From: an uncultured Verrucomicrobiae bacterium
Lineage (GTDB): Bacteria > Verrucomicrobiota > Verrucomicrobiia > Limisphaerales > Palsa-1400
Length of the DNA stretch: 64,000 nucleotides
Assembly (NCBI GenBank): GCA_963702845.1
Contig: OY969763.1
Span: 3,776,001 to 3,840,000 of the forward strand
Direction of reading: 5' to 3'
The position numbers were made by a program, and so were the translations under genes. Shown in pieces: positions 1 through 64,000 of this stretch. The notes below the pieces were generated by a model. That model saw only the letters and a list, made by a program, of their open reading frames with translations, had not been told where the DNA came from and did no database searches. Positions within the stretch are counted from its first letter, which is position 1. Each line of letters starts with the position of its first letter.

Positions 1-1989
1 GCTGCCCGCGCCATCAACCGTCAACGTCTGGCCGCCGCTGACGCCTCCGCTGATTGTTAGTGTTCCCGAATCAGATTGGACGGTTGACGCACTGCCGAGA
101 GTGACGGTTCCGCTCCAGCTGTTATTGCCGCTGACATTTCGCAACGCACCGTTTGCGCTGGTGCCGGTTCCGTTAATTGTCAGAGGCTGAGCGCTGACAA
201 CGATGCCACCTTGCAGTTCCAAAGCCGTACCGCTGCTCACGCTCACCGATCCTGCTCCGCCGAGCCCAGTGGCATTCTGAACATTCAACACGCCGCTGTT
301 TACCGCCGTTGCACCGGTGAAAGTGCTCGCGCTGCTCAAGGTCAATGTGCCCGATCCTGCTTTGGCCATACCGCCCGTCCCTGAAATGCTCCCTGCGTAG
401 GTTGTCGAGTTACCATCGCCAACGGTCAACGTGCCCACACCGAGATTGACTAGACCGCCCGTGCTGCCTGACAGGGAACCAAGCGTTTCGTTAAACCCGT
501 TCAGGTCTAACAGGCCGCTGGCAGAGATCGTTACCGCCGAGGTAGAAATTTGATCGGCTGCCGCGAGTCGGACCACGTCCGCGCTTGCGCCTCCAACACC
601 ATCGCCAACGGTGAGATTGCCCGCGACCGCGTTGACGCCAGCGGTTTTCGCCAACAGGAGCGTTCCTGAATTTACTGTTGTCATGCCCGAATACGTGTTG
701 GCGCTCGCCCCCGAAAGTTGAAGTGTTCCCGCGCCATTTTTCGTCAGCGCGCCTGTGCCACTTACAACACCACTGATGGTGGCGTTGCCGGCACCATCCG
801 CGGTCAAAGTTTGCCCGCCGTTCGCGACGGTTCCGCCGAGTGTGAGTGTTCCGGCGTCTGATTGAAGGCGCAATGCGCCGGACGACGTCACCGGTGCGTT
901 GATGGTGTTGTTGCCAGACGAATTGGTGATCGCGCTGCTAACGGTTAGCGCATTTCCATAAATTGCAAAACCACCAGTGTTAAATTTGAGCCATGGGACA
1001 GTGAGCGCGCTGAGGTCATTTGTGTTCACTGTGCGTGTCGAGCCCCCGAAAATCAGCAGGTCGCCGTTGCCGGGAACCGCGCCGCCCCAGTTGGTGCTGT
1101 TGCTCCAGTTGCCGGTTGTCCCAGCGCCGGTCCATGTGCGCGGGCCGGATTTCCAGGTCATTGAATAATTGTCGAATGTGATAGGCCCTGCTCCCGGTGC
1201 GATGTCAAACATGATGTGACGGCCCGAGGCGTTTAGACGCCAGCCGTTTGGCAAATCGGAGTCGGCGGCCGTGTCGTAAAACCATGTTGAGCCGCCGTCG
1301 AGCGAGAGTTGCACCCGCGAATGGAACGCGGTGGTTTCCGCTCCGGCGTCGGTGACGCGCATGAGGACGATGATTTCCGTTCCGAAAGTGTTGGCGGCGA
1401 GCGTGGTAATGGCCGAGTTCAAATCAGCAGCGAGGCCGGAGGCGGTCGTATCAATGCGTTTGCCGATGAGGTATTTCGTCATCGTGCTGTTGGTGCGATA
1501 GATTTGAAAACCAAAAGCCCAACTGAAGGCATCGCTTTCAATGGTTCCAAGAGCGAACGAGCATCGTTGATTGTCTGAGGAAGCGTTTTTGATGCTGATC
1601 GAGAGGTCGTAGACGACGGGAGTGGATGGCGTGGCTGCGGCAATTCCCAAGGCGCTGGAAAAGTCGTATGAGCTGGCGCCGTCGGAAGAGAGGACAAAAC
1701 GACCAGGATCGGTGGCGACGTTGATTTGGATTTTGCTGGAGGTTATGGTGAAGGCGCTGGCCGGTTTGATGGCTGTTGGAAAGTAACGAAGGTTTGCGAT
1801 GGTGGAACCTGTGAGACGAGTGGTCGGCGGATTGATGCCGCGATTGACGCCGGTGTCCAGCGCGAAACCCGACCCTGAACCCGTCACGTTGCAATTATCG
1901 CTGACAATCACCGTCGCCCCCCGCACATGCCCGCAGGCAAAAACGGCCAAAAACGCGAACACCAACGTTTGTATGCGGATAATATTCAT
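1..1989 (-). CDS. Secreted autotransporter-associated beta-strand repeat protein (3' end runs off the window)
   Basis: Manual translation from ATG at 1989 (MNIIRIQTLVFAFLAVFACGHVRG, signal-peptide-like). Later segments include WTGAGTTGNWSNSTNW and GALTKNGAGTLQLSGASANTYSGMTTVNSGTL repeats. Absent from the ORF track because no stop lies inside the window. Confidence 0.85.
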   Translation of the reverse strand, partial: MNIIRIQTLVFAFLAVFACGHVRGATVIVSDNCNVTGSGSGFALDTGVNRGINPPTTRLTGSTIANLRYFPTAIKPASAFTITSSKIQINVATDPGRFVLSSDGASSYDFSSALGIAAATPSTPVVYDLSISIKNASSDNQRCSFALGTIESDAFSWAFGFQIYRTNSTMTKYLIGKRIDTTASGLAADLNSAITTLAANTFGTEIIVLMRVTDAGAETTAFHSRVQLSLDGGSTWFYDTAADSDLPNGWRLNASGRHIMFDIAPGAGPITFDNYSMTWKSGPRTWTGAGTTGNWSNSTNWGGAVPGNGDLLIFGGSTRTVNTNDLSALTVPWLKFNTGGFAIYGNALTVSSAITNSSGNNTINAPVTSSGALRLQSDAGTLTLGGTVANGGQTLTADGAGNATISGVVSGTGALTKNGAGTLQLSGASANTYSGMTTVNSGTLLLAKTAGVNAVAGNLTVGDGVGGASADVVRLAAADQISTSAVTISASGLLDLNGFNETLGSLSGSTGGLVNLGVGTLTVGDGNSTTYAGSISGTGGMAKAGSGTLTLSSASTFTGATAVNSGVLNVQNATGLGGAGSVSVSSGTALELQGGIVVSAQPLTINGTGTSANGALRNVSGNNSWSGTVTLGSASTVQSDSGTLTISGGVSGGQTLTVDGAGS

Positions 1990-2276
1990 AGACGTGCAGA
2001 GTTTGTCCCACGTCTGCAAGGGTTGGGGTTCAGGCCTTGCACCGAAAACATGGCAAAACACGATCCGACCATCGGATCGTAACGGCAGGCGAAAACCTGC
2101 CGTGTTTTGTCATGGGGACTTACCTGATTAGAACAATAAATCACCCGTGTCAACAATACCCGCAAACGAGGGTGACCCGTTTCCAATCACGGTAGCCTTC
2201 CCACGGTTGGTTTCGTCCTCAACTAGCGGTTAAATGGCCTGAAATCTTCGATTGCGTGGTTTTACGTTAGGCGTTT

Positions 2277-3296
2277 ATGATGCACGGGCCAATGAAACAT
2301 CAGCTTGATTTCGAAAAACCAATTCTCGATCTGCAACGCAAGCTGGACGAACTGAAGAAGCATCCAGAAGCTCACTCCATCAAAATCAGTTTTGAGGATG
2401 AAGTCGCGTTGATGGAGAAAAAGATCGAGGAAACCAAGCGCGAGATCTACGCGAATCTCAGCCCCTGGGATCGGGTCAAAATCGCGCGGCATTTTTTACG
2501 GCCTTTTACGTTGGATTATCTCGGCATGGCTTTCACCGAGTTCAGCGAGTTACACGGTGATCGCCTCTATGCCGATGACGAAGCGGTGGTGGGCGGCTTT
2601 GCCCGCTTGGACGGTCAAAAGGTGATGGTGATCGGCACGCAAAAAGGGCGCGACACGAAAGACAAGATCCGACGCAATTTCGGTTCGGCCCATCCCGAAG
2701 GTTATCGCAAGGCGCTGCGTTTGATGAAAATGGCGGACAAATTTGGTCTGCCCATTATTACATTGATCGACACGGCGGGCGCTTACCCCGGCATCGGCGC
2801 GGAGGAACGGCACATCGCCGAAGCCATCGCCGTGAACCTGCGCGAGATGATGCTTTTGGAAGTGCCAATTATCGCGGCGATCATCGGCGAAGGCGGTTCG
2901 GGTGGCGCACTTGGTATTGGTGTGGCGGATCGCGTGCTGATTTTGGAAAACGCTTATTACTCGGTCATCAGCCCGGAAGGTTGCGCGGCGATTCTTTGGA
3001 AAGATCGCGCCGCCGCTCCGAAAGCGGCCGAAGCATTGCGCATCAGCGCGAAGGATTTGCTCGAACTCGGGCTCGTCGATGAAATCGTGCCCGAACCGTT
3101 GGGTGGCGCGCACAACAGTCCTCCGTCCGCTGCCAGCAATTTAAAGGCGCACCTCCTCAAGAATCTCAATGAACTGAAATCGATTTCGAGCAGCGACCGA
3201 CTGAAGGCTCGTTATGCGAAGTTTCGCGCCTACGGCAAATACAAAGAAAAGACGGAGGCGCTGGTCGCCGAAGGCCAAGCGCCGGCCCAACCGTGA
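2277..3296 (+). CDS. accA: Acetyl-CoA carboxylase carboxyltransferase subunit alpha
   Basis: LDFEKPI, ELHGDR, PEGYRKALRLM, IDTAGAYPGIGAEER and GEGGSGGALGIG motifs. The start may be the ATG at 2292. Confidence 0.97.
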   Translation: MMHGPMKHQLDFEKPILDLQRKLDELKKHPEAHSIKISFEDEVALMEKKIEETKREIYANLSPWDRVKIARHFLRPFTLDYLGMAFTEFSELHGDRLYADDEAVVGGFARLDGQKVMVIGTQKGRDTKDKIRRNFGSAHPEGYRKALRLMKMADKFGLPIITLIDTAGAYPGIGAEERHIAEAIAVNLREMMLLEVPIIAAIIGEGGSGGALGIGVADRVLILENAYYSVISPEGCAAILWKDRAAAPKAAEALRISAKDLLELGLVDEIVPEPLGGAHNSPPSAASNLKAHLLKNLNELKSISSSDRLKARYAKFRAYGKYKEKTEALVAEGQAPAQP

Positions 3297-3299
3297 CGC

Positions 3300-4271
3300 A
3301 TGCTGTATCCACTGACTTTCGAGCCGATCTTCAAGGAACGCATCTGGGGCGGTCGTAAGCTCGAACAGCTGTATCACAAGACGCTCCCGGCCACCGTGCC
3401 CGTCGGTGAATCGTGGGAAATCAGTGATCGGCCTGGCGATGTCAGCGTGATCGGCAATGGACCGCTGAAAGGGAAAACGCTTCATTGGTTGGTTGAAAAT
3501 CACGCGACCGAATTGTTCGGCAAAAAACTTTCAGGAAGCTTTCCGTTGTTAATCAAAATTCTCGACGCCCAGGAAAAGCTCTCGTTGCAGGTGCATCCGC
3601 CCGCCAAACTCGCGCCGTTGCTCGGCGGTGAGCCGAAAACGGAGATGTGGTACATCGCCCACGCCGAAGCCGGAGCGGAGTTGTATGTCGGATTGAAGTG
3701 CGGGGTGACGAGAGCGGAGTTCGAAACGAAAATCAAAACCGGCAACGTTGCAGATTGTTTTCATCGTGTCCCGGTGAAAACGGGTGACGCGATGTTTCTT
3801 CCGAGCGGCCGCGTCCACGCCATCGGCGCAGGCCTGGTGATTTTCGAAGTGCAACAGAACTCGGACACCACGTATCGCGTGTTCGATTGGAATCGCGTCG
3901 ACAAGAGCGGGAAAGGGCGGGAACTCCACGTCAAACAATCGCTGGCGAGTATTGATTTCGAGGATTTTGAACCGGAGCTGGTTACGGCCTCCTCTCCCCG
4001 ACCCTCTCCTCCAGAGGAGAGGGAGAAGAGCCTCGTGGACCACGAACTCTTTCGCGTCGGTAAAGTTGAACTTCAAACGGGCGGCTCACTCACGGTCAGC
4101 GGCGAAATGGAAATTATCGGGATGCTTTCCGGATCAATAAACGTCGCCAGCAACTCCCCTGCCCTGACGTTATCCGCCGGCCAATTCTGTCTCGTTCCCG
4201 CGTGCTGCACCGGTGTAGAATTACGAGCCGAGCAATCCGCGTCGTTTTTGCGGATTGGCCTCGGACGATAA
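3300..4271 (+). CDS. manA: Mannose-6-phosphate isomerase, class I (cupin)
   Basis: FKERIWGG, GESWE, PLLIKILDA..KLSLQVHP, KTEMWY, VHAIG and EVQQNSDTTYRVFDW motifs. Confidence 0.93.
   Translation: MLYPLTFEPIFKERIWGGRKLEQLYHKTLPATVPVGESWEISDRPGDVSVIGNGPLKGKTLHWLVENHATELFGKKLSGSFPLLIKILDAQEKLSLQVHPPAKLAPLLGGEPKTEMWYIAHAEAGAELYVGLKCGVTRAEFETKIKTGNVADCFHRVPVKTGDAMFLPSGRVHAIGAGLVIFEVQQNSDTTYRVFDWNRVDKSGKGRELHVKQSLASIDFEDFEPELVTASSPRPSPPEEREKSLVDHELFRVGKVELQTGGSLTVSGEMEIIGMLSGSINVASNSPALTLSAGQFCLVPACCTGVELRAEQSASFLRIGLGR
3988..4025. repeat. Palindromic REP-like element (CCCTCTCCT-ccag-AGGAGAGGG) lying in frame inside manA
   Basis: Perfect 9-bp stem at 4002-4010/4015-4023. A near-identical intergenic copy lies at 16191-16231. 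Confidence 0.8.
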
Positions 4272-5179
4272 TGTTTCGACTAAAGGCCATTTTAGTAACG
4301 ACCTTACTCGTCTGCACCGTCGCGTTTGCGCAAACGAAGTCGCCGAACGAGATCGCGCGCGAGGAAGCTATCGCTGAATTCACCAAGAAACAGCAGACGG
4401 CAAATTGGCCGGAAAAGTTTGCGCGCATCGGAAATGAAACGGGTGTGCCGAGCGACGTGCTCGCAGCCATCGCTTTTGCCGAGACGCGTTGGGAGCAGTT
4501 GAAATGGCCTGCGGGTGAAACGACATCGCCGGAAACCGGCGCGCCGCGCGGATACGGCGTGATGTTCCTGCAGGACAACGACTACTTTGGCCATAGCCTC
4601 GTCGAAGCCGCGAAGTTGATTGGCAAAACGCCCGACGAATTGAAGGAGGATCCGGACCTGAATATTCGCGGTGCGGCAGCATTGTTGAAAAAAATTTACG
4701 CCGACAATCCGAAACCGGATTTCGCCAAGCCGGACCAGATCGAAAGTTGGTATAACGCGATCATTAAATATTGCGGCATTCCGGAGCCGTTCCTGAGTCA
4801 TTCGCACGCGTTGAACTGCTACGTTTACATGAGCAAAGGCTACAACCAATACGGGATGTATTGGACAGCGCATTCGGTTGACCTGAAGCCGATGAGGGGA
4901 GATGTGATGAGGTTGCGGAAGGAATTTGACGAAGTAATTAGACAGCGACAAACCAACGAAGCTGCTATTGCGCAGAGTGCGAGCGGCACAACAAACGCTA
5001 TTGTGAAACCCGTGAGCATAAACGCGAGTCAGCCAACAAACATAAAGACAGCGAAACAACCCCACGCCGAGCCCGAACGCGTCCGATTCAATCTCGGGCC
5101 ACTGTTCCTAGTAGGCGTGGCAATTTGTGTGACGATCGTAATTTTTCTCGCCCGAAAACAACGCCATCGCAAAGTGTGA
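4271..5179 (+). CDS. Secreted protein with a lysozyme/SLT-like domain and a C-terminal membrane anchor
   Basis: Signal peptide (MFRLKAILVTTLLVCTVAFA). VPSDVLAAIAFAETRW...GYGVMFL...DPDLNIRGAAALL is a lysozyme-like pattern. The C-terminus is a hydrophobic helix plus a basic tail. The ATG overlaps the manA stop. Confidence 0.6.
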   Translation: MFRLKAILVTTLLVCTVAFAQTKSPNEIAREEAIAEFTKKQQTANWPEKFARIGNETGVPSDVLAAIAFAETRWEQLKWPAGETTSPETGAPRGYGVMFLQDNDYFGHSLVEAAKLIGKTPDELKEDPDLNIRGAAALLKKIYADNPKPDFAKPDQIESWYNAIIKYCGIPEPFLSHSHALNCYVYMSKGYNQYGMYWTAHSVDLKPMRGDVMRLRKEFDEVIRQRQTNEAAIAQSASGTTNAIVKPVSINASQPTNIKTAKQPHAEPERVRFNLGPLFLVGVAICVTIVIFLARKQRHRKV

Positions 5180-5233
5180 GCTGGTTCGCGCAGTTTCACT
5201 TTCACTTTCAACGCTGATTGGCATACTGCGCCC

Positions 5234-5917
5234 GTGACTTCTGCCATTATCGTTGCTGCGGGCAAGGGAACGCGGATGGGTATCGACCAGGATAAACTTT
5301 TCCTCGAAGTTGCCGGACGACCACTGGTCGCCCACACATGGCAACGCTTCGATGAATCGCCGGAGATTCAGCACGTCGTCATGGTCGTGCGCAATGGCAA
5401 TCAACCGATGTTCAGCGAAATGGCCGCGCAGTATGGATTCAAAAAGCCGTTCACGTTGGTGGCTGGTGGAAAGGAACGGCAGGATTCGGTTTGGAATGGA
5501 TTGGAGGCATTGCCTGCGCAAACAGAAATCGTCGCCATTCAAGACGCGGCGAGACCTTGCACTTCAGTTGAGTTAATCAGAGCGTGCATCGAAGCGGCTG
5601 AGGATTGTGGCGCGGCAGTCGCAGCGATGCCAGTCACCGACACGATCAAAGCTTCCGAGGATGGCGAGTTCATTTCACGGCACTTGGACCGATCGCGAAT
5701 GTGGTCGGTGCAAACGCCGCAAACATTTCGGCTCGGTGTCATTAAGCGCGCATTGGCGGAAGTCCAGAAGCAGAAGTTGCAGGTCACCGATGACACAGCC
5801 GCGTGTGAGTTAATCGGGCAACCGGTGAAACTTGTGCATGTGCCTGCTCCAAATCCGAAGCTGACGACCAAAGCGGATATCGCTTACATCGAATCGATCC
5901 TAAGCGCCCGCGTGTAG
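5234..5917 (+). CDS. ispD: 2-C-methyl-D-erythritol 4-phosphate cytidylyltransferase
   Basis: AIIVAAGKGTRMG, GGKERQDSV, IQDAARP, VQTPQTF, TDD and NPKLTT motifs. Confidence 0.95.
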   Translation: MTSAIIVAAGKGTRMGIDQDKLFLEVAGRPLVAHTWQRFDESPEIQHVVMVVRNGNQPMFSEMAAQYGFKKPFTLVAGGKERQDSVWNGLEALPAQTEIVAIQDAARPCTSVELIRACIEAAEDCGAAVAAMPVTDTIKASEDGEFISRHLDRSRMWSVQTPQTFRLGVIKRALAEVQKQKLQVTDDTAACELIGQPVKLVHVPAPNPKLTTKADIAYIESILSARV

Positions 5918-6142
5918 CATCGTTTGCTCGCCGGACAAAACCTCGTCTTCGAACTCGGCGATTTGCTCCTGAGCTTCTTCGATGGTGATCCAATAATGCT
6001 CCTGCAGCGCGCCGACGAGCATATCGCGTTGGCCTCGGATCAATTCAAATTCGACGTCGTCGATGTCAGGCCAGCGTGTCTTGATGGCAGCGCGCAGGTC
6101 GTTCCAGTGCTGTTGCAAAACTTCATCGTGGCGAAAACGCAT
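5900..6142 (-). CDS. CsbD/YjbJ-like stress response protein
   Basis: W..LRAAIKTRWPDI.D..F..IRGQRDMLVGALQEHY.IT.EEA pattern. A CAGGAGG ribosome-binding site precedes the ATG at 6142. Confidence 0.75.
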   Translation of the reverse strand: MRFRHDEVLQQHWNDLRAAIKTRWPDIDDVEFELIRGQRDMLVGALQEHYWITIEEAQEQIAEFEDEVLSGEQTMLHAGA

Positions 6143-6216
6143 TGTATCCTCCTGAAACAATCTAGCGCAGATCAAGTGGTTGAGAAGTTAGAGACTCGTT
6201 ACCTCGTCTCCTACAA

Positions 6217-8631
6217 TTAATTCAGGAGGAGAACCCGATAAAAGCGCGGCCCTGGACCGAGTGTGTCGGTTTTCGAGGCAACGTTTGAAGTTGCGGTGAC
6301 GTCCGGAGTAAGGTTGGTCCAGTTTTGGAAATTGAGGTCGGTGTTGTATTGAACCCGATATTTCACGCCGGCACTGGCGGTCCAATTGATTGTTATCGTG
6401 TTGCCGTTGATGGTGGTTGGAAGAACGATTGGGCTGCTTAGCAGATCAAAAAACCGCAGGACGTCAGACATGTAGACGTCGCGTAGCGCGGAAGTGGTAA
6501 TGCTCTCGAAAGGAAAACCCCAGTTCACAACTTTGCCGCTCGATGGCGCACCGTCATAGGTGATCGCCGCTGCGCCGCCGCGGCCACCAACGTAAGTCAT
6601 CGCCAAGAAACTGCCATTGGTAGGCGTGAGGACATCCGGAAAATCAATGTTGTAGAAATACGTGCCGTTATCGAAAGTTCCCGAAGCGTCCCCGACAAAA
6701 ACGCCACCCCCGGCGGCCGCAGCGAACGAATAAGTGCCGGCGTCGTCGTTGGCATTTCCATTGAGCGCGGCGTGGAGTTGGTTGTGATAGAAGTTGCGAT
6801 CGGCAGCGGTCGGGCCGGAATCGCGGTCGAGGTCCCAACCGATTTCCGCGCCGGACACGAAGAGGTTTCCACCTTTGTTAAGAAAGGTTGTGACGAGCGA
6901 TTGTTCCGTGGAATCAAATGTTTGGTCGTCGGTGGATTCTTCACCGAGCAACCAAATGACAGCGGGATAATTGGTAAGCTTGACCGTGCCGTCGATGACC
7001 GAATTGTGGTAAACCGTTTCAAACGCCGGTCCGTTAATATTTTGTTCGGTCATGGCCGCGAAGGCGTGGTTGGTGGCTTGCGGATTTTCGGTGGTTTGAA
7101 ATTGCCATCGATCGTTGCCGTCAACGACCAGGATCGGCGGCGGCACTGTTCCAACTTGCGCGCCATAAACGCGCGAGAACGGGCTTCCGCCACCGGTGCC
7201 AACGACGCTCACTTTGTAGTAACGCTTCATTCCGGGCGCGAGGCCTCCTTCGATGTAACTGAGGACGGTTGAAGCAAGGTTGACAGGGCCATTGAAATTA
7301 AGACCGTCGCTGCTGATATAGATTCTGTAGCCCGTGTGAATGAAACCTTCGTCTGACCATGTCACTTTGATGGAGTTGTTGCCGGCGTTTGTGACGGTCA
7401 AAAGATGCGGACTGGTGGGAACACCGCGCGCACCCATCAGGACAACGCAACTGTCGATGGCGTTGCGAGTAGAGGTTTGATCGATGCCCGAGGAGTTATT
7501 ACTGATAAATGAAAAGTAGTAACGGCGGTTGTCGTATTTATTGATGATGTAACCGCTGAGAGCGATGGAGATGCTGAGGGAGCCGGTTTTTGCATGGACC
7601 TGGCTCGCGCCGTCGGTCCCGCAAAAACGGCTGGAAATTGTGCCGTCCACGCAGCCGATTGGGAGAATTGTCGACCAACTCACGTAGTGGTTTACCATGA
7701 AGCGAACGAGTGTGACGATTTCGCGCGCACTGAACCGGTTTCCTGATGAGAGCCCGGAACCATCGTTCATCACCATATCGGTGGTGCTGAGACCGACGTT
7801 GGTGCTGAGCCAACTAAACACTTGCGTTTTGCCTGCCACAAAAGAATCGGTGCCGCTCATCTTATAGCCGATGTGACGCAGAAGTTCGTCGGCCATGGGA
7901 TTTGCGCTGCTTTTTGCGAGCGGGATGCAGGCGACATCGAGCCGAAGTGGTTTACCGCCGTAGGTCAGGTCGGACGATTTGTGGGTGTACATCAACGTGC
8001 CGGGCGGGCTGAAACCGGTTTGGCCGAGAGCGGAACCAGAGACGGTGATGCCTTGCGCGTTCAGCGCCGCTACGAATGCGGTGGCACCCTCGGCATTGTA
8101 AGTTGCCTGGTTAGCCGTATCGCGAGTATCGGCGGTGTCGGAATAGTTATATATGCAAACGCCGTAGATCTGAACGTTGCCTTGAACATTGGTCAGCCCG
8201 AGCGTTTTCAATTGGGTGGCAATGCGATCGAGCGGCTTGCGCGCGCCGCCCGTGCCGAAAGTGATGTCGTTCCAGGTGATGTCATGCTCGCAAACCAGAT
8301 TGAGATCGCCGGTGAGCGTACCGTTTGCGAGAGTGCCATTGCGGTAAACGCGTGATTCGAACCAGTGATTGGTGCCGAGCAAACCAAACGCAGTAGAGGT
8401 GGTAAAAATTTTCGTGTTGGACGCCGGCGCTTTTGTGGTTGTCGGGTTCTTCTGATAATAGGCGGTGGTTCCGGAATCGTTTTCGATCAGGATGGTCCAG
8501 GTGTTGTTGCTTACGGCGCTTCCGGCGAGGATGGAATTAATCTGATCAGCAATCGTTGCCACCGCCCTGAACGGTAACAGACACACCCCTGCCATCAGCA
8601 CTGCAAGTAGCGTTAGTCGAGTCTGTTGCAT
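6217..8631 (-). CDS. dacB: Secreted D-alanyl-D-alanine carboxypeptidase/endopeptidase (peptidase S13, PBP4-like) with FN3-like and additional C-terminal domains
   Basis: PASNTK (SxxK), SAN (SxN), DGSGLS and HAKTGS (KTG) motifs. An FN3-like segment follows (IKVTWS...LAPGMKRYYKVS), and the protein ends in RFYRVLL. Confidence 0.85.
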   Translation of the reverse strand: MQQTRLTLLAVLMAGVCLLPFRAVATIADQINSILAGSAVSNNTWTILIENDSGTTAYYQKNPTTTKAPASNTKIFTTSTAFGLLGTNHWFESRVYRNGTLANGTLTGDLNLVCEHDITWNDITFGTGGARKPLDRIATQLKTLGLTNVQGNVQIYGVCIYNYSDTADTRDTANQATYNAEGATAFVAALNAQGITVSGSALGQTGFSPPGTLMYTHKSSDLTYGGKPLRLDVACIPLAKSSANPMADELLRHIGYKMSGTDSFVAGKTQVFSWLSTNVGLSTTDMVMNDGSGLSSGNRFSAREIVTLVRFMVNHYVSWSTILPIGCVDGTISSRFCGTDGASQVHAKTGSLSISIALSGYIINKYDNRRYYFSFISNNSSGIDQTSTRNAIDSCVVLMGARGVPTSPHLLTVTNAGNNSIKVTWSDEGFIHTGYRIYISSDGLNFNGPVNLASTVLSYIEGGLAPGMKRYYKVSVVGTGGGSPFSRVYGAQVGTVPPPILVVDGNDRWQFQTTENPQATNHAFAAMTEQNINGPAFETVYHNSVIDGTVKLTNYPAVIWLLGEESTDDQTFDSTEQSLVTTFLNKGGNLFVSGAEIGWDLDRDSGPTAADRNFYHNQLHAALNGNANDDAGTYSFAAAAGGGVFVGDASGTFDNGTYFYNIDFPDVLTPTNGSFLAMTYVGGRGGAAAITYDGAPSSGKVVNWGFPFESITTSALRDVYMSDVLRFFDLLSSPIVLPTTINGNTITINWTASAGVKYRVQYNTDLNFQNWTNLTPDVTATSNVASKTDTLGPGPRFYRVLLLN

Positions 8632-8808
8632 TGACAGGTCGCCGTTGGGGGGCTGGTTTTACGAGTTTACTTTAGCACAAACGCATTTCCACGACATATT
8701 TATCGTAAGCATTCGATTGCCGTAAGCTTGACTAATTGGCCGAAAAATGCATCATTTTGGTCTGGGCCCAGAGTGTCACTTTTCCGAAAAAGCCATCCTA
8801 GGATTGTT

Positions 8809-10892
8809 ATGAAAATTGACTGGTTGCGTAAGCTGATTGTCACTTCCCTACTCATCGCACCTTTGTTCACCCGCGCTGACGGCACGGCTGTTTCAATCGT
8901 GAATCCCACGAACAACGCCTCGTTCACCAAACCGGTGAATGTGCTGTTGCAGGCATCGGTTACCACAAGTTCTGTTAGCAATAATATTTTGCGCGTGAAC
9001 TTTTACGCGGGGCCGTCCGTCAGCATAACGACGTTGATTGGTTCGCAAATGGCACCCGACGGGGCTGGCCTTTACGATGTGACATGGACCAATCCTCCGG
9101 CGGGGACCTATTCTATAAGCGCCGTGGCGGTTGATTTCCTGGAACATCGCGCAACTTCCGCGCCGGTGGTGGTCACGATTAAGTCGAACGTCGATTTGAT
9201 ACCAGTCATTACGGTAGTTGCGACTGACCCGGCCGCGTCGAAATCTGGAACCAACACCGGAACGTTCACGGTTTATCGCACAGGATCGACCAGTAACCCC
9301 CTGACGGCGTTTTATGGGATGAGCGGAACGGCGTCGAACGGCGTGGACTATACGACGCTAACCGGAACGGTGACGTTCAACGCTGGGGATGCGTCGGAAA
9401 ATATTTTGCTGCAGCCGCTGAATAATCCGTCCACGACCGTGGCATTGGCCGCGACCTTGGAATTGCATCAGCCACCGTTCGGCGCACCGACCACTTACAT
9501 TATTGGGGAGCCACACACGGCAACTGTTTACATAACGAATGATATCAATCCACCACCAACGAACATTCCTCCTTCGGTGCATATTTATACGCCGACGAAC
9601 AATTCCTCGTTTTTTGAGCCGGCGAATATCTTCATTGGCGCAGAAGCGGCCGATAAAGATGGTTATGTGAAGACCGTGGAGTTTTTTGAGAACGGCATTA
9701 GTCTCGGGGTGAAAACGAATAACCCGGCTTCGGCGAATTCGATCAATCCGTTTTATCTTTATTGGACGAACGTGCCAGCCGGTGCTTATGGTCTGACAGC
9801 TTTGGCAACGGACGATAAAGGAGCGACAACACTTTCCGCTCCTGTGCACGTGACGGTGACTCCCCCGCCTCCGCCGCCAACAAATTATCCGCCGGTGGTG
9901 CGGATTTCGAGTCCGGCAAATGGAGCGACTTATCACATGCCGGTAAATATTCCGGTTTACGTGTATGCATTTGATCGGGATGGGTCGATTGCGAGCGTGG
10001 AGATATTCGCAGGCACGAACGATTTGGGTGCGGCGCACCCGCCTTGTTACCTGACGCCGTCGCCGGGTGTCGAATGCCCAAGCAATTATTACACTTTGGT
10101 GTGGAGCAATGCGCTGCTTGGGACTTATCCGATAACTGCGGTGGGGACGGACAATGTGGGCGCAACCACGACTTCGGAACCGGTGAAGGTGACAATTCTG
10201 CCGCCACCACCACCGCCTTCGAATCATCCGCCGGTCGTCAATATCGTGGCCACTGACCCGATCGCAATTGAAGGCACGAATTGTTGGACCTGGGTCGCTC
10301 CGACGAATTCCACGACGACATGGTCGAACTGGATGTCGGGAGCTGCGTTGCCTTGCCGGGTCTACACGAATTGTGGGCCAAAGTCGGCGACGTTTGTGCT
10401 ACATCGCGACGGCAGCACCAACGGTAGCCTGACGGTGAATTATGAAATCGGCGGGACTGGCAGCAATGGCGTGGATTATGTCACGTTGCCGGGTAGCGTG
10501 ACTATCGACGCTGGTGAACGCAGCTCGATGATTACCGTTGTGCCGCTGGACGATGGTCCGCCGGACATTAATAGCACGGTGATTCTGAAAATTAAGTTGT
10601 CCACGAATTACACGATTGGAACACCCGCAACGGGCGGCAGCGTATATTTTGGATCGGCCTCAACTCGAGCGCGACGAGCGAGGTTACGCTCGACCGTTGC
10701 TTCCATTTGAAAGCCGACGGTCCGGACGGCGCATGGTTCCATATAGATTACGCAACGGATCTGGCAAATTGGATTCCGCTATGCACAAACCAAGTGGTGA
10801 ATGGGTCAATCGACTTTATTGATCCAGATGCGCAAGGTAATCAATTGCGATATTATCGCGCGGTGCCGCAGGATGCTCCGCCGACGCAATAA
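8809..10892 (+). CDS. Secreted Ig-like/Calx-beta repeat protein; 3' end split by apparent frameshifts at about 10620-10700
   Basis: Signal peptide, repeated PPxVxIxSP...ATS.PV.VT Ig-like modules and GTASNGVDY Calx-beta motifs. The tail continues in ORFs 10616..10822 and 10707..10892 (TDLANW...RYYRAV). Confidence 0.8.
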
Positions 10893-10910
10893 GTAATCCG
10901 GTTTCGAAAC

Positions 10911-10949
10911 AAAAAGGCCCAGAAAACGGATAGTTCTCCGGGCCTTTAT
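10911..10949. terminator. Probable bidirectional intrinsic terminator
   Basis: AAAAAGGCCCAGA...TCCGGGCCTTTAT stem with A/T tails between convergent genes. Confidence 0.65.
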
Positions 10950-10964
10950 ATTTAAAATTGAAAA

Positions 10965-11936
10965 TTAATCCGGATAACCGGTCGGATGTTTCCGATGCCA
11001 TTCCCAGGCGGTCCCGATAATTTGGTCGATTTTCGGATACTTCGGTTTCCAACCCAATTCGCCCATTGCTTTTCCGGCTGAGGCGATCAGGCGCGGTGGG
11101 TCACCGGGACGGCGCGGTTTTTCGATCGTTTTAATTTTTTTGCCGGTCACCTTCTCGCATGTTTCGATGACCTGACGGACAGAATAACCGTCGCCGTTTC
11201 CGAGGTTGTAAAATCCTTGTTTGCCCGCTTCGAGCGCCTGGATGTGGGCCTGCGCGAGGTCAATGATGTGAATGTAATCGCGAATGCAGGTGCCGTCGGG
11301 CGTCGGATAATCTGTGCCGTAAATGTCGCAATGTGTCGCCTGGCCAAGCGCGACTTTGAGCACGTTCGGAATCAGGTGCGTTTCGATGCGATGATGTTCG
11401 CCAAATTGTTCGCTGGCGCCAGCGGCGTTGAAGTAACGGAATGCGACGAATTCCAAACCGAAAATTTCATGATACCATTTGAGGATTTTTTCGAACATCA
11501 ACTTCGATTCGCCGTAAGGATTAATCGGACGTTGCGGCAAATCTTCGGTCATCGGAATTTTATCCGGGGGGCCATAGGTCGCGCAGGTTGAGCTGAAGAC
11601 GAATTTTTTGACGTCGGCGGCGCGGGCGGCTTCGAGGAGTTTCAAACCGTTGCAGACGTTGTTGCGAAAATACTTTGCCGGATCCGTCATCGACTCGCCG
11701 ACAAGTGCGTTCGCCGCAAAATGAATGATGGCTTGAGGCTTCGCATCGCGGACGGCTTCGTTGATGTTGTCTTTGTCGCCAAGGCGCGCGTGAATAAAGA
11801 CCGCACGCGTGTCAACAGCAGAGCGGTGCCCCTCGGTTAAGTTGTCGTAAACGGTGACGTCATGGCCTGCGTTGAGCAATTCTTCGACGCAAACCGAACC
11901 GATATACCCTGCTCCGCCGGTGACAAATACATTCAT
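10965..11936 (-). CDS. galE: UDP-glucose 4-epimerase
   Basis: VTGGAGYIGS, HFAA..LVGES, FSSTCATYG, YGESK, RYFNAAGA and DGTCIRDYIH motifs. Confidence 0.96.
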   Translation of the reverse strand: MNVFVTGGAGYIGSVCVEELLNAGHDVTVYDNLTEGHRSAVDTRAVFIHARLGDKDNINEAVRDAKPQAIIHFAANALVGESMTDPAKYFRNNVCNGLKLLEAARAADVKKFVFSSTCATYGPPDKIPMTEDLPQRPINPYGESKLMFEKILKWYHEIFGLEFVAFRYFNAAGASEQFGEHHRIETHLIPNVLKVALGQATHCDIYGTDYPTPDGTCIRDYIHIIDLAQAHIQALEAGKQGFYNLGNGDGYSVRQVIETCEKVTGKKIKTIEKPRRPGDPPRLIASAGKAMGELGWKPKYPKIDQIIGTAWEWHRKHPTGYPD

Positions 11937-12056
11937 GTCGTCGTAACGGTAACTCTGGTTTTCCAAGCTCACAACGTGAAAAGTTTCTCAGGGGAAAACT
12001 GAGTTATGTGGAAATAACTTTTGCGCTGCGGAGATGATTCGTTACATTCCAGCGAC

Positions 12057-13893
12057 GTGGCAGAGGAGTCACATAACACAAAACCGAAGTCGTTTCTGCC
12101 GAAGACCGGATCGGTAGGTTATTATATTCTTCTCGCGGCTGTTGCCATTTTCATCCTTGGACCACTGGGCGGCATTTCGGCCGCTTATATGAATTTTTCG
12201 CTGGGGTTCTTTGTCGGCGGACAAGTTCTGGCTGGAATTTTGGGGAGCGTCGTGACTTATGGATACGGGAGCGAAGGCAAACATGGCGCGAACTATATCC
12301 AGACGATGGCGGCGTCGGTTGCAGGCATGTCAGGGATGGCGGTATTGGTTCAAGCGATGGTTTGGCTTGGCCTGCCACAGCCGCCGATGTGGAAGTTGAT
12401 TTTGTATTTCACTTGCATCGGCATGTTCGGCGTTGGCGTTGGAATGTTTTATACGCCCATTCTGGTGGATCGGATGCAGTTGATGTTTCCGTCGGGGCTC
12501 GCGGTGGCCAACATCTTGCGCGCGCTCACTGACAAGGCCTTGTTGCGCCGATCGGTTTTAAAACTCGGCAGCGGCACAGGCGGAGGTTTGTTGGGTGGAT
12601 TGCTCCCTTTTCTAGCCGGCAAAATGCAACAAGCGCCCTTTCCGCAAGTCGCCGGTTGGCTCGATAACAATGGTTTCTCGGCGTCGAACGTCGGCGCAGG
12701 AATGATTGTTGGGGCGCGTATCACGATTCCTGCGGTTGTGGTGGCGCTAATTGGATATTGGGCTACGCCATGGTTGCGCTCGATTGGCTGGCTCGGGCCC
12801 GACGATCCGTTCCGGAGAATCGGATTTATTCTGGCGCTGGGAACGATTCTTGGCGCGGCAATTGTCGATCTGCTGCTGATTGCGTTTAAGGCCGTGCAAC
12901 GTTTCCGCGAAAAGCATGCCGCTCCGCCGACAGAGGATTGGAAAAAGGTTAATCAATGGATGCTGCTGAGCTGGGTTGTGTTTTGGGCGGCGGCAACGAC
13001 GTTCGTCGCGTCGCAACTTCTCGGACAGCCGATCGGGTATGTATTATTCGCGATTGCGCTCGTGTTCCTGTTCCTGATGATTAACGGGATTTCCCAGGGC
13101 ATCTCCGACAGCAATCCGATTTCCAGCGCATTCGTCGTATCGGTGATTTTGATGGGATTGCTCGGACTGAAAGATCGCGGGCACGGGACTGATGTGTGCT
13201 TCAATCCTGTTCATTTCATGCAGTGCCGGTGTGGACATGCAGCAGGATCGTTCGACAGGCTGGCGACTCGGGACTAATCGCGTCATTCAATTTAGGTTCC
13301 AGGTTGTCGGGATTGTGATGGGAGCGATTATGTCGGTAGTGCTGGCGCGGGTGTTCATGCAGTCGTATCCGGTGCTGACGGTCAATAGTTTTGCGCATCC
13401 GAATCCAGCCAGGCGGCGAGAAATGGCAATCGGCGATGACTTACAAATTTGTCGGCGCGCTGCAAGGGTTGCAGCATCCAAAAGCGTTCGTCATGTATGC
13501 GCTGTTGATCGGGATTGGTGCGGGAATCCTGATCGAATTCCTCCGCAAAGTGATTCGCAGTAATGAGGGCTATCGACAGTTCGCTCAAGGATCGCCCGCG
13601 GGCAAAGTCACCGACTTTATTCTCGATGCCATCGTTTTGCCGAGCCCGTATGCGTCGTCGTTCGGCGGGTTTGTCGAACTCGGAGCTTCGTTATGGTTCG
13701 GGCTGGGCGGCGTCGTTACCGATTCGCTCGAAGGATTTTTCAGATGGAGCGACCGACACAAGCCCCGGCCAGCCGAAGGTGAAGTTCCATCGGACATGAG
13801 CACGACTTCGCTTGTCGGCGGCGGATTGATTGCGGGCGACTCGTTGGCGGCTCTCGCCATCGGTATCTATGGCTTGTTCGAACGCTGCTCTGA
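12057..13893 (+). pseudogene. OPT-family oligopeptide transporter, frameshifted (possibly an assembly artefact)
   Basis: Multi-TM protein with NYIQTMAA, LMFPSGLAVA, VDMQQDRSTGWRLGT and GGGLIAGDSL motifs spread over ORFs 12021..13277, 13192..13563 and 13391..14059. The likely true stop is TGA at 13891-13893, abutting the convergent gene. Confidence 0.75.
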
Positions 13894-16095
13894 TTACGGA
13901 GTCTGCTTGGGCGCTTTTATTACATCGCCTTTTGTTGCCTCACCGGCTTGCGACGTTTTGCCGACTCCGATCTTCTTCAGGAACGGCTGGATCGACTCTT
14001 TGCGTCCGAGGAATTTCTCGATGGAAATGTTCACGTCGCGCGAGTCGCCCTGCGCGTAGATTTCGTCGCGAAGACGCATGCCGACATCTTTGTCGAAATA
14101 GCCGTCGGGTGCTTTTTCGAAAACGCTAGCCATGTCGGAGGCGATGGCGTCGGCCCAGGCGTAACCATAATAACCTGCGGCGTAGCCCATCAGGTGACCG
14201 AAGTAGGCGACGAATGCGGTGTCCGGCGGCTCGGGTAAAAAGACTTCGCCTTCGATGCGGTTGGACATGGGCACGACCTGGTCCTTGTTGTCCTCATGGA
14301 TGCGCGTGTGCAGCGCGAGGTCAACGAGGCCGAACGCGAGTTGGCGACGATAGAACGTGCCTTCGGTCGCCATGCGCGCTTCTTTCAGTTTGTCGAGAAT
14401 CGCGGCCGGAATTTTTTTCGACGGGTCACGGTAATCGGCCGCGAAACTGTCCAAAACTTTTTTGTCCCAAACCCAGTTCTCAAGCATTTGCGACGGGGCT
14501 TCGACGAAGTCGCGAGGGACGCTGGTGCCGGCGAAACGGGAGTAGTTGGCGCGCGTCAGGATGGAATGCATGGCGTGGCCGAATTCGTGGAAGATCGTTT
14601 CGACGTCGCGATGTGACATGAGCGAGGGCTTGTCGCCAGAGGGCGATGGGAAGTTGCAAATCAAGGCGACGGTTGGGCGCTGATATAGCCCATTCTCGAG
14701 TTGTTTACCTTCAATGATTCCAAACTGGGCGAAGTGGTTGTATTTGCCTTCGCGCGGGAACATATCGAGGTAAAACAGGCCGAGGGGCTCGCCGGTTTTG
14801 GCGTCGCGGACTCCGTAGAGTTGTAAATCGCCGATCCATTTATACGGCGGCGTCAGCACATCGAATTTCAGACCAAAGATTCTCTGGTAAATGCTGAACA
14901 TACCGTCGACAACGTGTTGGTATGGGAAATAAACTTTAAGCTGTTCAGCATCGATATTGTATTTCTGTTTCTTGAGTTGATTGCTGTAATAGCGCCAATC
15001 CCAGAGGTTGATCTTCGCGTTTTGGTCACCGGTTTCTTTGACTTTCATCGCGCGGAATTCGGCCATCTCAGCGTCGAACTTGGGCTGCAGACCTGTTTTC
15101 AACTTCTCCAAAAAGTCTTCAGCGGTCTTGGCGTTTTTAACCATTTTCGTTTCGGTTTCGTAATCGGCGTAGGTTTTGTAGCCGAGCTTGTGGGCGATGT
15201 CGTCGCGCAGGACTATAATCTGTTGCAGCAACGGAACGTTTTCTTTGCGGGCCAGGTTGTCACGTGCGGTTTCGAGCCTCAGGCGGGTAGCTTCGACTTT
15301 GCAGTTGTCGAGCACGGTTGTGTAGTGCCACGTGATATTCGCCATGACGGCATAGGTCTCATTGCTCTGATTCACGCCCGGCGAATTCAGGAAATCTTCA
15401 GGGACACCGTCGAGTTCGGCTTTGGTGAAGACGATCTTCTTTTGAGCTTTGGTGACGTTGCTCTCGAAATCGGTGGTCAGGCCCGAGAGCTTCTTGCGCA
15501 ATTTCTCCACTTCATCGCGTTGGGGCTTCGGCAATTCCAAACCGGCACGGCGATAATCGCGCATCGTCTCTTTCAGGAGCTTGTTATCTTCGCCTTTGAG
15601 CGTGGGGTGCGTGTCGGCGTAGGCTTTGACTGCTTTATAGACGTCTTCGCGATAGTCGAGGCCGACCATCCACTCTTCGAGGACTTTGATCTGATCCGTT
15701 GCGGCATCGCGAACGGCGGCGTCGGTGCTGGTTTCTTTAATCAGCGACAGGCGATTGGCGGCAGTGCCGATGTCGTAGCCGAGGTCGTCCAAGGCGCGGA
15801 TGGTGTTCTGGAAATTGGCCTCGCCAGGCTGGAGCTTGCCGATTTTGTCCAGCTCTGCGTTGGCGATGTCCATCGTGTGCTTCACCGTGGTGGCGATGGC
15901 GTTTGAGCTCGTCTCGAATTTCGGGACGCTGATAATGGAGTGGAATTGTTTGGCGGCTTTTTCGTAGTTGGCCAAGGTCGGATGTTCTTCCGACGCGAGA
16001 ATGGATTTTGATTCCTGGGCACCGACCATAGAGGTAAAGCAAAGCAGAGCAGCGAGTCCGCATCCGGACCGGCTCAACAATTGTCGTAGTGTCAT
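13894..16095 (-). CDS. M3A family metallopeptidase (thimet oligopeptidase-like) with signal peptide
   Basis: FYLDMFPREGKYNH, TIFHEFGHAMH (HExxH), DFVEAPSQMLE and GYAAGYYGYAWA motifs. Confidence 0.93.
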   Translation of the reverse strand: MTLRQLLSRSGCGLAALLCFTSMVGAQESKSILASEEHPTLANYEKAAKQFHSIISVPKFETSSNAIATTVKHTMDIANAELDKIGKLQPGEANFQNTIRALDDLGYDIGTAANRLSLIKETSTDAAVRDAATDQIKVLEEWMVGLDYREDVYKAVKAYADTHPTLKGEDNKLLKETMRDYRRAGLELPKPQRDEVEKLRKKLSGLTTDFESNVTKAQKKIVFTKAELDGVPEDFLNSPGVNQSNETYAVMANITWHYTTVLDNCKVEATRLRLETARDNLARKENVPLLQQIIVLRDDIAHKLGYKTYADYETETKMVKNAKTAEDFLEKLKTGLQPKFDAEMAEFRAMKVKETGDQNAKINLWDWRYYSNQLKKQKYNIDAEQLKVYFPYQHVVDGMFSIYQRIFGLKFDVLTPPYKWIGDLQLYGVRDAKTGEPLGLFYLDMFPREGKYNHFAQFGIIEGKQLENGLYQRPTVALICNFPSPSGDKPSLMSHRDVETIFHEFGHAMHSILTRANYSRFAGTSVPRDFVEAPSQMLENWVWDKKVLDSFAADYRDPSKKIPAAILDKLKEARMATEGTFYRRQLAFGLVDLALHTRIHEDNKDQVVPMSNRIEGEVFLPEPPDTAFVAYFGHLMGYAAGYYGYAWADAIASDMASVFEKAPDGYFDKDVGMRLRDEIYAQGDSRDVNISIEKFLGRKESIQPFLKKIGVGKTSQAGEATKGDVIKAPKQTP

Positions 16096-16190
16096 AGGCG
16101 AAAGGATTAAGCTAAATAATAGTTTACGCAAGTGGGACAGGGCCTGAGGGCAGAGCGTTCGAACTAAGGTGAGCTTACCCAAGCAAACAA

Positions 16191-16231
16191 CCTCCCCTCC
16201 CCGGCCCCCTCCTCCAGAGGCGGAGAGGGAG
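16191..16231. repeat. Intergenic REP-like palindrome (same family as the manA element)
   Basis: CCTCCCCTCCCCGGCCCCCTCCTCCAGAGGCGGAGAGGGAG aligns with 3988-4025. Confidence 0.75.
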
Positions 16232-16250
16232 AAAAGCGGAAAAAAACTAC

Positions 16251-16377
16251 TGCGACTAGGCGCGACCCAGTGCGACTAGGCGCGACCCAGTGCGACTAGG
16301 CGCGACCCAGTGCGACTGGGTGCGACCAGGTGCGACAAACCGATGAGTAGTCGCACCCGAGTCGCAGTTGGGTCGCA
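16251..16377. repeat. 10-bp-period tandem array (YGCGAC core x9, including three perfect 20-mers) plus three inverted GTCGCA copies
   Basis: TGCGACTAGGCGCGACCCAG x3 at 16251-16310. Cores continue at 16311, 16321 and 16331. Inverted cores lie at 16350, 16361 and 16372. Confidence 0.95.
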
Positions 16378-16406
16378 GCACCAGTTGAGGGCCGGAAAAA
16401 ACAGTT

Positions 16407-16750
16407 TTGGTTACCGTTACCTTCGGTTGGTTACCGTTGGTTACCGGGGTCGTCAGTTCGCGCGAAGAGGATTGAGCTGTAACGGCTAAACAATCTTTTA
16501 TTTTGCCGTTAGGAAGTGTTAGCGGGCGATAGCAGGTGTTAGATAACGTTAACGGATTCCACGGCAAAAGGCCGATCAGTGGAGCGGGAATTAAAGGATT
16601 CCTTATTTTTGTGTCAGAAGGTGTCCGAAGGTGACATGTAACGTCGAATGAGTTAACCGCTGAATACGCAGATGGCGCGGAAGGGGGCGGGAAAAAAATG
16701 ATTTTTTTTAAAATCGATATTAACCGGTACAACTCGATACTGCCCGGTAC
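16407..16750. repeat. Four further short arrays with 10-bp period and different cores
   Basis: TTGGTTACCG at 16407/16427/16437. GWTAR (GTTAG-like) at 16508/18/28/38/48. GTGWC at 16611/21/31. CGRTAY at 16715/25/35/45. Confidence 0.8.
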
Positions 16751-16917
16751 GTGTGAGCAAAGGACGCAGAATAAAGCATGAAAGATGAAGTTGAGATAGC
16801 GCCGAAACGGTGAGGATTGACGGGCACACCGCTGGCGTCCGCCTTTGCGCGGCTACGGCGCGACAAGCGAGATTTGTTCGCGGTTTTGTTGCGGGTCGCA
16901 TAGCTGTAAATTTCAGA

Positions 16918-17026
16918 TTTCAAAGATCGCGCTTTAGCGATTCAATTCAGGGCTTCGGAAAGACCTTCTATTGATTCCTACCCAAGTAGGGGTGAAGGAG
17001 TTTACTATAACGTTGCTGTATGTCAA
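16918..17026 (-). promoter_or_regulatory. Putative sigma70 promoter, 5' hairpin and boxA-like antitermination motif
   Basis: Minus strand: TTGACA (17026-17021), a 16-nt spacer, then TAAACT (17004-16999). Hairpin at 16964-16998. GATCTTTGAAA at 16928-16918. Confidence 0.6.
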
Positions 17027-17176
17027 CTATTGAAGCAACGCGTATCCGTCAGCTTGGCCATCGGCCCCGAAAGCGGGAAATCGCTGATTAGTTGTCGATA
17101 CTCAGAACCGACCCGTTTTACGATCTCAATATGTGCTGAACTGTGACGTCGCCCCGCCGTCCGCTGAGGTGACCTC

Positions 17177-17748
17177 GTTAGCCTTCAGGTCAATAAATCT
17201 CATAAATTCTGTCCGTCACTCGGTTGTAACTGTCGTAATGGTTGCCAGACACACCACCACGAGCTGGCTGTGGCCGATAGCTCGCTGCATTGGTGGCGCA
17301 AACTACCTCAAGCCCAAAATACGGGGTTGAGTGTCCACCAGTCGAATGCATACCGAAAATCCTAATGCGCACAACCACAACCTGAGGCTCATCCTTGAAT
17401 TCTCGCGATAGGGTCGGTGAGTAGTAACGCACCTCCCGCGGCTGGAGTGCTGCCAGTGATGGTGGCAGCGCGTTCGTCGCGCCACGATACCAGTCAAATG
17501 CGCTGTCTCGATGCTGCTCCACGAGTGCATCACACTCTTTTTGTAAAGCGGCCCAACCATCTGCTGACTGAACTCGCTTGATGACCTTCTGTCGCTGCGT
17601 GCGTCGCTCAAGCCAATCTGGTGGCCACGAGTTGAGCAACGACGGCAAGATGAAATAGAGAACGAACAAACCCACCGGTATCCAGAGAATGGAAGGCGAA
17701 CTCTTTTTAGGTGGTAGTAAATCTGCCATGCGCGTAGTGCAGGCTAAC
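17177..17748 (-). mobile_element. Solo integron-like gene cassette (core and inverse-core sites; attC degenerate or truncated)
   Basis: Core GTTAGCC at 17748-17742. The complementary inverse core GGCTAAC at 17183-17177 lies 6 nt after the stop. No integrase is present in the window. Confidence 0.55.
17190..17729 (-). CDS. Hypothetical membrane-anchored protein, probably an integron-like gene cassette
   Basis: 180-codon ORF with an N-terminal TM helix. It is flanked on the coding strand by GTTAGCC upstream and GGCTAAC downstream. Confidence 0.7.
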   Translation of the reverse strand: MADLLPPKKSSPSILWIPVGLFVLYFILPSLLNSWPPDWLERRTQRQKVIKRVQSADGWAALQKECDALVEQHRDSAFDWYRGATNALPPSLAALQPREVRYYSPTLSREFKDEPQVVVVRIRIFGMHSTGGHSTPYFGLEVVCATNAASYRPQPARGGVSGNHYDSYNRVTDRIYEIY

Positions 17749-17840
17749 AATTAATCTGCGCCAACTGTTCGCATAGTTTTAATCCGCGACCAAGGGTTTT
17801 AAAGGTGGCGCGCAGGTTTGGCGCGAGCAGTAATGGTGGC

Positions 17841-18001
17841 AGCTCCGTTAGGAGCGTCATGCTTATAGAAACCGGATTACAAGATATACCAAGCTCCGTA
17901 GCAGCGGCATGAAGGCGGTGGCGATTCTGCAACGTGCCGCTCCTACGGAGCTTGGTTGTTCTTGGTTGATCTACTATAGACATGGCGCTCCTAACGGAGC
18001 T
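17841..18001. repeat. Nested inverted REP doublets (REPIN-like hairpin, GCTCCGT(T)AGGAGC units)
   Basis: Outer arms 17841-17868/17974-18001 match at 25 of 28 positions. Inner arms 17889-17911/17933-17955 match at 21 of 23. Confidence 0.85.
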
Positions 18002-18134
18002 AGGCAGCGAAACTTCTTCCGCAGTCACCGAGCCCCTTTCCGTGACCACCCAAACGCTTTCCGCGACCATGACAACCCTCTCCGCAGGCACGGGAACTTC
18101 TGCCGTGGTCACTCCCGTCCTTTCCGCTGTCACC
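18000..18134. repeat. Degenerate 21-bp tandem repeat, about 6.5 units
   Basis: Units end in TTCC/CTCC/TGCC at 18020, 18041, 18062, 18083, 18104 and 18125. Confidence 0.75.
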
Positions 18135-18201
18135 AAGTGAGCGGCGTGGGTTTTTTAATATACAATGGAGTGGTTGCTGCCCAATAGTTGCCGAGAACCG
18201 T

Positions 18202-18552
18202 ATGTTGAATTGGCTAAAGAAAATCACAGGGCCGAAAGAGAAATGGCTGCGATTGCAGCAAATGCCTGGGACGCCATTCCCTTTTCCTAAAGGCGCAAAG
18301 TTGAGGCCAGAGGAGGAAGTGGTTTTAGCTCTTCCAAAAGCGCTGATCGCAGACAATGAGACGATTGGATCCGTTTTACTATGTGACAATGACGCTGGGT
18401 TCACCATCAACGATGAGGCGGGGGCTTTATACGTCAAACTCAAACCTGGGATGACATTCTCGCTCTCAAAATCGTGCGAAATTATGGTGATAACCGAAGA
18501 TCGTCGCCCGCGCTTTTTCCAATACATGGCACCAGACAAAAGGATTACTTAA
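18202..18552 (+). CDS. Hypothetical protein
   Basis: 116-aa ORF with an ATG start and protein-like composition. No recognisable motif. Confidence 0.6.
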   Translation: MLNWLKKITGPKEKWLRLQQMPGTPFPFPKGAKLRPEEEVVLALPKALIADNETIGSVLLCDNDAGFTINDEAGALYVKLKPGMTFSLSKSCEIMVITEDRRPRFFQYMAPDKRIT

Positions 18553-18813
18553 GCGATTCCCGCTTTGCGGCTTGAAGTTTAACCCATCCGGTTACCTGCG
18601 AATCGAGACGCGCCATGTTCTTTGCGCCGACGTGGCAGATGTCGGACGTGCCCAAAACTGACCAGCTTACGGCGTTGTTCATCCCAGAGCCGAAACGTGA
18701 AGGACTTTAAGCTTCCCCAAAAGGTGACCGGCTTGACGCTTACACGGACCTACACGAACGAGCACGGATTACAAAATGCTGTATCGGCCCATGCACAAGG
18801 ACCTTGTTCCAGT

Positions 18814-19710
18814 TCACTGCGAGGCCTGCTCGGGTTGTGGGTGGACAAGATCGTTGAACAGGTCGCGCAGGTGCGCTGGGATTTGGCCTTGGATGATTTT
18901 CCAGGGGCCACCGGTTGAGAACCAACTGCTACCTGATTTGATGCTCAGGTTGTAGCTTCCGTCAGGGTGGCGGAGCAGTGAGATGGTTTTTGGTTTCGCA
19001 CCAGACTGGCTGAATTGCTGATCGAGCCAAGTTTCGGATGTCTGTAATAGAAGGTCTGCGCGTTGCGCACCAATTTCATCACGCAGGGCTGTCTCGAATT
19101 GTTGCATAAACCGTTTTCCATCCTCGGGCTGCGGCTGCACGCGGATGGTCAATTTTTCGCCCTTTTGTCCGGCGATGCCGGGCAGGTCGTCATCTGTTTT
19201 CTCGGCTTTGGCGGTCTCAATGGCGTGATACTCAGCTAACAGGTTTGTCAGTGTGGCATTAAGCGCAATGGTTTGTTTTTCGTTCAAGGTCAGGACGGCA
19301 GCGACGTCGGCATTTACCGCGCCGTTTTCATTGAAGGCTTGGACGGGGAGCTTGGGCAGGATGTCCTTTCGCAGCCAGACATAGGGTGACCCGTTGATCC
19401 AATTCGGCAATGTGGAAGGTGCCGCAACCCAACGGCTTTCTGGGGCCACTTTACTCAATGCGGCCTCCGCTCTCGCAATGGCGGACCGGGTTTGTTTTCG
19501 ATTCGAGTTCTGAGTCTGCAATTCGCGACGGGCGGATTCCAGTTCGGCGGTCGCGGCGTTGATGCGCTCTTCAAGCTTGAGCCGCTGCGCGTTCGTTTCG
19601 GCCAATGCCGCGTGCGCTTCGGTGAGATGGCGTTGATGCGGAATCCACACTGCCGTTGCCGCAGAGAGGATCAACAGGATCAGAATTATTTTAAACAAGC
19701 GCTTTGACAT
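18814..19710 (-). CDS. Membrane-anchored or exported coiled-coil protein, paralog of the upstream ECF sigma C-terminal domain
   Basis: MSKRLFKIILILLILSAATAVW TM/signal segment followed by a coiled coil. It aligns by eye with the C-terminal half of 19718..21301 and starts 7 nt after that gene's stop. Confidence 0.8.
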   Translation of the reverse strand: MSKRLFKIILILLILSAATAVWIPHQRHLTEAHAALAETNAQRLKLEERINAATAELESARRELQTQNSNRKQTRSAIARAEAALSKVAPESRWVAAPSTLPNWINGSPYVWLRKDILPKLPVQAFNENGAVNADVAAVLTLNEKQTIALNATLTNLLAEYHAIETAKAEKTDDDLPGIAGQKGEKLTIRVQPQPEDGKRFMQQFETALRDEIGAQRADLLLQTSETWLDQQFSQSGAKPKTISLLRHPDGSYNLSIKSGSSWFSTGGPWKIIQGQIPAHLRDLFNDLVHPQPEQASQ

Positions 19711-19717
19711 GGCGGAT

Positions 19718-21301
19718 TCAGTTTTTGGTAGGCTGGCTTCGTGCGAGAGTGATCCAATCCTGAAGATCAGCACGGAACATTTCCGGAATGTCATCCAGTG
19801 GGATCGATGTCCAATAACCTTCGCCATTGTTTTTCCCGACGCTCCAGTCGAGCCAGTCATTGCCGGGCCGTGGTTGGTAAAAGCGCACGCGACGGTCGAA
19901 ATTGAAAACAGCCAATCCGGAATTGAGGCCGTGGTTTTCGTCGTCGGTCGGCATCCATTCGGCAAGTGCGGCTTTGAATTGGTGTGAACGTTCTGGTCCG
20001 AGCGTGTTCTCCAGTTCGCCAAAGAAGGTTGCTCTCAATTCACCGAAGCGGTCCCCAATGGCAGTCATTTCAAATACTCGCGTTTGTGCGGCGTTACGGC
20101 CACTCAGGTCGCTATCGTTGGGGTCAACCCGCCGCATTTTCGAAGCTTGCGCGGCATGGTAGGTGGCCAGAAAACGGTCGATGGAATCTTGCACGCCTTC
20201 GGTTTCTGCGTCGTTGAGTTGCAACACTTCTTTGATCTGTTCGGTCAGATGGCCACGCTGGTTGCTCACGGCGCCAATCGGAAGCTGGGCTAGAAGCTGC
20301 TTTGGCACTCGGGCCACGGGTGAGCTGTCGTCCCAGTGGTAAGCGGCGATCGGAGCGTGACCGTCGAGTCGAGCATTAAGTGCCGCCAGGCGCAGCTCGT
20401 TGGTGGCTGTTTCACCGCGCGAGACGCGCAGAGTTTCGCGCGTGCGGGCGAGGTTTTTTTCGAGGTCGGCTGCCTGCCGATTGGAAGCGACGAGTTGGGT
20501 ATTTAACTGGGCCTGTTCGCGAGTGACACGCGCTTGAGCGTGCGATTGCCAGGCGAGAGGCGTGGCGGCAATTACTGCGCACAGAACTATGGTTTGGGTT
20601 TTTGTGAGGGCCATAAGATTGAAAAGCAGAAGGTTGAGACCGGTGGACGCGCCGCCAGCAGCCAGCCCGGCATTGCTCGCGGATATTGCAAGCCCCGCGG
20701 GTGCTGCTTTTGCAGCGTTAGCAAGGACTGCCGCGCCACCGGCAGCGGTGCCTGTTGTGAAACCTTTGCTGCGGAAGAATGCGTTGAGCCGTTCGAGGGC
20801 GCGCGAAACGCGTTTGCGGGCGGCATCTTCGTTTACGCCCAAGGCAGCACCAACTTCTCGCAGACTGCGGTCCTCCAAAAAACGGAGCATCAGTGCCAGC
20901 CGATCGCCTTCGCGCAGGCTGAGCAGCGCTTCATCGACGAGCGGAATCATGGCGGCAAACGGTGAAGCGCCCTCGCGTTGAAGCTGACCGAGTTCAACGG
21001 CGACTTCCTCGCGACGGCGGCGGCGCAATTCTGAACGGATGCGGGATTTTGATTCGAGAACCGCGGCGCGATGGAGCCAGCCGGCCAGTGTTTCGACCCC
21101 GCCGAGGCGTGGCGCTTTGCAGGCGAGGGCGACAAAAACGTTTTGGGTTATTTCCTCAGCGAGTCCGGTATTACCCACCTGCCGTAACGCAGTGGCGTAG
21201 ACGAGATCGACATGCCGCTGCACGAGAGCGCGGAAGGCGGCTTCCGAGCCATGCGCCGCGTAGGCGCTCACTAATTCGCAGTCAGGCGATGCAGCAGTCA
21301 T
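19718..21301 (-). CDS. ECF RNA polymerase sigma factor with a long C-terminal TM and extracytoplasmic extension
   Basis: Sigma region 2 (AFRALVQRHVDLVY...AEEITQNVF...LAGWL) and region 4 (LMLRFLEDRSLREVGAALGVNEDAARKRVSRALERL), then an Ala/Gly linker, a TM helix and a coiled coil. Confidence 0.92.
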   Translation of the reverse strand: MTAASPDCELVSAYAAHGSEAAFRALVQRHVDLVYATALRQVGNTGLAEEITQNVFVALACKAPRLGGVETLAGWLHRAAVLESKSRIRSELRRRRREEVAVELGQLQREGASPFAAMIPLVDEALLSLREGDRLALMLRFLEDRSLREVGAALGVNEDAARKRVSRALERLNAFFRSKGFTTGTAAGGAAVLANAAKAAPAGLAISASNAGLAAGGASTGLNLLLFNLMALTKTQTIVLCAVIAATPLAWQSHAQARVTREQAQLNTQLVASNRQAADLEKNLARTRETLRVSRGETATNELRLAALNARLDGHAPIAAYHWDDSSPVARVPKQLLAQLPIGAVSNQRGHLTEQIKEVLQLNDAETEGVQDSIDRFLATYHAAQASKMRRVDPNDSDLSGRNAAQTRVFEMTAIGDRFGELRATFFGELENTLGPERSHQFKAALAEWMPTDDENHGLNSGLAVFNFDRRVRFYQPRPGNDWLDWSVGKNNGEGYWTSIPLDDIPEMFRADLQDWITLARSQPTKN

Positions 21302-21427
21302 TTCAATCTATATACTGCCGGAGCCGGCCAAAACCGGACAGTTTAGAAGCACAAAAAACAGCCAAGTCATTAGTGCCGCGTCGTGGAATAGGTCCGATTG
21401 ATTTGATTTGCTGAGAATATCCTCATG

Positions 21428-21454
21428 CGGCGCTCGCGGAGCGAACGCCCTACC
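21428..21454 (-). repeat. GTAG-type REP-like palindrome
   Basis: Minus strand GGTAGGGCGTTCGCTCCGCGAGCGCCG just downstream of the murJ stop. Confidence 0.6.
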
Positions 21455-21456
21455 AC

Positions 21457-23049
21457 TTAGCGGCGGAGCAGCAGATTCGTGATGTCTTGCGCGGACGGGA
21501 CGCGGAGCAGCAACGCGATGGCAAAATAGATGGCGGAGGCCAGGGTCATCGGCACGAAGACTTCGCCGAGTTTGAGCGCGAGATTCTCGTGGCCATAGTG
21601 ACCAGTCCAATATTCGCGCGAATACCAAGCGATGATTGCGGCGATGACGGCGGCAATGAGGATTCTTGGAATGGCGCGGAAAAAATCGGTCAGTTCGAGG
21701 GTTTTGAGTTTTTTGCCGAGGAAACTGCCGAGCAAGGCGACGTTGACTGCGGAGGTGAGTGTATTGGCAAGACCCAAGGAACCGGAGCCGAGCTTGAATT
21801 GAAACAGGAATACCGCGGTGAAGATGAGGTTTATGAGCAGACAGAAGATGCTGATGCGCATCGGCGTTTTGATGTCGCCCATCGCGTAAAAGGCGCGGGC
21901 GAGAATGTTGACGCACGAAAACGCGACCAGTCCTGGGACGAGGCACACGACGGCGAAGCTGACGTTGGCGGTTGAATGGGCGGTGAATTTTCCGTGCTGG
22001 AACAGTAATCGCACAATGGGTTCGGCGAGAATGAACAATAAAATGGACGCAAGCAGGTTGACGAAAAAAACGTGCGCCAATCCCTGGCGAAGCATGGAGC
22101 GAAAGCCGCCGTAGTTTTTTTCGGCAGCCAATCCTGACAAGGTCGGCAACAGGAATGTGGCGAGCGAAATGCCGAAGACGCCTTGTGGCACTTCCATGAG
22201 GCGGGTCGCGTAGTTGAATTCGGCGTTGATCGATTTGTCCACGCCGAACGCGAGGATTTGCGTGAGCATGACGTTGATCTGGAAGGCCGCAACTCCGACG
22301 GAAGCGGGGATCATTTGGATGACAACTTTATGCACTGTTGCGTCGCGCCACGGAGCAATCCAGCGATAGCGAAAGCCTTCGCGGCGCAGGCTGGGCAGTT
22401 GGAAGCAGGCTTGGGCGACTCCTGCGGCGAGGACGCCGTATGCGAGAACGAAAATTCGTGTACGCAGTTGTTCGTCCGACAATTCAGATACGTGTCCGTG
22501 ATGGAAAAGCAGGTTGCGGTTCGCGATAAAAACGGACGCGATCATGACGATGTTGAGGCTGGCTGCGCCTAAAGTCGGGATGAAAAAGTAGCCACGGGCA
22601 TTGAGGATGCCCATCATGACGGCGGCGAGACAGGCCAGGATCATGTAGGGAAACATCAGCCGCAAAAGGCCTAACATGAGTTGTGTATCTGGCGAGAATC
22701 GGTCCCGAAAAAAGAACAGGATCAGGGTCACAACGAGGACGGCGATTACGCAAATGATAGTCGATGCAACGATCAAACCGGAGAGGACGGCGTTGCCCGC
22801 GCGCCACATTTCGGTTTCGCCTTCGTTTTTTTCTTTGGCTTTGAAAATGGGGATGAATGAAGCGCTGAGTATGCCTTCGCCGAGTAAACGGCGGAACAGG
22901 TTCGGGATGGTAAAGGCGAGGACGAATGCGCTCGCGACGGCGCTGGTGCCCATGAACCAACCGTAAACTTGTTCGCGAACGAGGCCGAGAAGGCGGCTGG
23001 TCAAAGTAGCAGCGCCCATGGCTCCCGACGATTTCAACATCTGCGACAT
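21457..23049 (-). CDS. murJ: Lipid II flippase MurJ (MviN)
   Basis: SRLLGLVRE, AFTIPNLFRRLLGEG, SFIPIF, YATRLMEVPQGVFG and AFYAMGDIKTP motifs. Confidence 0.95.
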   Translation of the reverse strand: MSQMLKSSGAMGAATLTSRLLGLVREQVYGWFMGTSAVASAFVLAFTIPNLFRRLLGEGILSASFIPIFKAKEKNEGETEMWRAGNAVLSGLIVASTIICVIAVLVVTLILFFFRDRFSPDTQLMLGLLRLMFPYMILACLAAVMMGILNARGYFFIPTLGAASLNIVMIASVFIANRNLLFHHGHVSELSDEQLRTRIFVLAYGVLAAGVAQACFQLPSLRREGFRYRWIAPWRDATVHKVVIQMIPASVGVAAFQINVMLTQILAFGVDKSINAEFNYATRLMEVPQGVFGISLATFLLPTLSGLAAEKNYGGFRSMLRQGLAHVFFVNLLASILLFILAEPIVRLLFQHGKFTAHSTANVSFAVVCLVPGLVAFSCVNILARAFYAMGDIKTPMRISIFCLLINLIFTAVFLFQFKLGSGSLGLANTLTSAVNVALLGSFLGKKLKTLELTDFFRAIPRILIAAVIAAIIAWYSREYWTGHYGHENLALKLGEVFVPMTLASAIYFAIALLLRVPSAQDITNLLLRR

Positions 23050-23162
23050 CCTCGGCGAGGAATCTAAAGAGACGGATAGAAAGGCCAAGGAAATTAAATT
23101 CGAAGCACGAAACGGAACGTTCAACGCGCAAACGAAACTCGAAACAAATTCGAATGTTAGTT

Positions 23163-23189
23163 TGGGACGACGTGGAAGTCGTCCCTACC
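23163..23189 (-). repeat. GTAG-type REP-like palindrome
   Basis: Minus strand GGTAGGGACGAC-TTCCAC-GTCGTCCC, with a perfect 8-bp stem, just after a stop codon. Confidence 0.7.
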
Positions 23190-23194
23190 AAGCT

Positions 23195-25769
23195 CTAGAA
23201 CTTCTTTAGTTCGGTTTGCGTCCAGGCGTCTTGGCGGCTTGCAGTTGTGTCTCGGAGGGATTTAACGCTGCTCGCGGTAATTGGGGCGGCGGCGTTGTCC
23301 CATTCGCGGCGGATGTAGGTGAGGATGGCGGCGAGTTGGTCGTCGTTGAAGGCGCGCATGCTGGGCATGTCCAGCCTGAAGGAACGTCCGTCCACTTCGA
23401 TGGGGCCGCGCAGGCCGTTCAAGACGATTCGGATGAGACGTTTTTCAGTTCCCAGCACCCACTCAGAATCGGCAAGCGGAGGCGCCAAGCCTTCCATGCC
23501 TCGACCGTGAAGTTGATGACAAGCGGCGCATGTGCCGGCGAACAAGGTTTTGCCTGACGCGAATCGCGCCTGCTCTTCTGCGGTCAGCGGCGTAGGTTCG
23601 GGTTCAGGTGTGTAGCCGGGTTTGCCGGGCCAAACGATGACTGATTCCAATTTGGTCAGGGACTTAAGTGAATTCTTAGGAAGCGCTGATTTCAATTTGG
23701 CAAGCGTCACAGGTTTGGTTTTGAACTTTATGGGTTTGCGGGAAAGTGTTCGCGCCGGAGAGATCGAACCGGCCAACAAGGCGGTCTGACTGGCACTTTG
23801 TTGCACGGCTGTTAATTGGAGAAGGCGGTCGATGGCGTCTGCACGGCGCTCCAACATGATGCAGGAGGCCAGGCTGGATAGGAATTCCGCGTGCGCTTTG
23901 TCCGGATTTTCCCATGCTGGTTTTTGCAGGAGTCGTTCCAACAATTGCAGTTCGCGGCCGGACAATCCGCTCACGATTGCATCGGGAAGGAATTTGTTGG
24001 AAGGATTTGAATCCAACAAAGATGCCATGAGGTCATCCGTACCGTTGTCGCTCACCTGTCCTAAGGTTAACGCCAATTGTAATTGCACCGTCGGATCGGG
24101 ATCGCCGCTCATTTTCTCGAAGGCTTCGATCGCGGCTACTTTGTCCTCGGATCGGAGCAGGCCTTCGCCGACGTGGATGGCCGCCACTCGGACTGAGGCG
24201 TTCGGTACTCGCAAGGGCCGCGCGAACGGCCTCCATGGTCACTTCGTCCAGACCGTGCAAAGTCCACAAGGCGTGGAGTTGGCCCAGCGGGCTTGGGCCT
24301 TTTGAAGCGAGATTGTTTAGCGCAGTTATCGCGGCGTCGTCGCGATGTTCCACGAGAAGTCGTTGGGCGGTTTCGCGCCACCATGCATTGCCATCGGAAA
24401 GGTGCTCCACCCATTGGCTCGGCGTTTCCGCCGCGAAGTTCGCTTTCTTTGGCGCATAAGGATGATCTGGAACGACGCGATAGATACGGCCGAGATGCGT
24501 CGGCAATACCAACCCGCGTTCTTCGCTTTGTTTGCGCAAATAGGTCGTGACTGAGATGCGATGCTGCAAGACGCCACGATAGAAATCGACGATGTAAAGG
24601 CCGCCATCGGGCCCCTGGCAAAAACTCACGGGACGAAAACGCTCGTCAATGGAAGCGAGGAATTCCTGTTGGTCGTAGGCGTTAGTGGCGACGATGGTGC
24701 CGTTGGTTTCGACGAGAATATTGCGTCTGACGAGATTACCGGCTGGTTCAGCAACAAAAGCGTTTCCATAAAAATCTGCCGGGAATCGGTCGCTACGGAA
24801 AATGAAAGGCGAACAGGCGGCGGTGAATTCTTTCAAACGTCCGTTGCGCAACATTTCTGGACGATAGCCTCGATTGATACCGGGATTGACGCGCGCCGGC
24901 CAAACGAATTGGTCTTTCGGCAATTTGACGTTAATTCCTGCGGGCTGCTGAAAGGCTGGATTGCGACCGAGATAATAATCTGGAATCAAATCGGCTCGGA
25001 GTTGGTCACTATTGGAATTGTAAAACAATCTGCCATCGTCGTCCTGGCTCAATCCAAATTGGCCGCGGAAAATCGTTCCGAGCCGTTCCCATTTTCCGCT
25101 ATGAAAGCGAAATTTTGCGGTATAGGACGAGCCACAGATCCAGTTGTCGCGACCCCAAAGCAAACTATTGGGGGCTCGTTCAGGATTGGCTAACCCTGGA
25201 TTGCGTGGATCAACTTGCACGCCGAAATCGCCTGCGACTTCGACTTTTTCGTCGCAGACGTCATCGCCGTTTGTGTCGCGGCAGAACCACAGTTTGGGTG
25301 GCGCTCCAATTAACACGCCGTCGCGAACAAACATGAGTGCGCGTGGAAGGATCAAGCCGTCGAGGAAAGTTTTCCGCGTATCCATAACTCCATCGCCATT
25401 GGTATCGGTCAAAATGGACACGCGCCCGATTGGTGCGTCTTCTCCCTGACCGTCCATATTCGGCATGTAGCCGCGCATTTCAACAACCCAAAGCCGGCCT
25501 TGTGGATCGAATTGCGCAACCACGGGATCTTCAACAAGAGGATCTGCTGCGGCGACTTCGATCCGGTATCCTTTCGCCAATTTGAAAGTGTGAAGCGCTT
25601 CAGCCGGGGTTAGTGCGGGCGACGGAGGAATCTGGTCGCGTGGAACAATCAGCTTTTGGACTTCGCCGTGCTTGTCGGCCTTGTCGCCGATCTGAGCGCA
25701 AGCGCTCCAGCACGAAAGCGCGAAGACAACCGAAATAGTCCAAATGGATCGGATCAAGGGAAATAACAT
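23195..25769 (-). CDS. PVC-type membrane-bound dehydrogenase-like beta-propeller/HEAT/cytochrome c protein; one frameshift near 24200
   Basis: N-terminal part (ORF 24033..25808) has FDPQGRLWVVEMRGYM, DTNGDG, RFRPV...GPDGGLYIVDFYRG and WWRETAQRLL. C-terminal part (ORF 23195..24214) has the CAACH heme site and a distal MP. Confidence 0.85.
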
Positions 25770-25890
25770 GGCCGATGAACAGACCGGTCTGAGTTGCAAA
25801 ATATTCAACGTGAATGTGGTTTGGTGTCGGTTGTTGTCGAGGTAAATTTGACGCTTGATCGCACGTTGGAGGTTACAGAAAAGAAGTTAG

Positions 25891-25913
25891 AGCCTCCTGA
25901 CGTCGGCTGCTAT
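25891..25913 (-). repeat. REP-like element
   Basis: Minus strand ATAGCAGCCGACGTCAGGAGGCT immediately after the bioA stop, with an AGCC...GGCT stem. Confidence 0.5.
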
Positions 25914-25916
25914 GAG

Positions 25917-27293
25917 TTATAGAGTGTCGCGGATGGAGGCGCGCAACGTTGCGATCAATGTTTCGACCTGCTCGGCGGTTGTGCAGTACGGGGGCATGAT
26001 GACGATGACGTTGCCGATTGGGCGTGTCAGCACGCCGCGCTTGGCCATCGCTTCGCAGACGCGGATTCCGGCGCGCTCGCGCAAATCGTAAGGTTTACGG
26101 GTGTTCCAATTGCGAACGAGTTCGATGCCGGCGACGAGTCCAACCTGGCGGATGTCCCCGACTTGAGGCACATCCCATATTGTCTGCAAACCCGTACGTA
26201 AGTTTTTTTCCAGATCTGAGCGCTGCTTCCCGGAACGCGGAGATTGCAGTAACTCCAAACTCTCTAATGCTGCGGCCGCGCCGAGCTGGTTTGCGGTGTA
26301 GCTGTGGCCATGGAAAAAGGTTTTGAACTCTTCGTATTCGCCGAGGAACGCGTCGAATACTTTTTGCGTCGTTAAGGTTGCGGCCATCGGCATGTAGCCG
26401 CCGGTCAGACCTTTGGCCAAGGCCATAAAGTCCGGCTGCACATTTTGATTCTGACAGGCGAACAGGCCCCGCCCACCGGTTCGGCCGAAGCCGGTCATGA
26501 CTTCGTCGGCAATCAATTGCGCGCCGTGGCTTCTTGCAATTTTCGTCGCGCGTGAAAGCCAACCTTTCGGTTGGGCAATCATGCCCGCAGCGCCTTGCAT
26601 TAAGGGCTCGAATGCGAAAGCTGCATACTGGCTTCCTTTCTTTTTTTGCGTGACGAAATTTTTGTCGAGAGTTTCCAGACATTCCCAATTGCATTTGCGG
26701 CATTCGCGCGCGTCGATGCGTTCGGCTTTCGCTTTGTTGTGGGGACAACGATAGCAATACGGCGCAGGCGTTTTGTCGACTTTGAACAATAACGGTTGGT
26801 AAGCTTTATGAAACAGGTCGATGTGCCCAAGGCTGACCGCACCGATGGTGTCGCCGTGATAGGCATTATCGAGGGAAAGGAATTTCGGATTTTTAGTCCC
26901 GTTGCGACGCGAATATTGAAACGAAAGTTTTAACGCCACCTCCATCGCTGTCGAGCCGTCGTCTGAATAAAATACTTTATTCAGTTTTGGCCCCGCCTCT
27001 TTGACGAGTTGTTCGCCGAGAATCGAAGCGGGCTCGTTGGCAAAGCCCAGCGCGGATGAATGAGCGATTTTCTTGAGCTGCTTGTTTATCGCGGCATTAA
27101 TCGACGGATGAGCGTGGCCGTGAAGGTTCGTCCAAATGGACGAATTGCCGTCGAGGTAGCGTTTGCCGTTCGCATCGAATAAATATGTGCCTCGTCCACG
27201 AACGATAGTGATGGGCTCGCGTTTGAGCCAATCGCGCATTTGTGTGAACGGGTGCCAAAGATATTTGTGATCGAGGCGGGCGAGCTTATTCAC
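25917..27293 (-). CDS. bioA: Adenosylmethionine-8-amino-7-oxononanoate aminotransferase
   Basis: LWHPFTQM, YSDDGSTAMEVALK, YHGDT, LIADEVMTGFGRTG, AKGLTGG, FFHGHSYT and RPIGNV motifs. Confidence 0.95.
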   Translation of the reverse strand: MNKLARLDHKYLWHPFTQMRDWLKREPITIVRGRGTYLFDANGKRYLDGNSSIWTNLHGHAHPSINAAINKQLKKIAHSSALGFANEPASILGEQLVKEAGPKLNKVFYSDDGSTAMEVALKLSFQYSRRNGTKNPKFLSLDNAYHGDTIGAVSLGHIDLFHKAYQPLLFKVDKTPAPYCYRCPHNKAKAERIDARECRKCNWECLETLDKNFVTQKKKGSQYAAFAFEPLMQGAAGMIAQPKGWLSRATKIARSHGAQLIADEVMTGFGRTGGRGLFACQNQNVQPDFMALAKGLTGGYMPMAATLTTQKVFDAFLGEYEEFKTFFHGHSYTANQLGAAAALESLELLQSPRSGKQRSDLEKNLRTGLQTIWDVPQVGDIRQVGLVAGIELVRNWNTRKPYDLRERAGIRVCEAMAKRGVLTRPIGNVIVIMPPYCTTAEQVETLIATLRASIRDTL

Positions 27294-27297
27294 GGGC

Positions 27298-28509
27298 TTA
27301 AATCGAATTAAGCGCTTCGACAAGTTGCGCAACCTGCTCGGCGGAATGCGCCGCGCTCAACGTGATGCGCAAACGAGCCTGGCCGCGCGCAACAGTCGGA
27401 TAGCGCACAGCGGGAACAAACATGCCGTTTTTGCGCAATTTTTGTGCAACATCCATCGCCTTGGCTTCGTCACCGATCATAAACGGGATGATCGCGCCAC
27501 GCGTTGGAGGCGCAACCGTCACGTCATGGTTTTTTTTGCGCGATTCGCAGAACTGATCAATCCGTTGCCAAAGATTTTTGCGCAAATTGATGCCACGTTC
27601 GCTTTGCAAAATATCCAATGCGGCGCTGGCTGCAGCAGCGGCGGCCGGAACTGGCGCGGTGGAGAAAATAAAACTGCGCCCACGATTTATGAGGTAATCG
27701 ACCAACGCACGTGAACCGCAAATGTAACCACCGGCCGATCCGAGTGACTTGCCCAAGGTTCCCATCTGCACTTCGATTTTATCAGCGACGGCATATTCTT
27801 CGGCGAGGCCGCGTCCGGTTGCGCCATAAACGCCAGTGCCGTGCGCCTCGTCCAACATCAGCCACGCGCCGAAGCTTTCTTTCAAGGACACCAACTCGCG
27901 CAGGGGCGTCCGGTCGCCGTCCATGGAGAAAATGCTTTCGGTGACGATCAATGTGCGCGGCTCTCGGTCGGTTTCCACCAGCGACGCGTGTTCGTGTCGT
28001 TTATCGGCCCAAGCGAGAATTTTTGCCAAGCCGTCGAAATCGTTGTGGCCGAACACGCGGAGTTTTGCACCGGATAACCGCGCGGCATCGACAATCGAGG
28101 CATGGACCAATTTGTCGACGACGATAACATCGTTGCTGTCCAGCAACGCGCAAATGGTGCCGACAGCCGCAGCGTAGCCGGACGAGAACACAAGCGCTGC
28201 TTCCGTGTTTTTGAACGCGGCGAGTTTTTGCTCAAGCACGTGATGCGGGGCCAGCGAACCGGAAATCAAGCGCGACGAACCCGAGCCGGCGCCGAATTTT
28301 TCCACGGCTTCGATCGAGGCTTTTTTCAAAGCCGGATCGTTGGCAAGGCCCAGGTAGTCGTTCGACGAGAAGTTCAGGTAAGACTTGCCGTCGATTTGGA
28401 TTTTGGCCGCTTGCGGCGAATCGACCTGGAGCAATTGCCGGTAAAGGCTCTGCCCTTTCAATGTGTCGATTCGTCTTATTAGCTCCTCGTTGAACGATTT
28501 CACTGCCAT
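27298..28509 (-). CDS. bioF: 8-amino-7-oxononanoate synthase
   Basis: NFSSNDYLGLA, HASIVDA, TESIFSMDGD, DEAHGTG, GTLGKSLG and VRYPTV motifs. The ORF-track N-terminal extension is antisense to the next gene, so the start was set at 28509. Confidence 0.94.
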   Translation of the reverse strand: MAVKSFNEELIRRIDTLKGQSLYRQLLQVDSPQAAKIQIDGKSYLNFSSNDYLGLANDPALKKASIEAVEKFGAGSGSSRLISGSLAPHHVLEQKLAAFKNTEAALVFSSGYAAAVGTICALLDSNDVIVVDKLVHASIVDAARLSGAKLRVFGHNDFDGLAKILAWADKRHEHASLVETDREPRTLIVTESIFSMDGDRTPLRELVSLKESFGAWLMLDEAHGTGVYGATGRGLAEEYAVADKIEVQMGTLGKSLGSAGGYICGSRALVDYLINRGRSFIFSTAPVPAAAAAASAALDILQSERGINLRKNLWQRIDQFCESRKKNHDVTVAPPTRGAIIPFMIGDEAKAMDVAQKLRKNGMFVPAVRYPTVARGQARLRITLSAAHSAEQVAQLVEALNSI

Positions 28510-28587
28510 AGGAATGACATGCTCAGCGCTTTGCGTCCAGCGCGATTGGAATTGACGGAAAGTCTGGTCGCTGCGTTCATGTTCTAT

Positions 28588-29277
28588 ATGTGCAGAATGA
28601 TCGCAGTGGTTTCGCAAAAACCAGTGGCCTGTGGGCGTTTTTTGGATGAACTGGCGAAACAATCGTGCGGCGGCGTCGAATCGCCGCACGGCGACGGGTT
28701 CGGCGCGGCAATTTTCACGAATGGTCATTGGTTCCACGTGCGCGAACAATGCTCGGTTTGGGACGCGGCCCGGAGCGCGTTGAATTCGATTGAAGGGACA
28801 ATTCTGCTGCTCCATTCGCGCAAAGCCTCTGACCCGACGAGCATCAATCTTACAAAACTGCATCCGTTTTGTTGGCCGGGCAAAGGTCAGGGCATCATGT
28901 TTTGCCAAAATGGAACGATCCGTAAACACGACCGACTGAAGTCGTCGCCTGGTCCGGATGCGATTGATACGGAAAAGTATTTCGACATCGTCATCCGTCA
29001 TTACAAACAAAAGCCTGACCTTGGCGACGCGGTCCTAAATGCCGCAGAGGAAATCTACGCGGCCGATGCGGATACGACCTCGCTTAATTCCTGCATTTCG
29101 GATGGACGCGAACTGGTTTGTTACAAAGGCCAAATTCTCCCGCAAAACGCCGGCTATCATACATTGTTCGTGCATGAGGAGCCCGAGATGGCTGTCGTGA
29201 GCACGGAAATGTTCGAGGGCTCCAAGCCGAAGGAATGGAAGCCGCTCCAAGGAATTTTTCGCAAGAGTTTTTGTTAG
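28588..29277 (+). CDS. Class II glutamine amidotransferase (YafJ/EgtC-like Ntn hydrolase)
   Basis: M-C-R N-terminal Cys, HGDGFG, HSRKAS, HPF, NG and DTE motifs. Confidence 0.85.
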   Translation: MCRMIAVVSQKPVACGRFLDELAKQSCGGVESPHGDGFGAAIFTNGHWFHVREQCSVWDAARSALNSIEGTILLLHSRKASDPTSINLTKLHPFCWPGKGQGIMFCQNGTIRKHDRLKSSPGPDAIDTEKYFDIVIRHYKQKPDLGDAVLNAAEEIYAADADTTSLNSCISDGRELVCYKGQILPQNAGYHTLFVHEEPEMAVVSTEMFEGSKPKEWKPLQGIFRKSFC

Positions 29278-29307
29278 ATACGCGAGCCATAGAAAGAAAA
29301 CCCCGCG

Positions 29308-30030
29308 TCACTCCTGCTTCATCTGGATCGCCCGATGGACCAGTTCCGTTGCACTGCGCAAATTGAGTTTCTCTTTGATGTGCGCACGATGTGATTCGAC
29401 GGTCTTGATACTAAGATGCAGTTGTTCAGCAATCTGGCGCGTTCCCCTGCCCTCGCCGATCAATCCGAAAACTTCCAACTCACGGTCGCTTAACCGTTCG
29501 ATCAGCGAACCATTGGCCGCAGTCCTTCCGCCACCAACCAGTTGGTGCATGAACTTTGAACTCATCCGGTCGCTCAGATAAATGCCACCAGTCGCCACTT
29601 TGCGCAGCGCAATCATGACTTTGTCAGTAGCCTCTTGCTTCATCACGTAACCCGCGGCGCCCGCGCGCAAAGTGCGTTCGGCATAGAGGGCTTCGTCGTA
29701 CATGGAGAGCACGAGCATGATGAGCTTGGGGTGTGCGGCTTTGACGCTCTTGATCAATTCCAACCCACTGCTGGATTTGAGTGATAAATCGATGACCGCG
29801 ATGTCGGGCTTGAGTTTTTCGACCGCGCCGAACGCGGCTCCCGCATCTTCATACTGGCCACAAACAACAAAATCCTTCTCGACTGAAATGAGCTGAACCA
29901 GACCACTGCGCATGATTGGGTGGTCTTCGACGATGAGAACCCGTCGAACATCTTTTCTGGCTCCGGGAATCGTTGCTACAACTTTGGCGACAACTTCTTT
30001 ATCCTTCCGCTGGGGAACTTTCGTTTTCAT
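29308..30030 (-). CDS. NarL/LuxR-family response regulator
   Basis: REC domain (VEDH, IDLSL, GYVMK) plus HTH (LSDRELEVF...IAEQLHLSIKTVESHRAHIKEKL). Confidence 0.93.
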   Translation of the reverse strand: MKTKVPQRKDKEVVAKVVATIPGARKDVRRVLIVEDHPIMRSGLVQLISVEKDFVVCGQYEDAGAAFGAVEKLKPDIAVIDLSLKSSSGLELIKSVKAAHPKLIMLVLSMYDEALYAERTLRAGAAGYVMKQEATDKVMIALRKVATGGIYLSDRMSSKFMHQLVGGGRTAANGSLIERLSDRELEVFGLIGEGRGTRQIAEQLHLSIKTVESHRAHIKEKLNLRSATELVHRAIQMKQE

Positions 30031-30083
30031 ATAGTGATCGTGTCCACATATACCGTAACTACGCTCCAAAGAGCGTCCGACAA

Positions 30084-31598
30084 CTACACCGAAGAATCCG
30101 GAAACGAACAAGTCACCACGGTGCCTTTGCGAACCCCACGTTTTATATCGAAGCTACCGGCCAGCATCCCCGCTCGATACTTCATAATCTGCAAACCCAT
30201 TCCGCGTGACTTGGTCAAGGACTTCGGGAATCCCTTCCCGTCGTCTTGTACCGTTAGATTGACATGTCCGTTGTCTTTTGCAAGTCGAACTGTAATTTTT
30301 CGCGCTTCACCATGCTTAATCGCGTTTTCGATAGCTTCTTGCGCAATTCGATAGACTTGCGCTGCTTTGTTTAAGTCGGGCATCAATGATTGAACTTCAG
30401 TATATATTTCGCACTCAACGCCAAATATGCTGTGCTCGCGCGCGGCGAGATCATGCAGCGCGGAAATCAACCCATTCTTCTCCAGTTCAATCGGATAAAA
30501 ACCACGAGCGAGGTCGCGCGTTCTTGCAATCGCCTCATTTACATAGGTGGCAATCTGGGCGGCATCGTCGGTATGCGGTGACGACTCAGCTTCGAGTCTT
30601 TTCGCGAGGACCTTGGTCATGAAGGAAATGCCGGTCAGCGTCTGGCCAAGTCCATCGTGTAACTCTTCGCCGAGCCGACGTTGCTCGCGCTCACTGATTT
30701 GTAAAATCTTTTCCTCGGCGTTTTTGCGCTCCGCCACTTCGGCTTCCAAAGCCGACATCATTCCGAGCATCTTGTGTTGCGCATCTTCTAATTGAGCGGT
30801 GTAGCGGCGCACCTGTTCCTGGGAGGCTTCACGATCCGTCACGTCAAGCAACATCGCCGTGAACAAGGTCCGATCACCTCGATGCCACCGCGCAATCGAC
30901 AGTTCCACCGGAAAAAGTTTGCCGTTCTTTTTGCGCGCTTTGATGACAAAGGTTCGGCCAAGCACTCGTTTAATGCGCGTCGGCTGAAGATTGGCAATGC
31001 GCGCCATCAAGCGAAATTTGCGCGGCAACAGCAGGGACAATTCGCTCCCGGCCAGCTCGCCGGTCGTGTATCCGAACATGCGCTCAACACTCGGGTTTGC
31101 GTAATTGATGCGCCCGTCGGTATTCGCCGTCAGGATGCCGCACAAGGCGGTTTCAGTCACACTGCGGAAACGTTCTTCACTTTCCTTCATCTGTTCGCGT
31201 TGACGGAACAATTCAACGAACACGGCGACTTTTGCGCAAAGGATTTCCGGAATGACTGGCGTAAAAATGTAATCAACGGCGCCAAGTGAATAGCCCTTGA
31301 ACATGTGCATTTCACTAGTGCTGATGCCTGTGATGAAAATGATCGGGGTGTATTCGGAATTTTTACGTTGCCGAATCAGTTCCGCCGTTTCGAAGCCGTC
31401 CATCCCTGGCATGGAAACATCCAGCAAAATCAGCGCAAAGTCCTGTTTGAGCAAAATACGCAACGCTTCCTTGCCGGAGCGCGCTTGCACAATCTGATGC
31501 CCGGCGCTTTCCAGCAGGTTTGCGAGGGAAAATAATTTGGACGGCGTGTCATCCACCAACAAAATTCTTGCGGCGATTGGGGTGTTCATTGGAGACAT
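30084..31598 (-). CDS. REC-PAS-HisKA_3 sensor histidine kinase
   Basis: LLVDD...LLDVSMPGMDG receiver, a PAS domain (NPSVERMFGY), and ELHDGLGQ, YRIAQEAIENA, DDGKGF and GMGL motifs. Confidence 0.92.
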   Translation of the reverse strand: MSPMNTPIAARILLVDDTPSKLFSLANLLESAGHQIVQARSGKEALRILLKQDFALILLDVSMPGMDGFETAELIRQRKNSEYTPIIFITGISTSEMHMFKGYSLGAVDYIFTPVIPEILCAKVAVFVELFRQREQMKESEERFRSVTETALCGILTANTDGRINYANPSVERMFGYTTGELAGSELSLLLPRKFRLMARIANLQPTRIKRVLGRTFVIKARKKNGKLFPVELSIARWHRGDRTLFTAMLLDVTDREASQEQVRRYTAQLEDAQHKMLGMMSALEAEVAERKNAEEKILQISEREQRRLGEELHDGLGQTLTGISFMTKVLAKRLEAESSPHTDDAAQIATYVNEAIARTRDLARGFYPIELEKNGLISALHDLAAREHSIFGVECEIYTEVQSLMPDLNKAAQVYRIAQEAIENAIKHGEARKITVRLAKDNGHVNLTVQDDGKGFPKSLTKSRGMGLQIMKYRAGMLAGSFDIKRGVRKGTVVTCSFPDSSV

Positions 31599-33622
31599 TT
31601 TTTCAACGCGTTTAGTAATAGTTCGGGATCAAGAGGCTTGGCAATGTATTCGGACGCTCCAGCACGCAAACATTTTTCGCGATCACCTTTCATGGCTTTG
31701 GCTGTAACGGCGATGATCGGCAAAGTCTTAAACCGTTCAGTGCGCCGCAACTTTTCCATAATGGCAAACCCATCCATTCCGGGCATCATGATGTCCATTA
31801 ACACGACGGCGATGCAGCCATTCGCTTCCAGTAAATCAAGCGCAGCCTGCCCTTCCTCAGCCGAGACCACACTCATTTCAAATCGCTCGAGCAAGCTGGT
31901 GAGCGCAAAAATATTCCGGATATCATCATCGACGACCAGCGCCACAAGACCGCGCAAATTCTCGGTCACCTGAGGATCCTTGGTGAGCTTTTCAATCGAT
32001 GCGGCACGCGGGCTTTCTCGCAATCCGTGCGCAGGAGGGACCGGAGCCACCGTGGTCTCCGGAAGAAATAATGTAAAGGTGCTTCCCTTGCCGGCTTCAC
32101 TTTGCAAACGAATTTCGCCGCCAAGCAGCGCAGCGAGTTCGCGACTGATCGTCAGACCAAGACCGGTGCCGCCGTATTCACGGCTCGTGCTTCCATCGGC
32201 CTGCTGGAACGCCTCAAAAATCAGTTTTTGTTTTTCATGCGGTATCCCAATGCCAGTGTCGGTTACCGAAAATGCGATCACACCGGGCGCGGCGTTCAGC
32301 ACGGTATTCTCAGCACCCCAGCCCGATCCGACTTGTTCCGCCCGCAACGTCACCCCGCCTTGTTTGGTAAACTTTAGCGCGTTCGACAACAGGTTCTTCA
32401 AAATCTGCTCGAGACGGCGTGCATCCGTCTGCATGACCCGCGGGAGGTTTGGCGCGGGTTCAACTTTCAAATCCAGATTCTTCGATTGCGCCAACAACTG
32501 AAAATTACGGTCCAGGAATTCCGGCAAATCAGCCGTCAAGTAATCGCCGATTTCGATCGAAATTTTCCCGGCCTCAATTTTCGCGAGATCCAGAATGTCG
32601 TTGACCAGGTGCAACAACTCCTGACCGGCGGCATGAATTACTTTTGAAAACTCCAGTTGCTTTGGTGTTAAAGTCTTCTCGCGGTTGTCCATCAATTGTC
32701 GCGCCAACAGCAGCATGCTGTTCAAGGGCGTACGCAACTCGTGCGACATGTTCGCCAGGAATTCAGATTTGTATTTGGATGTCAGCGCCAATTGTTGGGC
32801 TTGCTCCTGTAACGCCAACCGCGCTTGCTCGATATCCCGGTTGCGCGTCTCCATTTCAATCTTCTGCACCGCCAGCATCCGCGCCTTTTCTTCCAGTTCG
32901 TCGTTGGTGTGTTTCAACCACACTTGCTGATTCTGCAGCTCACGCGTGAGGGATTCAGATTGGCGCAACAACCGCTGAGTGCGAACGTCCAGCTCCATCG
33001 ACTGCAGCACCGCCGGGAATCGCCTCGCTGCATGGTCGAGCAACCGTCGCTGGTCGTCGGAAAATGCACGTGGGGCTGTCAATGCCATCACACCTGTGAC
33101 CACGCCCGTTTGCACAATCGGCAGAATAATCCGTTGCTCGCAACCATCGTGTTTACTTACGACATTTGAAGGGGCTGCGCTACTGATGCAATGACGAAAA
33201 CGCTGTTCATCCGGTTTACTGATCTCGTCGGCATAAGCACCATGCGAGGCGGCCACGCGAAACTTTCCATTTGCCGATTCGCCTTCCGCCATAATCAACT
33301 GGGCTGCGGAAGCTTGAACGGCCAACGCCAATTCGGAAAAAATATACTGACCGAACACTTCATTGGCCTCTTTCGCCGCAAACATTCTGTCGAACCGCAC
33401 GAGATTTTCTTGGAGCCATCCGTTGCCCAGACCGTCCTTGCGACGCAACGGTTCTGTGCGGCCGTTCGAATGATTGGCGGTGGCAGAACGCGACATTCCA
33501 CCCGGCGTTTTGGCGGGTAACTTGGAATGTTTCTTAACGGTAGTTTTCAACGCCAGTTGCGACAGGGCTAGGATTGTACGCGCCAATTCTACAATCAGGC
33601 ACCCCTGTTTGTCGCTAAGCAA
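31586..33622 (-). CDS. Hybrid histidine kinase (GAF-like, coiled coil, HisKA, HATPase, REC); start uncertain (alternative 33496)
   Basis: FLANMSHELRTPLNS, NLLSNALKFT, DTGIGI and GGTGLGL motifs, then a C-terminal VVDDD...LMDIMMP receiver. Confidence 0.9.
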   Translation of the reverse strand: MLSDKQGCLIVELARTILALSQLALKTTVKKHSKLPAKTPGGMSRSATANHSNGRTEPLRRKDGLGNGWLQENLVRFDRMFAAKEANEVFGQYIFSELALAVQASAAQLIMAEGESANGKFRVAASHGAYADEISKPDEQRFRHCISSAAPSNVVSKHDGCEQRIILPIVQTGVVTGVMALTAPRAFSDDQRRLLDHAARRFPAVLQSMELDVRTQRLLRQSESLTRELQNQQVWLKHTNDELEEKARMLAVQKIEMETRNRDIEQARLALQEQAQQLALTSKYKSEFLANMSHELRTPLNSMLLLARQLMDNREKTLTPKQLEFSKVIHAAGQELLHLVNDILDLAKIEAGKISIEIGDYLTADLPEFLDRNFQLLAQSKNLDLKVEPAPNLPRVMQTDARRLEQILKNLLSNALKFTKQGGVTLRAEQVGSGWGAENTVLNAAPGVIAFSVTDTGIGIPHEKQKLIFEAFQQADGSTSREYGGTGLGLTISRELAALLGGEIRLQSEAGKGSTFTLFLPETTVAPVPPAHGLRESPRAASIEKLTKDPQVTENLRGLVALVVDDDIRNIFALTSLLERFEMSVVSAEEGQAALDLLEANGCIAVVLMDIMMPGMDGFAIMEKLRRTERFKTLPIIAVTAKAMKGDREKCLRAGASEYIAKPLDPELLLNALKKCLQ

Positions 33623-33743
33623 CTGCCCGTGCGTGTCCCTCAGCTATTCCCCGAAGGCGTTGCGAGTGAAAGCATTTGAACCAACAGGCTTGGAAAGGAC
33701 TTGCGCAAACTGCCGTTGGTCTATACGTTTTCTCGCTCTGGGT

Positions 33744-33820
33744 GCACCCATAGCTCAATTGGATAGAGCATCTGACTACGGATCAGAAGGTTAATGGTTC
33801 AACTCCATTTGGGTGCACCA
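33744..33820 (+). tRNA. tRNA-Arg(ACG)
   Basis: Cloverleaf GCACCCA...TGGGTGC-A-CCA. Anticodon arm TCTGA-CTACGGA-TCAGA. Confidence 0.97.
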
Positions 33821-33821
33821 T

Positions 33822-35081
33822 TTATTTTGTCACGGGCTCTTTAAGTTCACCTTCCCACCGCGCCATCACCGCTGATGCCAGGCAGTTACCGACTAAATTG
33901 GTGCTCGTGCGCGCCATGTCCATGACGGTGTCGACTCCCAGAATTACTGCTACACCTTCCAATGGCAGCCCGAACGTCACGAGGGTGCCGGACAGGATCA
34001 CCAAAGATGCCCGCGGGACAGCGGCAACGCCTTTGCTCGTCAGCATTAATGTCAGCATCATTGCCAGTTGGTTCGGGATAGTCAGCGCCACTCCAGCGGC
34101 TTGAGCGACGAAGATAGATGCGACGGCTAGATACAGCGTGCTTCCGTCAAGGTTGAAGGAATAGCCAGTCGGCAAAACGAAGGAAACAATTCGCCGCGGC
34201 ACCCCAAATTCGATCATCCGTTCGAGAGCTAGTGGCAAGGCGGCGTCCGATGAGGTTGTCGAAAAGGCAATCAGCGCGGGGTCTTTGACTGTTCGGCAAA
34301 ATCGCAGGATTGGAATCCTCGCAATCAACGCCACTGGGACCAATACGATAATGACGAATACGAACAATGCTCCGTAGAGTGTCAGGACAAGTTTGAGCAA
34401 CGGTTTCAGGACATCGATACCCGATCTGCTTACCGTGATGGCCATAGCGGCGGCGATGCCGAACGGTGCGAACTTCATCACGAGGTCGGTGAATTTGAAC
34501 ATCACCTCCGAGACCGCTTCGAAAAAGCCGACGACCGTTTGTTTCGACTTGGCGTTTACCCGCGTCAGAGCGACTGCGAAAAGAATCGCGAAAACGACTA
34601 CCTGCAATACGTCGTTGGCGGCCGCGCTTTCGAACAAGCTGCGAGGAAACGCGTGTTCGAGAATGGCCGATGCCGTCATCTTTTGCTGACTGGCATCAAC
34701 CGTATCAGCGCCTCCTTTTAAGACGATACCGACTCCGGGCTTCGCCCAATTCACAGCAACGAGCCCGATTACCAGCGCTATCGTGGTGACGATTTCAAAA
34801 TAGATGATCGATTTCAGCGCGAGCCGGCCCACTGCTTTTAAATCGCTGGTGTGTCCCGCGATACCGACAATCAACGTGCTAAAGAGCAACGGCACGATAA
34901 TGCATTTGATCAACCGCAGGAAAATATTCGAGACAACCTGAAGCTGCTGCGCTTGATGCGGAAATCGCCAGCCGAACCAAATGCCGACGACAACCGAAAT
35001 CAGCATCCATTGCGTCAAGCTGATGCGCCGCCACCAGGATTGTGCAGAGGTTGTGTTCGATGCGGCCATTGTTGCATTCAT
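33822..35081 (-). CDS. Dicarboxylate/amino acid:cation symporter (GltP/DctA family)
   Basis: FLRLIKCII, AFSTTSS, PTGYSFNLDG, SKGVAAVP and DMARTSTN motifs. Confidence 0.93.
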   Translation of the reverse strand: MNATMAASNTTSAQSWWRRISLTQWMLISVVVGIWFGWRFPHQAQQLQVVSNIFLRLIKCIIVPLLFSTLIVGIAGHTSDLKAVGRLALKSIIYFEIVTTIALVIGLVAVNWAKPGVGIVLKGGADTVDASQQKMTASAILEHAFPRSLFESAAANDVLQVVVFAILFAVALTRVNAKSKQTVVGFFEAVSEVMFKFTDLVMKFAPFGIAAAMAITVSRSGIDVLKPLLKLVLTLYGALFVFVIIVLVPVALIARIPILRFCRTVKDPALIAFSTTSSDAALPLALERMIEFGVPRRIVSFVLPTGYSFNLDGSTLYLAVASIFVAQAAGVALTIPNQLAMMLTLMLTSKGVAAVPRASLVILSGTLVTFGLPLEGVAVILGVDTVMDMARTSTNLVGNCLASAVMARWEGELKEPVTK

Positions 35082-35173
35082 CGGGTTCGGGATGCGATGG
35101 CCCAATACTAAACAGCGCACTCGCTGGTCGTAAATCCATTAACGCAGCGAATTGTTGCACGGTCGAAGACGAC

Positions 35174-35692
35174 CTATTTCTTACCCTGCTTGAGCGATGC
35201 CGTGAGCTTCTTGCCTCGCCCGCGCGATTCGGCGGCGAGCTCGTCCATAAATTTTTTCATCTGCTTCAGGAGCTTCGCGTCCGATGTCGCTAAAATCCGC
35301 ACTGCCAGTAACCCCGCATTGCGGCCACCGCCGATGGCAGTCGTCGCCACCGGAACTCCACCAGGCATTTGGGCAATCGATAATAACGAGTCCAGCCCCT
35401 TTAAACTTTTGCTCTCCACCGGCACGCCGATCACCGGCAATGGCGTCAGACTTGCGACCATCCCGGGCAAATGCGCCGCGCCGCCGGCTCCGGCAATGAT
35501 CACACGCAAACCACGCGCCTCGGCCGTTTTGGCGTATTGCACCATGTCTTCGGGCGTGCGATGAGCCGAGACGACACACGCTTCAAACGGAACTCCGAAA
35601 TCGCGGCAAACATTCGCGGCAGCTTCCAACGTGGGCCAGTCGGAATCGCTGCCCATGATAATTCCAACAACAGGTTTGGTTTCAGATTTCAT
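35174..35692 (-). CDS. purE: N5-carboxyaminoimidazole ribonucleotide mutase
   Basis: [25 protein letters not shown] and QMPGGVPV motifs. Confidence 0.97.
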
Positions 35693-36888
35693 GTCGTCGA
35701 TCCGAAAAAGATTTTGCTGGCCGCGCTCTGCGCAGTCGCTTCCGCTTGCGCGACGTCAGAACCAAGCGCCGTGACATGCCCCATCTTGCGTCCGCGCGCG
35801 CTCATCGCTTTACCGTAAATGTGAATGTGAGCTCCGGTGACTTGCAAAGCATTTTCCATCCCAAGAGGCGCACCCGAACCCTGGCTCGCGCCGAGCAAAT
35901 TCACCATCACCGCCGCCGGCGTGACCATTTCCGTCGTGCCCAAGGGCCAACCGAACAAAGCGCGCACATGATTTTCAAATTGCGAGCACACGCATCCTTC
36001 AATGGTGTAATGGCCGGAGTTGTGAACGCGGGGTGCAAGTTCGTTGATCATGACGTCGTCGTCCTCGGTGACAAACAGTTCAATACCGAAACTGCCGACG
36101 CCCTGAATCGCTTCGATGGCCGCTCGCGCCATGTGATGCGCTTTTTCCTCCGCTTTGGGCGACACAGCCGCGGGCGCGCGCACGATGTGACAAATATGAT
36201 CGCGCTGTACCGTTTCAACGACTGGATAAACCACCATTGCCCCATCGTGCGCACGGGTAATGATCACCGCGAGTTCCGCGCGATAATTGCAGAACGCTTC
36301 GGCATAAAGTCCATTGTGATCACCGTTGAGCGCCTTCCACGCTTCGGCAATGTCTGCCTCTGATTTAACAGTGAAATTACCTTTGCCATCGTAGCCGTTG
36401 CGCCGCGCTTTCAACACGAGGGGTAAACCAAATTCACGACTTACCTCAGCAAGGTGTTGCTGATTTTCGACAGCAATAAACCGCGTCGTCGCCAACCCGG
36501 CGTCCTGTAGGCATTGCTTCTGGATCAATTTATCCTGAACAAGGCGTAACGTGGCCGTGCTCGGGAAAAGTTGGTGTCCGGATTTCTCGATCGCCGAAAG
36601 CGAATCGGTGTTGATGAATTCGTTCTCGATGGAAACAACGTCCACTTGCGAGGCCAGTTTCAGTAACGCGTCCGGATTATTCCAATCACCTACCAGACAA
36701 CGCGTAGCCACCTGGGCTGCCGGGCTGTGATCGTTGCGTTCAAGCACAATCACATCGCAACCAAGGCGCAACGCCGCCACGGCTGTCATTCTAGCCAATT
36801 GACCACCGCCGATAATTCCAAGACGCGGCGCGACGCGCGCGCTGGAGACCGGTTTAACTTGGCTCTTTTGAGTCTTTAACGCTTCCAT
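35689..36888 (-). CDS. purK: N5-carboxyaminoimidazole ribonucleotide synthase
   Basis: [38 protein letters not shown] and RKMGHV motifs. Confidence 0.96.
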
Positions 36889-37083
36889 CGACAATTGAAT
36901 TTTAAAATCAATGATGTCGCGCTGCATGTCACGCCACAAAAGCGTCGCCCATAAATCGCGTCATCGGAATCCTGACTCGAAGGAGTCAGTAACGGCTATC
37001 ATTTGCAGACCTGCAACAAAGTGCAAACACAGAGTTGCTGAAGTGTAGATGGTTGGCTCGGTCGTCGGCTCGCGCCGAAACCA

Positions 37084-37755
37084 TTAGCGCCTGCCACCAA
37101 AATGTCCGCCGTGGCCGTAGCCCCGGTAGTAACCACCGTCTCCAAAACCAACGCCGACACCCACCCCAACCGAAATGGCCGAGTGCCCGAAGTGGCCGGC
37201 TTCCGAGTTGTCGAAGGTCTCGTAATAATTTGGGTAAGCTGAATAGTCGGGATACACGATTGATGTCGTAGCTTTAGTCTCTTCAACCGCCGCCGCACGT
37301 TCCTGAACTATCGGGCGCGGAGTAACGACAAGCTGAGCAATGGTGGCCGATGCCGGAGTTGCTGCGAGTGCCGTGAAACGGTCGTCCTCATTTCTGACCG
37401 CCATAGCTTTTTGTCGCTCCGCATCCGTTTCCATCATTTCGGTAATCACGTTCGCAGAGATACCGATTTGTTTGAGATAAACGATGTCCTCTGCGCTTAA
37501 TTTGTAATCCAACTCCGAATACTTCACGTAAAAGTGAAGAACGCTGTCCTTCTTACCGGTGCGAAACAGTTTAACGACATCACTCGCGCCCTTGGAAAGA
37601 TCGGCTGGCGCGACAGGTTCAGCGGGGGTTGTTTGAGCCGGCGCAGGAGCATTAGCAACCGCAGTGTTGGTTTGTGCCTGGACGGAAGTCTCAGTGCCAA
37701 GCAGCAATGTAAAACCGGCACTCATCAGTAAGGCGAAAGGACTGGCAATTCTCAT
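37084..37755 (-). CDS. Hypothetical secreted protein with a Gly/Tyr-rich tail
   Basis: Signal peptide, a DVVKL...YKLSAEDIVYLKQIGIS..VITEM helical domain, and a low-complexity C-terminus. Confidence 0.7.
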   Translation of the reverse strand: MRIASPFALLMSAGFTLLLGTETSVQAQTNTAVANAPAPAQTTPAEPVAPADLSKGASDVVKLFRTGKKDSVLHFYVKYSELDYKLSAEDIVYLKQIGISANVITEMMETDAERQKAMAVRNEDDRFTALAATPASATIAQLVVTPRPIVQERAAAVEETKATTSIVYPDYSAYPNYYETFDNSEAGHFGHSAISVGVGVGVGFGDGGYYRGYGHGGHFGGRR

Positions 37756-37844
37756 ACGCTAACGCTGTTTTAGATCGCCCCTGCTGCCTGTTTCGATCTT
37801 CAACTACTTTACACGACACAGGCTCAGCTATCAACTATGCAGAA

Positions 37845-38675
37845 CTACTGCGGCACCGGCGCATGATCCTCATCCGTCCCGCGAAACCAACTTCGCATGA
37901 AATCCCGCCGCGTCACCCACGTGGCATGCCCATCGCAAAACGCCACATTCGACCCATCTGCGCCGTGATTATCGCCATCATCCGGATAATCGTTATTGGG
38001 CCGGCTCGGGTCCAAAATCCCCGGTTCATCCGCATCATAAACAATCCACATATCAGCAGCGCCGCCGGCTTGCCCGTGAAAGTCATATTGCGGAAACACA
38101 TTGTTCGTCAGTTGATATGCATAGCCGGCGATCGTCGTCGAAGTCTTGCGTGTATTGTTCAAGCCCTTCGCCCAAGCACCATTCAACCATCCGGCCACTT
38201 CATAGCTGGTCCCGCCTGACATCCCATTGCGCCCGCCCGGCGCGACCTGCTGCAAATCCGAAACGTAAGTAGAGCTTCCATGCAGCCGTTCACTATAAGT
38301 CAGCCCCGTCCAATTCTCGGCTGCACTGACCGGATCGCCCCCCAATGGCAAACGCTTTTCGTCGATGTGATTTAGTGTCGACGGGCAGATGGAACTTTTC
38401 AGGTTCGGGATATAAACAGGAAACATCCAATTCAAATCGTCCTCTTTGAAATTCGCGACACCCGAACACGCATGCTTCACGTCCTCATCCGCGTAATTCT
38501 GGCTGCCGATCGCCATCTGCTTTTCGTTATTAAGACACGAAGTGCGTAGCGCCTTTTGCTTGGCCCTGCCGAGCGTCGGCAACAGCAACGACGCCAGAAT
38601 CGCGATTATTGCAATCACCACCAACAATTCGATCAACGTAAATGCTCCTGCGCGACGCGTTTTTGTAGAACCCAT
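37845..38675 (-). CDS. Prepilin-type N-terminal cleavage/methylation protein with an H-X9-DG-type C-terminal motif
   Basis: [34 protein letters not shown] and [14 protein letters not shown] motifs. Confidence 0.9.
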
Positions 38676-38676
38676 A

Positions 38677-39048
38677 TCAGTATTGCGTTTTATAAATGTA
38701 AATGCCTTCAAACGCGGTCTTCTCGACCCAAACACCTTGAGTCGACGGCTTGCGGTCGGCGTCACGATAAATGTGATACCCAACCGAATATCTTCCCTGT
38801 TCATGTGCCAGGAGAATCTTAATATTGTCCAATTCCTTCATAACCGAGATTGGTTTCAGCGCCTTGATCGAAGCTGGCCATTGCGATTTCGGCACATCGC
38901 CAACCGGAACGGCGTCCTCCAGCATCTTCACAGCATCGGAACGCAATTTCGCGGGATCTTTCAATGGCGCCACCGCTTCTTTGTGACAAGCCGACAAGAA
39001 AAATGCACAGAGCAAAACTACGATAGCAAACGGTCCACTCCTCCTCAT
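38677..39048 (-). CDS. Hypothetical lipoprotein
   Basis: [21 protein letters not shown] lipobox. The stop lies 1 nt from the next start. Confidence 0.7.
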
Positions 39049-39366
39049 TTTTTTGGTTCTTAAATTATCCACCGGCCCACCTTTCAAGCGTAATGCTGAG
39101 ATGAACCTTCACGTCTGTCAACAATCCAACACCAGCATCGCCTGATGGTTGCTCAGATTCTCCGACGTTAGGCATTCAATTAAATACATGTCCGCCGAAA
39201 TGAAAATCGTACATTAATTTTTCAAAACGGCTCGCCACGAAAACAGCCCCAGACCGAACCCTGCCCGAAAAACTCCGCAATCAACAACCATCACAATTAG
39301 ACTCCCGACCGACAGTTTTCCTTTGAAAAAAGTTTCCGCCGTGTAAACCTCGCCCCTTACGACCTG

Positions 39367-41486
39367 ATGAGCACTCGAATCCACATCCTGTTCACCTTCG
39401 TGCTCCTTGCTGTTCAACTCCAAGCGCAAACGCTCCGCCCGCCGTCCGTCCCGCTCGTCGCATGCGATCCTTATTTCAGCATCTGGTCGCCGGCCGGACA
39501 AATTGACCGATGCCGACACCGTCCACTGGACTGGCAAACCACATCGCCTCACCAGCCTCGTTCGCATCGATGGCAAACCTTTCCGTATTGATGGGCAAAG
39601 AACCATCCGACCGTTTCGGCGTTGCTGCAAACCGGCTGGAAGTCTTGCCTACGCGCACGATTTACACATTCGAAAGCGAAGGCTTGAGCTATGACGCTCA
39701 CGTTCATGACGGCTGCACTGCCAGATGATCTGATGATCTACTCGCGTCCGGTCACTTACGTGACATGGACAGCCCAATCGATCGATAACAAAGAACACAA
39801 GGTCGCTCCATACCTCGATGCGTCCGCCGAAATCACCGGCAACACTGGCAAAGAAATAGTCGCATTGTCGACCAGAGCCAATGCCGATGGCCTTACTGTT
39901 TTAAAGGTCGGCACAAAAGAACAACCGATGCTGGCGAAAAAGGAGACAATATCCGCATCGATTGGGGGCATCTTTACGTTGCCGCCCCGCAGTCGGAAGT
40001 GTAATTTCGCGAATCATGGCGACGACAAGCTCAATACGGTCGCGAAGTTTCGGGCGGCCGCATGCAATTCGAATGCCGACACTGGCTGAAGGCCCCGCCG
40101 ACACCCTCGCTCGCCACCATCGACTTCCCGCCCTTCAAAGTCGGGTGCTAAACCCGTCTCCCGCTGGCTCATGCTCGCCTACGATGACGAATACTCGATC
40201 CAATATTTCAAAAAAATCTCCGCCCCTACTGGCGACGGAATGGCGATGACGCGAACGCACTCCTCCGCAAATCCGCCGCCGATTACGGACTCACTCTAAA
40301 GCGTTGCACGAAATTCGATAACGATTTAATGGCCGCACTCACCAAAGCCGGCGGTGCGCAATATGCCAAAATTTGCGCGCTCGCCTATCGCCAATGTTAC
40401 GCCGCCAACAAAGTTGTCGCCGACGAAAATGGCCAACCGCTCATGTTCCCCAAAGAAAATTTCTCCAACGGCTGCATCGGCACCGTCGACGTTATCTATC
40501 CAATGGCCCCGCAATTCCTTTTCTTCAGCCCCTCGCTCACCAAGGCCATGCTCGTGCCTATCCTCGACTACGCCGCGTCACCGCGCTGGCGTTGGCCCTT
40601 CGCTCCGCACGACCTCGGCACCTACCCGCTCGCCAATGGTCAAGTTTACGGCGGCGGCGAGCGTACTGAAGAAAACCAAATGCCCGTCGAAGAAACGGGC
40701 AACATGCTCATCATGCTCGCCGCGCTCGCCCAAGTCGAAGGCAACGCCGATTTCTGTGGCAAATACTGGCCCATGCTGGACAAATGGGCTGATTATCTGA
40801 AGGCAAAAGGGTTTGATCCCGAAAACCAACTTTGCACTGATGACTTCGCCGGTCACCTCGCGCACAACGTCAACCTGTCCGCCAAAGCCATCTGCGGCCT
40901 CGGCGCGTACGCTCGCCTCTGCGAAATGCGTGGCCAAAAAGAAAAAGCGCGCGACCTCATGCAACTGGCGCACGAATTCGCCGATCGCTGGACCAAAGAG
41001 GCTGACGATGGCGACCACTTCCGCCTCGCTTTCGACAAACCCGGCACGTGGAGTCAAAAATACAACTTGGTCTGGGACAAAATCCTCAACCTCCACCTCT
41101 TCCCAGCCGAGACCTTGCGCAAAGAAATGGACTTTTACAAAACCAAATTAAACACCTACGGCCTCCCGCTCGACATCCGCAAAGATTACACAAAAACCGA
41201 CTGGACCCTCTGGACCGCAACGCTGACGCAAGGCCGTTCCGACTTCGACACCCTAGTCAATCCCGTCTACAAATTCCTGAACGAAAGCCCGAGTCGCGTC
41301 CCATTGACCGACTGGTATAACACGAAGACCGGCAAAATGGTTGGATTCCAGGCCCGCTCCGTCGTCGGCGGCGTCTACCTCCAAATGCTCTACGACCAAC
41401 CCACCTGGAAAAAATGGTCACATCACGATAAAACCAAACTCCACCAATACGCTCCCCTACCCAGCGCACAAAAGATCGCCAATTAG
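39367..41486 (+). pseudogene. Glutaminase GtaA-like (DUF5127/DUF4965/DUF1793) secreted protein with multiple frameshifts (possibly an assembly artefact)
   Basis: RPPSVPLVACDPYFSIWS at the N-terminus, with fragments continuing across frames. The intact C-terminal ORF 40329..41486 has KENFSNGC..TVDV, APHDLG.YP.A, MPVEE, TDDFAG, WSQKYNLVWD and ARSVVGG. Confidence 0.8.
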
Positions 41487-42550
41487 TTTTGGACGGAACG
41501 CAAATTTTGCGCGACGAATTTCTCGATCGCATCAGTCGCGAGTTGATGGGCGTATTCGTTTGGATGCGCGTCGAAGCGGTTTACGGTTAATTTCGTGGGC
41601 GCTTCGTTGCTGTAGACGGAGAGCAAATCCAGATGCTGCACGTTCTCAGCTTTCCAAAACTCATCCAACTGTTTGTGGACCGCCCCGTACGGATAGTTTG
41701 GTCCGACCGCATTCACAAATGGGAACGTAACAACCGTCAATTTACCTCCATGCGACTGGATCAGGTCGCGCAATTCGCGCAATAGTTTAGTTTCTTTGTC
41801 CCAAACTTCTCCGCGAAATCCGTCGCCAATAAAGCCGTAATAATTCTTCGTGTACGGATTCCGCATGATCTGCCAGTGCGAATAGAGGAAATTGACGAAA
41901 TAACTGTTTTGGATCAGCCAGCCACTGTGGCGAATGTCCTCTTCAGCACTTCTCACCGAATCCATCCAGTGCGGCATCAAATCGGAAACATCGTTGAGAC
42001 AAAAGACCAGGACTACATTGTCGAACTGATAGTTTTGGGCAACCTCGTATTTGAGGAAATCCAATTCCGAGTCGGTGTCCCAGCCGAGGTCGGCTAGCAT
42101 GTGAATTTCCCAGTCGGGCCGACGAGAACGAATCCGGTTCACGAACCTGTCCTCGATGTTTTTGATGCCCTGTCCGGCGGTAAACGAATCGCCTAAAAAA
42201 CTAACGCGCCGTTTTCCCGGTCCGACCGGCTGGTAATAATTGACATTGTCCCTGCAACCGAGCCCGTTCCTGGTGTTCCAATAGCGTGAAAACCAACGCC
42301 GGCTCACTCGCGAAAAGTTGATGGAATCGGTCGTGTCCTGAAAGAAGCGGAAGTATACTTCTCCTGACAACAAACCCAACGACAGTAAAAAAACCAAGAC
42401 GGCGGAATTCCCGAGAACAAGCGAAGCCCAACTGGTTTTTCTTTTTTTCTTCGACACGCGCTTTTGATTGCGGCGTGTCAGCACGAACAATAGAAACCCC
42501 ATCAATACCGGTGTGGTCGCGAATAAAACGAGCACGGTATTCTCGCCCAT
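41483..42550 (-). CDS. Membrane-anchored SGNH/GDSL hydrolase-family protein
   Basis: FLGDSFTAG, FCLND and DAHPN motifs, with two N-terminal TM helices. Confidence 0.85.
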   Translation of the reverse strand: MGENTVLVLFATTPVLMGFLLFVLTRRNQKRVSKKKRKTSWASLVLGNSAVLVFLLSLGLLSGEVYFRFFQDTTDSINFSRVSRRWFSRYWNTRNGLGCRDNVNYYQPVGPGKRRVSFLGDSFTAGQGIKNIEDRFVNRIRSRRPDWEIHMLADLGWDTDSELDFLKYEVAQNYQFDNVVLVFCLNDVSDLMPHWMDSVRSAEEDIRHSGWLIQNSYFVNFLYSHWQIMRNPYTKNYYGFIGDGFRGEVWDKETKLLRELRDLIQSHGGKLTVVTFPFVNAVGPNYPYGAVHKQLDEFWKAENVQHLDLLSVYSNEAPTKLTVNRFDAHPNEYAHQLATDAIEKFVAQNLRSVQN

Positions 42551-42553
42551 AAA

Positions 42554-42754
42554 TTAAAAGAGCGAGTAAACAAACGGCGCAAACCCAGTTCCGGAAAGAA
42601 ACACCAGCAAACCCAAAATCAGCAGGCAGATCACGACGGGCAACAGCCACCACTTCTTATTCGCGCTTAAAAACCCAAAGAACTCCCTCACGATTCCGTG
42701 CTTGTCGACTTCCTGCGCTGCTTTCTCAAATTCGTTCAGTTCGGGGGCTTTCAT
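42554..42754 (-). CDS. DUF5989-family (SxtK-like) small membrane protein
   Basis: EFFGFL..NKKWWLLP...APFVYSLF signature. Confidence 0.85.
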   Translation of the reverse strand: MKAPELNEFEKAAQEVDKHGIVREFFGFLSANKKWWLLPVVICLLILGLLVFLSGTGFAPFVYSLF

Positions 42755-42766
42755 ACATTTCAACTT

Positions 42767-43183
42767 TCAATATTGACGGAAATACCGCCGGACATCGGTC
42801 GGCATTTCTTTTGCGATCCAATAAGACGTTGCGTTCGCCGGTTTGAATCGGCGCAACCGGTCCCGGCCGGACATGCGAAATATCAAGGCTACGGGGGTGA
42901 TAATACAATAGAACATCAATGCCAATGCAACCTGAGAAATGACCCATCCGACCGGAAATGCAGCCACCATCCAGACGACAAAAATCCAACGGAAAACGAC
43001 TGGCACCAGCCAATTAAACGCGACACCAACGACTGCCGTAACCCCAAGCCACATCGCCGGCTTCGTATGATGCTGAATCGCAAATTTACAAATCGCCAAT
43101 GCGCCGAAGAAAATCACCCAACCCCACGCAAATTGCCGTAAGGTTTTGGAATCAGGTTTCAGGAGATGACGTGGAAATTCCAT
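42767..43183 (-). CDS. SxtJ-family membrane protein
   Basis: LRQF.W, WM..AFPVGWV, FYCIITP...GRDRL...SYW...YFRQY pattern. Confidence 0.85.
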   Translation of the reverse strand: MEFPRHLLKPDSKTLRQFAWGWVIFFGALAICKFAIQHHTKPAMWLGVTAVVGVAFNWLVPVVFRWIFVVWMVAAFPVGWVISQVALALMFYCIITPVALIFRMSGRDRLRRFKPANATSYWIAKEMPTDVRRYFRQY

Positions 43184-43191
43184 AAACGTGA

Positions 43192-45111
43192 TCAATCGAG
43201 TTCAAACTGCGCCATATATTTAGCGCGCTCTTCGACGCTGAGAGAATTGTTAATTTGCGACTTCTGCAAAACGAAATCTTCCAGGACCAGCACGTCAATG
43301 TGGGTCGCCAAAAAACAGCGATACGCCTCTTCCGGCGTGCAAACGATCGGCTCGCCGCGAACGTTGTAGCTGGTGTTCACAAGCACCGGACAACCCGTCC
43401 TCTGTTCAAATGCTTTGAGCAATCGATAGAACCTTCCGTGTCGCTCCTCATCCACCGTCTGCACACGCGCACTGTAATCAACGTGCGTCACCGCCGGAAT
43501 CGTCGAACGCACAAACCCAACGCGCTTGCGCAAATCGGGATCGTTCGTCATCGCCAACGCCTCATCGGGGTTGAGCGCCTTGCGGTGTTTTTCCAAGACT
43601 GGCGCAACATGAAGCATGTATGGATTCTCCTGGCCCAAACGCATGCAAAAATATTCGTGCGCCTTCTCCCGCAAGACCACCGGCGCGAACGGACGAAAGC
43701 TTTCGCGGAATTTGATCTTCAAATTCATGTCCGCCTGCATCTTCGGATTCCGAGGATCGCCGAGAATCGAACGACAACCCAGCGCGCGCGGACCGAATTC
43801 CATGCGACCCTGAAACCATCCGATAATTTTTCCCCGTTCCAACTGCGAGACGATCGCTTCAATCAACTCCGACTCGCGTTTAAACTGCTCGTGAGGCGCG
43901 TTAACTTTTACAAGAAAATCGCCAATCGCTTCGTTTGAATATCGCGGCCCCAGTAAACTACCCTTTTGCTTATCTATCCCGGTGCCTCGTCGCGGTTTGT
44001 TCAGCAGCTGATGCCAGACAAACAGCGCCGCGCCCAAAGCGCCGCCGGCATCACCAGCCGCCGGCTGTATCCAAATATTCTCAAATGGGCCTTCGCGCGA
44101 AAGTCGTCCGTTCGCCACGCAGTTCAACGCGACGCCTCCCGCGAGAACCAGATTCTTTTCGCCAGTGCGACGATGAATCTCTTCGCCCATCCGCAGCATC
44201 GCTTCTTCGGCGACGCATTGAATGCTCGCGGCCAGGTCCATGTGTCGCTGTTCGAGATTGGCTTCTGGCGGGCGCGGCGGTCCACCAAAAAGGCGATCGA
44301 ACCGCTCGTTCGTCATCGTCAGTCCCTGGCAGTAATTGAAATACTCCATGTTCATCCAAAGACTGCCGTCCGGTTTCAAATCAATCAGGTGCTCGAAAAT
44401 CAGATCGCGATAAATCGGTTTCCCGTATGGCGCCAACCCCATCAACTTGTATTCGCCACTGTTGACTTTGAACCCGCAGTAATAAGTAAACGCGGAATAC
44501 AACAACCCAAGCGAATGGGGAAATTCAAATTGCGCATCGAGCCGAATCCGGTTTCCTTCACCGACACCGAAGGTGCACGAGCACCACTCCCCTACCCCAT
44601 CGACCGTTAGGATTGCCGCCTTTTCAAACGGGCTGGGAAAAAACGCGCTTGCCGCATGACTTTCGTGGTGCTCGACAAAGACAAGCTTTGCTCGTTCGGC
44701 GGCCGGAAGATTGCTTCGAATCGTCCGCTTCAAAAACAATTTTTCCTTCAACCAAACCGGAAGCGCTTCGCGGAAACTTCGAAATCCCTTGGGCGCAAAA
44801 CCTAAATAGGTTTCCAGGAGACGATCGAATTTCAACAGCGGCTTTTCGTAATAGGCGATGTAGTCGAGATCCTTGTCAGAGATTCGATTTCCATGGTTCG
44901 CGCTTTCCTCGAGACAATACCGCGCCGCAAGCGCCGGAAATCCAGAATCATGTTTCTTTCGGCTGAACCGTTCTTCCTGCGCAGCCGCAACAATGTCTCC
45001 ATCCACCACCAGCGCCGCTGCGCTGTCGTGGTAGAAAGCCGAAATGCCAAGGATTGCGGTCGATGACGTGCCTGTCATCGGACCAGCAGATACTGGTGAC
45101 GAATTGTTCAC
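43192..45111 (-). CDS. Carbamoyltransferase (NodU/CmcH/TobZ/SxtI family)
   Basis: ILGISAFYHDSAAAL, QEERFSR.KHD, HHESHAASAF, DGVGE, GEYKLMGLA, AGGVALNC, EFGPRALG, KFRESFRPFAP and NTSYN motifs. Confidence 0.95.
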   Translation of the reverse strand: MNNSSPVSAGPMTGTSSTAILGISAFYHDSAAALVVDGDIVAAAQEERFSRKKHDSGFPALAARYCLEESANHGNRISDKDLDYIAYYEKPLLKFDRLLETYLGFAPKGFRSFREALPVWLKEKLFLKRTIRSNLPAAERAKLVFVEHHESHAASAFFPSPFEKAAILTVDGVGEWCSCTFGVGEGNRIRLDAQFEFPHSLGLLYSAFTYYCGFKVNSGEYKLMGLAPYGKPIYRDLIFEHLIDLKPDGSLWMNMEYFNYCQGLTMTNERFDRLFGGPPRPPEANLEQRHMDLAASIQCVAEEAMLRMGEEIHRRTGEKNLVLAGGVALNCVANGRLSREGPFENIWIQPAAGDAGGALGAALFVWHQLLNKPRRGTGIDKQKGSLLGPRYSNEAIGDFLVKVNAPHEQFKRESELIEAIVSQLERGKIIGWFQGRMEFGPRALGCRSILGDPRNPKMQADMNLKIKFRESFRPFAPVVLREKAHEYFCMRLGQENPYMLHVAPVLEKHRKALNPDEALAMTNDPDLRKRVGFVRSTIPAVTHVDYSARVQTVDEERHGRFYRLLKAFEQRTGCPVLVNTSYNVRGEPIVCTPEEAYRCFLATHIDVLVLEDFVLQKSQINNSLSVEERAKYMAQFELD

Positions 45112-45237
45112 TTGGGAGTTTCGATCACGATTCTAAACAAACCCCCGGCAAAATCAACGATTCGTCCACGTTGATTTGGGAAACTGCACGACGAAGCAAT
45201 TCCCCTTTACCAACTCACCAACGAAGGGCAACTTTCC

Positions 45238-46404
45238 ATGCTTATGATGACTCGTTCACGTCGCCGACAAATACTCATAATCTCTTGGTGTGCGGTTACC
45301 GCATTAGTGGCAGCGATGACAAGTCATTTGCAGCTCGCTAACGCTACGGCGCCCACAACTGACGAAATCATCGTCTGCGGCGAACGATTCCACACCGGCG
45401 TGCCCATTGTCCTCTGGACCGATCAAGGCGGTTACAATTTTCACTACACCAAAGCTCCCGTCGGCACACCCGCGGAGCGCATACCCAGTCGCGTCCGCCA
45501 GGCTCCGTTGACCGACGAGCAAATCGCCGAGGTTCGCCGCGATGGTTGGACGCCTGAATTGCTGCGCCAAAACGTGGACCAGTTCGTCATCCACTACTCG
45601 GTAGATCCGACCAGTCGAGACACTTTCAACACGCTCGTTAAACGCCATCTGTCCGTCCAATTCATGCTCGATCTCGACGGCACCCTCTATCAAACAATGG
45701 ATGCACAGGAAGAAGCGCCGCACGCCACCAAAGCCAACGGCAGATCAGTCGGTATCGAAATCGCTAATCTTGGCGCTCGCATCGGTAGCACTGCGGACCT
45801 GGACGAGTGGTATAAAAAAGATGCCGCTGGTCAAACCGTGATCAAGGTTCCGACCCAACTGGTCGACAAAGACGGTCACGCGACCCCATACACCAGCGGA
45901 ATCCGCACCAAAGATTTTCATGGCCACCCCGCGCGCTCGCAAATCATCAAAGGCATCGTCCAAGGCAAAGAATATCAGCAATACGATCTCACCCCACAGC
46001 AATACAACTCACTCATCCACCTCACCGCAGCGTTGTGCACCGCCTTCCCAAAAATAACCTGTGAATATCCACGACAAAAACCGGCGTTCGGTCCACCCAC
46101 GCCGCAAATAATCAAAACAGGGCCCGCCGCACATCCAAATGCCCTCGCCACGTTGAACGAACCAGGCGTCTTAATCCCGCACGTACTCACCGCGGATCAA
46201 TACGAAGTTTATCAAGGCATTCTCGGCCACTACCACGTCCAACTCGACAAACAAGACCCCGGCCCGGCGTTCCAATGGGATTACGTCATCAACAGCGCGC
46301 GAAAACTCCTGACATCGCAAGCCCTCGCCGCCAACGTCGCGGCCCGTGGCAAACCGGCGCGTTTTATCCCCAGCGTTCCGGCGCCAAAAACTACCGGGAA
46401 GTAA
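45238..46404 (+). CDS. Secreted N-acetylmuramoyl-L-alanine amidase (Amidase_2)
   Basis: FVIHY, HA..ANGRSVGIEI and ILGHYHVQLDKQDPGP zinc-site pattern, with a signal peptide. Confidence 0.85.
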   Translation: MLMMTRSRRRQILIISWCAVTALVAAMTSHLQLANATAPTTDEIIVCGERFHTGVPIVLWTDQGGYNFHYTKAPVGTPAERIPSRVRQAPLTDEQIAEVRRDGWTPELLRQNVDQFVIHYSVDPTSRDTFNTLVKRHLSVQFMLDLDGTLYQTMDAQEEAPHATKANGRSVGIEIANLGARIGSTADLDEWYKKDAAGQTVIKVPTQLVDKDGHATPYTSGIRTKDFHGHPARSQIIKGIVQGKEYQQYDLTPQQYNSLIHLTAALCTAFPKITCEYPRQKPAFGPPTPQIIKTGPAAHPNALATLNEPGVLIPHVLTADQYEVYQGILGHYHVQLDKQDPGPAFQWDYVINSARKLLTSQALAANVAARGKPARFIPSVPAPKTTGK

Positions 46405-46473
46405 AATAGTCAGGCCGACTCGTTGAACGGCGTCATCCATGAACACCTTCAGCAAGTCGAAATAACAGTCCCG

Positions 46474-47052
46474 ATGAATCCCAAGGTTGATAAATTTCTA
46501 ACGACAGCCAAAAAGTGGCAGCCTGAAATGGCGAAACTGAGAAACATACTGCTCAGCTCTGGCCTAACTGAAGAACTGAAGTGGGGTAAGCCTTGTTACA
46601 CGTTTCAGGACAGTAACGTAGTTATCATACAGGGTTTTAAAGAATACTGTGCTCTTCTCTTTTGCAAAGGCACCTTATTGAAAGACGCCAAAGGCATCCT
46701 AATCCAACAAACCGAAAACGTGCAGGCGGCGCGTCAGATTCGGTTCACCGATATTCGAGAAATAGCTGACATGGAACCAATGGTGAAGGCCTACGTTTAT
46801 GAAGCGATTGAAGTGGAAAAAGCTGGTTTGGAAATAATTTACAAGAAGCCTTCAGAATTTTCGATTCCTGAAGAACTTCAAAATAAATTCCATAAAAAGC
46901 CTGCCCTCAAAGCTGCTTTCAACGCCCTAACGCCCGGACGGCAACGAGGATACCTTCTTTATTTTTCTGGGGCCAAACAATCCAAAACCCGTGAGACGAG
47001 AATTGATAAATGCATGCCCCAAATTCTAAAGGGAAAGGGATTAAATGATTAG
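46474..47052 (+). CDS. YdeI/OmpD-associated (DUF1801) family protein
   Basis: LTEELKWGKPCY, FKEYCALLF.KG.LLKD and AFNALTPGRQRGY...AKQSKTR motifs. Confidence 0.9.
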   Translation: MNPKVDKFLTTAKKWQPEMAKLRNILLSSGLTEELKWGKPCYTFQDSNVVIIQGFKEYCALLFCKGTLLKDAKGILIQQTENVQAARQIRFTDIREIADMEPMVKAYVYEAIEVEKAGLEIIYKKPSEFSIPEELQNKFHKKPALKAAFNALTPGRQRGYLLYFSGAKQSKTRETRIDKCMPQILKGKGLND

Positions 47053-47248
47053 CGACACCACCAAACGTTCGATTCTTCGCTGGATCCACTTTGTCTTCAG
47101 CATTCCGATCATCGGCTATATTTATAGCCCGTTCAAAGAACTTCCAAACTACGCCCCAATTGTTCGGTTCGTTGCGGTTCCTGTCATAGTCCTTACGGGA
47201 TTGTGGATGTGGAAAGGCCATGTCGTTCGACGACTTATTTCGAAATGA
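47045..47248 (+). CDS. Small membrane protein
   Basis: 67 aa with two hydrophobic segments. It overlaps the upstream stop. Confidence 0.7.
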   Translation: MISDTTKRSILRWIHFVFSIPIIGYIYSPFKELPNYAPIVRFVAVPVIVLTGLWMWKGHVVRRLISK

Positions 47249-47370
47249 TGGACTACGTCCGACTGAATTAAACGGCACATTATACTTGCCGCCCAGATCA
47301 CCTTTTCGGGCCGCTATCCAACATTTGACACGCGCTCTTTTCAGTTGCCTATCTGTTCTAGAAGCTTAGA

Positions 47371-49515
47371 ATGGGCCTAGCAACCCGGACAACACGTACC
47401 ATGTATTTTGGAACTGACTATCATCCGGAACACTGGGTCCATCCTTACGCGGGAACTCCCGACGATCCCGAAGCACGCTGGAGGCGCGACCTCGAACTCA
47501 TGGTCTCCGCCGGCATCAACGTCGTCCGCATCGGCGAATTTGTCTGGGGCCTCTGCGAACCCAAAGAAGGCGAATACGATTTCAAATGGCTCAAGCGCGT
47601 GATGGACCTGATGGCCGAAGCAGACATCAAAGTCGTCCTCAGCACACCCACGGCCGTTCCTCCAATCTGGTTGACCAAAAAACATCCTGAGATTTTGCCC
47701 GTCAACGAACACGGCATCGCGTTGAACCCAGGAACTCGGCATACCTGCTGTCTCAATTCAGATATTTATTGGGATTACTCCAAAAAAATCGTCCGCGCCA
47801 TGGCCGAAGAACTCGGCAAACATCAACAACTGATCGCATGGCAAATCGACAACAACATCGGCGCGCACTCGATGGTCCCCTGTTTCAACAAAGAAACCCA
47901 ACGCGACTGGCACGCCTGGCTGAAGGCCAAATACCAAACCGTCGAGAAACTCAACGACATGCTCGGCCTCCGTTTCTGGAGCCAGACAGTCGGCGATTTC
48001 AGCGAACTACCGATGCCGATGATCGCGCCGGATGTCCACAACTCCGCGCTCTTGCTCGACTGGCGCCGCTTCACCAGCGACACGATTGTCGCGTTCGTCC
48101 GCATGCAAGCCGATCTGCTGCACGAACTGACGCCAAACGCTCCGGTCACTTCAAATATTCGAACCTTTGGCCAACGCCTTGATTTGTTCGATGTCGCGGA
48201 CGCGCTCGATTTCGTCTCGCTCAACAGCAACGCGACCGTCAAAACCAAATCCGCCGAAAACGCCTGCGAAGTCGATTTCCTGCGGTCGCTCAAAAAAACC
48301 GGCATCAAAATGCCCGACGACGACCAGGGATTTTGGGTCATCGAACAAAAAGCCGGCCACGTCAATTGGCAAGACATCAACGCCCTCGTCCGGCCCGAAG
48401 TCGTTCGCCTCTTTACCTATCAACTGATCTCACGCGGTGCTGATGGCATCCTCTTCTTTTATTGGCGTCAGCCTCGCATCGGTCCCGAGAAATTTTACGG
48501 CGGCGTGCTCAGCCACGATGGCCGTGGCGAAAATCGCGTCTATAAAGAAATCAGCCACATCGGCGAAGAAATTCGTAGACTCGGTCCCGCTTTGAAGGGG
48601 ACAAAAGTGAAGGCCGACGTCTGCATTTTGTATTCGCACGAAAACGATTGGACGCTTTTGATGCCGCGCCAACCCAATCGTCATTTCAACCTGCGCCATC
48701 ACGTGCAGATGTTCCACACCGCTTTGCACGATCGCAATATCCCGGTCGATTTCGCGCGCCCGACCGAAGATCTGTCCCAATACAAAATCGTCATCGCACC
48801 ATCGTTACACATGCTGGCCGGTGGCGAGGCCGATGCGTTGAAACTTTACGTTCACAACGGCGGCACACTCGTCGCCACCTGCAACACAGGCCTGATCGAC
48901 GAACACCATATCGCGACCGATAGCGGTTTTCCTCACGACATGACCGATCTGTTCGGGCTCGAGATCGAAGAGTTCGACCAATTGGCGCCGGATGAAGATA
49001 ACCATCTCGCATTCCGCGGCACATTCCACACCAGCCATCTCCATTCGGCAAAGCTGTGGTGTGATTTGATCGAGCCAAAGGGCTGCCAAATCCTCGCCAC
49101 CTACACGAAGGATTTTTACGCGGGCAAACCGGCCATGACGATGAACAACTTCGGCGCCGGCAAAGCCATCTATATCGGCACGACGTCACAGCAGAATTTC
49201 TACTTCGACCTCGTCGCCTGGTTGCGCCAGCTTTGCAACCTCCATCCGTTGCTCAAAGTGCCCGACACAATTGAAGTTAGCCTGCGCCAGAACGCAGAGA
49301 CCAAAGTATATTTCTTGCTGAATCACCAGAACACTTCGATTAGAATCACCTTCTTTAAACCGATGCACGATTTTCTGACCGGCCGCACCTTCGAAGGCAA
49401 TTTTGATCTTCCGCCCCATGGCGTGCTCGTGCTCGACGAACGCCTCGCCGAAAAACCGGCCGAACGGTCAGCCACCACCGGCGAAGCTGCTGCACCCGAA
49501 GCCGTGCCTGCATAA
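47371..49515 (+). CDS. GH42 beta-galactosidase-like protein (acid/base Glu replaced by Asn)
   Basis: GTDYHPEHW, VRIGEFVW..CEP.EG.YDF, TPTAVPP.W, FWSQ, FWVIEQ, FYWRQ and a trimerisation domain. Confidence 0.9.
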   Translation: MGLATRTTRTMYFGTDYHPEHWVHPYAGTPDDPEARWRRDLELMVSAGINVVRIGEFVWGLCEPKEGEYDFKWLKRVMDLMAEADIKVVLSTPTAVPPIWLTKKHPEILPVNEHGIALNPGTRHTCCLNSDIYWDYSKKIVRAMAEELGKHQQLIAWQIDNNIGAHSMVPCFNKETQRDWHAWLKAKYQTVEKLNDMLGLRFWSQTVGDFSELPMPMIAPDVHNSALLLDWRRFTSDTIVAFVRMQADLLHELTPNAPVTSNIRTFGQRLDLFDVADALDFVSLNSNATVKTKSAENACEVDFLRSLKKTGIKMPDDDQGFWVIEQKAGHVNWQDINALVRPEVVRLFTYQLISRGADGILFFYWRQPRIGPEKFYGGVLSHDGRGENRVYKEISHIGEEIRRLGPALKGTKVKADVCILYSHENDWTLLMPRQPNRHFNLRHHVQMFHTALHDRNIPVDFARPTEDLSQYKIVIAPSLHMLAGGEADALKLYVHNGGTLVATCNTGLIDEHHIATDSGFPHDMTDLFGLEIEEFDQLAPDEDNHLAFRGTFHTSHLHSAKLWCDLIEPKGCQILATYTKDFYAGKPAMTMNNFGAGKAIYIGTTSQQNFYFDLVAWLRQLCNLHPLLKVPDTIEVSLRQNAETKVYFLLNHQNTSIRITFFKPMHDFLTGRTFEGNFDLPPHGVLVLDERLAEKPAERSATTGEAAAPEAVPA

Positions 49516-49520
49516 GAGTA

Positions 49521-49949
49521 ATGTCCCTCTCCTTCCCATATCGCGCCGAAGAAAGTCTCGGCAAAAAAAGATTTCGTGCCGCGCAATCCTCCGCCCGCGA
49601 CCGAACCCTCGCCGCATGGCGCGGTTGGTCGTGGAAAATCGCGGAAGACGACCGCAAAAAAACCAGCACAACCGCCGGAGACGCGCTCAAGGGCGTGTTG
49701 AAGAGCCTCAAAATCGATCAACGCCTCGCCGAGACCGAAGTGCTCAAAGTCTGGACCAGCCAGATGGACCCGAACGTCGCTGCACACGCCCATCCCGTCG
49801 GTCTGCGCAACGGCACGCTCATGGTCGTCGTCGACAGCCCCGTCTGGCTCTCCGAAATCGTCCGCTATCGCCGCCGCGAAATCCTCGAGCGCCTGCAAAA
49901 CAGCTTCGGTCGCGACGTCATCGCCCGAATTTCCTTCCGCATTGGTTAG
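49521..49949 (+). CDS. DUF721/DciA-family protein
   Basis: W...MDPNVAAHAHP..LRNGTLMV.VDSPVW.SE......IL.RL...FG...I..I.F pattern. Confidence 0.85.
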   Translation: MSLSFPYRAEESLGKKRFRAAQSSARDRTLAAWRGWSWKIAEDDRKKTSTTAGDALKGVLKSLKIDQRLAETEVLKVWTSQMDPNVAAHAHPVGLRNGTLMVVVDSPVWLSEIVRYRRREILERLQNSFGRDVIARISFRIG

Positions 49950-50039
49950 ATTATTCTGAGGAGAGGGCTGAGGAATTTTCACATGATTCCCCAAATCAGG
50001 TTGTCGGCTCTTTGCGAAACCTGATAAAGTGGCGCCGAC

Positions 50040-50270
50040 ATGAACGTCGACTCAGTCTCGCTCGCCCTGCAAAACATCACCGAGACAAAGCACCTGTTGC
50101 AGACGCTCATCACCTCCTCCGAATCCTTCGACTACATCAAAGCCAAAGCCACCCTCGACCTCCTCGACAAAAAAGTTAAGCACTTGGCCAAAGTTCAGAG
50201 ACAGCTCCAGGCCACAAATCGTGTCTCTGCTGCGAACGTCCGCGTCGTAGATTTCTCCGCAGGAGCTTAA
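50040..50270 (+). CDS. Hypothetical small helical protein
   Basis: 76-aa ORF with codon usage matching its neighbours. Confidence 0.6.
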   Translation: MNVDSVSLALQNITETKHLLQTLITSSESFDYIKAKATLDLLDKKVKHLAKVQRQLQATNRVSAANVRVVDFSAGA

Positions 50271-50273
50271 TTC

Positions 50274-50315
50274 CGCGCGACAGCGTCTTGGACTGCGGCA
50301 GCCCTCTGCCGCTTT
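50274..50315 (+). repeat. REP-like element
   Basis: TTGGACTGCGGCAG-CCCT-CTGCCGCTTT hairpin in intergenic DNA after a stop codon. Confidence 0.55.
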
Positions 50316-50412
50316 CTCATTTCGGTGAAAACACGCCATCGACAGATAATCTTTGTTCGGCCCATCAAAAGCTCTTGCGACTCCGCCTCTCCACCGGCAT
50401 AACACCACACAC

Positions 50413-51387
50413 ATGACCGCAAGAATCCTGGCATTCATTTTTGCCACAACCGTTCTCACCACCATGGCAGACGATTTACGCATCGGCATGATCGGCCTCG
50501 ACACCTCCCACTGCGTCGAGTTCACCCGCCGCATCAACGACCCGAAAAACAAAAACCACGTCGAAGGCGGTAAAATCGTCGCCGCATTCAAAGGCGGCAG
50601 CGAAGACATGCCCACCGACAGCATGAAACGCATCCCGCCTTACGCCAAGGAACTCGAAGAAAAATGGGGCGTGAAAATGTACGACTCCGTCGACGCCCTC
50701 GTCAAAGATGTCGACGTGGTAATGATTGAAAGCATCGACGGCCGCAAACATCTCGAACAAGCCATCCCTGCGATGAAAGCCGGCAAACGCATATTCATCG
50801 ACAAACCCGTCGCCGGCTCCTTGCGCGAAGCGCTCGAAATCTACGCCGCCGCAAAACAATATAACGTCCCCGTCTTCAGCGGTTCATCGCTGCGCTACTA
50901 TCCGAATCTCCAGACGATGAAACACACCGACGTCGGCGAGTTGAGAGGCGCGTATTCGACCGGCCCCGCTCACCTGGAAAAACACCATCCCGACCTCTAC
51001 TGGTATGGCATCCACCCCACCGAAGCCCTCTACACCATCATGGGCACCGGCTGCGAAACCGTCGTCTGCACCGCCACACCCGACACTCACGTCGTCACCG
51101 GCGTCTGGAAAGATGGTAAAGTCGCAACCTTGCGCGGCATGCGCAGTGGCGTCGAACCTTATCGCGTAAGCGTCTACGGAAGCAAAAAAGTTTTAGACGA
51201 ACAACTCGCCGGCGACTACACACCGTTTCTGCGGGAAGTTATAAAATTCCTGCAAACCGGCATCGCCCCCGTCCCTGCCGACGAAACCATCGAAATCTAC
51301 GCCTTCATGGAAGCAGCCGACGAAAGCAAACGTGAAGGCGGCAAACCGGTGCGCCTTGCTGACGTAATCGAGAAGAACAAACCCTAA
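50413..51387 (+). CDS. Exported Gfo/Idh/MocA-family oxidoreductase
   Basis: Signal peptide, then RIGMIGLDTSH, FIDKP, SSLRY and WYGIH motifs. Confidence 0.85.
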   Translation: MTARILAFIFATTVLTTMADDLRIGMIGLDTSHCVEFTRRINDPKNKNHVEGGKIVAAFKGGSEDMPTDSMKRIPPYAKELEEKWGVKMYDSVDALVKDVDVVMIESIDGRKHLEQAIPAMKAGKRIFIDKPVAGSLREALEIYAAAKQYNVPVFSGSSLRYYPNLQTMKHTDVGELRGAYSTGPAHLEKHHPDLYWYGIHPTEALYTIMGTGCETVVCTATPDTHVVTGVWKDGKVATLRGMRSGVEPYRVSVYGSKKVLDEQLAGDYTPFLREVIKFLQTGIAPVPADETIEIYAFMEAADESKREGGKPVRLADVIEKNKP

Positions 51388-52322
51388 AAGCTGAAAACCA
51401 TCGTTCGTTTGGTCGTTGGATCGATCGGTATCTCTGCCATGTAAGCCGGCACTAAATCGCTCCATCCCTTCGGCGACGACTTGTGTTCCAATTCAAACGC
51501 GCGCATCGCCAACCGCACTCGCAAGGCATCGACGATCACAATCACCGAATCGTATTTCCCTTTGGCCCGCGCAATCACCAGGTCTTCCGGATGCAAAATC
51601 TTGGCCTTGATCATTTCAGCCAGGCGCATCATTTCCATTCGGAAAACTCCAACTTGTAGCCGGCCGTAAGCATCGGCCCATTTTTTCTCTTGTTGCAACG
51701 TCAGCTCAAAAGGCTGCCGGTTCGTTTTCCACGTTTCTAAATCAGCTAAAACAAATCGGCAGTCGTTCACGTCCAATTTTGGCGCGACGGAATTCAGTGC
51801 CGTTAGAGCAATCCGCTCGTCCGCCAATGAAACCAGCGAGTCGATAAGCAGCCCCCCGTGCGCCACCGCAGAACCAAATTTCAATCCATCCAAGTACAAT
51901 TTCAGGGCATCAAGATTGCGACCTTCTTGCTCCGCCACATAACCTGCGCACGAAATCAAATGTGCAATCTGCTTCGCTTTTGGCAAATCACGATTGTAGT
52001 GCTCCGTCAGCCAGTTGTCGGAGAATTGAAATGGCACCGCCCACTGGCTTGTCAGTGCACCTCGGATAATCGGAATTATGGCTTCGTTGTTGGTGGCGTA
52101 GTGCTTGGCTCGGGCCAACGAAAAATCTTTATCTCCTCGCGCGGGCGGCTCGTCCGAGTTCATCACAAACGCCGGACTCACAGCAATGCTGTCATATCCG
52201 TTCGGTACCGGCAGGGCAACGACAACAGCAGGCGGTGGAGACCGCAACATATAGAACACTGCGCCAACCACAATCACTGACGCAACTAAGCCAAAACAAA
52301 TCCTCCGCTTCAAAACAGTCAT
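51384..52322 (-). CDS. Hypothetical membrane-anchored helical protein
   Basis: N-terminal TM helix, LPVPNGYD, and a C-terminal DLVPAYMAEIPIDP motif. Confidence 0.75.
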   Translation of the reverse strand: MTVLKRRICFGLVASVIVVGAVFYMLRSPPPAVVVALPVPNGYDSIAVSPAFVMNSDEPPARGDKDFSLARAKHYATNNEAIIPIIRGALTSQWAVPFQFSDNWLTEHYNRDLPKAKQIAHLISCAGYVAEQEGRNLDALKLYLDGLKFGSAVAHGGLLIDSLVSLADERIALTALNSVAPKLDVNDCRFVLADLETWKTNRQPFELTLQQEKKWADAYGRLQVGVFRMEMMRLAEMIKAKILHPEDLVIARAKGKYDSVIVIVDALRVRLAMRAFELEHKSSPKGWSDLVPAYMAEIPIDPTTKRTMVFSF

Positions 52323-52572
52323 CGTTAATCATCGCCGCTTCTGTGTCGTGATTGCATGCAACTGTTTCGTTGCTTCACCCACTCAAGTAGCTCGTCGACT
52401 TGCCTGAAGTTAACGTCGTTCCCCCGCGGAACACCAGCCTTGATCGCCGCCGCCAGCCCCAGCCAACTTTCGCGATCTTCAAACGCGGACGTTCAAAATT
52501 GTGTTTTCAAGTACACAGTGGCGGTTTATATCTCGCGCGGCGAATGGTTCACCATCGCTCATCCGAACAACT

Positions 52573-53430
52573 ATGAAAACATCCTGCTTCTTTTGCATGT
52601 TGGCAGTCAGTGCTCATGTTTCACTCGCTCAGTCACAAAAACCTGAAGTATTCGCGTCAGCCGGTGACATCACTGACAATCGCTCTTCCGGCACATTTTC
52701 GGGCGATTGTACCGTTGAGATCAAGTTCACCGGAGATACTGCGGCCACTGCGTCGAGCGTCCGCGAAGTGCGCATCACCAAAGCAATCGATGAAACAGGA
52801 CGTGACCTGAAGTCGGACGAAAAAAAGCATTTCAGCGGATTCGCCGATAATAACCGAAGCGGTCAAACGGTCCTTAAGAAAGAAGTAACGCTAAAAAACC
52901 CCTCGCGAAACGCGCATGTAATCAAACTCATTGAAGGCGAAGCCTCATTCTTTTCGCCAACCGAGTCAAACGGCGGCAAAACAATTATCAAGGACGCCTT
53001 GGCGCATCCCGGGGAACCATTTGATAACCCGACGCCGAAGCAGCTCAAAATCCAGATTACGTATCACACAAAAGAAAGCGTCGAAGCGGCAAAACAGAAA
53101 AAGAAAGCCAGCGCAACGGCGGGTGACAAAATCGGTGAGGGTCTAGCCGACGCTTTTGGAAGCATGTTCTCCAGTTTCGGTAACTCATCCCGCGAAAAAG
53201 GTTCCGTCGATCTGCAAATCAATGATCCCGACAAACGCTTTGTCAAAGTTGAATTCCTGGACACCAACGGCAAACCTCTCGAATCGCAAGGTCAAATGAG
53301 TTACGGCGACTTCCATCACTACGGTTTGAAAACCGCACCACCGACAGGATTACAAATGGTCCTCTACCTGGCGACTTCCGATGCCTCCGTGAACGTGCCG
53401 TTTAAACTGGAGAACATCCCGATCCCATAA
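52573..53430 (+). CDS. Hypothetical secreted protein
   Basis: Signal peptide MKTSCFFCMLAVSAHVSLA and a beta-rich sequence ending VPFKLENIPIP. Confidence 0.75.
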   Translation: MKTSCFFCMLAVSAHVSLAQSQKPEVFASAGDITDNRSSGTFSGDCTVEIKFTGDTAATASSVREVRITKAIDETGRDLKSDEKKHFSGFADNNRSGQTVLKKEVTLKNPSRNAHVIKLIEGEASFFSPTESNGGKTIIKDALAHPGEPFDNPTPKQLKIQITYHTKESVEAAKQKKKASATAGDKIGEGLADAFGSMFSSFGNSSREKGSVDLQINDPDKRFVKVEFLDTNGKPLESQGQMSYGDFHHYGLKTAPPTGLQMVLYLATSDASVNVPFKLENIPIP

Positions 53431-53468
53431 ATCGCGAGTGTAACTCGTGCTTCTGACGCGCGTTGAAG

Positions 53469-54041
53469 TTACAAACAAGCGCTCACAAACTGCGCTATAG
53501 CCAGAATTCCTACCGACATGGCGATAAACCAAAGAGGCTTCTTCTTCGTCACAGTACAAAGCGACGCCATCGCTATAGAAACGGAAAACAGCGATATCAC
53601 CGACGCCATTTTCGCTCCTCGCCCCCGGGCAACATCGCGCGTCTTTTCAAAACCTTCCGCCTTGGCCTTTATATCGGCCTTTTCCTTGTCATAGCGAGCC
53701 GCTCTTTCAGCCAATTGCTTTTGAAGCTGCTCGCTTTTCTCGTTACCCGGCTGAGTTGCTGCCAGATTTTGGACTGATTGATCCAGATGCTGCTTAATCG
53801 ATTTTGCCTGGTAAAATGCCCATTGATCCGAAGCCCACGCCTGATTCATAACGACAGCGCTCGAAAACTTCCCGGCCCATTGCGCTGCGGTTGCCGCCGC
53901 GACCGCAAGCACCACAATCGTCAACGACACATACTTGATCCATGCTTCCCGTTTCTCCTTTTCCTTGGTGGCACCGCGATCTGCCTTCAGATCGACAATA
54001 AACTGCTTCAATTCACTAATTTCTTTTTGAAGATCATCCAT
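53469..54041 (-). CDS. DUF4337-family membrane protein
   Basis: VLAVAAA...ASDQWAFYQAKSIK, a coiled coil and C-terminal TM helices. Confidence 0.85.
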   Translation of the reverse strand: MDDLQKEISELKQFIVDLKADRGATKEKEKREAWIKYVSLTIVVLAVAAATAAQWAGKFSSAVVMNQAWASDQWAFYQAKSIKQHLDQSVQNLAATQPGNEKSEQLQKQLAERAARYDKEKADIKAKAEGFEKTRDVARGRGAKMASVISLFSVSIAMASLCTVTKKKPLWFIAMSVGILAIAQFVSACL

Positions 54042-54276
54042 AAAATAACTACCTCGCTCTAAACGAGCCCGTTCCAGTAACCAAATGCCGCGTGCAACTC
54101 AATAAAAAACAAACTCAGGGGCCCTTCTCTCATTTTTGGCTAACAGAAACGGCAAATTTATTTTAAGCGGCTGCCCTACATCAAATCCCTTCGGGCGATC
54201 GATCCCATCACTAGCCTACAAATTCTTACCTTTGGTCTCCACGACTCCACGATTCGCTGTCCGAACCTAAAAAAAC

Positions 54277-54311
54277 AAAAAAGCCGAAACGAAAAGTTCG
54301 TTTCGGCTTTT
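54277..54311 (-). terminator. rRNA operon intrinsic terminator
   Basis: AAAAGCCGAAACGAA-AAG-TTCGTTTCGGCTTTT perfect stem with a U-tract downstream of 5S. Confidence 0.85.
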
Positions 54312-54320
54312 AATGAAAGA

Positions 54321-54436
54321 TCTGGCGCCAACCTACTCTCGCAGAACCTATAGAACTACTACCATCGGCAAGACTGTGTTTGACGGCCGTGTTCGGGATG
54401 GGAACGGGTCGGACCACAGCTTTATGGGCACCAAAA
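54321..54436 (-). rRNA. rrf: 5S rRNA
   Basis: Complement of CCCGTTCCCATCCCGAACACGG and GATGGTAGT...GAGAGTAGGT. Ends approximate. Confidence 0.93.
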
Positions 54437-54726
54437 AATCGTTTGGTCAGTAGCAATCGATTTTGCAATTGCTACGCGCGGGCTCTGCCGCGTTGACCGA
54501 GATTTAAATACTTTTGGCCAGTGCTTTCAATTCATCAGTTAACCAGCGGAGTAACGAGAAAACAGTCTCATCACCCACCCTGCTGAACCGATCGCACGGA
54601 CCGAGATTTTAAAGATCATACCTGGCAAAGCTCAGGAAAACTTCTCTGAAAACTATACGTAGACTTGGGAGCATATTACAACTCGCGAGTTTAAATTACG
54701 CTTTTTTCCTTTGTGGGAAAAAAAAG

Positions 54727-57597
<2,871 letters not shown>

Positions 57598-57768
57598 ACA
57601 AAGTTAGACCTCGTTCTCCTCATTGCTGAAGAAAACAAGATTACTCAGCGAATTGTAATTATTTATGCCCTTTATTATCTACGTATAGTTGTCAAAGAAC
57701 TTTCCCGGCTTTAATCGCTCGAGGGTTTTAAACCCCGAACAATCTCTTCCAGGCAAAATTTTATCAAG

Positions 57769-57845
57769 TGGTGGGCGTGACTGGATTCGAACCAGTGACC
57801 CTGCGCTTATCAAGCGCATGCTCTAACCAACTGAGCTACACGCCC
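57769..57845 (-). tRNA. tRNA-Ile(GAT)
   Basis: Cloverleaf GGGCGTG...CACGCCC-A-CCA. Anticodon loop TTGATAA. Confidence 0.96.
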
Positions 57846-57855
57846 ATTAAAGTGT

Positions 57856-57931
57856 TGGTGGAGCTGAGGAGAGTCGAACTCCTGACCTATAGCTTGCAAA
57901 GCTACCGCTCTACCAACTGAGCTACAGCCCC
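57856..57931 (-). tRNA. tRNA-Ala(TGC)
   Basis: Cloverleaf GGGGCTG...CAGCTCC-A-CCA with a G3:U70 pair. Anticodon loop TTTGCAA. Confidence 0.96.
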
Positions 57932-58246
57932 AACACTTACGATTACTTTTGAGATTCCGATTTGAACCCGCGCCTTGCGACGCGTCAATCGTAAATCGTC
58001 AAACGCAAATCGTAAATTTACGAGTTCGATCTCTTCCACTTGTTAAAGAACAAAAGTCCGCTCCGCAATGTTTAACGTTGCTGATCGAACCGAACGCATC
58101 CATTTGCGTTCCGGCTATTGAAAGCCCATTGAAATCTGAATTGTGCGAATAGATTGAGCCAAAATCTGTGATTTCAAATTTAACTCTGAAATCTCAGACC
58201 GACCTAGGAACGATGGTTAGAAACCGAAGTTTCACCCATCTCCATG

Positions 58247-59827
<1,581 letters not shown>

Positions 59828-59943
59828 AAAACGTTAGCTTGAATCTTGTCCGATTGGTTAAACCGGACTGATTTTGCAATTAAAACTCTCCAAACACTCA
59901 CCAACTAACAGGTGAGCTTTGAAGGGGCTCTCACTATTCGCAC

Positions 59944-60182
59944 AATTCAATTTTCAATGAGCAGTCGAGTTTCAGTCTTTGTTACGTTTTTACCGCAACA
60001 ACCACCTTCCACCCAAAATTATCCTTGTTGTTCCAACGCAACTTATTGCGTTTTCCCAACTTTGTTTTTGTCGTGACGACAAAAACGCCCGAGCTGCCGA
60101 TTCTCGCTCTTAACTACTCGGCATCTCAGACACCTTCGTTAACTGTCCGATTACTTTATCTTCATCGGCCACCGGTTGTCAA
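59944..60182 (-). promoter_or_regulatory. rrn leader: putative promoter and boxA-like motif
   Basis: TTGACA at 60182-60177, an 18-nt spacer, then TAAAGT. GCTCATTGAAAATTGAA lies at about 59962-59946. Confidence 0.55.
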
Positions 60183-60255
60183 CGGGTTTTGTTAAACCAA
60201 CCGCTTTTTCTTTTTCTTCGCTGTTCTTAAGAACGTTTCGAAGAACGTGACCAAA

Positions 60256-60954
60256 CTAGATGCACTCACTTATTCCTGCAAGAACTTTTTTAACTTTTTT
60301 TTGTCCCCTCGTAATTCCCCCGTAAGTTCCCGCGCATTTGCCTAGATAAGGCAGCTCAAATAGCCTTAAGCGTTTCACACCATTGCCCCACTTTCCGATT
60401 GCGTCAAGGTTTGTAGCAGCAGAAAAATCAGCTTTTTTGCCATTTATTAACACAACCGCAGACACCTGCGCATCAACAGCTTGCAATGCCTTCAGGCTAA
60501 GCAACGTATGATTGATCGTTCCTAATTGATTTTTTCCCACCAGTAAAACCTGACAATTCAGCGCCTCGATCAAATCGAGCACCGAATAATTTGTCCCGAG
60601 CGGCACCAACAGTCCGCCCGACCCTTCTATCAACAACACATCACACCGTTTTTTTAGATCGGCAATCTTTTTCAAAACAGCTTTCAGGGGCACCTGCTCC
60701 CGTGATTTTTCCCATTTCACCGCCACCCAGGGCGCCAGTGGCGCCGAGAAATAGAAGGGATTCACCTCGTCTAAAGTCACTTCATCTGACTGGAGTGAAT
60801 GCAAAAGCTCTGCATCGTCGCGTCCGCCCGAACAGAACGGCTTCATCGCCAGTGCGTTTACTCCCTGGGAACGAAAATGATGCAGCAGCAGTGCCGTGAG
60901 CACCGTTTTGCCGACCCCAGTATCCGTTCCGGTGACAAATACAACTTTGCTCAT
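60256..60954 (-). CDS. bioD: Dethiobiotin synthase
   Basis: FVTGTDTGVGKT, MKP, IEGSGGLLVP and LGTINHTLLS motifs. Confidence 0.95.
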   Translation of the reverse strand: MSKVVFVTGTDTGVGKTVLTALLLHHFRSQGVNALAMKPFCSGGRDDAELLHSLQSDEVTLDEVNPFYFSAPLAPWVAVKWEKSREQVPLKAVLKKIADLKKRCDVLLIEGSGGLLVPLGTNYSVLDLIEALNCQVLLVGKNQLGTINHTLLSLKALQAVDAQVSAVVLINGKKADFSAATNLDAIGKWGNGVKRLRLFELPYLGKCAGTYGGITRGQKKVKKVLAGISECI

Positions 60955-61103
60955 AACACCTTCTTACCAAAAACCGGCTTAAAGCAAAATTTGTTCTTTT
61001 CCACAAGTTAACGGGCGTGAAAACCGTGCCAGCAGGAATCCACCTTCGACGTAAATCGAAAATCTTCTTTCGTTTACGCCCTACTTTCATAGGATTCGCG
61101 GGG

Positions 61104-63413
61104 ATGAACGACCAAGCTGCGGCGTCACAACCGATATGCGCTCGATTTTGCGACCTGTGGTTTTCTCCCAAACGTTTTTCCATTTTTCTGGCGTTGCTTG
61201 TCCTCATTGCTTTTCACGACGTTTTATTGGGCGGGCGCTCTTTTGTTATCAGGGATTTCGGCCTGTTCTCCTACCCCGTTGCATCGTTTGTTAAAGGCAG
61301 TTACGCGCATGGAGAAATTCCATTTTGGAATCCACTGGACACGTGCGGAATTCCGTTCCTTGCACAGTTCAACACTCTGGCGCTTTACCCCGGGTCGCTC
61401 ATCTACCTCGCCCTGCCGCTCACATGGGCGCTACCGTTTTTCTGCATACTGCATTTGTACCTCGGTGGACTGGGGACATACTTTCTGGCTCGGCGATGGA
61501 CTGGCTCCGCGCTGGGCGGCGCGGTAGCGGGACTGGTTTTTGCGTTCAATGGCCTCTCACTGAACCTTCTCATGTGGCCTAGCCACATTGCGGCATTCAG
61601 CCTTATACCATGGACAGTATTGGCAGTCGAAACAGGCTGGCAGAAAGGGGGACGGCACTTGATTGTCGGCGGAATCGTTGGCTCACTCCTCGTGCTCGCG
61701 GGTGGCCCGGAGGAGATTGTGTTTTCGTGGTTAATTCTGTTCGGCCTGCTGCTCGCGCAAATGAAATTTAGCGGTCTCGCTACACTCACTCTGACGCGGC
61801 GATTCATCACAATCGTCGTGCTAACCGCTGCCTTTTCCGCGCCGCTGTGGTTGCCGTTCGTCGATCTAGCTATGCATTCCAATCGTGACAGTCAATTTGG
61901 GGGCAGCGCCTGGTCCATGCCTGTTTCCGGCTTTGCCAATTTTCTTGTCCCAATGTTTCACACGACCCAATGGGAAACGATCGTGTATCAAGAATCACAA
62001 AAGTGGACCAGCTCTTACTACCCCGGCGTCGCAACAGTTTTTCTCGTCATCATAGCGTTGCTGCGCAGGCGAGAATGGCGTGTTGGACTACTCGGAACGT
62101 TCCTGGTGATAAGCCTTGTGGTCGCGTTGGGAGACAGTGGTTATCTGTTCGCGTGGCTGCGACACGCATTTCCGTTCCTCGGAAAATTTCGTTATCCAGT
62201 AAAATTTCTTTTGCTGAGTCTTTTCCTCATTCCCCTGCTGGCTGCATATGGCATCAGCTATTACGAAGAACAGCGGCGACAATGGAAGTTCGACGCCGCT
62301 TGCGCTGGTGTTCTTATTGCCTTAATCGGGCTCGTGACCTGGGCCGGCCGAAAATACGTTTCTGAAGAGATTCCGTGGCCAACGATTTTAAACAATGGAC
62401 TGTGGCGAATGGCATTCCTGATCTTTTTCGTTGCGGTGACATTTTTATTTTGGCGCGTTCCAAAACGGCAGCCTTGGATGGCGGCCTCGATGTTATTACT
62501 GATTTGGGCCGATCTCCTCATGCACGAGCCATGGCAAAATCCAACTGTGGACTCCTCTTATTACGAGCCCGGGCTCGCCCGCCAGAAAGTGAAGCTCGCC
62601 CCAGAGCCAGCGCCCGAAGAATCGCGTTTGATGATGTCGCCGTTTTCAGCTCAAAACCTTTATTACCGCCCCGCTGCGGATCCGGCATCGACCCTCTTGC
62701 TGCACCGCGTCGTTTTCCTGGCCGATCTCAACCTCCTCGAGGGCCTACCAAAGGTTGACGGATTCTTTTCGCTAAACCTTAAACAAACTGACCGGGTGCT
62801 ACGTCAATTCGATGACCCGTCGCCGCAAAAGCTCGAACATCTCGAAGACTTGCTCGGAGTCTCACAAACGATCGAACAAGGAAAAGTCTTCGACTGGGTT
62901 CGGCGCGATTCCTATTTGCCGGTAATCACAGTGGGACATGAGCCGGTGTTCGGGTCGGAAGAAGCAAACTTCACGGCAGTAACTGATGCAGCATCGGACA
63001 TTCGGCACACCGTTTATCTACCTCTCGAAGCCAAATCGGAAGTAAAAGCCCATCGCGAAGATCGAGCGCGAATCATCGCAAAAAAAGTACTTTCAAACCG
63101 TGTTGCCATTCAGGTGGATACACCACATCCAGCAATGGCATTAATCAACCAGAGCTATTATCACAACTGGAAGGCCTACATTGACGGTAAACCGGCGAAA
63201 TTGTGGCGAGCGGACTACGCCTTTCAAGCGGTGGAAATGCCAGCCGGCGAACACGAACTGAAAATAATTTACCGAGACACCGCGTTCTACATCGGAGTCG
63301 GAGTATTCGCCTGCGCCTTTGGTTTATGCGTTGTCCCGTGGATCAGGGGCTCAAGGCGCAAACAAAACGCGTCTGCCCATTTACCGCATCCTGTTGCACA
63401 AACGATGACGTAA
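61104..63413 (+). CDS. YfhO-family polytopic membrane protein (GT-C-type glycosyltransferase-like)
   Basis: RD...FSYP, PFWNP..CG.PFLA, FRYPVKF, many TM helices, and a C-terminal YYHNWKAYIDG...RADYAFQAV..PAGEH. Confidence 0.85.
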   Translation: MNDQAAASQPICARFCDLWFSPKRFSIFLALLVLIAFHDVLLGGRSFVIRDFGLFSYPVASFVKGSYAHGEIPFWNPLDTCGIPFLAQFNTLALYPGSLIYLALPLTWALPFFCILHLYLGGLGTYFLARRWTGSALGGAVAGLVFAFNGLSLNLLMWPSHIAAFSLIPWTVLAVETGWQKGGRHLIVGGIVGSLLVLAGGPEEIVFSWLILFGLLLAQMKFSGLATLTLTRRFITIVVLTAAFSAPLWLPFVDLAMHSNRDSQFGGSAWSMPVSGFANFLVPMFHTTQWETIVYQESQKWTSSYYPGVATVFLVIIALLRRREWRVGLLGTFLVISLVVALGDSGYLFAWLRHAFPFLGKFRYPVKFLLLSLFLIPLLAAYGISYYEEQRRQWKFDAACAGVLIALIGLVTWAGRKYVSEEIPWPTILNNGLWRMAFLIFFVAVTFLFWRVPKRQPWMAASMLLLIWADLLMHEPWQNPTVDSSYYEPGLARQKVKLAPEPAPEESRLMMSPFSAQNLYYRPAADPASTLLLHRVVFLADLNLLEGLPKVDGFFSLNLKQTDRVLRQFDDPSPQKLEHLEDLLGVSQTIEQGKVFDWVRRDSYLPVITVGHEPVFGSEEANFTAVTDAASDIRHTVYLPLEAKSEVKAHREDRARIIAKKVLSNRVAIQVDTPHPAMALINQSYYHNWKAYIDGKPAKLWRADYAFQAVEMPAGEHELKIIYRDTAFYIGVGVFACAFGLCVVPWIRGSRRKQNASAHLPHPVAQTMT

Positions 63414-63428
63414 TAAACTGGCCAGAGC

Positions 63429-64000
63429 CTAGAGACCGGAAGGAAGACCCGCTGGGTTCGTCCGCCACATCGTCTCATTTTCCCAGAAATTGACGGGGGT
63501 GAACACCTTGCCGGCACGATAGAAACGCGTGCTGCCGTCGATCATAGCGTAATTAGCACCGCCAGCCGTCGCGTCGTTCGGATTGCCGTCGTGCTTCGAT
63601 TCATCCACCTGTCTATCGTCATCCAAGTCGTCCCAATCCATGTAGTAATGCATCGAGGTATTCAACTTCTCGCCCAGGATAATTGTGTCGCTGGGGATCA
63701 GAATATCGTTCTCCTTCAAATACGGCGAGGTCGCCGCAGTCTGCCAATCCTCCCCGTATTTGGCTGCATACGAACGGTTAAAGCCGTTGATGATGTAGCT
63801 GCGCGGTGCGCCATCCGGGAAATAATTTGTGTTGGCGGGCGTGCCTGTCGCCGGAGTTTTCAACTCGCTGGGGCACAGGAGCATCGAAACTTTGTAATAG
63901 AACGGAAAATAGCGCGTTGGCCAACGTGGCGCGGTGGTCCGGGACGGGAACGCTCCGCCGTTATCCATCGCGTACATTTTCGTCGCCAAGCCGAGTTGGT
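63429..64000 (-). CDS. Prepilin-type/H-X9-DG family protein (5' end outside the window)
   Basis: QLGLATKMYAMDN, LLCPS, SYIIN, PSDTIILGE and H...GGANYAMIDG motifs. Confidence 0.8.
   Translation of the reverse strand, partial: QLGLATKMYAMDNGGAFPSRTTAPRWPTRYFPFYYKVSMLLCPSELKTPATGTPANTNYFPDGAPRSYIINGFNRSYAAKYGEDWQTAATSPYLKENDILIPSDTIILGEKLNTSMHYYMDWDDLDDDRQVDESKHDGNPNDATAGGANYAMIDGSTRFYRAGKVFTPVNFWENETMWRTNPAGLPSGL

Follow-up and report, generated by a model that had tools for sequence, protein, structure and literature searches.

What is the untranslated, repeat-filled DNA that separates an M3 peptidase gene from an unannotated frame of 186 codons (17190-17750) in an uncultured Verrucomicrobiae bacterium? 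The locus belongs to a window of 64,000 nucleotides (G000:C1:3,776,001-3,840,000), G000 being the genome and C1 its single 6.03-Mb contig. The initial annotation read the region as a minus-strand promoter, a hairpin and a boxA-like motif that point into periodic arrays, and proposed an antiterminated non-coding transcript or a long leader. The boxA motif has been described chiefly in rRNA operons, in the leaders of CRISPR arrays and in a handful of autoregulated genes. Our analysis shows that the focal region belongs to a repeat element family with dozens of copies. The element is real and undescribed as far as our literature search reached, and its function is predicted: in the openly accessible paper literature no description of it was found.

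Table 1. Features of the focal element and its 3' context (window positions).
Feature	Position	Strand	Remarks
Family promoter and upstream bases	16999..17040	minus	TTGACA 17026-17021, 16-nt spacer, TAAACT 17004-16999
Short 5-bp stem-loop, weak	16977..16990	minus	at predicted transcript start
boxA-like motif GATCTTTGAAAT	16917..16928	minus	70 nt after -10 box
82-codon upstream frame (MRPATK...)	16653..16901	minus	starts 16 nt after boxA; no Pfam match
Module 1, 10/20-bp array (TACCGG/TATCGA) and A/T tract	16692..16752	minus	
Module 2, GACACC-type array and A/T tract	16593..16640	minus	
Module 3, CTAAC-type array and A/T tract	16488..16556	minus	
Module 4, GGTAAC-type array and A/T tract	16396..16450	minus	
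Module 5, inverted arm, GTCGCAC array (20-bp superperiod) and T tract	16232..16380	minus	
Separate REP-like hairpin	16191..16233		marks 3' edge; dispersed in G000 and relatives
M3 oligopeptidase gene	13894..16131	minus	context outside element; own promoter ~16131-16103, conserved in G001

The focal leader and its arrays

The promoter is present as annotated (17026-16999). Taken alone it is at chance level, one being found against 1.1 +/- 1.2 in shuffles, but it scores 22.9 in the family promoter model described below and carries the family spacer motif; about 12 conserved bases upstream of its -35 box are likely the 5' end of the element. An inverted-repeat operator across the -35 box is present in the focal copy. 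As a family feature it was rejected, since it showed no enrichment (15 vs 13 of 84), and helical phasing of the promoter motifs was also dropped, the pattern not being clean. The hairpin of about 35 nt proposed at 16964-16998 shrinks to its inner 5-bp stem, 16990-16977; the fold of the region is at shuffle level (z 0.13 and 0.30), and the outer arm would fall upstream of the likely start site. A similar stem is found in a paralog at genome position 2,390,000.

The annotated likeness of the motif from 16928 to those of the rrn operon was confirmed by look-alikes at 59961, 57699 and 54615, and we found an additional, fourth rrn motif at 58049; in the 16S-tRNA spacer (57983-58049) this motif is followed by a 7-bp repeat. 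Downstream of the focal promoter the boxA consensus is represented by GATCTTTGAAA, 70 nt after the -10 box. The focal motif overlaps a common 7-bp repeat (TTTGAAA/TCTGAAA) and differs from the E. coli boxA GYTCTTTAANA at the eighth base. It contains the B. subtilis boxA core GAUCUUUGAAA, which has been shown to bind NusB (PMC13753749); boxA can repress as well (PMC5725501). Genes for NusB and Rho are present in G000, with NusB-family matches at C1 positions 3,888,377 and 5,110,923 and Rho RNA-binding family matches at 2,028,759 and 4,238,664.

It was also rightly noted that no credible coding sequence follows boxA. The 82-codon frame has no Pfam match, resembles short frames ahead of arrays in gene-bearing units, and was rejected as a conserved protein because its length and frame vary among paralogs (52-187 aa). 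The periodic arrays described downstream of boxA were found as five blocks with a 10/20-bp period (shuffle p <= 0.002 each), in which lag identity peaks at 10, 20 and 30 only. Every block ends in an A/T tract, and the tracts are 99, 106, 96 and 162 bp apart.

An Rfam search, which the initial annotation had suggested, found no family at gathering score in the focal region, and E-value matches were far below the thresholds; a tRNA search gave no match, and no CRISPR-type repeat-spacer structure was present. The focal DNA matched none of 50,697 phage records, and comparison with phage and plasmid collections returned just one 35-nt piece (E 0.07). In the DNA runs X1 and X2, one of them possibly the source sample, 151-nt pieces of the region are near-identical (0-1 differences).

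The focal copy is flanked by non-phage genes, and no phage genome with a head operon surrounds it. It lies within a 5.3-kb stretch (16135-21480) that is absent between murJ and M3 in the relative G001, where murJ is located about 130 nt upstream of M3. Besides an ECF sigma factor gene, the same stretch holds three frames that lack an annotation; long, nested inverted repeats occupy 17841-18001, and a repeat with a 21-bp period lies at 18002-18126. A short dispersed repeat with at least 6 strict genome matches is found immediately upstream of the promoter (17084-17119); it looks like a REP-transposase-associated end. One would argue that the region is a long antiterminated leader of the downstream M3 gene, or an added promoter for it, as both are on the same strand and no intrinsic terminator was found between boxA and 16061. 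However, M3 has its own conserved promoter and does without the element in G001. Additionally, 56 of 84 elements and 22 of 38 boxA elements share their strand with the next gene, compared with about 59% expected (p 0.15 and 1.0). The host-gene leader is thus very improbable, and we abandoned this part of the original proposal.

A family of dispersed elements

The combination of promoter, boxA and array is far above chance genome-wide. Period-10 arrays number 113 in G000, compared with 0-16 at periods 8, 11, 13, 14, 16, 17 and 19, and fall into about 18 sequence types. A promoter matching at least 10 of 12 positions lies 25-130 nt upstream of 27 of the 84 boxA matches and of none of the 135 matches of five mutated boxA motifs that served as the control (background 0.37%). 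Arrays within 1 kb of the boxA matches are downstream in 47 of 84 cases and upstream in 2 (background 3.2%). In G000, 84 sites fit a promoter model built from 36 promoters that are linked to boxA; arrays follow 57 of these family promoters and precede none, and a short upstream motif accompanies 53 of the 84, compared with 5 at control positions. Among the promoter-linked arrays listed, 65 of 67 have the same orientation as their type. The recurrence that the initial annotation proposed to look for, promoter-boxA followed by 10-bp-period arrays, is found in G000 and also in relatives.

Counts of boxA and of its reversed control are 84/24 in G000, 47/14 in G002, 79/11 in G006, 72/3 in G013, 81/12 in G017 and 82/22 in G022, and much lower in most other genomes of the 41. 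In G006 and G017 the motif is preceded by leader sequences of their own (30 and 69 matches), and arrays follow these leaders in 10/15 and 8/13 of the fetched loci; upstream there are 0 and 2, the latter two being tandem copies. The promoter-boxA-array layout is thus shared by two other genera with different leader sequences. A strict promoter-boxA pattern was found in 4 of 41 relatives and 8 of 201 genomes of the phylum; it missed the G006 and G017 families, which a looser pattern recovered. Of the focal modules, the array type of module 4 also occurs in boxA elements of G002, and that of module 5 follows promoter and boxA in G017.

Arrays and stand-alone terminase-like genes

In some modules the array and its tract run right up to a start codon. 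The genes that follow code for Mu-gp27-like small terminases (PF11985, phrog_426) or for large terminases of the B3 type, in one case together with a portal, and they are placed among housekeeping genes; the closest named terminase relatives are Verrucomicrobiales or Verrucomicrobiota records. The focal modules belong to this set. Module 1 matches the array directly before a gp27-like start in locus L088 (83% over 35 nt, E 3e-4), and module 3 the array directly before a large-terminase start codon in locus L184 (82% over 56 nt, E 4e-9). The tract of module 2 matches the tract before a large-terminase start at genome position 2,184,443, and at two other sites of the genome an array of its GACACC type is followed by an N-terminal terminase stub. 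A protein search of 146 array flanks found few such stubs beyond the known units. Direct repeats at a terminase gene start are thus a property of the family and of the homologues of modules 1 and 3, the focal copy itself being gene-less.

Two promoter classes are found upstream of these genes, that of the family and another one. The latter has a conserved palindromic operator (CACTTGGAC...TCCAAGTG), occupies 25 sites in G000:C1 (e.g., L086, L091 and L095), precedes gp27-like genes as well as gene-less arrays and is also present in G001 and G002.

The association of arrays and gp27-like genes holds beyond G000. Of the 13 gp27-like copies in G000, 8 have an array no more than 800 bp away (background 6%). 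The same is true of 16 among 22 loci that come from 11 other genomes, compared with 1 array in 51 kb of controls; these loci are 22 of the 23 non-G000 matches, and those truncated by contig ends were scored as misses. For 20 distant gp27-like genes from 10 genomes, hand-chosen from the profile list and none of them in the profile, the count is 18, with 1 array in 143 kb of flank. According to the profile, 23 of 24 genomes of the same family have a gp27-like gene (1-15 copies), compared with 3 of 16 others. The gp27-like genes are under purifying selection, with dN about 0.2-0.4 of dS in 9 pairs with estimable dS. As the arrays adjoin stand-alone gp27-like genes across a bacterial family, they are likely binding sites of that protein.

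Several observations speak against this reading. Near strict array clusters of G000, gp27-like genes occur in just 7 of 112 cases. Across genomes, boxA leaders and gp27-like genes do not rise and fall together in copy number. The DNA that flanks the genes is generally repeat-rich, period 9 being found near 10 of the 20 distant gp27-like genes, and some 10-bp arrays accompany other genes, namely an HTH gene and a probable four-helix-bundle gene. The AlphaFold model of the gp27-like protein is all-helical (pLDDT 81), and a fold search with it gave nothing significant, the best match being a DUF3486 protein (E 0.04). Also the SF6 small-terminase HTH has little specificity for its own direct repeats (PMC4737164), which counts against a gp27-like protein reading the arrays.

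The other array-bearing genes deserve a description. The HTH gene (123 aa, weak HTH_23/Terminase_5) has seven copies in G000:C1 (812,791; 877,386; 1,163,814; 1,556,891; 2,104,811; 2,551,163; 3,260,533), four of them 97-100% identical; the gene copies carry their own 10-bp arrays of opposite polarity, and gene-less versions exist too. At G000:C1:4,747,500-4,748,600 another 10-bp repeat (ACACGGACTC) lies on both sides of a gene, presumably coding for a four-helix bundle, and also interrupts it. Element-derived coding sequence is also found fused to host genes: an N-terminus runs in frame into homoserine dehydrogenase (L061:7863-10391), and a large-terminase stub runs in frame into the gene downstream of it (L064:2672-4036).

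The arrays could also be working pac-like sites. A domesticated phage small terminase would then read phased arrays at 100 or more chromosomal sites, many behind Nus-protected promoters, as a network of packaging starts or decoys. Together with the resident large terminases, portal and capsid, or with a helper phage, it would package and move chromosomal DNA in the manner of a gene-transfer agent, or the arrays would disturb the packaging of incoming phages. G000 has about 8 large-terminase and 13-15 gp27-like copies, mostly among housekeeping genes; ATPase and nuclease motif residues are invariant in 6 aligned large terminases, and the spread of gp27-like genes through nearly all same-family genomes fits as well. 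There is one capsid-adaptor-portal-terminase locus, L068 (G000:C1:5,240,000-5,252,000), in which major head, head-tail adaptor and portal are followed by a split large terminase, an unusual order; it has the sole capsid gene found in G000 and a gp27-like fragment on the other strand. P22 packaging is directed by chromosomal pac-like sites (PMC11260489) and the P1 pac hexamer repeats lie within pacA (PMC10028697).

However, no large terminase is found in the fetched 5-10 kb around the 20 distant gp27-like genes, PADLOC has a match for none of 23 proteins, and the pac-like sites leave boxA unexplained. Related phages also lack the arrays. Phage loci were scanned with the large terminase because the gp27-like alignment is too variable (a viral scan with one gp27-like protein gave no match), and arrays were found in 1 of 73 viral contigs and in 3 of the 72 genomic loci for which sufficient DNA was available upstream. 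The sole array-bearing viral contig, L130 from a Mu-like phage, holds another repeat family: eight 10-bp arrays of unrelated palindromic repeats between genes. B3 and Lsp-JY19 have no arrays. The absence of arrays from related true phages argues that they are not the ancestral phage's pac. A Mu transposase search (PF09299), aimed at a Mu-like prophage remnant, had no match in G000, but none in the control genomes either, and so does not speak for or against one. A packaging or decoy network is a doubtful proposition, if one to be taken seriously.

Predicted transcription of the arrays

No strict boxA was found within 600 nt upstream of the 22 gp27-like genes from other genomes, near the 20 distant ones or within 400 nt after 12 gp27-like gene ends in G000; a boxA after a gp27-like gene was seen in L088, L190 and L193 only. 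As boxA is so seldom part of gene-bearing units, it is linked to the genes via shared promoters and modules and not via a single intact template. Two further ideas were rejected: that boxA and translated leaders are mutually exclusive is a trend only (p 0.085), and a three-frame stop-codon insulator found no support in the counts (52 sense vs 51 antisense of 146 arrays).

The initial annotation suggested an antiterminated non-coding transcript. If this were a functional RNA, its repeats or hairpins would be the active part, as a decoy or scaffold. A relaxed boxA does occur in 48 of 84 leaders compared with 2.5% of intergenic windows, an enrichment that is partly circular because the promoter model was trained on boxA-linked promoters. 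The leaders form more stable folds than their shuffles do (mean z -1.7, n=38), module 5 folds into a long hairpin (z -6.9), and the leaders of G006 and G017 are convergent. Against this, there is no common sequence or structure 3' of boxA, the identity and order of modules differ even at orthologous sites, and the same modules are found at gene starts elsewhere. In the covariation analysis that had been called for, the leader stem is 94% paired in 12 copies, but 56 of 500 shuffles reach its covariation. A conserved structured RNA was thus not supported, as module content and order vary between copies and covariation is not significant, and we regard a functional RNA as improbable. What stands of the annotated transcript is a recurrent leader into untranslated repeats, in which boxA would likely give Nus-protected transcription of the arrays.

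This leader resembles the boxA leaders of rRNA operons and CRISPR loci (PMC13753749, PMC5725501): there is a promoter, a small 5' hairpin and a boxA-like motif before untranslated sequence, with NusB and Rho present. Contrastingly, no rRNA, tRNA or repeat-spacer array lies downstream of the focal boxA, the element has dozens of copies per genome, and its Nus binding is predicted only.

Turnover at orthologous sites

Comparison of species shows how variable the element is. At one orthologous site, the promoter, gene and array of G002 are matched in G000 by a gene-less unit, whose promoter and leader are homologous and whose array is a different one. At several orthologous host genes both species carry a family element, but arrays and far flank differ. 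Module order varies too, the focal modules 1, 2 and 3 running 1, 3, 2 in G002, and in G017 a complete promoter-boxA-array unit is tandemly triplicated. Across 60 G002 contigs (348 kb), 9 of the 22 breaks in synteny have arrays, as does 1 of the 5 short indels, and among the 28 syntenic junctions the number is 2 (p 0.006, breaks vs syntenic junctions); kin genomes are not independent, so that cross-genome p-values overstate. From about 4,104,590 onward in G000:C1 there is also a long perfect TTTTCCA heptamer run between syntenic genes. We infer, as the simplest account of the turnover, recombination between dispersed copies.

Two subfamilies with 8-10 aligned copies are sharp-ended, from about 12 nt before the -35 box to the last A/T tract, so the dispersed copies have the sharp ends that define a non-autonomous mobile repeat. 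Terminal inverted repeats or target duplication were not evident by eye in the two subfamily alignments, and no enzyme mobilising the family was identified. These subfamilies fit neutral or selfish composite repeats of the BOX or REP kind, which would grow by slippage and spread by gene conversion next to any accessory gene, boxA being copied along and no protein reading the arrays. The genome is indeed repeat-rich, with several gene-linked short-period repeats; the copy number of the units varies, and the elements occur in either orientation relative to host genes. However, some 18 unit sequences that are unrelated to each other keep the period of exactly 10 bp; this, a fixed polarity and the retention of boxA under three unrelated leader sequences in three genera speak against such repeats, and this explanation is unlikely.

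Discussion

We favour, with a probability of roughly 0.55, the view that the focal region is the gene-less form of a terminase-gene/array element, reshuffled by recombination, whose arrays are likely protein-binding sites and are likely transcribed under Nus protection. In its layout a sigma-70-type promoter leads, via a short stem and a boxA-like motif, into stacked modules of about 100 bp; they consist of 10-bp direct repeats and an A/T tract each, and modules of this kind flank stand-alone Mu-gp27-like genes. The gp27-like protein would bind the arrays, one repeat per helical turn, as an operator or a pac-like site; genes would have been lost, and modules stacked, through recombination between dispersed copies. 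The boxA would recruit NusB/NusE, so that polymerase could cross the untranslated tract despite Rho. The initial annotation had named as its refuting case that the region is the decayed end of a protein-coding gene. This is partly true: since the arrays belong with stand-alone small-terminase-like genes, a gene-derived remnant is what the focal copy appears to be.

Known systems offer partial parallels. As described in PMC4737164, the direct repeats of SPP1/SF6 pac span the promoter and start of the small-terminase gene (terS), and the HTH motifs of the small terminase are one DNA turn apart on a ring around which about 100 bp could wrap. The pac sites of headful phages (SPP1/SF6, P1, P22) share with the element direct repeats and A/T tracts at a small-terminase promoter or start, units of about 100 bp and helical-turn spacing. 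Unlike them, the copies of the element are dispersed in the host chromosome, mostly gene-less and stacked in variable order, and related B3/Mu-like phages lack the arrays. Mu-type phages package from the genome end. The gp27/gp28 module of B3-like phages has homologous small and large terminase genes (the large subunit is 45-47% identical to those of B3 and Lsp-JY19); in B3, however, these genes abut inside the head operon, whereas in G000 they stand alone with their own promoter and arrays. Pneumococcal BOX and REP/BIME elements are, like this element, modular and dispersed, occur in either orientation and at rearrangement points, and vary in module number. They differ from the element in that it has a full promoter and boxA, unites many unrelated units under one 10-bp period and is tied to a terminase-like gene, not to a known transposase. 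The element would therefore combine a 5' end like that of boxA leaders, modules like pac sites or operators and a spread like that of composite repeats, while a defining feature of each of these systems is absent or putative.

In several uncultured soil-type Verrucomicrobiales-like lineages boxA has been multiplied to about 60-80 matches per genome. What is new is a family-wide, multi-copy, conserved packaging-like phage gene that is tied to helically phased DNA arrays. Natural pairs of proteins and arrays with different units offer a direct and cheap test of DNA reading by such proteins. The element might serve gene transfer or interfere with phages, and it may be a cause of rearrangement hotspots in the genomes that carry the arrays.

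What the first reader, a model, noticed from the sequence alone, without database searches (positions are those of the whole stretch)
16251..16750. Five different arrays with exact 10-bp period, arranged in ~100-bp modules after A/T tracts
Seen: cores YGCGAC (x9 from 16251), TTGGTTACCG (16407/27/37), GTTAG-like (16508-16548), GTGWC (16611-16631) and CGRTAY (16715-16745). Each array is preceded on the + strand by an A/T run. The last four arrays start about 101, 103 and 104 bp apart. Cores are conserved while the intervening bases vary, and 10 bp is not a codon multiple. Inference: different sequences sharing the same near-helical period argue against simple slippage. The pattern suits phased protein-binding sites (iteron-, centromere- or Xis-like filaments) or a cassette-like collection of operators, each for a different protein. 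A similar CACG triplet with 10-bp period lies at 18743-18766.
Basis: partly seen in the sequence, partly recalled or inferred. Interest (0 to 1): 0.78.

Follow-up and report, generated by a model that had tools for sequence, protein, structure and literature searches.

The report
Shuffled stack of terminase address labels
This gene-less stretch is a promoter followed by five different short DNA repeat blocks, each spaced one helical turn apart, which recur in new combinations across this bacterium's chromosome and are likely the binding sites of a multiplied family of phage DNA-packaging (small terminase-like) proteins, so it would serve as a multi-address start site for packing host DNA into virus-like heads.

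Summary
The five arrays are real and occur in independent metagenome contigs. Read on the minus strand, the unit is a sigma-70-type promoter, a boxA-like signal, then modules m5-m4-m3-m2-m1, each an array followed by an A/T tract. It is the stack with most distinct co-oriented modules among 154 clusters (255 module hits) in this genome. New here: at 11 of 13 orthologous sites a congener carries different modules, and whole units are gained or lost. m5 and m2 sit directly before the start codon of Mu-gp27-like small-terminase genes in a congener. Across the order, 43 of 69 such genes have a 10-bp array, whose core tracks the predicted recognition helix. The genome holds 15 large terminases, one capsid gene and no tape-measure match. 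Against: only 1 of 82 related phage loci has such an array; no m1-m5 array adjoins a terminase gene in this genome; the ~100-bp pitch is not general. Binding, transcription and packaging are untested. The scan had noted this family before on other DNA of this genome. No description found in the paper searches.

The parts
16999..17026 (-). sigma-70-type promoter TTGACA-N16-TAAACT; its spacer holds AGCAACGTT, a variant of the motif seen in the spacers of the family's other promoters
   Evidence: only promoter-like site in 15900-17300, 10 of 12 consensus matches (1.1 expected by chance, so weak alone); family context
16977..16987 (-). leader motif ACTTGGGTAGG, shared with one other m5-headed unit in this genome and one in a congener
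16918..16928 (-). boxA-like antitermination signal GATCTTTGAAA
   Evidence: 40 of 109 boxA-like sites have a module within 350 bp downstream, against 1 of 189 for five permuted patterns; similar words lie in this genome's rRNA spacer
16692..16750 (-). module m5: alternating TACCG/TATCG cores (10/20-bp period) then A/T tract; usually first behind the leader; lies directly before the ATG of a small-terminase-like gene in congener G001
   Evidence: L260/L087
16590..16640 (-). module m4: GTCAC/GACAC cores x3 then AAAAATAAGGAATCCTTT tract; unit number varies between samples
16486..16555 (-). module m3: CTAAC/CTATC cores x5 then AAAATAAAAGATTGTTT tract
   Evidence: second copy at G000:4978923, third in G002 (L032)
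16391..16447 (-). module m2: GGTAAC cores then A/T tract; lies directly before the ATG of a truncated small-terminase-like gene in congener G001
   Evidence: L273
16231..16378 (-). module m1: three inverted cores, a 13-bp centre, nine GTCGCR cores at exact 10-bp steps, then TAGTTTTTTTCCGCTTTT tract
18743..18766 (+).

Best explanation
The stretch is a gene-less cassette of a promoter, a boxA-like signal and five interchangeable repeat modules that are likely binding arrays for different members of a multiplied Mu-gp27-like small-terminase family, and it would act as a multi-address, pac-like start site for packaging chromosomal DNA. Shown: the anatomy; the dispersal and reshuffling of modules; their position at the start or end of small-terminase-like genes; shared leaders with terminase, protease and adaptor genes. 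Inferred: each helix-turn-helix of a terminase oligomer contacts one core per helical turn, which would fix the period at 10 bp while the core changes with the recognition helix; modules join at the 3' end of the A/T tract by recombination between the many units or with incoming DNA; a bound small terminase recruits one of the 15 large terminases, which cuts nearby and fills the host-encoded or a borrowed head, so that DNA beside a stack (and the stack itself) is transferred and spreads. The promoter and boxA would let transcription cross the C-rich untranslated stack, here towards the M3 peptidase gene.
For: 43 of 69 small-terminase-like loci from across the order have a lag-10 array within 450 bp, against 11, 0, 3 and 12 for lags 8, 11, 13, 14. 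m5 ends at the ATG of such a gene in L260 and m2 at the ATG of a truncated one in L273. Core similarity tracks recognition-helix similarity after removing the rest of the protein: partial r 0.20, permutation p 0.002 (40 loci, 465 of 780 pairs usable); between-genome pairs only, r 0.29, 0 of 1000 permutations, and the signal peaks on the two windows covering that helix (32 loci, 472 pairs); an N-x-x-R-W helix goes with an ACG core in 7 of 8 loci against 0 of 24 (post hoc). The family matches the annotated small terminase of phage B3 (hhalign 88%, E 2.9e-6) and Pfam Mu gp27. The genome has 15 large terminases, 2 portals, 1 capsid, a protease and an adaptor; 5 of 15 large-terminase loci have a lag-10 array against 5% of random windows. 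The same leaders head stacks and terminase, protease and adaptor genes. At 13 orthologous sites with modules in both this genome and a congener, content differs at 11; homology breaks at tract ends; two sites are filled in G002 (355 and 297 bp) and empty here (34 and 24 bp).
Against: Only 1 of 82 phage loci with related large terminases has a lag-10 array nearby and none matches a module profile, so the arrays are not an inherited feature of this terminase clade's phages. None of m1-m5 adjoins a terminase gene in this genome: 7 of 13 small-terminase-like genes here have arrays, all of other types; no direct terminase link was found for m1 or m4, and only a similar core for m3. Large-terminase loci are also rich in 7-bp arrays (4 of 15 vs 8%), so they may simply collect repeats. 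Kin are not independent, so the co-variation p-values overstate. The SF6 small-terminase DNA-binding domain was found to bind pac DNA weakly and without sequence specificity (PMC4737164, passages). The large terminase beside the only capsid gene has an internal stop and no tape-measure gene was found. A strong promoter with boxA is not needed for a packaging site.
Confidence: 0.42

Rival explanations
1. Function-less relics: mobile terminase cassettes lose their coding parts, and the left-over start regions are concatenated and swapped by ectopic recombination at A/T tracts. The arrays were once binding sites; the promoter and boxA only make the insertion harmless to the gene downstream.
For: Truncated terminase starts follow some tracts; content turns over quickly between congeners; m1 and m4 patterns were found in 0 of 300 other genomes of the order sampled, m5 in the genus only; the next gene is co-oriented at 37 of 57 led units; no cognate gene for m1-m5 in this genome.
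Against: Cores, period and tract are kept in every copy while spacers diverge; promoters and boxA stay near consensus at 40 sites; 20 of 57 led units point head-on into a gene, which a rescue promoter would not explain.
Confidence: 0.25
2. Anti-phage decoy or memory: stacks collect the binding arrays of many terminase types and soak up the small terminase of an infecting phage or satellite, stalling its packaging.
For: Many different addresses in one unit, none with a resident adjacent gene; gain and exchange at fixed sites; unit amplification up to about 20 copies behind promoter and boxA in G017.
Against: The arrays were not found in the phages searched; no consistent leader-end growth as in CRISPR (leader-near part shared at 3 of 4 partly shared sites, far part at 1); a few chromosomal copies would titrate little against a replicating phage (inference).
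Confidence: 0.17
3. The product is a non-coding RNA: the antiterminated transcript displays 10-nt repeats as a scaffold or sponge for ring-shaped RNA-binding proteins.
For: Promoter plus boxA at 40 sites, 37 with the module on the same strand; sense strand has C over G at 35 of 43 stacks; the window's transcript folds better than 20 of 20 shuffles (z -4.6).
Against: A fixed 10-bp period across more than 30 unrelated cores fits B-DNA geometry, not single-stranded RNA (established knowledge); the folding owes much to m1's inverted cores; no Rfam family matches here; core tracks a DNA-recognition helix.
Confidence: 0.1
4. Operators for host regulators or nucleoid proteins that tune the downstream gene (here an M3 peptidase).
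For: The stack points into the peptidase gene, ending about 150 bp from it; many units precede housekeeping genes.
Against: The congener G001 has the same peptidase without the stack; the same gene carries unrelated modules in congeners at 11 of 13 sites; the only protein families repeatedly next to modules are terminase-like.
Confidence: 0.06

Closest known systems
pac region of Bacillus phages SPP1/SF6 (PMC4737164, passages read)
   Same: [quoted passage not shown]
   Different: One site per phage genome, weak non-specific binding per domain; here more than 30 array types with exact 10-bp period, stacked without genes in a host chromosome, with core tracking the helix.
SaPI pseudo-pac sites and island-mediated or lateral transduction (PMC6687093, passages read)
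   Same: Chromosomal sites read by an element-encoded terminase that direct one-way packaging of host DNA.
   Different: Pseudo-pac sites are single look-alikes for one terminase of an integrase-bearing island; here arrays for many terminase paralogues are stacked behind a promoter and reshuffled, and the terminase genes are scattered pairs.
Mu-like transposable phage packaging genes gp27/gp28 (phage B3; Pfam PF11985)
   Same: Homologous small and large terminases in the same order.
   Different: In B3 the genes abut and are followed by portal and head genes; 1 of 82 phage loci has a 10-bp array; no Mu-type portal match here (whose control did not ring either).
rRNA-operon boxA antitermination leader (PMC12360218, passages read)
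   Same: Strong promoter, hairpin, boxA-like word resembling those in this genome's rRNA spacer.
   Different: Leads into repeat modules, not rRNA.
Intergenic TAACTGA heptamer arrays of Beggiatoaceae (PMC4679880, abstract and outline read)
   Same: Over a hundred short intergenic arrays of 2-6 units, often just before start codons.
   Different: One perfect 7-mer, proposed to act on translation; here many degenerate 10-mers with fixed tracts, leaders and stacking.
Gene transfer agents (recalled, no paper read)
   Same: Host-kept head and terminase genes without a phage genome.
   Different: No tape-measure match, head genes interrupted by cargo, 15 scattered large terminases, and apparently addressed rather than random packaging.

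Membership tests
phage pac site | direct repeats at or in the small-terminase gene | tested here: inconclusive
   No terminase gene at this stack; m5 and m2 do occupy that position in G001; m1, m3, m4 not seen there.
phage pac site | present in the genomes of phages using this terminase clade | tested here: not met
   1 of 82 loci with a lag-10 array, no module profile hit; m5 pattern 0 hits, m1 pattern 1 hit without an array in viral contigs.
phage pac site | bound by small terminase and cut by large terminase | not testable with these tools
   Indirect only: co-variation.
rrn antitermination leader | promoter followed by boxA | tested here: met
   (sequence level)
rrn antitermination leader | rRNA genes downstream | tested here: not met
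   Rfam finds rRNA only at 54320-59827.
rrn antitermination leader | Nus-factor binding and read-through | not testable with these tools
   needs experiment
gene transfer agent | head, portal, protease and terminase genes in the host | tested here: met
   the terminase in the head cluster has an internal stop
gene transfer agent | tail genes | tested here: inconclusive
   tape-measure family PF10145 not found (control rang in 8 of 14); other tail families not searched; genome rated 90% complete
gene transfer agent | particles carrying host DNA | not testable with these tools
   no particle data
phage satellite (PICI/SaPI) | integrase and att-bounded island | tested here: not met
   no integrase domain among the 13 ORFs scanned around the stack; the unit is gene-less
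MITE / non-autonomous transposon | terminal inverted repeats and target duplication | tested here: inconclusive
   none visible at two filled/empty pairs, but the flanks are only 69-88% identical
CRISPR array | one constant repeat between unique spacers, growth at the leader | tested here: not met
   no constant repeat between modules, no Rfam hit, no consistent polarity
plasmid iteron origin or centromere | adjacent rep or par gene with one repeat type | tested here: not met
   five unrelated cores
integron cassette array | attC site after each cassette | not tested
   no attC model was run; modules carry no genes

The most novel reading that the evidence does not exclude
A bacterial lineage has turned phage packaging into an addressable chromosomal system: a diversified family of small terminases, each reading its own one-turn repeat code, plus transcribed, reshuffling stacks of those codes that decide which parts of the chromosome are packed and passed on (or which invaders are jammed).
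Probability: 0.35. Interest if true: 0.92.

Novelty: categorically new. Interest (0 to 1): 0.72.

Why it matters
If true, it is a programmable route of gene transfer or packaging interference unlike gene transfer agents, satellites or pseudo-pac sites. Even on the weaker reading it offers dozens of natural small-terminase/array pairs with co-varying helix and core, which makes the open question of how small terminases recognise their DNA (sequence versus shape, PMC4737164) directly testable, and it explains hundreds of unannotated intergenic repeats in an abundant soil lineage.

Tried and rejected
Coding reading: a 163-codon stop-free frame runs through the stack on its sense strand (0 of 200 shuffles), but only 4 of 43 stacks reach p<0.05, the 158-aa product has no Pfam match and no homologue among 35 candidates; treated as chance. 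'Tract = start-codon region' as a general rule: ATG after tracts is not above control A/T tracts (37%) and is rare for m1-m5 (2 of 25); it holds for some families only. Fixed 100-bp pitch: rejected. CRISPR-like leader-end growth: not shown. Known RNA or tRNA at the stack: none. Viral origin of modules: m5 pattern 0 hits in viral and metagenome contigs; m1 pattern 19 metagenome hits of which 2 are true modules (L109, L113) and 1 viral hit without an array. A single large-terminase query found no viral relatives; an alignment did. Fold searches of a small-terminase model (pLDDT 78, pTM 0.48) gave nothing at E<=0.001; best viral row a DUF3486 protein at E 0.011. No RNA holder listed among runs: no evidence either way on expression. 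No second read-laying at lower stringency is available, so strain variation rests alone. Paper searches listed no description of this system; (orphan, standalone, solo or domesticated terminase) found 0 papers; subscription journals and supplements were not seen.

Full report
Setting. The window is G000:C1:3776001-3840000 of a single-contig 6.03-Mb genome. The finding lies in the gap between an M3 peptidase gene (minus strand, ORF 13894-16182; Pfam) and small genes without Pfam matches.

Observation. All cores are where stated, with the qualifications given under the observation check. The lag spectrum of 16240-16760 peaks at 10, 20, 30 and 40, also without m1. Contigs from two studies reproduce m2-m4 and the leader almost letter for letter, and one low-depth contig has an extra 10-bp unit in m4 (a single contig at depth 2 may be an error).

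Anatomy. On the minus strand the order is promoter (17026-16999), boxA-like word (16928-16918), then m5, m4, m3, m2, m1, each ending in its own A/T tract. I looked for promoter and boxA because earlier notes of the scan named them. Genome-wide, 40 of 109 boxA-like words have a module within 350 bp downstream (37 on the same strand) against 1 of 189 for five permuted words; the printed contexts show near-consensus promoters with a shared spacer motif and a hairpin before boxA. boxA recruits NusB/E and can block or promote Rho termination (PMC12360218, passages); the sense strand has C over G at 35 of 43 stacks.

A dispersed, shuffled family. A scan for lag-10 arrays next to an A/T tract gave 205 candidates; at the stricter threshold 130, against 3-39 for lags 8, 9, 11, 12, 13 and 62 for lag 7. 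I kept 31 of 53 groups plus m1-m5 as 36 profiles; they give 255 hits in 154 clusters, 67 with two or more modules; neighbours share a strand in 72 of 101 cases; the window's stack has the most distinct co-oriented modules. m1 has 10 hits (two in this stack), m2 3, m3 2, m4 and its wider family 21, m5 7. Nine module pairs occur in both orders among 63 ordered pairs. Alignments show array and tract conserved, flanks unrelated, and homology ending at the tract's 3' end.

Turnover between relatives. The congener G001 has the peptidase gene and its promoter without the stack, with murJ-like sequence a few hundred bases on. I gave 69 loci (67 from G001 and G002, 2 metagenomic; some duplicates) to a flank-mapping script; 40 held a module, 29 none by profiles built from G000, which miss private modules. 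At 13 sites where a flanking gene maps next to modules in both genomes, content is the same at 2 and different at 11 (7 share nothing, 4 share part: the leader-near part in 3, the far part in 1). For example, before the gene at 2054748 both start with m5 and diverge right after its tract; G002 has m5...m3-m4 before the gene at 3619411, where this genome has two other modules. Gene names such as recA, hisS, smc for these sites are my recall from translations, not database calls. Two sites carry a 355-bp and a 297-bp unit in G002 and 34 and 24 bp here. G001 and G002 are only 73% and 67% complete.

Link to terminases. Following the earlier notes' lead, I found 15 large-terminase loci, mostly as stand-alone pairs with a small-terminase-like gene, two portals and one capsid gene, a head cluster broken up by cargo genes whose terminase has an internal stop, and no tape-measure match. 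Arrays end at the start codon of several large or small terminase genes, and the palindromic and LD-type leaders that head some stacks also head terminase, protease and adaptor genes. Among 558 ORFs near modules, the recurring families that sit mostly near modules are terminase-like: Mu-gp27-like 9 of 14, a helix-turn-helix family 5 of 7 with a sub-threshold Terminase_5 hit; other recurring groups there are read-through frames of the repeats or large host families. The gp27-like family matches phage B3's annotated small terminase, is predicted to have a three-helix N-terminal domain at pLDDT about 95, and was found in 32 of 201 genomes of the order, several with ten or more copies.

Of the 30 loci returned by each (fewer than all matches), I dropped one G000 duplicate and one weak hit and added 13 G000 copies; 69 of these 70 had a profile hit, and 43 of 69 have a lag-10 array within 450 bp against 0-12 for four control lags. 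Two of the window's five modules were found in that position in G001: m5 before an intact gene, m2 before a truncated one; m3 has only a similar core next to such genes in two distant genomes; m1 and m4 were not found there. The G000 relative of the m5-led gene carries other arrays and has a changed helix. Core similarity follows recognition-helix similarity beyond overall similarity, peaking on that helix; this tests a claim I took from note e1-9854851. Kin are not independent and the N-x-x-R-W/ACG contrast was picked after seeing the table.

Results against. 1 of 82 phage loci with related large terminases has a lag-10 array, none matches a module or leader profile, and a boxA-like word occurs in 3 near-identical loci. 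None of m1-m5 adjoins a terminase gene in this genome. Terminase loci here also collect 7-bp arrays. In SF6 the binding domain is weak and non-specific (PMC4737164, passages). m1 and m4 patterns were not found in 300 other genomes sampled from the order, though m1 occurs in G001, G002 and G017, which were not in that sample. The next gene is co-oriented at 37 of 57 led units, only modestly above the roughly half expected from gap orientations.

Mechanism. I commit to a multi-address, pac-like landing site (0.42). That the arrays are binding sites of the small-terminase-like family I put at about 0.7; what the gene-less stacks then do (start packaging, decoy, or nothing) is open. Rivals: relics 0.25, decoy 0.17, RNA scaffold 0.10, host operators 0.06.

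Comparison and novelty. It works like pac and SaPI pseudo-pac sites (PMC4737164, PMC6687093, passages) but fails membership on presence in phages, and fails or cannot be filed as rrn leader, satellite, CRISPR array, iteron origin or heptamer array (PMC4679880, abstract). Nine paper searches listed no description; subscription journals are largely outside that library. The scan had already noted this family at other places in this genome; those notes are leads, not support. What this locus adds is the longest stack, direct placement of two of its modules at terminase starts, and locus-by-locus evidence of exchange. Verdict: real, categorically new in architecture, function untested; interest 0.72.

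Noticed in passing
window 16256-16745, minus strand: A 163-codon stop-free frame runs through all five modules on the sense strand; not a general feature of stacks, no homologue found.
   Followed up: yes
window 17744-17800: A 57-bp stretch with 37 other matches in the genome, at the 5' end of a small gene without Pfam match.
   Followed up: no
window 17841-18001: Two nested inverted repeats of 28 and 30 bp forming a long hairpin, with a few related copies elsewhere.
   Followed up: no
window 18002-18137: An array with about 21-bp period (TTCCG cores), related copies at G000:3189708 and 1827066.
   Followed up: no
window 18561-18741: A 180-bp segment 94% identical to G000:517884 and 92% to 3190440, just before the CACG triplet.
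   Followed up: no
window 16185-16235: GC-rich hairpin (REP-like) directly after m1, multi-copy here and in many relatives.
   Followed up: no
   Followed up: no
genome-wide: The promoter-spacer motif of the family reads like the reverse complement of the commonest array unit (GCAAC family, 38 hits), hinting that one family member regulates all leaders; seen by eye, not quantified.
   Followed up: no
L046:10000-19252 (G000 about 5.24-5.25 Mb): Protease, capsid, adaptor, portal and large-terminase genes interleaved with unrelated cargo genes; the terminase has an internal stop.
   Followed up: partly
L036, L038 (G017): m1-type core expanded to about 20 near-perfect tandem units behind a promoter and boxA-like word.
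   Followed up: no
genome-wide; window 57983-58017: A second excess of arrays at 7-bp period (130 clusters), including one in the rRNA spacer.
   Followed up: no
G000:4748265 and 4748540: Two CACG-type arrays flank a 205-aa gene that resembles four-helix-bundle proteins (recalled label, not scanned).
   Followed up: no
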